36,728 bases of DNA from an uncultured Thermoplasmatales archaeon (lineage in GTDB: Archaea; Thermoplasmatota; E2; DHVEG-1): assembly GCA_964517155.1 (NCBI GenBank), contig CAZFAZ010000085.1, forward strand, positions 1-36,728, read 5' to 3'. The stretch's first letter is position 1; the number at the start of each line of letters is the position of its first letter. Below the pieces are notes generated by a model. The model did not search any database. It saw nothing but the letters and a program-made list of their open reading frames with translations, and was not told where the DNA came from. Below, piece after piece: positions 1 to 36,728 of the stretch. The translations under genes and the position numbers were made by a program.

Positions 1-98
1 GCTTGTGCTTGCTCCATGTTGTTTACATTAAAATGTGGTACTCCATAACCTTTTTTTGCTGCTTCATCAAGTATTTGTCTCATTGGGACTAATGACAT
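1..98 (-). CDS. fba: Class II fructose-1,6-bisphosphate aldolase, 5' end (runs off the window)
   Basis: Not in the ORF track. Manual translation from ATG at 98 gives [32 protein letters not shown], the typical class II aldolase N-terminus (FNVNNME). GGAGG RBS at 106-110; directly downstream of pfk. Confidence 0.85.
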
Positions 99-110
99 AT
101 TTTTTCCTCC

Positions 111-1166
111 TTATAATTCATAAAATATTTTTGCTTCTTCAAATCTTTCTTTTGGAACTGTTTTTAGTTTTCCAACAGCTGCTTCAAGTGGCACTGGAAC
201 CACTTCTGTTCCGTGAAGTGCTGCCATTTTTCCAAACTCGCCTTTTTCTATCAGATCTGCTGCAAGTATTCCAAGTCGTGTTCCAAGGTTTATATCAAAT
301 GCAGTCGGCGTTCCTGCTCTTTGCAGATGACCTAGAACTACATGTCTGCATTCTTTACCTGTAAGTTCTTCTAGTTTTTTTGCAAGCTGTTCTGATATTC
401 CTCCTAGAATCTTATGGCCAAATGCATCAACTTTTTGATCTTTGAATTTAATATCTCCGCCCTTTGGTTTTGCACCTTCAGATGTTGCAATAATTGTGTA
501 TTTTTTTCCTTTTGCGTCTCGATTTTTTATTATTTTTACAAGCATATCCATTTCAAATTCTTCTTCAGGAAGAAGTATAGCATGTGCTCCACCTGCAATT
601 CCTGATTCAAGAGTCATCCATCCTGCGTGTCTGCCCATTACTTCAACAATTATTACTCTATGATGTGATTTTGCAGTTGTGTGAAGATTACGTATCGCCT
701 CAGCTGCACGAGTAATTGCTGTATCAAAACCAAAGGTGTAATCTGTTTCAGATAAATCATTATCAATTGTTTTTGGTACACCTACTACTTTTATTCCATC
801 TTTGTGAAGTTTAGCTGCAACTCCAAGTGTATCTTCCCCGCCTATTGCAACAAGGTATTTGCAATTGAGTCTTTGAAGATTTCTTTTGACTTGTTCTAGT
901 CCATTTTCAACTTTATATGGATTGGTTCTTGACGATCCTAAAATCGTTCCACCTATCATGTGAATATCCTCAACTTCATCTAAATCAAGGGGCTTTTCTT
1001 CACCTTTATCAAGTACGCCTGCCCATCCGTCACACAAGCCTAACACATCATAACCATATTTTTTTGCCTTTATTGTAAGACCTCTTATAACAGCATTTAA
1101 ACCTGGAGCATCTCCTCCTCCAGTAAGTACTGCGATTTGTTCTTTTTTTGAACCAGTTATTACCAT
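111..1166 (-). CDS. pfkA: PfkA-family 6-phosphofructokinase, probably PPi-dependent
   Basis: TGGGDAPGLNAVIR, GGEDT, PKTIDND, VEVMGRHAGW and LGHLQR motifs. Asp in GGED and Lys in PKTIDND are the PPi-type residues. GGAGG RBS upstream. Confidence 0.93.
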   Translation of the reverse strand: MVITGSKKEQIAVLTGGGDAPGLNAVIRGLTIKAKKYGYDVLGLCDGWAGVLDKGEEKPLDLDEVEDIHMIGGTILGSSRTNPYKVENGLEQVKRNLQRLNCKYLVAIGGEDTLGVAAKLHKDGIKVVGVPKTIDNDLSETDYTFGFDTAITRAAEAIRNLHTTAKSHHRVIIVEVMGRHAGWMTLESGIAGGAHAILLPEEEFEMDMLVKIIKNRDAKGKKYTIIATSEGAKPKGGDIKFKDQKVDAFGHKILGGISEQLAKKLEELTGKECRHVVLGHLQRAGTPTAFDINLGTRLGILAADLIEKGEFGKMAALHGTEVVPVPLEAAVGKLKTVPKERFEEAKIFYEL

Positions 1167-1279
1167 AAACTTTAACCTCCATTCTTTGCATAGAAAAAGG
1201 ATATTTAAAGCATTTGTATGCTTTATTAGTAAACTATATATTTTTCTCCATATTAGCCCTTATCTAGTTGAGTGCTATT

Positions 1280-2758
1280 ATGACATTAAAAATATACAAT
1301 AGTTTAACAAGAAAAAAAGAAGATTTTATACCTGTTGAGAAAGGCAAAGTTAAGATGTATGTTTGTGGTATGACTGTTTATTCTGATGCTCATATCGGTC
1401 ATGCTCGTACGTATTTTGCTTTTGATGTTATTCGTCGTTATTTTGAGTATAAAGGTTTTAAGGTTACTTATGTACAAAATGTTACTGATGTTGATGATAA
1501 AATCATTGCTGCAGCCAATAAAGCAGGTGTAGACCCACTTGAGTATTCTAAAAAATTCACAGATATTTGCCTTAATGATCTTGATAAACTAGGGATTCGC
1601 CGCGCAGATATTTATCCTAAAGCTTCAGAGACCATTCCTGATATGATTAAGATGACAGAAAAAATTATTGACAAGGAATACGGCTATATTTCTGATGGTG
1701 ATGTTTATTTTAGTGTTGAAAAATTTGCTGATTACGGTAAACTTTCTGGGCAAAAACTTGATGATCTTATGAGTGGTGTTAGAAAAGATCCAGAGGATAA
1801 AAAACATAATCCTTTTGATTTTGCTCTCTGGAAATCTGCAAAACCTGGTGAGCCTAGTTGGGATAGCCCATGGGGACCTGGTCGGCCTGGTTGGCATATT
1901 GAGTGTTCTGCTATGAGTAAAAAATTATTGGGTTTACCTTTTGATATTCATGGTGGCGGTATGGATTTGCGTTTTCCACATCATGAAAATGAGATAGCTC
2001 AAGCAGAAGCAGCAACTGGTAAAGAGTTTGCCAAGTATTGGATGCATATTGGTTTGTTGACTGTTAATGGAGAAAAAATGAGCAAGAGTATCGGAAATAT
2101 TGTCAATGTCAAAGATTTGTTAAGCCAGTGGGATGCTGAGGTTGTGCGTTTCTTTTTTGCACAGGCTCATTATCGCAGTCCACCTGATTTTTCTGAAAAA
2201 GCACTTGAGAATTCTAAAAAGGGTCTTGATAGAGTTTATCGTGTTAAAGAAAAACTTGAGGAATTGGTATCTAAAAAAGAGCAAGGATCTGATGATAAAG
2301 AGTTTTTTGAGGAGATTTCTAGGTTTAAATCTAGTTTTGAATCTGCGATGGATGATGATTTTAATACGCCTCAAGCTGTAAGTATTATTTTTGATTTTGT
2401 AAATTCATGTAACCGTTTTTTTGAAAAAACAAAAAATCCTGATTCTAATCTTTGTAAAAAAGCACTTGACACGGTTATTAAACTTGGAAACATTTTAACC
2501 TTATTTCAGGACGAAAAAAAGGATTCTGTTACTGTTGATGATTCTGTTTTGAAACAATTAAAAAAATTTGCAGGCATGTATGCAACAGATGTTCAGGGAA
2601 AAGCTATTGAAGAAGTAATGGATTTACTCCTTGAGGCAAGAGAAGCGGCTAGAAATAAAAAAGATTGGAATACAGCCGACAATATTAGAAATAAGCTTGA
2701 TGAATTTGGATTTGAAATTCAGGACACCTCACAGGGTCCTACCTGGAGAAAAAAATAA
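1280..2758 (+). CDS. cysS: Cysteine--tRNA ligase
   Basis: YVCGMTVY, HIGH, GRPGWHIECSAM, DIHGGGMDLRFPHHENE and KMSKS motifs. ATG at 1280 preferred over TTG at 1268. Confidence 0.98.
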   Translation: MTLKIYNSLTRKKEDFIPVEKGKVKMYVCGMTVYSDAHIGHARTYFAFDVIRRYFEYKGFKVTYVQNVTDVDDKIIAAANKAGVDPLEYSKKFTDICLNDLDKLGIRRADIYPKASETIPDMIKMTEKIIDKEYGYISDGDVYFSVEKFADYGKLSGQKLDDLMSGVRKDPEDKKHNPFDFALWKSAKPGEPSWDSPWGPGRPGWHIECSAMSKKLLGLPFDIHGGGMDLRFPHHENEIAQAEAATGKEFAKYWMHIGLLTVNGEKMSKSIGNIVNVKDLLSQWDAEVVRFFFAQAHYRSPPDFSEKALENSKKGLDRVYRVKEKLEELVSKKEQGSDDKEFFEEISRFKSSFESAMDDDFNTPQAVSIIFDFVNSCNRFFEKTKNPDSNLCKKALDTVIKLGNILTLFQDEKKDSVTVDDSVLKQLKKFAGMYATDVQGKAIEEVMDLLLEAREAARNKKDWNTADNIRNKLDEFGFEIQDTSQGPTWRKK

Positions 2759-2761
2759 ATT

Positions 2762-3169
2762 ATGAATAAAATACTTGTTGGTTTTGACGGCAGTGAAGGT
2801 GCTGAGCAAGCCTTGAATAGAGCGATTATGCTTTTAGAAGAGTATGGAGAGATGATTCTTCTTGCTGTTGTTCCAAGCCCGCATGATAAATCATTTGTGG
2901 ATGATGATGCATATAACATTTTAAAAACAAAAGCCAAAAATCTCATCGATCAGGTAATAATAGATATTGGCGAGCAGGGTTTTGAAATCAAAGGAATGGT
3001 TGAAGAAGGAGACCCTGCCTCAGTTATTATTGATATTGCAAATAGACTTAATGTTGATTTAATTGTTCTTGGCAGTAAAGGTCAAAGCGAGCTTGGGCAG
3101 TATCTTATAGGAAGTGTAGCAAATAAAGTAGTTCAATACGCTGCAAAACCAGTTATGATTGTAAGATAA
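2762..3169 (+). CDS. Universal stress protein (UspA family)
   Basis: KILVGFDGS at the N-terminus; DLIVLGSKG...LIGSVANKVV...PVMIV at the C-terminus; 135 aa. Confidence 0.95.
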   Translation: MNKILVGFDGSEGAEQALNRAIMLLEEYGEMILLAVVPSPHDKSFVDDDAYNILKTKAKNLIDQVIIDIGEQGFEIKGMVEEGDPASVIIDIANRLNVDLIVLGSKGQSELGQYLIGSVANKVVQYAAKPVMIVR

Positions 3170-3199
3170 GCTATTTTTACTAGGAAATAAAAAAACATG

Positions 3200-4459
3200 T
3201 CACATAGATAGGAATATTTTTGAACCAATATCAAACCTGATATATTTATCTTTAAATATTTGTCTACATCTTGTCGAAAAAGAGTTAACTGTATCTCTGA
3301 CTTCACTGGTTCCATTAAAAAGTTGTTCAGGTGTCATATTCTTTGGTTTAAAAACAACTTGGTTTTCGTTGTATTTTGACCAATCCTTTGTCAAGATCCT
3401 TCCCTCTTTATCCAATCTATCAAAAAGAGGAGTCCCAGGATAAGGCGTCAAGATATAGAATTCAACTGTATCAAGCCCAGAGACTTGTACAAAATCCGCT
3501 GTATTTTTGAATGTGCTAACTGTATCTGTATCAAAACCAAATATAAAACTACCAAAAACTGACATGCCATAGTCGTGTATTTTTTTAATCGATTCTATGT
3601 ATTTATTCGCTTGATTTCCTTTACCAATTTTATCAAGGGTCGATTGCGATACAGATTCCAAACCAACAAACCATACTTTGCATCCAGCCTCACTAGCTAG
3701 TTTTAAAAGTTCGTCATCTTTTTCTAAAATGGTTATATTGCCAAAACATTTAAATTTTTTATTTAAATGTTTCATTTCTCTAAATAAATCTTTTGTATGT
3801 TTTAGGTCAATTGTCATTGAAGGGTCAAAAAAATACAAATATTTTGCCTTTGTCGATTTTATTTCTTCCAATACATCTTCGATTCTCCTTGTTCGATGTT
3901 TATTACCATACAGATTATTAGAAATTGCACAAAATTCACACCTATACGGGCAACCTCTAGAAGACTGGACTGCGGCAGTAAATGATAAACGGTCATTAAT
4001 TCTTCTTTTAACTCTATTAATATCATATAAATCGATAGGTTTTTCATTTCTATAAAAAGGCTTTAGATTATTATTTTCTTTATCTTCCAATAACTTTCTC
4101 CAATTAAGCTCTGCTTCGCCAATTAAAACAGCATCAGCATACTGTTTTGCTTCATCTGGCAATGTAGAAGGATGACAACCACCAAGAACAACCGTTTTCT
4201 CTCTTCTATGGAATTCTGTTGCTATTTCGTAAGCTCTAGGAGCATCCGTAGTCATACAAGAGATACCGATAAGATCAGCTTTTGTGTTAAAATCGATAGT
4301 TTGATATCGCTCATCTATAAGTTGGATATTATGAGTTTGTGGTGTCAAATATGCTATTTGTTTTAGTGTTAGAGAAGGATGTACTCTTAATTTGAAAAAA
4401 AAATTTTTATTTGATTTAGTGCTAATTTTAGATTTTGGTTGTATTAAAGTTATGTTCAT
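3200..4459 (-). CDS. B12-binding-domain radical SAM protein
   Basis: Cobalamin-binding-type N-domain (DLIGISCMT, VVLGGCHPS, ADAVLIGEAE), SRGCPYRCEFC (CxxxCxxC), GSFIFGFDTD, LTPYPGTPLF. Confidence 0.9.
   Translation of the reverse strand: MNITLIQPKSKISTKSNKNFFFKLRVHPSLTLKQIAYLTPQTHNIQLIDERYQTIDFNTKADLIGISCMTTDAPRAYEIATEFHRREKTVVLGGCHPSTLPDEAKQYADAVLIGEAELNWRKLLEDKENNNLKPFYRNEKPIDLYDINRVKRRINDRLSFTAAVQSSRGCPYRCEFCAISNNLYGNKHRTRRIEDVLEEIKSTKAKYLYFFDPSMTIDLKHTKDLFREMKHLNKKFKCFGNITILEKDDELLKLASEAGCKVWFVGLESVSQSTLDKIGKGNQANKYIESIKKIHDYGMSVFGSFIFGFDTDTVSTFKNTADFVQVSGLDTVEFYILTPYPGTPLFDRLDKEGRILTKDWSKYNENQVVFKPKNMTPEQLFNGTSEVRDTVNSFSTRCRQIFKDKYIRFDIGSKIFLSM
3399..3436. repeat. 38-bp exact repeat, copy 1 (copy 2 at 4871-4908)
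   Basis: cttccctctttatccaatctatcaaaaagaggagtccc occurs in both B12 radical SAM paralogs. Confidence 0.9.
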
Positions 4460-4608
4460 TTTTATACAGCTTGAATATTGATTTTTAACAATATTTTTAA
4501 ATGTAATTCCACAAGCAGTTATTTTCGAACTCCGGAATTAATTATAACAAGTATTGAAATTTATATATAAAAAGTAGTTGGGATCTTCTATCATGCGTAG
4601 AAATTAGT

Positions 4609-5940
4609 TTATTTTAGCGAATAATAATATTGATACAGTTTTTTCCAGGATTTATAGAATTTTTTTGAATTTAAGTTTTTCAAAAGAATAACAAAAGATG
4701 GATATAATCCGAGTTTTAAGTTTCTAATAAAAATTTTAATCAGGTTTTTATTCGAATAAAACTTCATAGCGATTTTCCAGACACCTATTTCTAATTTTTC
4801 AGGAGACATATTTTTTGGTTGAAAAACTACTTTACCAAAATTATACATGCTTGGATCTTTAATGAGCATTCTTCCCTCTTTATCCAATCTATCAAAAAGA
4901 GGAGTCCCCGGATAAATACCTAAGATATTAAATTCAACTGAATCTATTTCTAAATCATTTATTGCTTTTAGTGTTTCATTAAACACTGATTTTTTATCTG
5001 TATCAAATCCAAACATAAATGATCCAATAGCCGCCATGTGATTTTTATGTATTTTTTCGATGGCTTTTTTGTAATAATCAATTTTATTTGTTTTTTTATC
5101 TATAAAATTAAGTGTTTTTTGTTGAACTGATTCGAAGCCAATAAACCAAGCTATACAGCCTGCTCTGTAAGCCAATTTTAAAAGTTCATCATCTTCACTG
5201 AGTTGTTTTACATTTCCACAACAAAAAAATTTTTTATTTAATTTAATCATCTCTTTAAATAGATTCTTAGTATGATTAACATCATTGGTCATAGAAGAAT
5301 CATCAAAATTTATGAACTTATTCTTTGTCGATTTGATTTCTTTAATAACTGCATCAACAGATCTCAGCCTTTGTTTAGAACCTAAAATGATTGGAGAAAG
5401 ACAAAAAGAACAACAATTAGGGCACCCTCTACTTGTTTCTATTCTTTTAACCATAAAATTTGCAGTTACGTTACTCCTAACTTGCTTAGAGTTATAGATA
5501 TCAACAGGGTTTTTATTTCTATAAAAAGGTTTAATTTCATCATCTTCAAAATCTTTGAGTAGCTTAGGCCAATTTTCATCAGATTCTCCAATAATTACAG
5601 AATCGGCATGTTGTTTTACCTCTTCGGGCATCAAAGTTGGATAAACTCCCCCCATTACAACGGTCTTGCCTTTTTTTTTAAAGATATTTGCTATTTTATA
5701 TGCACGTGATGTAAAAGATGGGGAAAAGGTTATGACAACAATATCACAATCTTGATTAAAATTGATTTTTTTAAATCTCTCATCAATGATCTTAATCGAA
5801 TATTTAACGGGGGTAATCTCTGCCAGATGATATATGGATAAATGAAGGTAGTAAAATTGGTCTGCCTCAATAAAATTCATCGCGTTAGGAGCATCCTTGG
5901 AAAATATTTCGAGTTTAGGCTGGATAAATAAAATTTGCAT
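4609..5940 (-). CDS. B12-binding-domain radical SAM protein, paralog of 3200-4459
   Basis: VVMGGVYPT, ADSVIIGESD, SRGCPNCCSFC, GSFMFGFDTD, YPGTPLF; colinear with the neighbouring gene. Confidence 0.9.
   Translation of the reverse strand: MQILFIQPKLEIFSKDAPNAMNFIEADQFYYLHLSIYHLAEITPVKYSIKIIDERFKKINFNQDCDIVVITFSPSFTSRAYKIANIFKKKGKTVVMGGVYPTLMPEEVKQHADSVIIGESDENWPKLLKDFEDDEIKPFYRNKNPVDIYNSKQVRSNVTANFMVKRIETSRGCPNCCSFCLSPIILGSKQRLRSVDAVIKEIKSTKNKFINFDDSSMTNDVNHTKNLFKEMIKLNKKFFCCGNVKQLSEDDELLKLAYRAGCIAWFIGFESVQQKTLNFIDKKTNKIDYYKKAIEKIHKNHMAAIGSFMFGFDTDKKSVFNETLKAINDLEIDSVEFNILGIYPGTPLFDRLDKEGRMLIKDPSMYNFGKVVFQPKNMSPEKLEIGVWKIAMKFYSNKNLIKIFIRNLKLGLYPSFVILLKNLNSKKFYKSWKKLYQYYYSLK
4871..4908. repeat. 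38-bp exact repeat, copy 2
   Basis: Identical to 3399-3436; after one mismatch both continue ggataa. Confidence 0.9.
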
Positions 5941-5999
5941 CCATTAACAACATCAGATTGAAATATAAAAATTCATCGAGCTTTTAAGGCGATATAATG

Positions 6000-7064
6000 T
6001 TAAGGTAAGTTTTTTATTATAAATGTTCCTAGTTTTTTATTTAAAAAGACAGGGGTTTTTCTAAGGGAATGCCTTACAATGTTATAAATAAAGCTTCGAT
6101 GTTTGTTTATATTTGATAGATTTTGAGATACATATCTAGAATATATTGTATCTTCAGAGCTGAAAGAAGATTTGTAGCTAAACAAACTTTTATTTTCTTT
6201 TGTAGTTAGACCCAAGTCATAATAACAAAAACTCTTTTTATAACACCACAATAGCGAATTCCAATCGAGATAGTTACTAACTTTTAGATCTAGATATCTT
6301 TCATCCAATCCAATATAAGCAGAAAAGACGGTATCTCTAAAAGTTAAATTTAAAGTTGAACCAATGGAAAGCTCATCTAACTTAACAATAAAAATTTTTA
6401 GGTATCCTAATGGACTCATAACTTCCCATATTTTTTTAAAGAAATGATAGTTAGGAACGCAAAACCCCAGTCTTTTGTATGTTAAACAAAATAAATGGTA
6501 AAAATCTGTTAAATCAGATTCTGACTGCGCAGTTTTTATATATAATCCATTTTTTTCTGCTTTTCGTATGTTTGTTCTGTTGGTCTTATCCAGAGAATAC
6601 CACATTTCTTGAGGGTTTTTTATATTAACTCTTTGCAAATTCCACAGATTCTCTTTGATCAAATTAAACTCATTGAAAAAAACTTCTAAATCTAACGGTT
6701 TTTGCCGTATAACAAGATTGCAACGCAGGTCCTTCTTCAACATTGTTGCTGCGTTTAAAAGAGGTGTTATGCTCCTGCGTTCTCCTATAAAACCCCCATA
6801 GCTACTTAGTGGTAATGAGCTAAGTACGTTATTAAAAATCGTTTTAATATGAAATAATGGCAAAACTCCTTCAATTTTATCTTCTTCGTTTTTAGCCAGC
6901 AGATAATAGGGCTTAAGATTTAGACTCTCTTGGATTATTTTTTTCCATTCTATCGAATGATATATTGTGGAATCAGGATGTTTAAAAACAAATTTATTAT
7001 ATTTTTCTTGATCTTCTCCAGATAACAATTCAATTTTTAGTCCTTCATTGGTTCTAAGTTGCAT
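6000..7064 (-). CDS. FemAB-like / double-GNAT-fold transferase
   Basis: HPDSTIYHSIEW, GVLPL, SLPLSSYGG, RTNIRKAEKNGL, YDLGLT, LFSYKSSF: the pattern of FemAB-related GNAT proteins; 354 aa. Confidence 0.8.
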   Translation of the reverse strand: MQLRTNEGLKIELLSGEDQEKYNKFVFKHPDSTIYHSIEWKKIIQESLNLKPYYLLAKNEEDKIEGVLPLFHIKTIFNNVLSSLPLSSYGGFIGERRSITPLLNAATMLKKDLRCNLVIRQKPLDLEVFFNEFNLIKENLWNLQRVNIKNPQEMWYSLDKTNRTNIRKAEKNGLYIKTAQSESDLTDFYHLFCLTYKRLGFCVPNYHFFKKIWEVMSPLGYLKIFIVKLDELSIGSTLNLTFRDTVFSAYIGLDERYLDLKVSNYLDWNSLLWCYKKSFCYYDLGLTTKENKSLFSYKSSFSSEDTIYSRYVSQNLSNINKHRSFIYNIVRHSLRKTPVFLNKKLGTFIIKNLP

Positions 7065-7213
7065 TTCATCATAAAATAAAACTTATTGCAACTATAATAA
7101 GTTTTGTTTATAAAGAAGATTGTTAATTTTTCTGAAAGATACAAATAAATGTAATTACTAAAAAACAAATTATATATACTTATAATAAAATAGTTAAATA
7201 TTGAGATTGCTAA
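7065..7213. promoter_or_regulatory. Probable divergent promoter region of the radical SAM cluster
   Basis: 149-bp very AT-rich spacer between head-to-head genes, containing TATA-like TTATATATA and TTTATAAA. Confidence 0.5.
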
Positions 7214-8467
7214 ATGAAAAAAGTATATATTTATAATGAGCCGCAAGCCTGTAGGCGAAGGGCATTGGATGCTGAAAAGATATACAGATATTTTTTAAAA
7301 AACAATTTTGAAATGAAGGATAGTCCAAAAGATGCGGATTTAATAGTATACATTACATGTGCAGCTGTAAGCCAAACTGCAAACATTTGTCTTGATAAAA
7401 TTAAATATTTTCAAAAATACAAAGCACAACTTTTGATAATGGGTTGTTTACCTTCTGTAGAAAAAGAGAAACTCTCAAGTATGTTCAATGGAAAGAAAAT
7501 AGACACTAAAGAAATTTCGAAAATTGATTCACTATTTCCAAATAATAGATACAAATTCAGTGAACTAGATGACGCCAACATACTATACTTCAATTTAGAC
7601 AAAACAACAATTTCTGGAACAATAAAAATAATTTTGCACAGAATTTATCCATTGGAAGAATTGTATAAATATCTAAAGAATCATATTTTAAAAAATTTAC
7701 ATGACAAAAAATCTTTTATGTATATGGCTTCTAATAAAGACCAATTCCACATAAGAATTTCTTGGGGATGCCCTAACAATTGTTCCTATTGCACTATAAA
7801 AACATCTACTGGAAAATTCAAAAGTAAACCTTTAGAAAAATGTGTAGAAGAACTCAAAATAGGTTTAAAAAAGGGCTACAAGGATATTATTATAACTGCA
7901 GATAACACCGGTGCTTATGGTATAGATAAAAATAGTTGTTTACCCGAGCTACTTAAAAAATTTTTACAAATAAATGGCCAATACAATTTATTTATCCGTG
8001 GGCTAGATCCTAGATGGGTAGTAAAATACCATATGGACCTAATGGATATATTAAAGCAAGGAAAAATTGTTGGATTAGAGATACCTATTGAATCAGGAAA
8101 TGAAAGAATATTGCGACTAATGCGACGATTTTCTGAAACAAACAGTATGAAAAGGATACTCAAAAGAATAAGATCTAATTTCCCAGAGTTGTATTTATAT
8201 ACTCACATTATGGCAGGATTTCCAACAGAGACTACAGAAGAATTCAAACAAACACTGGAATTTGTGTTAGATGCAGGCTTTGATTCTGGTCAGATATTTC
8301 CCTTTTCAATAAGAGATATAACAGATGCTGCAAAAATAAAACATAGGATATCACAAGAAGAAATTTCAAAAAGAATGGAAATTTCTAAAAAGTTTCTAAA
8401 GAAAAACGGGTACAAAGTTATCGATATTAAAAAAATTAATGCTTTGTTATTCAGTAAAAAGAGATGA
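7214..8467 (+). CDS. Methylthiotransferase-like (MiaB/RimO/MtaB-like) radical SAM protein without TRAM domain
   Basis: UPF0004-type N-domain with three Cys (QACRR, ITCA, MGCLP), GCPNNCSYC, IPIESGNERILRLMRR, HIMAGFPTET. The protein ends shortly after FPFSxR. Confidence 0.82.
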   Translation: MKKVYIYNEPQACRRRALDAEKIYRYFLKNNFEMKDSPKDADLIVYITCAAVSQTANICLDKIKYFQKYKAQLLIMGCLPSVEKEKLSSMFNGKKIDTKEISKIDSLFPNNRYKFSELDDANILYFNLDKTTISGTIKIILHRIYPLEELYKYLKNHILKNLHDKKSFMYMASNKDQFHIRISWGCPNNCSYCTIKTSTGKFKSKPLEKCVEELKIGLKKGYKDIIITADNTGAYGIDKNSCLPELLKKFLQINGQYNLFIRGLDPRWVVKYHMDLMDILKQGKIVGLEIPIESGNERILRLMRRFSETNSMKRILKRIRSNFPELYLYTHIMAGFPTETTEEFKQTLEFVLDAGFDSGQIFPFSIRDITDAAKIKHRISQEEISKRMEISKKFLKKNGYKVIDIKKINALLFSKKR

Positions 8468-8506
8468 TTTAGCAAAAAGATTAATAGCTTTACAGATATA
8501 AATAAA

Positions 8507-9769
8507 ATGATGGCAATGACGCCAAAAAAAATATTCATACATAATATGGGATGCGAAAGAAGAGGACTAGATGCACAAAGGACGTATTGTTATTTTAAAA
8601 GTAATGGTTATGAAATTGTTTATGATCCAAAAAAGGCAGACTATATAATATTTTTTACTTGTGCTTTTGTTGATAGTGTTGCTGAGAGTTGTTTTTCAGT
8701 GATTAAAAAATTTTCTACATATAGTGCTGAGTTAATTGTTGCAGGTTGCTTGCCGGAAATAGAAAAAGAGAAAATTTCGAAATATTTTAACGGGAAACAA
8801 ATAGCTACAAAAGATATTTCAGAGATAGACAAATTTTTCAAAAAAAATAACATTCCTTTTACGTCTATTGAGGATCAAAATTTCATCTATTGTAACAAGA
8901 ATATTAGAGAGATAAATAGTTTGTTTTATACAATATTTGGGAGGAGTCAATTTTTTGACAAGATTAATAAAAAAGTCAGATTAAATCTTCTAAAATACAT
9001 TTTTGGTGAATACAGTCTAGCATATATTTACTCAAATGAACACCAGTATCATCTCAGAATAGGTTGGGGATGTACAGATAACTGTTCATATTGTGCAATT
9101 AAAAAAGCAATAGGGTCGTTAAGAAGTAAACCAATTGATATTTGTTTGAAAGAATTTAAAAAAGGATTAAATGAGGGAATTAAAAAATTTGTTTTAGCCG
9201 GGGATGATGTAGGAGCATATGGTATAGATATAGGTACTAGTTTTCCGTCATTTTTAAATAAAATTACAAATATTGAAGGCGATTATGAAATATTTATCCA
9301 CGATTTTAATCCCAAATGGTTAGTTAAATATGATAGCAAGCTAATTAATATCTTTAAAAAAGGTAAGATATCCATTATTGAAATTCCAATGCAATCAGCG
9401 AGTCCAAGGATTTTAAAATTAATGAACCGTTTTCATAATATAAATGATATTAGTAGACTAATTAGCAGGTTAAAAGAAACTGTTCCAGAAACAAAAATAT
9501 TTACTGATTATATAATTGGGTTTCCTAGTGAAACTTGGGATGAAATGGAGCAAACATTAAATTTTATAGTAGAAAATAACTTTAGTTCTGGTTTTGTTAT
9601 GCCTTTTTCTCAAAGAAGTGGAACTAAATCAGAAGAAATTGAGCCTAAAATATCTCAAATAGAAAAACAAGAGCGCATTAACTATTCTAAAGATTTTTTC
9701 AAAAAACATGGATATAAAGTATATTCACCTCATCCATATTTTTATATATTTGATAAAAAGAGCGCGTAA
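8507..9769 (+). CDS. Methylthiotransferase-like radical SAM protein without TRAM domain, paralog of 7214-8467
   Basis: MGCERR, FTCAF, AGCLP, GCTDNCSYC, IPMQSASPRILKLMNR, DYIIGFPSET, PFSQRSGT. Confidence 0.85.
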   Translation: MMAMTPKKIFIHNMGCERRGLDAQRTYCYFKSNGYEIVYDPKKADYIIFFTCAFVDSVAESCFSVIKKFSTYSAELIVAGCLPEIEKEKISKYFNGKQIATKDISEIDKFFKKNNIPFTSIEDQNFIYCNKNIREINSLFYTIFGRSQFFDKINKKVRLNLLKYIFGEYSLAYIYSNEHQYHLRIGWGCTDNCSYCAIKKAIGSLRSKPIDICLKEFKKGLNEGIKKFVLAGDDVGAYGIDIGTSFPSFLNKITNIEGDYEIFIHDFNPKWLVKYDSKLINIFKKGKISIIEIPMQSASPRILKLMNRFHNINDISRLISRLKETVPETKIFTDYIIGFPSETWDEMEQTLNFIVENNFSSGFVMPFSQRSGTKSEEIEPKISQIEKQERINYSKDFFKKHGYKVYSPHPYFYIFDKKSA

Positions 9770-9842
9770 ATTTAATAAAATTTATATATTACCTGCTATA
9801 ATATATTTAATAATTAGCAAATATTAGTTATGTTAAGGGACG

Positions 9843-11179
9843 ATGAACAAAAAACTATTGTTAGTTTGTCTAATTATCACAATAATCGTTTCAACTAATG
9901 CTGCATCAATAGCAAAAGAAAAAACGAACTTAATTAAAACTAATGTCACAAAATATTGTGAAGAAAAAACATGTCAAGGATATACAATTTTTTCAGATAT
10001 AGGATATAAACCTCTATTAATCGACAGGGGTGAAAATCACATACATGAATGGAATTTATCATGTGATGTTAAAGTAATGCCAGGTGGCATTGCCTTAGGC
10101 CCTGCTGTTTCAAGAGAAGAATACATCTTTGGTCGAGAATATTGTTATGTCGTACAAGAGGTATGGAACGGTGCAGTTGAGCTGAATTTTTCAAGTTGGA
10201 ATAATACCGATTCTGGAAAAATGGTAGCAAGGCAACATCATGATTTTCAAAGAGAAGGAAATCCCGTAGGATATTGTGCACCGGGTCAAGAATTTATTGA
10301 GAATGGTACTACATTGGTTCTCGCACATCAAAATATAAATGTTGATAAAATAAGCAATAAAGAACTCGTTGATGATGTGATATATGAAATTGATTTCAAT
10401 GGAAATTTAACTGGCTTTGAATGACATGCATCTGATCATTTTGACGAGTTTGGATTCAGTAATGCAACCAAAATTGGAATTTATTTATTTCCGGGCCATC
10501 ATCTTTTTATATCTATCCCTCAACTAAGAAATTGGTTTTTTATTAAATACGATTGGTTGCACTTGAATGCCATGTCAAAACTTGGTAAAAACAAATGGTA
10601 TAATGCAGGTGATGAAAGATTTAACCCAGAAAACATTATGATATGCTCACGTCATGCAAATATTATTGCGATAATCTGTAGAGAAACAGGAGAGATAGTA
10701 TGGAAAATCGGTCCTGATTACTCACAAAAAACAGAAGAAGGTAAAAAAATTGGACAGATTGTTGGACCACATCATGCTCATATGATACCTGAGGGATTAC
10801 CTGGAGCAGGAAATATTTTAGTATTTGATAATGGGGGATTTTCTGGATATGGGATACTGGGAATGCCAAATAAATTCAGGTGTTATTCACGCGTTATAGA
10901 GATTAACCCATATACATTAGATATATAGTTTGGGAATATAAAAAAGAAGTGAGCTCTGAAGGGGATCCTAAATTTTTTAGTGCGTTTATTAGTTCAGCTC
11001 AACGTCTTCCAAATGGCAATACACTAATAACTGAAGGAAAGAACAACAGGATATTTGAGGTTACAGTTGATGGAGAGGTTGTTTGGGAATATTTTCATGA
11101 TGATATTATATATAGGGCATATCATGTTCCACCAGAATGGATACCAAACAATCCATCAGGTTATGAAAAGTGGGAATAG
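9843..11179 (+). pseudogene. Secreted arylsulfotransferase (ASST-like beta-propeller), disrupted
   Basis: Signal peptide; ARQHHDFQREGNPVGY, DWLHLNAMS, HHAH, ILVFDNGG, SSAQRLPNGNTLITEG. In-frame TGA at 10422-10424 (FE*HASDHF, Trp expected) and a 2-bp extra TA near 10921-10927 (gat ata [ta] gtt tgg gaa tat). Repairing both joins three ORF-track fragments. Confidence 0.85.
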
Positions 11180-11230
11180 CACAATCTTTGTCTATATACC
11201 CTGAAGTACCCAGTATCATCTTAAAAAAGA

Positions 11231-11818
11231 TTATTTTCCTCTATTTTGATGAGCGCGAATGCTAGGTCTTACTTTTTCAGCACCACGGCCTTTTTTATGT
11301 AATCCTCGTCCTCTTTGTCCAGCACTTGTTTTACCGCGCATTACTCGTCTTTTGTTTGATACATCTGTAATCCAGTTTATTTTTGGATCTTTCATAATAG
11401 ATGGATGAACAGGATCTACTAGTATTACTTCATAAAAATAGTTTTTACCATCATCTCCAACCCAATAGCTGTTAAGTACTTCCATGTTTGGATAGCGTTT
11501 TGCGGTTCTTTCTTCTGCAAGTCTTTGCGTGTTTTTACCCATTGTAATTTTAGAAATACCTTTTGCAGAGGGTTTTCTTCCTTTTCTAATAGTCGGCTTT
11601 CTAAGCCCTCCACGTCGTACGTGAGCACGTACAACTGTATAACCTATTTTTGCTTTGTATCCAAGACTTCGGGCTCTATCGATGCGCGTTGGTTTTTGAA
11701 TTCTTGAAAAATTTTCTTCTTTTCTCCACTGTATAAGTCTTTGTTGTTGTGGAGATTGAAAGGATACATCTGGTTTTTTCCATTGATCCCCGACATAGTC
11801 GTACATACTTTTAACCAT
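11231..11818 (-). CDS. rpl15e: 50S ribosomal protein L15e
   Basis: PTRIDRARSLGYKAK, AEER..KRYPNMEVLNSYWVG, EVILVDP, RGKTSAG. Confidence 0.98.
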   Translation of the reverse strand: MVKSMYDYVGDQWKKPDVSFQSPQQQRLIQWRKEENFSRIQKPTRIDRARSLGYKAKIGYTVVRAHVRRGGLRKPTIRKGRKPSAKGISKITMGKNTQRLAEERTAKRYPNMEVLNSYWVGDDGKNYFYEVILVDPVHPSIMKDPKINWITDVSNKRRVMRGKTSAGQRGRGLHKKGRGAEKVRPSIRAHQNRGK

Positions 11819-11950
11819 AAATATTACACCTTAGTTCTCTGTTGGTAGAGACGTAGGAAGGAAGATTATTATTTAAAACTTTTCCTCCATTATTTATTTA
11901 CTCAAAGTTTATAAGAGTATTTATAATTCAACGGCTGGGGATAAACTGTT

Positions 11951-13255
11951 ATGGATTTCATGTTTGATAAAAAAATTGAAACAATGTCTCATGATAAAAT
12001 CAAAGAGTTGCAGCTTAAGAGACTCAAAGAAACAGTTTATAGGGTTTATGATAACGTACCTTTTTATCAGAAAAAATTCAAAGAATTAAATGTTAAACCC
12101 AGTGATATTAAAACTCTTGCAGATGTCCGCAAGCTTCCTTTTACAACTAAAAATGATCTTAGGGATAATGCGCCTTTTGATATGATGGCTGTTTCTTTGG
12201 ATAATTGTATCGAGCTTCATGCTTCATCTGGTACTACAGGTATTCCTGTTACTGCTTGTTATACGCCTCATGATATCAATGTTTGGTCTGAAGTAATGGC
12301 TCGTTGTCTATCTATGAGTGGTCTTACTAAAAAAGATGTTTTTCAAAATCCTATTCCATATGGTACTTTTACTGGTGCTTTTGGTTTTCATTATGGTGCG
12401 CAAAAAGTTGGTGCCATGGTTGTTCCAACAGGCATGGGCCAATCTGAGCGTCAGTTAAAAGTTATGGAGTATTACGGTGCAACATTTATCAGCGGTGTTG
12501 CAAGTTATGCTATGCGTCTTTCACAGGTCGCCCATGATATTGGCATGGATTTACATAAACTTAAGGTGCGTAATGGTTTGTTTGGTGCTGAAATTTTTAC
12601 ACCTGGGTTAAAAAAACGTATTTGTGATGCATGGAATATGGATGTTCATGATATTTATGGTCTCACTGAGATGTGCGGCCCTGGTGTATCTACTGATTGT
12701 GATATGCATGATGGACTTCATTTATGGGAGGATCATTTCCTTGTTGAAGTGTTAGACCCTATTACTTTTGAACCAGTGGGCCCTGAGGAAGAAGGCGAGA
12801 TGGTTCTTACGACTCTTACTAAAGAAGGCATGCCCCTATTGCGTTATCGTACTCGTGATCTTACAAAGCTTTATGATATAACTGTCTGTGATTGCGGCAG
12901 AACTCATGTTAAGCATACTAATATTAAAGCTCGCTCTGATGATATGGTGATTATTCGTGGCACTAATATTTATCCTGGTCAAATTGAATCTGTTCTTATG
13001 AAGGATGATAAAGTTGGTGGTAACTGGCGTATGGTTTTATCAACAGATGATAATGATATGGATCAGTTAACTGTTGAAGTTGAAACTAAGAATCTGCTTA
13101 GTCAAAATGATGTCGCAGCTCTTGCACAGAAACTATGCAATGAAATTAAAAGTGTTATTGTTTTTACACCAAAAGTTTCTGTTTTGCCCCCTAATGGTAT
13201 ACTGCAGGAAGGTTTAAAAGCAAAACGTGTTCTTGACAATAGGAAAAAGGATTGA
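11951..13255 (+). CDS. paaK: Phenylacetate--CoA ligase family protein
   Basis: LPFTTKNDLR, HASSGTTG, DIYGLTEMCGPG, PLLRYRTRD, RSDDMVIIRGTNIYP. Confidence 0.92.
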   Translation: MDFMFDKKIETMSHDKIKELQLKRLKETVYRVYDNVPFYQKKFKELNVKPSDIKTLADVRKLPFTTKNDLRDNAPFDMMAVSLDNCIELHASSGTTGIPVTACYTPHDINVWSEVMARCLSMSGLTKKDVFQNPIPYGTFTGAFGFHYGAQKVGAMVVPTGMGQSERQLKVMEYYGATFISGVASYAMRLSQVAHDIGMDLHKLKVRNGLFGAEIFTPGLKKRICDAWNMDVHDIYGLTEMCGPGVSTDCDMHDGLHLWEDHFLVEVLDPITFEPVGPEEEGEMVLTTLTKEGMPLLRYRTRDLTKLYDITVCDCGRTHVKHTNIKARSDDMVIIRGTNIYPGQIESVLMKDDKVGGNWRMVLSTDDNDMDQLTVEVETKNLLSQNDVAALAQKLCNEIKSVIVFTPKVSVLPPNGILQEGLKAKRVLDNRKKD

Positions 13256-13256
13256 T

Positions 13257-13913
13257 ATGAACAAGAAAGTAAAAGAGCTTGTTAAAAGAAAAGGGGCTCT
13301 TGCCGAAAATGAAGTAAAGGATTTAATGAAAGAATATGGCATTAAAACGACTAAGTATAAAGTTGTAAATAAAGAAAGTGATCTTGATGCTCTTGGTCTT
13401 AACTTTCCTGTAGCTCTAAAGGTTTGTTCTAGTAAAATTCTTCATAAAACAGATGTAGGTGGCGTAAAACTTGGTATAAAAGACAAAGGTGAACTTTTAA
13501 AGACGTTCAAAGAGTTTAAAAAGAAGTTCCCAAATGAAAATTTACTTGTTGATCAGATGGAGGAGAAAGGTGTTGAGATAATTGTAGGTCTTGTACAAGA
13601 CCCAACTTTTGGCCTTTCTATTATGGCAGGTATCGGAGGTATTTATACTGAGCTTTATAAGGATGTATCATTTCGTGTTGTCCCTTTAGAACGAGTTGAT
13701 GCAGAGGAGATGATTGAGGAGATTAAAGGTAAAAAACTTCTGGAGGGTTTTAGAAATATTCCTGCAGATAAAGAACTTGTAATTGATTTAATTGTAAAAG
13801 TTTCAAAAATAGGGCAAGAACTCATGAATCATGTTGATCAAATGGATTTGAACCCTGTTTTTGTATATAAAGATGATATTTGTGTCGTTGATGCAAAAAT
13901 GATATTAAAATAA
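13257..13913 (+). CDS. ADP-forming acyl-CoA synthetase beta subunit (ATP-grasp)
   Basis: FPVALKVCS..ILHKTDVGGV, QDPTFG, GIGGIYTELYKDVSFR, MDLNP, VDA. ATG at 13257 follows the paaK stop. Confidence 0.9.
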   Translation: MNKKVKELVKRKGALAENEVKDLMKEYGIKTTKYKVVNKESDLDALGLNFPVALKVCSSKILHKTDVGGVKLGIKDKGELLKTFKEFKKKFPNENLLVDQMEEKGVEIIVGLVQDPTFGLSIMAGIGGIYTELYKDVSFRVVPLERVDAEEMIEEIKGKKLLEGFRNIPADKELVIDLIVKVSKIGQELMNHVDQMDLNPVFVYKDDICVVDAKMILK

Positions 13914-13929
13914 AGTTTAGGTGTGAGTT

Positions 13930-15345
13930 ATGATGGCAAAAACAATTGAGTATAAAATTAAGGATATTAAACTTGCAGATTGGGGTCGAAAGGAAATTGA
14001 GATTTCTGAGCATGAAATGCCTGGTCTTATGGCTACTCGTGAAAAATATGGTCCTAAAAAAGCATTGAAAAACGCTCGTATAACTGGTAGTCTTCATATG
14101 ACTATCCAGACTGCGGTTCTCATTGAGACTTTAAAAGAGCTTGGCGCTGATGTTCGTTGGGCTAGCTGTAATATATTCTCAACTCAGGATCATGCAGCCG
14201 CAGCAATTGTTAAATCTGGTACTCCTGTTTTTGCTTGGAAAGGTGAAAATCTTAAAGATTACTGGTGGTGTACAAGCAAAGCTTTGGATTTTGGTGACGG
14301 TAAAGGTCCTAATTTGATAGTGGATGATGGTGGCGATGCTACTCTTATGGTTCATAAGGGTTATGAAGTTGAAGAAAACCCAGGTTTGCTTGATAAAAAT
14401 TATAGTTATGAGCCTGAAGATGTAAGGGAGCTTATGGCTTGTTTAAAAGAGATTTATAAAAAAGATCCTGCTCGTTGGCATCGTATTGCAAAAGAGATAA
14501 AAGGTGTTTCTGAGGAGACTACTACGGGTGTTCATAGGCTTTATCAGATGAAAAAAGAAGGTAGTCTTTTGTTTCCCGCATTTAACGTTAATGATAGTGT
14601 TACTAAGAGTAAATTTGATAATTTGTATGGTTGTCGTGAGAGTCTTGCTGATGGTATTAAGCGTGCGACTGATGTAATGGTTGCTGGTAAAGTTGTTGTT
14701 GTCTGTGGTTATGGTGATGTCGGCAAAGGCTGTGCTCAGAGTATGCGTGGTTTTGGTGCTCGTGTAATTGTTACTGAAATTGACCCGATTTGTGCATTGC
14801 AGGCAGCTATGGAAGGCTATGAAGTTACAACTATTGAAGATGCTCTTTCTGAAGGCGATATTTTTGTTACTTCTACGGGTAATTGTGATGTTATTACTGC
14901 TGAGCATATGAAGAATATGAAGGATCAGGCTATTGTCTGTAACATTGGTCATTTTGATAATGAGATTCAGGTTGAAAAGTTAAATAAGATTCCCGGAATT
15001 AAAAAGATTAATATCAAACCTCAGGTCGATAAATATGTTTTTGCCGATGGTCATGAAATATTTTTGCTTGCGGAAGGTCGTCTTGTGAATCTTGGTTGTG
15101 CGACGGGTCATCCAAGTTTTGTTATGAGTAATAGTTTTACTAATCAGTGTCTAGCACAAATTGAGCTTTGGAATAATAAGTATGATATTGGTGTGTATAT
15201 GCTTCCTAAAGTTTTGGATGAGGAAGTGGCAAGATTGCATCTAAAAAAGCTTGGTATTAAACTTTCTAAGCTTTCCAAGAAGCAAGCAGATTATATCGGT
15301 GTTTCTGTCGAGGGTCCGTATAAACCTGAGCATTATCGGTATTAG
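13930..15345 (+). CDS. ahcY: Adenosylhomocysteinase
   Basis: [70 protein letters not shown]-terminus [10 protein letters not shown]. Confidence 0.98.
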
Positions 15346-15580
15346 TCAAAGAAAAATAAAAGGGTTTTAGATAAGTCCTATTTCTTTTTGTATTTCTATC
15401 CATGCAAGGGATAGTTCATTTATTTTATAATCATCTATTACCTTTCCCATAATATATATTTTGTAAAACATAGTATATAACATTGACGATTTATTTATCG
15501 TCTATAAACGTAAAAATATAGTAATTATGATAAGGAATATTACTAAATCATTAACTTTTAACTAAAAATATTGATTTGAA

Positions 15581-16528
15581 CTAGTTTTTGTAAACTCCGA
15601 ATAACTTTAATATTAACGTCGCCAGATTTATTATAAATGGTATAAGAGGAATGATGGATTTTGATAGTATAAAAAGGAAGAGGAAAATTGCTTGTTCCCA
15701 TAAAAAAACGCTTATACTTATCAATAAACCTATCTGAGCAGGTTTAGTGTATATCTTTGAAAAAAAGAAAAACGGAGAACAAATAAGTATAGATATTGTT
15801 ATAAAGGAATCAATTCCAACAAAAAAAATCGATAGAAATAAAGATAAGAAAAAAAGGATTATTCCAATGTTGACAGAGTTATTATAGCCTAATATCACAC
15901 ATGAGCTCTTCAGACCATATTTTTTTTCCTCATCTACGTCAATAATAATTACGTCAAATAAAAGATGGACGCTTATAATAACTAACCCAAAAATAAAGCC
16001 ATAGACAAAAAACATATTTGATATAAAACCGTTAGTAAGCCATCCTAAAAAGAAAGGTAGTGTAGAAAATTCCAATGCTAACATAACTAAATCAAATGGT
16101 GCTCTTCCTTTGCATCTTAAAGGCGGTACAGAATAAAAAATGATGCTAAAGATTATCAACAAACCCATAAAAAATGTATAAATATTTATTAAAAAAAGAA
16201 TAAAAAGACTGATAAAAATTAAGACAAAAGTCACTAAAGATAATTCTCTTATTGAAATGTAATCCCAAAAATCGATTAATCCAATCTTTTTTTTACCAGC
16301 GGCTTGATCAAGATTTTTATCGAAAATATGATTGATATACGAGCCTGAAGACATCAATCCTGAAAGAGATAAAAGCCCAATTATTGTTTGAAAGAGAGGT
16401 ATTTTTTCTACAGATAACCATTCTCCTAGTAAAAAGAATGCAACAGTTATTATCAACAGCTCAAATCTAGCTGCTTTTAAAAAATAGTAAAGTTTCATAC
16501 CGAATTTATTGACTTTTGTTTTTTCCAT
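15581..16528 (-). CDS. UbiA-family prenyltransferase (integral membrane)
   Basis: NHIFDKNLD (NxxxDxxxD), YSVPPLRCK, second acidic motif DVDEEKKYG; many hydrophobic helices. Confidence 0.85.
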   Translation of the reverse strand: MEKTKVNKFGMKLYYFLKAARFELLIITVAFFLLGEWLSVEKIPLFQTIIGLLSLSGLMSSGSYINHIFDKNLDQAAGKKKIGLIDFWDYISIRELSLVTFVLIFISLFILFLINIYTFFMGLLIIFSIIFYSVPPLRCKGRAPFDLVMLALEFSTLPFFLGWLTNGFISNMFFVYGFIFGLVIISVHLLFDVIIIDVDEEKKYGLKSSCVILGYNNSVNIGIILFFLSLFLSIFFVGIDSFITISILICSPFFFFSKIYTKPAQIGLLISISVFLWEQAIFLFLFILSKSIIPLIPFIINLATLILKLFGVYKN

Positions 16529-16876
16529 CTTGCAAGAATAGCATATGGTTTTTATGATTTTAAATTAATTACAAAAGAATTAATATATATTCCGCAGCAA
16601 AGTGATTTTATAATATTTTATAAGGATTTTGAAGATTTATAGGCGTATATTTGTAAAAATATGATTAAATTTAAATAATTGATGGTGAATTAGTAATACA
16701 GGTGTATAAAAGATGTTAAATATATTACCAGCAAGCGAAATGTGGTCTTGCATATTCGAAAAATCATTAAAAAAGAAAAAATAATTAAATTTTTTTTCTT
16801 TTTGTATATTAATCAAATATATTTTTTAGTATAGTAACAATTAAATAAGTGATTTTATATAATATTGGCAGTTATT

Positions 16877-17785
16877 ATGAGCAAAGCTAAAAATTTCTTA
16901 ACTTTTTTTGCTATTTTGTTGATTATTGGATTAAATTTTATATCTGTTTTATCTGGAGAAGAAAGTTGTGTTAGTGATTTTAACCAAAAAGAACATTGGG
17001 TTATAATCGTCTCAGGTGGCGGTGAAGATGACCCTGGAAAAATGGCTGCAGGGCCTGGACCTGCACAAAATACTTCGTTACATGCTTACAATACCTTCAA
17101 AAGTCTTGGTTATGATGATGAACATATCTTGTATTTACATGATAGAAATACATCAATTCCTGGTGTAGATGGATTGTCAAATAAATCTATGCTAGAATAT
17201 GCAATAAAAGGTTGGTTATCAGAAAAAGCTGATTTCAATGATGAATGCTGCATATATATTATTGCACATGGTCGTTTTAGATCAATTAAGTACAATCTAA
17301 AGGCATCTTTTACGGTATGGAATGAATCATCAGAAGAAAAGGAGCGCGTTTTTGATGATGAATTTGCAGAATGGATAGATACTGTTCAACCTGATATTTT
17401 AACGGTTGTATTGGACTCATGTTTTTCAGGAAGTTTCATTAGAGCTTTGAGCAAAAACAATAGAATTATAATAACTTGTACTTCACAATTTACTCCAAGT
17501 ATTGCAATTGATGAAACTGTTTTTTCATTTTATTTTCTTAATAAATTAGTGGAAAATGTTACATATGCTGAAGCGTGGGAGTATGCTGATCATCAACTTT
17601 TTGGTTTAAATGAAACTGAAAAAACATTACCCATTTTAGATAAATTATCTATTTTGTCTGGGAAATTAATTATGAGTCCCCAGATAGACGATAATGGTGA
17701 TGGCATTGGGCACGGTAGAGCTTTTTTTAAAGACAAATTACCAATAAAAAATGATGGATTGTTAGCAAAATCAACTTATCCATAA
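16877..17785 (+). CDS. Secreted clan CD cysteine peptidase (C13 legumain / caspase-like)
   Basis: Signal peptide; IYIIAHG and VLDSCFSGSFI give the His-Cys dyad; PQIDDNGDG at the C-terminus. Confidence 0.82.
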   Translation: MSKAKNFLTFFAILLIIGLNFISVLSGEESCVSDFNQKEHWVIIVSGGGEDDPGKMAAGPGPAQNTSLHAYNTFKSLGYDDEHILYLHDRNTSIPGVDGLSNKSMLEYAIKGWLSEKADFNDECCIYIIAHGRFRSIKYNLKASFTVWNESSEEKERVFDDEFAEWIDTVQPDILTVVLDSCFSGSFIRALSKNNRIIITCTSQFTPSIAIDETVFSFYFLNKLVENVTYAEAWEYADHQLFGLNETEKTLPILDKLSILSGKLIMSPQIDDNGDGIGHGRAFFKDKLPIKNDGLLAKSTYP

Positions 17786-17799
17786 TTAATGATTAAATT

Positions 17800-18825
17800 C
17801 TAAGCACTATCTTCGAGTCTATCGAGTATTTTTCTTAATGTAGTATAATATAAATGATATTTGATAAAAAATAAATCTTTCTTAAATGCTAATTTAAATA
17901 AACTTAGAATTCTCTGCTTAAAAGCTTCTTCCTCTTCTTTAGTTAGTGGTTTTTTTATAGCAATAGTATCTATTGAAAGTTTTTTGTCTTCATCTACATC
18001 TAGTTTATCATCTAAATACTGAGAGAATGCGCCTATTTCATACAAGAATTGTCTTCTCCAAAAATATTTATTATTTGAATTATCTTTGATTTTATTCAAA
18101 TCATCAATAGAACATTTAGAATATATGTATATGTCTTCTTTTGAAATTGATGGTAGCTTACTATCTGTAATGTAGCCAGCCAATAGAGCAGTGTATCCTC
18201 CTTTATCCGCTGATATTTTTCTTAGGTTTTCTTCTGTAAGATTTTTTCTATAATTTTGATGTAAATGGTAATTCTGAAGAGCTTAAATGTTTTGTAAACA
18301 AAGAGCATAATTTTTCTTTTGTTCTTCAGCCTCATTCATAAGAAAGATTGTCTTGCAATATAATTGAAAAGCTAACTTTGCAAGAGAATAATAATTACTT
18401 GTATTAGAATTATTTTTGTATAAACTAATATGATACTTTTTTTCAAAATAATTGTTATAATAATCTATATCAAACGAACCTTCTATAGTTGATTTTAATA
18501 TATTCGATGTAAACTCAGTAAATTTTGATATTTCTTGTGTAGAGCAATGATCAAAAATATCATCAACAACAATCATTAGAGCACCTACATATATTGTAAT
18601 TTTAAATTCATATTCCTGCATTTTATGATTAATTAGACTTGCATATATAGCGGTTAAGTTTCTACTAGCTAATCCACCTGCAATTATCCTAAAATAGATT
18701 AATTCGTAAATATCTGATTTGATTTTGTCATTAGATTTAATAAGTAAATCTGGAAAAGCCCCATTTATTATGGGATCTAATATTTTTGATACATCAATTT
18801 TTCTCACTTTTCTGTACTTAAGCAT
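17800..18825 (-). pseudogene. Class I isoprenoid synthase-fold protein interrupted by one in-frame TAA
   Basis: ORFs 18283-18825 and 17800-18183 are in the same frame and the gap translates openly (NI*ALQNYHLHQ...SADKGGYTALL). Motifs VDDIFD, KGG and QYLDDKLDVDED occur in prenyl-synthase order. Confidence 0.65.
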
Positions 18826-18928
18826 AATCTGTTACACTAATGTTTGTTTTGGTTTTAAATATTAAGTTTCTTTGGAAATTAGTCAGACAATATTTAAAAA
18901 TATAAGGCCTTATATTCAGGAACCTAAG

Positions 18929-19660
18929 ATGATAACACTTATAGGAACAGGACATGTATTTGATTTAAGCAAACAAATAACAGAGATATTTAATCAAAAA
19001 CAGCCAGATATATTATGCGTAGAACTAGATAACCAAAGATATCAAGGCCTTATGCTTAAACAAACAAATCCAGAAAAATACGAGCAAGCAAGTAAAGATC
19101 AGCCTATAATATACAAACTACTTGCAAGATTTCAGAATAATCTAGCAAAAGAATACGGCGTACAAGCCGGTCAAGAAATGATAACTACTATAGAATATGC
19201 ACAAAGCCATCAGATACCACTTGCATTTATTGATATGAATGCACAAAATATGTTTTCAAAAATGCTTAAAAAAATGAGCATGAAAGAAAAAATAAAAATC
19301 ATGTTCTCAGGAATAGGTGGATTTTTCATAAGTAAAAAAAGAGTGGAAAAAGAGCTTGACAATATTCAAGAAAACTTTGATGTTTATATAAATGAAATAG
19401 GAAAAAAATTCCCAACGATAAAACGTGTTTTAATAGATGAAAGAAATGCATTTATGATGCAGCATTTAATATCTGCAAGTGAAAAATATGAAAAAATAAT
19501 TGCAGTAGTCGGAGATGGACACATCCCCGGTCTTGTTGATCTTTTGAAGAAAAAAGGTATAACATATGAAACAATAAGATTAAATGAAATTAAAGATAAA
19601 AAGGTTGAAGTTGATGATGCATCAACTGCTTCTTTTTCAATTGAACATAAACAATTTTAA
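18929..19660 (+). CDS. TraB/PrgY family protein
   Basis: LIGTGHV, CVELD..R, GQEM, LIDERN..M, VVGDGHIPG. ATG at 18929 preferred. Confidence 0.9.
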   Translation: MITLIGTGHVFDLSKQITEIFNQKQPDILCVELDNQRYQGLMLKQTNPEKYEQASKDQPIIYKLLARFQNNLAKEYGVQAGQEMITTIEYAQSHQIPLAFIDMNAQNMFSKMLKKMSMKEKIKIMFSGIGGFFISKKRVEKELDNIQENFDVYINEIGKKFPTIKRVLIDERNAFMMQHLISASEKYEKIIAVVGDGHIPGLVDLLKKKGITYETIRLNEIKDKKVEVDDASTASFSIEHKQF

Positions 19661-19700
19661 AAAATACTTACTTATGCAGTATCTTAAATTAATTTAAAAT

Positions 19701-19775
19701 GGGCTTGTAGCCTAGCCTGGATTGGGCGGCAGTCTCCTAAGCTGCAGATCGCGGGTTCAAATCTTGTTAATTCCA
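19701..19775 (+). pseudogene. Diverged duplicate of tRNA-Arg(CCT) (pseudo-tRNA or att remnant)
   Basis: 66/75 identical to 20972-21046, including a 53-nt identical run at 19706-19758; 8 of the 9 differences lie in the last 17 nt. Confidence 0.88.
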
Positions 19776-19847
19776 TTAATTTTTTTAAATTACAAAATAT
19801 TAATATTGTCTTTTGCTTTTTGTTCTTGTTGTTAGGGGATTTATTGT

Positions 19848-20879
19848 ATGAATAAAAAAATAGCATCTTCGGTGATTATAACAATACTAATAATAACTGT
19901 TTTTAGTGGTTGTAATGAACAAAAAAATACCGAGACATCAGATGTCCATGATGAAGTAACGGTATCAACCTTTGGTGGTTATTTTGCTCTTGCCGAAGAT
20001 AAAGTAAATCTAAACATTCCAAATGGGGCTGTAGAAGGAAAAATAACAATAATAGTTGATAAAATCAATAATGAACCAGACATTCAAGATTATACTTTTG
20101 TCACAGGATACAATTTTCAACCGGATGGCCTAGAATTTTTAGCACCAATAACGTTAGAGATATCCTATGATGATAGTGATATACCTATAGGTATTGATGA
20201 AGAAGACTTAAAAATATGTTTATATGAAAATAACCAGCTAACTGAAATTGATAACTGTTTAAATTTTCCAAGCTATAATCTTATACGTGGTCAAATCAAT
20301 CATTTTTCCGCCTATTGGGTTTGTTCTCCTACTGTTACAGATTCATATAACGAGTCAGAAAAAAATACTTCGGCTATTATAAGATTTGAAGCAGGTCCCA
20401 TTAAGTTTGTTGAGAAGCATTGGGTGTACCCTGAGGATAATCCCATTTGGGAAAATTATCAACTGTATGGTTTTTTTGTGTGGGATCCTGTTTCCTATGT
20501 GCGGTTCTATGAGGTCACCTATAATTCAACAGGCACCTATCCTGCTACAGGTTGGTACCTGAATTGGAATGATTACAAGAAATCAGAGTTTCCTTCACCA
20601 ACGAGCTTTTTGCACGAAGATCCTGAGATATACATCTATGGAGATTATAAGTATTACCCAGGTTACGGCTATTTTGTGACAATCTACAATAATCTTCATG
20701 GTAATTTCCCTGAAAAACATGGAATAGAAGTTTTTAATATTCTTGCTCAGTGGGATGTTTCACAAGGATCTTTAAGCTATGAGTCACTTGATGTGATAGA
20801 AGCAGATATCAAGGCAATGAATGATTTGGCTTCTGAATGGACTCAGGGTTGGTTTGTAACTGTTAGGGCTGTTACATAA
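19848..20879 (+). CDS. Hypothetical lipoprotein with ZU5-like N-terminal domain
   Basis: KK + hydrophobic stretch + FSGC lipobox; LNIPNGAV...FQPDGLEFLAPITLEISY...INHFS resembles ZU5-like modules; aromatic-rich C-terminal half not recognised. Confidence 0.65.
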   Translation: MNKKIASSVIITILIITVFSGCNEQKNTETSDVHDEVTVSTFGGYFALAEDKVNLNIPNGAVEGKITIIVDKINNEPDIQDYTFVTGYNFQPDGLEFLAPITLEISYDDSDIPIGIDEEDLKICLYENNQLTEIDNCLNFPSYNLIRGQINHFSAYWVCSPTVTDSYNESEKNTSAIIRFEAGPIKFVEKHWVYPEDNPIWENYQLYGFFVWDPVSYVRFYEVTYNSTGTYPATGWYLNWNDYKKSEFPSPTSFLHEDPEIYIYGDYKYYPGYGYFVTIYNNLHGNFPEKHGIEVFNILAQWDVSQGSLSYESLDVIEADIKAMNDLASEWTQGWFVTVRAVT

Positions 20880-20971
20880 AAAGAATTTCGGTGGCATTTT
20901 TGTAAAAGGCGAAGGCGGGTTTAAAAACCAACCTTTTTTAAAACAATGTCCTTTACTTCTTCTCAAAAAAT

Positions 20972-21046
20972 GGGCCTGTAGCCTAGCCTGGATTGGGCGG
21001 CAGTCTCCTAAGCTGCAGATCGCGGGTTCGAATCCCGCCAGGTCCG
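20972..21046 (+). tRNA. tRNA-Arg, anticodon CCT
   Basis: Acceptor GGGCCTG/CAGGTCC + discriminator G; anticodon arm GCAGT-CT CCT AA-GCTGC; T arm GCGGG-TTCGAAT-CCCGC; no encoded CCA; TTTTTAAAA about 30 bp upstream. Confidence 0.96.
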
Positions 21047-21047
21047 T

Positions 21048-22052
21048 CTAAAACTTACCTGTTGATTTTGCATACAAACGTCGAAATCGTGCATCTGCAT
21101 ATTTTTTCTTGCTGCGGATTACATCGTAAATAGGCATATTGTGAATTGTCTCACGTAGATCTGCTTCTGAAGTGTGTAAGTATCTTTCTGTCGAGCTGAG
21201 TTTAGCATGACCAAGTAGTTGCTGAACAATAGTTATTCTTGCTCCTGATTTGAGAAGATTAGTTGCATAGAAATGTCGAAAGCTATGTGGATGGATCCAA
21301 GGAACTCCTGCTTTCTTTGCAATATCTTTGATTCTTTTTCTAATATAAACTGGTTTAATAGGTGCATTTTCTGTTGTAAAAAGAGTATCTCCAATTGGGT
21401 AACGCCATTGCTGAATATAGTTTTTCAAACTTGGGTAGTTTAAACCGTTTAAAACCTTTCTTTCAACAGGTACAATCCTGTCTTTGCCACCTTTTCCTTT
21501 CTTGACCATTATTTCAGCGTTTTTCCAGTCGATATCGTCAAGTTTTAGATTGCATAGTTCTGCACATCGAAGCCCTGTTTTACAAAAGAAAACAATAAGC
21601 ATTCTATCTCTTCGATCCGTGTGATTTCTTTCAGATACTACTTCAAGCATTGCTTGAATATCTGCTATACTTGGAACTTTTATTGGTGAGAGATGTTCTT
21701 TGAATTTGTCAAACTTTTTTTCTATTTCTCGGAATTTCAACCATGAGTTTAGAGCTTTAACGTAATTATTTAGTCCTGCATTTGCAGATCCACTTTGAAT
21801 TTTATCATAAAAAAAGGTGTGAACCTGGTTTTCATCTAAATTTAGAAGATCTATTCCATTTCTTTCAAGATATTTTAATTTCTTAATTCTGCCAGGAACT
21901 GTACTTCTAGGATGCAGGCGTTGAACAACAATACAATGTTTGATAAAACTATTCCATATTTCTTCTGTTACTATTTCCTGCTCCTTTTCTGACTTTTCTG
22001 AAAAAGATTTAATACTACTTTTTTCTTCATTTTGCTCGGGGTTTGATATCAT
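21048..22052 (-). CDS. Tyrosine recombinase/integrase
   Basis: Complete catalytic set: TGLRCAEL (R), KGKGGKDR (K), HPHSFRH (HxxR), LLGH (H), TERYLH (Y). GGAG RBS upstream. Confidence 0.95.
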   Translation of the reverse strand: MISNPEQNEEKSSIKSFSEKSEKEQEIVTEEIWNSFIKHCIVVQRLHPRSTVPGRIKKLKYLERNGIDLLNLDENQVHTFFYDKIQSGSANAGLNNYVKALNSWLKFREIEKKFDKFKEHLSPIKVPSIADIQAMLEVVSERNHTDRRDRMLIVFFCKTGLRCAELCNLKLDDIDWKNAEIMVKKGKGGKDRIVPVERKVLNGLNYPSLKNYIQQWRYPIGDTLFTTENAPIKPVYIRKRIKDIAKKAGVPWIHPHSFRHFYATNLLKSGARITIVQQLLGHAKLSSTERYLHTSEADLRETIHNMPIYDVIRSKKKYADARFRRLYAKSTGKF

Positions 22053-22067
22053 GTGTATCAGACTCCA

Positions 22068-22097
22068 GCCCCTTGAGTGTTAGCGCACTCTTGGGGC
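22068..22097. promoter_or_regulatory. GC-rich stem-loop in the integrase 5' region
   Basis: gcccc-tt-gagtg-ttagcg-cactc-tt-ggggc, immediately upstream of the integrase RBS. Confidence 0.7.
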
Positions 22098-22148
22098 AAT
22101 TTTTACTAATTTTTGGTCATATTTTTATAGGTTATACTAACAAAAATC

Positions 22149-22168
22149 ATAAGGAGTTCTCTCCTTAT
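22149..22168. repeat. Perfect 8-bp inverted repeat (possible operator or terminator)
   Basis: ataaggag-ttct-ctccttat, between the NTase-fusion gene end and the integrase. Confidence 0.6.
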
Positions 22169-22202
22169 ATACTCCTGTAAGAGGTAATTGAAACTATTAC
22201 AT

Positions 22203-24092
22203 TCACATATTATTAATAAAATCGGGTATCTCTGTAAAATTAATTATATTAATTCTATTCCTAAGAATATATTTTTCGATATGATGTGAAGATAAAACAA
22301 TGCAAGATTTGATTTTCCAAGTTTTTTCGTTTTTTATATTATAATATTTCTTTATTTGACCTGAATGTTTTCTAATAAAATCTTCTTTGCGTTTTAATAT
22401 AGGTATATAACCTTTTTCTTTTTCAATGAATTCTGTTAGATTATAACATATTTCACGTGTATTATATTTCTCTTCAATATCTTTAGCTTCCCAGAGTACC
22501 ATAGTTTTTTTATCTTTATGAATTGAAATTGCATCTATTTCTCCGGGACATACTTCTTCAATATCTTTTAAACATTTTGTATTTTTCCCGTTTTCTGACT
22601 CAATGTTTCTTTCAGAAAAATCCGAATTTTCTTTTATTATTGAAAATACTTCTTTCTCAAAATCTTTTGATAATTGAGTCTTTCTTTTATTCAAAGCTTT
22701 TGTGACATCTTTTGGTAAAAAATCTTCTGGGATAGGACTTCGTCCTTCTAATATGAGTTTAAAGATTTTATCAATTGTAAAAATCAAGGTTTCCGATCCA
22801 AAATAGATTGTATTATCAATATTAATTAATGGTTTTACTGTAAGTTTATTTTTTCTGGCTTCTTTTTCCCAAGGTCTAATGATCTTACTTTCTTTTATAT
22901 CTATATTTAAAGTATAAAAATCTATAATTTTTTCAATTGTTTTCTTTTCGATGCTAGTTAATTGATTAACAAAATTTATCAATTCTTCTTTTTTTATTTC
23001 AATAATTCCAAACATATTAGGTTCTTTGTATGCAAATATTTCTGGAACAATACGGAGTTCGATTAAGTCAAATCCTAATTTTTTCTTAAGATTTTTACTT
23101 ATTTCATTTAAATTATTTTCTTCACATATCAATTGTCTTGACTTTTCTATGGTTTTTTTAATAATATCGTCAGTTGGAGAATACTGAATGCCATCCTCTA
23201 TAAGCGCTTCTCTTTTATCGTCTTTTAATAAATATTTTGATAGATCTAAATCTTTTAATCCTTCAATATAATCTTCTTTATATTTTTCAATTGGATTTTC
23301 ATCTATAATTATGTTAAAAATATGCCCCTTTTCAAAATCAATTTCAACTTTTACATCAAAAAAATCAGACAAATGGAAAATATAATCACTAATAGTTGCA
23401 ATGGTTAACATTCTCATTACAACTGGACAGATATTTTGCCAAGTATCTGTATTCATTCTTTCCTTTCCCGATATATTAATAAAAGTAGCAAGTTCAAGTA
23501 AGTATCTACAAGAAGGAGCATATAAATTAAGTTCATCTAATCTTTCTCCAATCCAAGTTATCCAAACATCTTCTCCGTTAGTTTTAATCTGATTAATCAT
23601 TTCCTCTTTTATTTCATTCCAATTTAAACCTTTTTTGATCAACTCTATACAATCTTCAAGATCTCCAGGTCTTTCTGTCATACTTTTAAACAAGAAAATA
23701 TCTTCATTCGAACATTTATTAACAGAAATATTTTTTAGACTAATTATTTCGTTAGATCTTTTAATCATATCATTTGATAAAGCAAATTTTTTACATACTT
23801 TTTTCAAGAAAGCATCTATCCTATAGTCCTCTCGAACCATGATTTTATTTAGTTCCATCTTCTTGTAAAGACCAGAAGGATTTTCCTCTTTGAAATTTAT
23901 AGTGACTAAAGATTTATTGAAAAAATTAAATTCATCTTTATCTTTAAGAATTAAATCAATATCTTTTGTAGCAGGTTTCAATCCTTCAAATAAAAGTGCT
24001 GCACCCCCGATTATATATACCTTAACAGTATCTTTTAAATTCTCATCAATTTCATGAAATAATTCTTCTATTTGTTTAAATTTTGATATCAT
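22203..24092 (-). CDS. DUF6036/AbiEii-like nucleotidyltransferase fused to a region ending in a PD-(D/E)XK nuclease-like domain
   Basis: N-terminus: IIGGAAL...ATKDIDL, RIDAF, DIFLFKSMTERPGDLED. C-terminus: DFEKEV...PGEIDAISI...VLWEAKD. Confidence 0.7.
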   Translation of the reverse strand: MISKFKQIEELFHEIDENLKDTVKVYIIGGAALLFEGLKPATKDIDLILKDKDEFNFFNKSLVTINFKEENPSGLYKKMELNKIMVREDYRIDAFLKKVCKKFALSNDMIKRSNEIISLKNISVNKCSNEDIFLFKSMTERPGDLEDCIELIKKGLNWNEIKEEMINQIKTNGEDVWITWIGERLDELNLYAPSCRYLLELATFINISGKERMNTDTWQNICPVVMRMLTIATISDYIFHLSDFFDVKVEIDFEKGHIFNIIIDENPIEKYKEDYIEGLKDLDLSKYLLKDDKREALIEDGIQYSPTDDIIKKTIEKSRQLICEENNLNEISKNLKKKLGFDLIELRIVPEIFAYKEPNMFGIIEIKKEELINFVNQLTSIEKKTIEKIIDFYTLNIDIKESKIIRPWEKEARKNKLTVKPLINIDNTIYFGSETLIFTIDKIFKLILEGRSPIPEDFLPKDVTKALNKRKTQLSKDFEKEVFSIIKENSDFSERNIESENGKNTKCLKDIEEVCPGEIDAISIHKDKKTMVLWEAKDIEEKYNTREICYNLTEFIEKEKGYIPILKRKEDFIRKHSGQIKKYYNIKNEKTWKIKSCIVLSSHHIEKYILRNRINIINFTEIPDFINNM

Positions 24093-24945
24093 ACAATTCT
24101 GCCTTCTCTTTTATCTCATCCAAGGTAGGATATCTCTCTATTTTATTCCCTTTAAGAATATTATCAAAGTTCTTCAGTATTGGGCTTTTTATTTTTATAA
24201 ATTCACATCTAAACTTTATATAAAAAAGCGCTACATATGTTAAATATCTATAATCTTTTTCTTTGTTAGTAATATAAATTGAATGAAGCAATATTTCTTC
24301 TTTTGATAAGTTTTTATTAGGTAAATAGTAAAAATTTGTTGGAAGTAATATCTTTATTTTATATTTTTCATATACTGAGAATGCAGTAGGAGTCGCTTTT
24401 AATTCAGAATTATTTGAGAATAAAATTTCATCCTCATTTTTATGGTATATTATAGAATTTACAGGAATTCTATTATCAATTGCCTCTTCGAACTTTTTAT
24501 TTTCCTGCAAATAATTCTTCAGATTTGGCCATATTTTTTCATTAATTGTATATTTATGATTTTTATTTTTTTCAATTGCACTTATATTGCGCCCTATCTT
24601 AATTTTTTTATAAATTGTACTCTTCTTTAGATTTGTCTCCTGCATTATTTCATTAATCGATTTTGGTTTTAAAATTGATATTAGGATCCTCAATCCTGAA
24701 TCTGAAAAAAGTTTAATTAGACTTGGGTATCTCGAAATAAGATTAAGAATAAGTGCCGAATTAATTGATTTCTCTGGCTCTAACCTACCTCTATTTAAAT
24801 GTAAAAAACCATGTTCCAATAGGTTTTGTTTTGCCCTGTAAATCTGACTATTACTTCTATGAATATTTTGGGCAATATTTTCTATCTTATTATTTCCATA
24901 TGAAACTTGTTCCAATACTTTTAATTCGGTTTGAGATAATTGCAT
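24076..24945 (-). CDS. Winged-HTH regulator / putative antitoxin partner of the nucleotidyltransferase
   Basis: Two HTH-like segments (IENIAQNIHRSNSQIYR; SINEIMQETNLKKSTIYK), then PTAFSVYEKYKI and YPTLDEIKEKAELY. Overlaps the next gene by 17 nt. ATG at 24945 preferred over TTG at 25026. Confidence 0.7.
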   Translation of the reverse strand: MQLSQTELKVLEQVSYGNNKIENIAQNIHRSNSQIYRAKQNLLEHGFLHLNRGRLEPEKSINSALILNLISRYPSLIKLFSDSGLRILISILKPKSINEIMQETNLKKSTIYKKIKIGRNISAIEKNKNHKYTINEKIWPNLKNYLQENKKFEEAIDNRIPVNSIIYHKNEDEILFSNNSELKATPTAFSVYEKYKIKILLPTNFYYLPNKNLSKEEILLHSIYITNKEKDYRYLTYVALFYIKFRCEFIKIKSPILKNFDNILKGNKIERYPTLDEIKEKAELYDIKI

Positions 24946-25058
24946 AATATTATATTTATATGCCATTACTATATATACTTTTCGCATTTTAGTGGAAAAA
25001 TTAATTATTTTTAATTTATTAACCAAATTCCGAATCTAAATTCTTTATTAGGCGTCTA

Positions 25059-25118
25059 CATACAAAAGAAAAATGGATGTTCTGAATTCATGTTTTCTCA
25101 TGTAAAACAGGTCTAACC
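25059..25118 (+). repeat. ~60-bp direct repeat, copy 1 (att-like)
   Basis: Gapless 47/60 match to 26363-26422, with a 24/25 core tttctcatgtaaaacag(g/a)tctaacc. Confidence 0.85.
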
Positions 25119-25151
25119 TGCCATGTCCGTTATATTAAGATCTTGCATAGC

Positions 25152-25179
25152 AGGTTATTTGAACAGAAGAAAATAACCT
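25152..25179. repeat. 9-bp inverted repeat
   Basis: aggttattt-N10-aaataacct, downstream of the Fic gene. Confidence 0.5.
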
Positions 25180-25276
25180 AAATCTTGTATTTTTAGTGTA
25201 CAATACCTTACAATTTTTACATTTGCATTTTAGTATTTTTTTAACAAAATAGCGATTTTGTAAGGGCAATTTAATC

Positions 25277-26230
25277 CTAATAATCCTCTATAATTTTATG
25301 AAGTTGTTCATATGTTTTTTTGGTTTGCTCTAACATAAATTGGTAATAATTCTTTTTGGTTTGCCGTTCATGACCTTTTACTATTGCATTAAAATATGCT
25401 TTTGAATTATCAGCATATATAATTATTGGAAAATATCCTTTATCCATTAATATCTTATTCATGATTAAACGTCCTGTTCTACCATTTCCATCTATAAAAG
25501 GATGAATATATTCATATCTTAAATGAAAGTCAAAAGCAAGTTTAAATGGATACTCCTTCTTTTTTGTTTCTTTATATTTATTTAGTAAATCTTCTAAAGC
25601 CCATTCAACTTGATCTGGGGGAATAGTGAGTTGATTATTTACAATATTCTCAACTTTTTTGAATCCTTTAGGATAAGGCTCACCATTTGACATAGTTAAA
25701 TCTTTTGTTAGAATATAATATAGTCTTTTAACTGATGCAATGTTAAATTTGAAGCCTTTTTGAATATAATTTAAAGCATCAATTGAGTTAAAAACTTCTT
25801 TAATCTCATTTCTATTTTTATATTTACTAATACCTTTTTCAATAATTTTTTTTACTTCTTTGGCCGGAATTTTTGAACCCTCAATATTGTTTGAATTAAA
25901 AATAAATTCTTTAGCAAATTCTATCAATATTTGTTCTCTAATTTCTTTAATTTCAAAAAGATTATCAATTTGTATTGATTTCATCTCAACTTCATTAAGA
26001 AGATTCGGGTTATGAACTAAATCTAATTTACTAAAAAGGTTCTTTCTAATTTCAAATTCTCTCTTAGTAATAAGATCAAAATTATTTTTTAAAAATTCTT
26101 TTTTATTTATTGTAGTAACATTTTTTCCGATATGCTCTCTTACTCTAAAAACCTGACCCATCAGGGATATCTTTTTAACAAATAAGGCATATTCTGTTCT
26201 ATCTTTTTTTTGAACCTCAATATATGACAT
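25277..26230 (-). CDS. Fic-domain protein (class II, self-inhibited type)
   Basis: HPFIDGNGRTGR catalytic motif; upstream SNNIEG matches the (S/T)xxxE(G/N) inhibitory motif. Confidence 0.93.
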   Translation of the reverse strand: MSYIEVQKKDRTEYALFVKKISLMGQVFRVREHIGKNVTTINKKEFLKNNFDLITKREFEIRKNLFSKLDLVHNPNLLNEVEMKSIQIDNLFEIKEIREQILIEFAKEFIFNSNNIEGSKIPAKEVKKIIEKGISKYKNRNEIKEVFNSIDALNYIQKGFKFNIASVKRLYYILTKDLTMSNGEPYPKGFKKVENIVNNQLTIPPDQVEWALEDLLNKYKETKKKEYPFKLAFDFHLRYEYIHPFIDGNGRTGRLIMNKILMDKGYFPIIIYADNSKAYFNAIVKGHERQTKKNYYQFMLEQTKKTYEQLHKIIEDY

Positions 26231-26362
26231 GATTAATAGTACATAGTACTTTCTAGTATATAAATTTTACTTTTATGGCCAGAAATATTCCTAATTTTTT
26301 TACAAATCAGGCCTGTAAAAAATTTTACTAAGCCTGCTAGATATTTCTCCAACAGATAGTCC

Positions 26363-26422
26363 CATACAAACAAAAAATATGTTTTTTAAATGCAGCGTTT
26401 CTCATGTAAAACAGATCTAACC
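26363..26422 (+). repeat. ~60-bp direct repeat, copy 2 (att-like)
   Basis: Lies 1304 bp downstream of copy 1, same orientation. Confidence 0.85.
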
Positions 26423-26442
26423 CCGCAGATCTATCAATAGTT

Positions 26443-26847
26443 TTATTTATAAGTTTTAAATTTTAATATATGAATTGTCACCGCAATTGCAATTATAATT
26501 AAAATCAGTTCAACCAAGTAATTATCTATAACAAAAAAAGCTGAAAAAAGTATAGTTATCCATAATAAAGAAATTGTAAAAATCTTAACCTTTAGTGGTA
26601 TGCCTCTACCAACACAATAATTTTTGATATAGTTGCCAAACAATTTATTGTTCATAAGCCAGTCATAAAATCTTTTTGAACCGCGGGCGTAGCATGCTGC
26701 CGTAAGTAACAAGAAGGGAGTAGTAGGCAAAACTGGTAAAAAAACCCCGATAATCCCAAGCCCTAAAAATATTGTTCCACCCAAGATAAATATAAATCTT
26801 AAAAATTTATTTGAAACAATACAGTATGAATCTGCTTTTTTTATCAT
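26443..26847 (-). CDS. YbaN/DUF454 family membrane protein
   Basis: GLGIIGVFLPVLPTTPFLLLTAACYARGS.RF..WL....FG.YI. Start uncertain (26847 or 26895). Confidence 0.9.
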   Translation of the reverse strand: MIKKADSYCIVSNKFLRFIFILGGTIFLGLGIIGVFLPVLPTTPFLLLTAACYARGSKRFYDWLMNNKLFGNYIKNYCVGRGIPLKVKIFTISLLWITILFSAFFVIDNYLVELILIIIAIAVTIHILKFKTYK

Positions 26848-26869
26848 ATCTACAAATAATGAGATATAT

Positions 26870-26891
26870 CTACTACTAAAAAAAGTAGTAG
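26870..26891. repeat. 8-bp inverted repeat upstream of the YbaN-like gene
   Basis: ctactact-aaaaaa-agtagtag. Confidence 0.5.
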
Positions 26892-26953
26892 TCATTTATA
26901 GCATTTATTATCAGATAAACAAAAAAAATATAGAAAAAATAAGGTTTAATAAT

Positions 26954-28846
26954 TTAATTTACCTGAAGACTTGAATCACCGAAGAGCTGCCACTGTTGCA
27001 CCATTTTCATATCCATCTCATCATGATTTCCCAAAAACCTGTTTAGATACTGGGTTATTGCTTCTTGATGTAGTTCGCCTAACATGCGTATGTTTTCCTC
27101 TTTGTAGAGTTCAAAGAATCTTAGCTCTATCCATCCATCATATGCTTCAAGATAATCGTTTACACCATTGTTATCTGAGTCATCCATTGCATGTGTACCA
27201 AGACCTGTGTTTGCAATGGTTGCAATAGCGCCTCCACCTTTTTTGCTTGTAAGCTTCCATGCCCAGCATGAAAGGGCGCCGCCATCAGAAAGAGTTACAT
27301 CAAATTTTCCATTGAGGCATCCGCCAACAACAGTTACAGGTAGTTTATATTTATTTCTGAGAAGATTCATATGAATATTTCTGTAAAATGAAGTCGGTAT
27401 CAAAGAGTCAGGCAACCATTTTGCAATTTTTGGAGCCCATCCTTCTGCATTTGGTGGAAGATGTATACCCCATGCTGAAACACCTCCGTGTCCGCAGAAA
27501 TATGCAAAACCAGCGCCTTGATTTAATGCGTTAGTTACATCTCTTATAGTCATATCTCCTTTTTCTGTAGCATAAAGCTCTACAGGCTTAAAGTCAGACA
27601 TGATTTCTTTTGCTGCATCCATTATTAAAACTCCTTCATTTATCTGGTTTTTATCTTGCCAGTGATCACCGGATACAAGAACCATGTTTTTGAACCAATC
27701 CCCTGCGTCGTTTGTTTCATAGTTAATTATCTTATCAACAACTGTTTTTACTTGTATTTTGTTTCTACATGCAAGCCGCCCTAATCTAACATCTGGATAC
27801 AAATCCATTTTATCAATTACTCCGCCGTCATATTCTGCAAAAATACCATTTTCATTTGAGTCCCAACATGAGAAATTTCCTTCAGAATCATAAATATCTG
27901 CAAAATACAGATCACTTAGAAACTCTGGTTCGATATTTTCTTGAGTGCCCTTGCGAATGATTACATGACTATATCTAACCGGTAAATTCCATTTATTGGA
28001 CTGCCCATCTCTTCCGCCTACTAAAAGAACATTTTTTATTCCATACCTTTCTATTGACTCTTTTATGCAGTATTTTATTTGCTCTGCTTCGTCTCTCCCA
28101 TCAAATTTTTCATATATTTCCTCTGCAGTCATAAATTTAGTTTTAATATTTTGTTTTTCTTTATGATCAATGAGAGGCTGTAGATTTTTTGAAAAATCAT
28201 TTGGAGCAATAATTAATAAATCATATTCATTTTTATCTGTAATTAGCGGTGTTTCTGGCTCTTTATAAAAAACATTTATTTGAACTTCATCTGTAAAAAG
28301 AAGTTGTTTGACTAAAGGAATATATGTTACAGGATACACTCTTATATTTAGCATTGTTTTGTATTCGTTTTCTGAGAGCCCCCCTCCTGTATGATACACT
28401 ACAAACTCAGAGGGATACATATCAGAGTTTTCATAAATTTTTTTATCATCTTCTGTTAAGACCGAGCATGAGCCATAAGACAGTTTTGATTCAACGTTTA
28501 TTTCTTTAGGTGTTGTAAATTTGTAGTCTACAGATAATATTTTTGTTCCAAAAGGAAATGTTAAAGTTGTTAGATTTACTGGCACAACGGGCCTTCCATC
28601 ACCTGTGCTATGAAAATCTGCTTCTAAAACATTTACTATAGTTAACCCTTGGTTTTCTTCTATTATTGGTTCTGAAAATGTATATGTTTTTGTAAAAAGT
28701 TTCACGCCGTCTGGTAAAATAATTGTTTCTTCAAACGTTTTTTCGTCACTTGGTTTTTGCATTACTAAAACAGCAGCCACTGCTGATATTAGTAGTATAA
28801 CAACAATAACAATTGCTATGTTTTTAATCATTTTTTTGTTTTTCAT
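26954..28846 (-). CDS. Peptidase C25 (gingipain family), N-terminally anchored or secreted
   Basis: Hydrophobic N-terminus, propeptide-like region, LLIIAP, VLLVGG, SDLYFADI, PDVRLGRL, FCGHG (His), GGCLNGKFD (Cys), WQLFGD. Confidence 0.92.
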   Translation of the reverse strand: MKNKKMIKNIAIVIVVILLISAVAAVLVMQKPSDEKTFEETIILPDGVKLFTKTYTFSEPIIEENQGLTIVNVLEADFHSTGDGRPVVPVNLTTLTFPFGTKILSVDYKFTTPKEINVESKLSYGSCSVLTEDDKKIYENSDMYPSEFVVYHTGGGLSENEYKTMLNIRVYPVTYIPLVKQLLFTDEVQINVFYKEPETPLITDKNEYDLLIIAPNDFSKNLQPLIDHKEKQNIKTKFMTAEEIYEKFDGRDEAEQIKYCIKESIERYGIKNVLLVGGRDGQSNKWNLPVRYSHVIIRKGTQENIEPEFLSDLYFADIYDSEGNFSCWDSNENGIFAEYDGGVIDKMDLYPDVRLGRLACRNKIQVKTVVDKIINYETNDAGDWFKNMVLVSGDHWQDKNQINEGVLIMDAAKEIMSDFKPVELYATEKGDMTIRDVTNALNQGAGFAYFCGHGGVSAWGIHLPPNAEGWAPKIAKWLPDSLIPTSFYRNIHMNLLRNKYKLPVTVVGGCLNGKFDVTLSDGGALSCWAWKLTSKKGGGAIATIANTGLGTHAMDDSDNNGVNDYLEAYDGWIELRFFELYKEENIRMLGELHQEAITQYLNRFLGNHDEMDMKMVQQWQLFGDSSLQVN

Positions 28847-29043
28847 ATTTTCACCAAAGATTCTATCTTAGATATAGTAACTAAATAAATATAATATATT
28901 TAAACATTTATATAATTATTGCTTTTAAATATAAATAAAAGTTAGATATCTTGCTCACCATAAAATATATTAACTATTAAAATAATTCTATATATATAAA
29001 ATAATTTATACGATATATCGAATACAATGATGATATTTAACTA

Positions 29044-30708
29044 ATGGGTTGGTATCTTATGATAAAAAAACTAAACAAAAAAAATATGTATATGCTAGTT
29101 ACCATCTGCGTCGTAATTATCTTAATTGGCAGCGCTGTGATTTATAATTTAATTTCTTTAGATGATGAAAAAAAAGACGATGAAACTATAGATATAGATA
29201 CAGTTCCTTTAACAGAATTATTAGGAAAAACATATTCTCAGTTAAAACAAGAAAGTCTAATAGAGAAAATCCAAATTACTGATGAAAATATAAGCACTTT
29301 AACAAATCAGGCAGTAACCTTTGAAGTAAATAGAATACGTAAAAAAGGCATAGAAGAACAAATGAGGAAAATAGGAAATTCCTGGAAAAATACGCCTAGT
29401 TATTATTTTGAAGTAATACTTCATAATGGACTTTGGGAAGGGCATAAAATCAACAAATGGGACACAGGATACGTCGGATGGGAGGCATTCAGAGAAGTAG
29501 ATGATGAACTTGAAGCATGTACAATCAAATTTACAATATATGAAACCGAGAAAACAGGAATTCTTGGACGTAAAACAAAAGAGGTAGAAAAAGAAAGTTT
29601 CTCATTACAATACTGTTTCAGAACTGGTCGCTGGACCGCAGACAGTCGTATTCAAGGGGGGCTATTGGGAAATGGTTATTTAAATGGAGATAATTTTGAA
29701 GTATGGTTTGATGTACATCAATCAGATTATGACGGAGACACAATACCTTATTGGACAGAGGTAAACATACTTGGAACAGACCCCCGTGTAGATGATAGAT
29801 ATCAAGATCCTGACGGCGACGGGATACCAACTGCTTGGGAGTGGAAATGGGGATACAACCCATTTGTTTTTGATAATCATACCACTCTTGACCCAGAGGT
29901 CGATGGACTTAGCAATATAGAAGAATATAAACTTGCTAAATGGGGAGCAAACCCCTGCAGAAAAGATATCTATGTTGAAGTAGACCACATGGAAAAAGGG
30001 CCAGGATTATTTGCTAAAGATCATGTTTTTTATGAAGAAAGCAAGCAGATGGTTATGGATAAATTTACAGAAAAAGATATTACTCTCCATATAGATAATG
30101 GAATAATGGGCGGCGGTGGAGAACTTTTAGAATTTTACGAAGAATACATTGATGAAGAGAGCGGCATTGTCTCTGAATACTATAAATATCATTTTGCAGA
30201 TGAAAGAAAAGGAGTTTTCAGATACTGCGTAATTGTTCATAAAGCAGGATGGTGCCATCCGCAGGATAGCAAGCTTGCAATGGATGTTATGGCAATACCT
30301 GCTAATTTGAAATATTATATCAATAATTTCAAGCCTTTTGCAGTAACACCAAGGCTACAAAGAGTTGCAATGGCTGTTGCTTTTATGCATGAACTTGGGC
30401 ATACTCTTGGTTTAAGAAAAGTCGGAAGTATAGTTATAAACCCGGGAATTGATAATAACACACAGATTGGTAGAGGCATGGAAGATGTACCGTTACTTCA
30501 GAGATTACAAAAACAGCAAGAAGCAAAAAAATATTGGGAAAACTATGAAAGCTGCCTGAATTATGATAAATTCGGCCAATATGTTCTCGGATATTCTGAT
30601 GGCACTCACGGAGAGCGTGATGTAGACGACTGGAGCTTAATCGATTTTACTTTCTTCCAGAGACATGAACCTATAGGGCTTTGCGGAATAAGAAAAGACG
30701 TTGAATAA
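29044..30708 (+). CDS. Membrane-anchored protein with DxDGD Ca-binding repeats and a zincin motif (putative metallopeptidase)
   Basis: N-terminal TM helix; DYDGD, DPDGDG; DIYVEVDHM; FMHELGHTLGL. Confidence 0.72.
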   Translation: MGWYLMIKKLNKKNMYMLVTICVVIILIGSAVIYNLISLDDEKKDDETIDIDTVPLTELLGKTYSQLKQESLIEKIQITDENISTLTNQAVTFEVNRIRKKGIEEQMRKIGNSWKNTPSYYFEVILHNGLWEGHKINKWDTGYVGWEAFREVDDELEACTIKFTIYETEKTGILGRKTKEVEKESFSLQYCFRTGRWTADSRIQGGLLGNGYLNGDNFEVWFDVHQSDYDGDTIPYWTEVNILGTDPRVDDRYQDPDGDGIPTAWEWKWGYNPFVFDNHTTLDPEVDGLSNIEEYKLAKWGANPCRKDIYVEVDHMEKGPGLFAKDHVFYEESKQMVMDKFTEKDITLHIDNGIMGGGGELLEFYEEYIDEESGIVSEYYKYHFADERKGVFRYCVIVHKAGWCHPQDSKLAMDVMAIPANLKYYINNFKPFAVTPRLQRVAMAVAFMHELGHTLGLRKVGSIVINPGIDNNTQIGRGMEDVPLLQRLQKQQEAKKYWENYESCLNYDKFGQYVLGYSDGTHGERDVDDWSLIDFTFFQRHEPIGLCGIRKDVE

Positions 30709-30951
30709 CATACGTCTTTTATTTTTTTATAATCCTTAATTTATACGCACGTTATTTTCATTTTTTTAGTATATATGCAGCTTAATTGTGGATTCAAGAG
30801 ATGAAAGGAAAAAAATAGATGCAAACTTATTAATAGTAGTAAAGGCTCTCTCCCAAAAAAAAGAATAGTGATTAAGGTTTCATATTTACAGTAGTAAAAA
30901 ATTTGAAATTTTCTTTCAATTAATTCTTTTTTAAAAAAGAGGTAATAACAT

Positions 30952-31143
30952 ATGAAAGGTAAAATAAAATGGTTTAACGCAAGAAAAGGATACGGATTTA
31001 TAGTAGGCGAAGACGGAAAAGAAATCTTTGTTCATAAAAATGACGTGCCCTCTGGAACATATCTTAATGATGATGACCAGGTCGAATATACTGAAGAAAG
31101 TACTGAACGAGGAATGCAAGCTAAAAACATAAAAAAACTGTAA
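30952..31143 (+). CDS. Cold-shock protein (CspA family)
   Basis: KGKIKWFN..KGYGFI (RNP1), EIFVH (RNP2); 63 aa; GAGGT RBS. Confidence 0.95.
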   Translation: MKGKIKWFNARKGYGFIVGEDGKEIFVHKNDVPSGTYLNDDDQVEYTEESTERGMQAKNIKKL

Positions 31144-31193
31144 ATTTTCTCAAATTATTTATTAATTCTTAAATTTAAATTTTTGCAGGTTCG

Positions 31194-32159
31194 ATGAGAG
31201 TGGAAAATAAAACAGAAAAAAAGATGCAAAATAAAAACAAGCAAAAAATCGAAGAGACAGTTAAATGTCCTAATTGTCATAGTACACACCTTACAAAAGA
31301 TTATTCCAGAGCAGAACTAGTCTGCGAAAAATGCGGTCTTGTGATAGACGCAGAAATCATGGATCATGGGCCTGAATGGCGTGCATTTGACAATGAGCAA
31401 AGAGAAAAAAAATCACGAACAGGATCACCAATGACATATACTATTCATGACAAAGGACTTTCAACTATGATAGGCTGGCAAAACCGTGACAGCTACGGAA
31501 AGGCGATTCCAACAAGAAATCGTGCACAACTTTATCGACTGAGAAAATGGCAAACTAGAACAAGAATAAGTGACGGCACAGAAAGAAATCTGGCAATAGC
31601 GCTAGCTACACTTGATAGAATGTCATCAACCTTAGGTTTACCTAGAAACGTTCGTGAAACAGCTGCAATGATATATAGAAGAGCAGTACGAATAAAATTA
31701 ATACGAGGGCGAAGTATCGATGGAGTTACCTCTGCAGTGCTATATGCAGCATGCAGACAGTGCAACGTACCAAGAACACTAGAAGAAATAAGCAGGGTAG
31801 CAAACATTCCTAAAAAAGAAATAGGGCGAAATTACCGTAATATATCTCGAAAATTAGAGTTGAGATTACTACCAACAACACCACATACATATATTTCAAG
31901 ATTCTGCAGTCAACTAAACCTTAGTAACGATGTTCAAGCTAAAACACTGGAGATATTAAAAAAAGCAACAGGGTTAGAGCTTACAAGCGGCCGAGGGCCA
32001 ACAGGTCTTGCTGCTGCAGCGTTATATATAGCATCAGTTCTCTGTGGTGAAAGACGCACACAACGTGAAGTTGCAGATGTTGCAGGTGTCACTGAAGTTA
32101 CAATTAGAAACCGTTACAAAGAACTTGCAAAAAAAATGGATATAGATATCATAATGTAA
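31194..32159 (+). CDS. tfb: Transcription initiation factor IIB
   Basis: Zn ribbon CPNC...[56 protein letters not shown]. The true start may be 31224. Confidence 0.97.
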
Positions 32160-32190
32160 AAAAAATAAGATTTATAGGTGAAAAAACAAG

Positions 32191-33378
32191 ATGAAATTTA
32201 ATGAACTAAATATCAACAAAAAACTTAAAGATAAAACAGTTGAAAAAAGATTTGAAGAATTAACAATGATTCAGGAGAAATGTATTCCTGAAATCATAAA
32301 AGGAAACGATGTAGTAGGGCAAGCAGAAACCGGAAGTGGAAAAACTATTGCTTTTTGTCTGCCTATTTTAGATAAAATTATTGCAAAACAAGGACTTCAA
32401 GCACTTATTCTTACACCGACAAGAGAATTATGCGTACAAGTAACAGAAGTATTTCAGGAATTTGGAAAAAATCTGAATATTAACACTACAAGCATATACG
32501 GCGGCGTGGGAATTGAACCACAGGTAAGAAAAATTCGCAGTTCAGAAGTAGTTGTAGGAACACCTGGCAGAATGCTTGATCATCTAAGACGAAAAACAAT
32601 AAATTTTAGAGATGTACGCTTTTTAATATTAGATGAAACAGATAAAATGCTAGAGATGGGTTTTATTGATGATGTTGAAAAAATAATAAGTTATGTACCA
32701 AAGAAAAGACAAACGCTGATGTTTAGCGCAACAATAGAAAATAGCATTCATAGGCTTATGAATAACTATCTTAACAATCCCAAAATTATAAAAACTCAAT
32801 CACAGGTAGACAGCAGTAGACTTGAGCAAGTGTATTATGATATTTACCAGCAGAACAACAAATTCTCAATTCTTCTTCATTTACTAAAAAACGACACCCC
32901 TGGGCTTGCTATAGTATTTTGTGCAACAAGAAGAGAATGTGATGTTGTCGAAAGAAACCTTAGACATCACGGAATACGAGCATCTGCTATTCATGGAGGA
33001 ATGACTCAGAATAAAAGAATGAATTCTTTAGATTCACTTAAGGAACAAAAAACAGATGTTCTTGTAGCAACAGATGTAGCAGCACGTGGTCTTGATATTA
33101 AAAATGTAACACATGTATATCATTATGATGTGCCAAAGACATCTAAAGAATATATACATAGAATAGGTAGAACTGCTCGTGCAGGAGAAAACGGCAAAGC
33201 AATAACATTACTTACTGAACCAGATCATGACAATTTTAGAAGGGTACAAAGTGATGAAGAGCTTGAAATTGAAAGAGCAGAAATACCTGATTTTGAAAGA
33301 GTTAGTTTCTCTAGAAGAACCGAAACCGTAAACAAAAAAAGGACTTTTCAAAAAAGATATCAGCATAGACGAAGATAA
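32191..33378 (+). CDS. DEAD-box-family RNA helicase (motif II reads DETD)
   Basis: AETGSGKT, PTREL, GTPGR, LDETD, SAT, ARGLD, HRIGRTAR. Confidence 0.95.
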   Translation: MKFNELNINKKLKDKTVEKRFEELTMIQEKCIPEIIKGNDVVGQAETGSGKTIAFCLPILDKIIAKQGLQALILTPTRELCVQVTEVFQEFGKNLNINTTSIYGGVGIEPQVRKIRSSEVVVGTPGRMLDHLRRKTINFRDVRFLILDETDKMLEMGFIDDVEKIISYVPKKRQTLMFSATIENSIHRLMNNYLNNPKIIKTQSQVDSSRLEQVYYDIYQQNNKFSILLHLLKNDTPGLAIVFCATRRECDVVERNLRHHGIRASAIHGGMTQNKRMNSLDSLKEQKTDVLVATDVAARGLDIKNVTHVYHYDVPKTSKEYIHRIGRTARAGENGKAITLLTEPDHDNFRRVQSDEELEIERAEIPDFERVSFSRRTETVNKKRTFQKRYQHRRR

Positions 33379-33395
33379 AAGAAAAACTCTTTTTT

Positions 33396-34352
33396 TTATA
33401 AATTTTCTAATATTTCAAACATTTTAGAAAAAGAAGATACTTTTTGAATTTCAAGTTTTAAATTCTTTAAATTATGACGATTTGAAAAATATTCTGGAAA
33501 AATCTTACGCATTTTAATAACGCCGTTAGATACACCATAAAAATCACATATGTTCTGCAGATGCTCTAAACATATCTTCTTTTTTTCTACAAGATTTGGC
33601 CGGGAAAAAGAACTTTTAGAAAACACAGATATAAGTTCTGATACAAGCCAAGGATTACCTATAAGACTGCGCCCTGGCATTACTGCAGCAGCACCTGTTT
33701 TTTTAATCATCATTTCTGCATCAGTTCCTGTAAAAACCCCGCCATTTGCAACAACTGGAATTGAGAGGTTTTCTACAACTGATTTTATTAAATCAAAATC
33801 AATTGGAAGACCAAATTTTTTCTCACCTGTTCTCCCATGGATAACAACTGCATTAACACCAGCATTCATAAGTTTTTTAGAAAGAGATACAACATTTACA
33901 TTTTGTTTTGTTGGGCCAAGTCTAAGTTTACAGGTCACAGGAAGGTTTACAGAATCAACAACAGATTTAGCAACTAAACAGGCATGTTCTTCTTTTTTCA
34001 TAAGGGAAATACCTGCTCCTTTACCAGCAACTTTTTTTATTGTGCAGCCCATGTTAATATCAATATAATCAAAACCCATATTTTCAACGATACCTGCTGC
34101 CTTACCCATGATTGTAGGATCTGAGCCGAAGAGCTGTACCCCATTATAATGCGTTCCTTGTACTTTTTTAAGCATCTGCAGGGTTCTTGGGTTCTTGCGA
34201 ATTACTGCTTGTGCGCTAACCATCTCAGTTATAATAAAAGGTGGATTAAATTTTGCAAGAATTAATCTGTAAGGATAATCAGTATAACCGCTTAGCGGCG
34301 GAAGTATAAATTTATATTTAAGCAGTTGCTGTATAAATTTAGAAGAGTTCAT
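33396..34352 (-). CDS. tRNA-dihydrouridine synthase (Dus family)
   Basis: PLSGYTD, TEMV, VQLFG, IDINMGC, PVTCKLRLG, IHGRT, PVVANGGV, GNPW. Confidence 0.92.
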   Translation of the reverse strand: MNSSKFIQQLLKYKFILPPLSGYTDYPYRLILAKFNPPFIITEMVSAQAVIRKNPRTLQMLKKVQGTHYNGVQLFGSDPTIMGKAAGIVENMGFDYIDINMGCTIKKVAGKGAGISLMKKEEHACLVAKSVVDSVNLPVTCKLRLGPTKQNVNVVSLSKKLMNAGVNAVVIHGRTGEKKFGLPIDFDLIKSVVENLSIPVVANGGVFTGTDAEMMIKKTGAAAVMPGRSLIGNPWLVSELISVFSKSSFSRPNLVEKKKICLEHLQNICDFYGVSNGVIKMRKIFPEYFSNRHNLKNLKLEIQKVSSFSKMFEILENL

Positions 34353-34419
34353 AATATAGTCTTTTTAAAGGTAAAACAAATTTTTTTTTATATCTTTTCT
34401 AAGAATGTGTTTTACCAGA

Positions 34420-36393
34420 CTATTTCTTGTACATCTCACGAATAGGAATATATGCTAGCAGTACAGCAATATATATCCATAATATTAATCCAGGTAGAAT
34501 TGGTGCTTCACCTGAAAAAAATGCTAGGTTTAAACCTAGTACAAAAAGTATTGCCACGAAAACACCCATGAGTGCTTCTCCAGCTACAAGTCCTGCTGTA
34601 AATAAAAGCCCGGTGCGTATTACTTTTTCTTTGGGTTTTACATTGGTTTGTTTAATTGCAAGTTCCCAATCAGAAATCTCTTCTTCTTGGGCATTACCAT
34701 ATTTTTTTGAGATAAATTTATCTGTTAGATATCTGACTCCTCCACCAGCAAATATTGGAACACTAAGTGTAAAAGGCAAATATATTCCAATTGCAACAGG
34801 TAGAACTGGTAAATCAATCATTATTAAAACAACAGCTAAAACCATTCCTGCAATAACATAAGGCCATAACATTTCTCCACCTAGTATTCCTTTTACAACT
34901 CCTGCCATTAGATATGCTTGTGGTGCCGGCAGTGTTCTGCTGCCTATTTTAAATGCTTGATCTAAAATAGCTATTACTAATCCTATTACTCCAGATGCGG
35001 CTAATACTCCCAGCGTCATAGATATCTGAAGTTTTTTTGGAGTTGCACCAAGCATTTGTCCGCATGCCATAGATTGGAGCAAATCACCAGATATCGAGCC
35101 TCCAATACAGATAACAGCAGATATCATAATTACTATTGCCATTGCCTCAAAACTTGTTGCGCCTAAACTTAACATGATAAGGCTTACAATGAGTAATACT
35201 ACAACAGTTACTCCTGAAATTGGGCAGTTAGATGAGCCGACAAGTCCTGTTAGATAACCTGCAAGTGCACTTGCGATAAATGCAAAAAATATTGTTATTG
35301 CTGCCATGAGAAGAGATATCCCAAATAAATTTGAAAGCCATAAATACAGGAAGAAAACAGGTATAGTTATAAGTATTATACATGAAAATACAAGTTTGTA
35401 GCTTATATCCTGATCTGTTCTTTTTTTGGTTTTTACTTGTCCACCGCGTATACCAATTATTGCTTCTTTTATGCTATCGACTAAATTATTTTTAATCTGC
35501 CATATCGCCCAAAGACCGCCTACTAGCATTGCACCTACGCCAATGTATCTTATTTGTTCACCCCAAATCAAGAAAATTCCTTCAAGTGGATCATTGCTGG
35601 GCATACCACTGATTAAGATTACAATTGGCAAAATAATTACCCATCCTAGAAGTCCTCCTACTATTACATATGATGCTATTTTTGGCCCTATTATCCATCC
35701 AACACCAAGAAGTGCTGGTGATGTTGTTACACCGCCGTAGAACCATCCTTGTTTTGCTTCTCCACGGATGATGTAAGAGCCAATGTTTGCAACGTGTTCT
35801 ATTGTTCCTCTAAATATATTTAATGATAGTTCTCCAAATTTGAAAAGTGCAGCGATTATTGCGCCTATTACAAGCCATTTTCCACTAACGCTTTCTGAAG
35901 GTTTTATTTCACCTGCAGTTTCACCGCCGACGGTGGTGGTAAGTACTGCTGCAACAGCGATACCTTCAGGGAAAGGTAAATCAGTTTTTATGACAAGTGC
36001 ACGACGAAGTGGTACCATCCATAGTACTCCTATTAATCCGCCAAGAAGTGCGATAAGTGTTGTTTCAAGATAATGGATTTCAGTCCAAGCGCCAAGGATA
36101 ACAAGGGCAGGTATTGTAAAGATTACACCTGCGGCTATGCATTCTCCTGCTGCTGCACCCATAGTTGCAAGATTTACTTCAAGAATTGTTCCTTTAAAAG
36201 GTCTTAGAATAGCTAGAGCCATAACTGCTCCAGGGATTATTGCTGATACTGTCATTCCTGCATAAAGCCCGAGATATGCATTTGCAGCACCTAGGACTAT
36301 TGCCAAAAAAATTCCTACTAGTGTTGCTTTTAAGGTGAGTTCAGGTATTTTTTTAGATGCAGGTATGAATGATTTAAAGTTATCTCTATCCAT
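34420..36393 (-). CDS. OPT-family oligopeptide transporter
   Basis: ELT, ANAYLGLYAG, LPFPEG.A.A.VL, GLVGSSNCPISG, LGATPKKLQ, LPAPQA, GLVAGEALMG; many TM helices. Confidence 0.95.
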   Translation of the reverse strand: MDRDNFKSFIPASKKIPELTLKATLVGIFLAIVLGAANAYLGLYAGMTVSAIIPGAVMALAILRPFKGTILEVNLATMGAAAGECIAAGVIFTIPALVILGAWTEIHYLETTLIALLGGLIGVLWMVPLRRALVIKTDLPFPEGIAVAAVLTTTVGGETAGEIKPSESVSGKWLVIGAIIAALFKFGELSLNIFRGTIEHVANIGSYIIRGEAKQGWFYGGVTTSPALLGVGWIIGPKIASYVIVGGLLGWVIILPIVILISGMPSNDPLEGIFLIWGEQIRYIGVGAMLVGGLWAIWQIKNNLVDSIKEAIIGIRGGQVKTKKRTDQDISYKLVFSCIILITIPVFFLYLWLSNLFGISLLMAAITIFFAFIASALAGYLTGLVGSSNCPISGVTVVVLLIVSLIMLSLGATSFEAMAIVIMISAVICIGGSISGDLLQSMACGQMLGATPKKLQISMTLGVLAASGVIGLVIAILDQAFKIGSRTLPAPQAYLMAGVVKGILGGEMLWPYVIAGMVLAVVLIMIDLPVLPVAIGIYLPFTLSVPIFAGGGVRYLTDKFISKKYGNAQEEEISDWELAIKQTNVKPKEKVIRTGLLFTAGLVAGEALMGVFVAILFVLGLNLAFFSGEAPILPGLILWIYIAVLLAYIPIREMYKK

Positions 36394-36449
36394 AATTACT
36401 AATTATATATTATTTTTATTATATTAAAACTTATTTATTCCAGAAAAAA

Positions 36450-36728
36450 TTGAAAGATGATGAGGAAAAAATCTATTCAAAAATAGTAATCAATGAATAT
36501 TAATATAATACAAGATGCATGTTTTTGGACAGATGATTGTAATGCAACACTTACTTTAGAAAATATGATTACAAATATGACTAAAAAATGCTATAAAAGG
36601 CAAATAATATGAATTCCAATCAGATACGGGATGCATTAGGTTGTCTTCCAAAAGAACATAATCATTGTGCGCTTCTTGCAGTAAAGACCTTGCATAAAGC
36701 AATTAGTATTTATAAAAAACAAAGAGGA
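36450..36728 (+). pseudogene. IscU/NifU-like Fe-S scaffold remnant
   Basis: Fragments in changing frames: EKIYSKIVINEY*, IIQDACFWTDDCNAT..MITNMTK, IRDALGCLPKEHNHCALLAVKTLHKAI. The NPRN...CGD segment is absent. Runs to the window edge. Confidence 0.75.

Follow-up and report, generated by a model that had tools for sequence, protein, structure and literature searches.

A conserved cassette of cobalamin-dependent and TRAM-less UPF0004 radical SAM enzymes in an uncultured Thermoplasmatales archaeon

An inserted gene block between usp and rpl15e

We analyzed a window of 36,728 nucleotides (the whole stretch of DNA under study) in which the following features lie between and around usp and rpl15e:

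2762-3169: usp, one flank of the block
3170..11230, no strand: entire inserted block, flanked by the convergent genes usp and rpl15e (junction comparison with relatives)
3200..4459, minus strand: B12a, cobalamin radical SAM of HpnP-like architecture (419 aa)
4609..5940, minus strand: B12b, another cobalamin radical SAM from the B12a subfamily (443 aa; 47% identity to B12a)
6000..7064, minus strand: FemAB/Acetyltransf_6 GNAT, likely an aminoacyl or acyl transferase (354 aa; Pfam, NCBIfam)
7065..7213, no strand: divergent spacer of 149 bp, with no short ATG ORF of at least 10 aa
7214..8467, plus strand: MTa, TRAM-less UPF0004 radical SAM (417 aa; Pfam, structural model)
8507..9769, plus strand: MTb, second TRAM-less UPF0004 radical SAM (420 aa; 42% identity to MTa)
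9843..11179, plus strand: arylsulfotransferase (ASST) pseudogene with a stop and a frameshift (Pfam PF05935 match)
11231-11818: rpl15e, the other flank

The original prediction described six accessory genes between usp and rpl15e, in two divergent arms around a 149-bp spacer and with four intact CxxxCxxC motifs. The reading frames, their positions and the cluster are real, the spacer separates the arms as described, and the motif is present in all four predicted radical SAM proteins. Five genes (B12a, B12b, FemAB-like, MTa and MTb) are intact; the sixth, ASST, is broken. All five intact proteins score below the NCBIfam cut-offs of known enzymes.

In 19 of 29 relatives, both same-genus genomes among them, usp and rpl15e abut directly with a gap of 7–48 bp, so the 8-kb block is an insertion at this junction. 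The block is not flanked by long direct or inverted repeats, judging from the 20 of 43 direct families and the 25 of 106 inverted pairs listed. Scans for promoters and terminators gave counts at chance level (44 vs 49.0 and 2 vs 2.5). The block had also been described as AT-richer than cysS, paaK and ahcY. Its GC content is modestly low (29.0% for 3200-9769 vs 31.8% for the genome, approximately the 5th percentile of 1079 windows), but paaK and ahcY are themselves unusually rich in GC (91st and 95th percentile), and GC3 of the five intact genes lies at the 48th–91st percentile among 946 genes. Because GC3 is normal, we ruled out foreign origin as a reading of the AT-richness.

A TGA codon at 10422-10424 interrupts the ASST frame, and the frame shifts near 10925; the N-terminus, read by eye, is signal-peptide-like. 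Assembly error was unsupported as the cause of these breaks: contigs from two ~100x runs, possibly of the window's own source sample and of a kind that drops rare variants, are letter-identical to the window there. Sulfate transfer by this ASST is not supported in this genome because the gene is broken, and the sulfation step has probably been lost from this copy. Intact homologues of 453–454 aa occur in two related cassettes, L152 and L154.

Recurrence of the cassette and lineages of its enzymes

The core of B12b/B12a, FemAB-like and MTa genes was found again at four other loci of uncultured sediment archaea, two of these loci being near-identical. The order <B12a <B12b <FemAB | MTa> is conserved in L152, L153 and L154. 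The fourth locus, L037 in a genome of a different genus (G139), also has this core, but a CoA-ligase and a sulfotransferase separate FemAB from MTa, and its B12 arm is transcribed away from MTa. L154 holds all six genes: MTb is present, ASST is intact, and the locus further encodes a glycosyltransferase, a methyltransferase and a PAPS sulfotransferase. The sulfotransferase type varies: PAPS-dependent in G139, secreted ASST in L152 and both in L154. The cassette is an inserted, conserved multi-enzyme unit with four position-specific radical SAM lineages. Rather than being scattered, its homologues keep a conserved order and form position-specific clades, and the five intact proteins themselves stay under the NCBIfam cut-offs. 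Co-localization, clades and sub-cut-off scores together support the proposal of a coherent, undescribed tailoring pathway. The full texts searched, with subscription journals mostly outside them, yielded no description of the cassette or of a characterized TRAM-less UPF0004 enzyme. The term "orphan" does not hold, as the same genome carries paralogous clusters with both enzyme types on C28+C10 and on C67; a further B12 pair lies on C33.

MTa and MTb match UPF0004 and Radical_SAM in Pfam. The auxiliary-cluster cysteines are C13, C49 and C78, and all six Fe-S cysteines are present in 118 of 121 homologues. The fold matches MtaB, RimO and MiaB at TM ~0.7. The TRAM domain is absent from both proteins and from the homologues listed (120 of 167), MTa has a helical insert of ~45 aa, and its modeled C-terminus is a helix plus a two-strand beta-hairpin. 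At the column of MiaB Q215 and RimO Q192, which we take to be the active-site Gln, Gln occurs in 0/121 homologues and Asp or Glu in 110/121; Arg16 is near-invariant (117/121). Both proteins score below the TIGR00089 cut-off of 251 bits (219.5 and 234.9). On sequence grounds, MTa and MTb fall outside the MiaB/MtaB/RimO methylthiotransferases, since TRAM is missing, a helical insert is present and the Gln is replaced, although both sets of Fe-S cysteines are kept. With TRAM and the Gln missing, the -SCH3 insertion first envisaged is a candidate activity only. A TRAM-less "MTL1" group, reportedly described by Arragain et al. in 2010, may overlap the TRAM-less UPF0004 clade seen here. An amphipathic membrane anchor in the insert was unsupported for MTa and weakly supported for MTb.

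In FastTree phylogenies, for which we give SH-like support only, MTa and MTb form clades of five rows (support 98) and three rows (support 99). A canonical, TRAM-bearing MtaB-like gene of the same genome (C33:4468-5718) groups apart (support 100). Methylthiotransferases are described as tripartite with a C-terminal TRAM (accessible parts of PMC2952846 and PMC10702137), and the characterized ones have tRNA or ribosomal protein S12 as sole substrates (PMC10702137, accessible part). That MTa and MTb are extra tRNA or ribosomal methylthiotransferases among unrelated cargo is highly improbable. The fold match fits such a role, as do the public labels "MiaB" or "CDKAL1" on some homologues, and in B. 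subtilis chimeras TRAM did not set substrate choice (PMC2952846, accessible part). Against it stand the separate canonical gene, a patchy and multi-copy distribution (20/67 genomes of the family), the presence of B12 genes within 8 kb of MT genes at 16/43 loci vs ~7% expected, and the contact of all three MiaB domains with tRNA (PMC10702137, accessible part). The public labels on TRAM-less homologues are probably wrong.

The FemAB-like protein matches FemAB and Acetyltransf_6 in Pfam; aminoacyl-tRNA, as first envisaged, would be a candidate donor. Its nearest NCBIfam model is TIGR03019, matched over its full length at 132.7 bits (cut-off 260.35). Against the FemX model NF047883 it scores 40 bits (cut-off 500), and the host is archaeal, which argues against a FemABX peptidyl transferase acting on peptidoglycan. 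The gene occurs in 4/151 genomes, each an MT carrier, with six matches in total. Four of the six adjoin MT genes, the fifth adjoins a VimE-like deacetylase and a carbamoyltransferase at contig ends, and the sixth lies in a locus of flippase/glycosyltransferase type, judged from weak BLAST matches and reading by eye. The linkage to deacetylase and amino-sugar genes is seen in the C28 paralogue, L039 and L264 and is absent from the window cassette; the VimE-like neighbors score below the cut-off of the VimE model.

B12a and B12b each match B12-binding, Radical_SAM and, below cut-off, DUF4070 in Pfam; the B12-binding score exceeds the 32.1-bit cut-off in B12a (45.9 bits) and falls below it in B12b (27.8 bits). 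B12a groups in its own clade with cassette orthologs (support 96), as does B12b in one of five rows (support 100). The AF2 model of B12a has a mean pLDDT of 88.7. HpnP, with B12-binding, radical SAM and DUF4070 domains, methylates a lipid (PMC10697835, accessible part), and known archaeal B12 radical SAMs work on GDGT lipids (bioRxiv 10.1101/2025.10.20.683597, accessible part). It is possible, though rather unlikely, that the cassette modifies isoprenoid membrane lipids, with B12a/b methylating chains or backbone, MTa/b adding sulfur, and the GNAT and sulfotransferase altering the polar head. The GDGT precedent and HpnP-like architecture favor this, as do the near-universal presence of the B12 subfamily (65/67 genomes of the family), expected of a membrane function, and neighbors such as UbiA (5/66 loci), DUF3419 (3/66), PEMT and CoA-ligase. 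However, homolog searches for Cgm and Ted set lengths of >495-500 aa (same preprint, accessible part) vs 419-443 aa here, a comparison of length alone; no squalene-hopene cyclase (PF13243) was found in the host genome, which is 90.8% complete; and the FemAB-like gene contexts are sugar loci.

Neighborhoods and the candidate substrate

Partner genes vary widely among loci. Sister islands (G000 C28+C10 and G147 L039) add a DegT aminotransferase, an epimerase, a VimE-like deacetylase and a carbamoyltransferase. Glycosyltransferase, flippase or nucleotide-sugar genes occur in 7/18 non-Thermoplasmata TRAM-less loci (scanned in part), and sugar-pathway labels near 5/66 de-duplicated loci of at least 9 kb, an undercount with labels from first-set clusters only. 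The host encodes AglB/STT3, a flippase and APS kinase; in the two glycosyltransferase families searched it has 1 GT2 and 7 GT4. C25 peptidase neighbors (9 first-set loci) were set aside because the genome has 7 BLAST matches to that family.

No ribosome-binding-site-led short ORF was found in the window cassette, and none is common to L037, L152, L153 and L154, in a scan that was not exhaustive, its pattern having missed the L054 peptide; within that scope, the earlier report of no visible precursor peptide stands. The paralogous loci L002 and L054 carry YcaO and short ORFs sharing a similar M-x-S-[FY]-G-K-[WF]-L stretch. These loci, and RimO as a protein-modifying relative and best PDB sequence match, speak for a peptide or protein encoded elsewhere being modified, in RiPP-like or post-translational fashion. 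This is improbable given the short-ORF result and the absence of YcaO from the window cassette, L037, L152, L153 and L154.

It is unlikely that the cassette tailors a diffusible secondary metabolite, for example a glycoside or acyl compound bearing aminoacyl, methyl and sulfate groups. Such a role would suit the patchy, mobile distribution (the L152 cassette adjoins tRNA-Arg), the CoA-ligase (14/66), methyltransferase (20/66) and ATP-grasp (4/66) partners, and the L154 glycosyltransferase, whose best model is the macrolide-type MGT, below cut-off. Yet the five cassette loci share no conserved gene for scaffold formation, dedicated export or regulation.

By analogy with VimA/VimE, and from the sugar-pathway neighbors, we give about an even chance to the cassette tailoring an amino-sugar-bearing cell-surface glycoconjugate, either the head group of a glycolipid or the N-glycan of a protein. 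VimA is proposed to transfer an amino acid or an acyl moiety to a sugar amine (PMC7468200, accessible part), and the FemAB-like GNAT would do likewise. Via methylcobalamin and a 5'-deoxyadenosyl radical, B12a and B12b would C-methylate unactivated carbons, each a different one. MTa and MTb may draw on the auxiliary cluster to insert a methylthio group or sulfur in another form, or to carry out some other radical chemistry, with a substrate other than RNA. Sulfate would be added last by the sulfotransferase of each cassette, and partner swapping between genomes would diversify surface chemistry.

We counted for a glycoconjugate the conserved order, position-specific clades, FemAB-like contexts, sister islands, the sugar-type genes at 7/18 non-Thermoplasmata loci, the VimA/VimE precedent, AglB/STT3, flippase and APS kinase. 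Counted against it were a window cassette with no glycosyltransferase or sugar-pathway gene, the few GT2/GT4, the 5/66 sugar labels, lipid methylation by HpnP, and the sub-cut-off TIGR03019 and VimE scores. The families are not glycan-specific, because other members sit with lipid-type genes or with YcaO and a short peptide (L002, L054). Of the lipid, glycan or small-molecule target first envisaged, the neighborhoods favor a sugar-bearing one without settling the choice.

More tentatively, TRAM-less UPF0004 proteins might form a separate large clade that has moved away from modifying RNA and the ribosome. Together with B12 methylases and FemAB-like aminoacyltransferases they would build surface glycoconjugates carrying methylthio, C-methyl, aminoacyl and sulfate groups, and sediment Thermoplasmatota would swap the cassettes as a combinatorial surface-diversification kit. 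If true, this would be the first case of methylthiotransferase chemistry directed at sugars or lipids. The conserved cassette and its intact natural version in L154 offer a concrete test of the functions of the TRAM-less and HpnP-like B12 clades; the outcome would also reveal how surfaces differ among uncultured sediment archaea and might lead to new sulfur-bearing biomarkers.

Comparison with known systems

The window ASST fragment and its intact orthologs share the Pfam match of arylsulfate sulfotransferases (PF05935); the window copy differs in being broken. HpnP and uncharacterized HpnP-like proteins resemble the B12 pair in three-domain architecture (PMC10697835, accessible part), with DUF4070 below cut-off in both window proteins and B12-binding below it in B12b, whereas the window pair is shorter, is paired with fixed partners and has a host without a detected squalene-hopene cyclase. 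GrsA/B, Gmm, Cgm/Pgm and Ted are likewise archaeal cobalamin-dependent radical SAMs; the window proteins are shorter than Cgm/Ted by length thresholds alone, and the accessible part of the preprint mentions no FemAB, MT-like or sulfotransferase partners for the GDGT-modifying enzymes.

The Wbp/Vim linking-sugar pathway and PEP-CTERM-associated TIGR03019 have in common with the cassette a GNAT/FemAB-like transferase, and the sister islands add a VimE-like deacetylase, DegT aminotransferase and oxidoreductase. The window cassette differs in having no deacetylase or sugar genes, sub-cut-off scores and an archaeal host, and radical SAM enzymes are not mentioned for the pathway in the accessible part of PMC7468200. 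Compared with MiaB, MtaB, e-MtaB and RimO (TIGR00089; PDB 4JC0, 7MJV-7MJZ), the MTa/MTb family is unlike in its lack of TRAM, ~45-aa insert, C-terminal hairpin, Asp/Glu for Gln, Arg16, sub-cut-off NCBIfam scores, patchy and multi-copy distribution and location inside tailoring clusters, and alike in UPF0004 and radical SAM domains, six cysteines and fold.

A mobile cassette between usp and rpl15e

The 8-kb block between usp and rpl15e is a real, mobile and previously undescribed cassette of tailoring enzymes from known superfamilies, one clade of which is distinctly diverged. Its genes form two arms:

3200-4459, reverse strand: B12a, cobalamin radical SAM; ORF intact; Pfam B12-binding, Radical_SAM and weak DUF4070
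4609-5940, reverse strand: B12b, cobalamin radical SAM; ORF intact; Pfam B12-binding, Radical_SAM and weak DUF4070
6000-7064, reverse strand: FemAB-like gene; ORF intact; Pfam FemAB and Acetyltransf_6
7214-8467, forward strand: MTa, TRAM-less UPF0004 radical SAM; ORF intact; Pfam UPF0004 and Radical_SAM
8507-9769, forward strand: MTb, TRAM-less UPF0004 radical SAM; ORF intact; Pfam UPF0004 and Radical_SAM
9843-11179, forward strand: ASST, arylsulfotransferase; reading frame interrupted by an in-frame TGA stop at 10422-10424 and shifted near 10925

Of the six genes noted originally, five are intact ORFs and the sixth, ASST, is not. Contigs from two ~100x runs, which may be the window's own source, are identical to the window at both breaks. 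None of the five intact proteins reached an NCBIfam cut-off. Full-text searches covering literature mostly outside subscription journals found neither a description of the cassette nor a characterised TRAM-less UPF0004 enzyme.

The cassette is an insertion at the usp/rpl15e junction. Among 29 relatives with a usp match, none carries it at this site; the usp and rpl15e ends lie only 7–48 bp apart in 19, including both same-genus genomes, and 468 bp apart in one, and nine showed no rpl15e match in up to 1.5 kb of sequence. Thermoplasmatales/Thermoplasmatota MAGs, SG8-52-3 among them, are the closest named relatives, and we take them to belong to DHVEG-1/MBG-D. The block, described earlier as visibly AT-richer, does have a GC content below that of the genome (29.0% versus 31.8%), but the difference is mild and GC3 is normal, giving no sign of a distant donor.

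At L152, the locus of a close relative, the cassette sits at a different site, adjoining tRNA-Arg(CCT) (L152:3919-3994), and its proteins are only 40–60% identical to the window's, against 89–92% for housekeeping proteins. Site and divergence fit a mobile or differentially kept unit. In another genus (genome G139, L037:5797-9720), the cassette runs on into an IS200-type transposase gene, a divergent MT gene and a split MT gene, showing that its turnover is still under way. Elsewhere in the window lie a UbiA prenyltransferase gene (15581-16528, ~4 kb from the cassette) and, at 21048-26230, a stretch of mostly ~25% GC with phage integrase, DUF6036 nucleotidyltransferase-like, TrmB-type HTH and Fic genes, which looks like a second mobile island.

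Conservation and related clusters

The order B12a, B12b, FemAB-like and divergent MTa is common to L152, L153 and L154, the last two being near-identical and so non-independent. L152 has an intact ASST downstream of MTa. L154 keeps all six genes in cassette order; between its MTa and MTb lie methyltransferase, phosphodiesterase-like, glycosyltransferase and PAPS sulfotransferase genes and an extra B12 enzyme. L037 shares this core, and its two arms are separated by CoA-ligase-like and PAPS sulfotransferase genes. In FastTree trees (partial proteins <380 aa excluded), B12a (6 sequences, SH-like support 96), B12b (5, 100), MTa (5, 98) and MTb (3, 99) each formed their own clade, with members from the window, these four loci and L181. 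Conserved order and position-specific clades bear out the cluster as a unit, and both pairs are therefore old, distinct paralogues, presumably with separate roles.

The cluster is not the orphan it was taken for, since contigs C28+C10 and C67 of the same genome carry related clusters and C33 has a B12 pair. The larger sister island (C28:10407-22030 and C10:1-7482, overlapping by 98 bp; L003, L001) encodes a GT4, a radical SAM, a GNAT, an epimerase, DegT, a FemAB-like protein, a VimE-like deacetylase, a second GNAT, a carbamoyltransferase, a methyltransferase, two MT-like proteins, a sulfotransferase and three B12 radical SAMs; pieces of it are matched in G138 (L264, L069) and G147 (L039). The B12 pair (C33:1-1801, with C57/C58; L004-L006) is followed by CoA-ligase-like, sulfotransferase, methyltransferase and UbiA genes. 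C57 and C58, 89% identical over 7.4 kb and each overlapping the C33 end by 99 bp, are a duplication or a second strain. On C67 (23148-26918, L002), gyrase A has 1256 aa versus ~816 aa in relatives; by eye, the extra segment looks like an intein.

With at most 11 candidates scored per genome, the MT family was found in 23 of 151 sampled genomes of the class (20 of the family's 67) and the B12 subfamily in 107 (65 of those 67). A FemAB-like gene was found in four genomes, all MT carriers. At 16 of 43 genome loci, MT genes have a B12 gene no more than 8 kb away, where doubled copy counts would predict ~7%. The comparison is rough, since the label behind the observed count is broader than the E-value cut behind the expectation and kin are non-independent. 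At 66 de-duplicated loci of at least 9 kb, 49 had at least one counted partner type: B12 (30), methyltransferase (20), GNAT (15), second MT (15), sulfotransferase (14), CoA-ligase-like (14), sugar-pathway (5), UbiA (5), ATP-grasp (4), YcaO (3) or DUF3419 (3).

The TRAM-less UPF0004 enzymes

All 120 homologues with listed Pfam domains (of 167) had PF04055 and PF00919 only, and 118 of 121 aligned MT sequences retained all six cluster cysteines. An AlphaFold MT model (pLDDT 93.4) has a helical insert at residues ~133-173 and a two-strand hairpin in TRAM's place at the C-terminal end, and resembles MtaB, RimO and MiaB structures (TM ~0.7). The MiaB Q215/RimO Q192 column, whose Gln is presumably an active-site residue, holds Asp/Glu in 110 of 121 homologues and Gln in none. 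MTa and MTb share their domain build with methylthiotransferases but lack TRAM and this Gln. Because methylthiotransferases are defined as tripartite, TRAM included (PMC2952846, PMC10702137), and the genome's canonical TRAM-type copy groups apart, they are methylthiotransferase-like in build but non-members; methylthio transfer would be a plausible activity.

Distant TRAM-less relatives (27–36%) occur in bacteria and Bathyarchaeia. Among the 101 of 209 selected proteins scanned, glycosyltransferase, flippase or nucleotide-sugar genes were present at no fewer than 7 of 18 such loci. Riflebacteria-type loci (L127, L130, L134, L138) carry tandem TRAM-less MT, MT and B12 genes. Their MTs group apart from those of Thermoplasmatota, in a clade of their own, so TRAM loss or the MT-B12 pairing may have more than one origin.

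Proposed function and precedents

We give an even chance to the cassette tailoring an amino-sugar-bearing surface glycoconjugate, with all chemistry inferred. The FemAB-like GNAT would aminoacylate or acylate, B12a and B12b would make two radical C-methylations, and MTa and MTb would add two steps of sulfur insertion or other radical chemistry; sulfation would come last, a step probably lost in the window's copy. The genome carries AglB, flippase and APS kinase genes. Against this, the window's cassette itself contains no sugar genes, only a minority of the archaeal loci have sugar-pathway partners, GT2 and GT4 genes are few in the genome, and the same enzyme clades stand elsewhere beside lipid-type genes or YcaO and a short peptide. 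Lipid modification is rather unlikely, and a small-metabolite product unlikely. Two short ORFs with similar motifs (L002:7020-7079, 19 aa; L054:3549-3629, 26 aa) have YcaO, transglutaminase-like and TRAM-less MT genes as neighbours, and the clade may act on peptides there; in the window's cassette a non-exhaustive short-ORF check found no precursor peptide gene, as originally noted, and a peptide or protein target is very unlikely. An RNA target is most improbable.

The B12a structure is predicted soundly (pLDDT 88.7), and both B12 enzymes resemble HpnP and uncharacterised HpnP-like clades (PMC10697835) in architecture, with the DUF4070 matches of both and the B12-binding match of B12b lying under the Pfam cut-offs. 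A search of the host genome (1.59 Mb, 90.8% complete), of which the window is contig C85, turned up no hopene cyclase. For the FemAB-like protein, the nearest NCBIfam model is TIGR03019, with a score under cut-off. It has six matches in the genomes: four flank MT genes, a fifth neighbours VimE-like deacetylase and carbamoyltransferase genes, and the sixth, judged from weak BLAST hits and by eye, falls in a polysaccharide-type locus that lacks radical SAMs. In Porphyromonas, VimA decides which amino acid is put on an amino sugar, following proposed VimE deacetylation (PMC7468200), and by analogy this would be the closest functional precedent for the FemAB-like protein.
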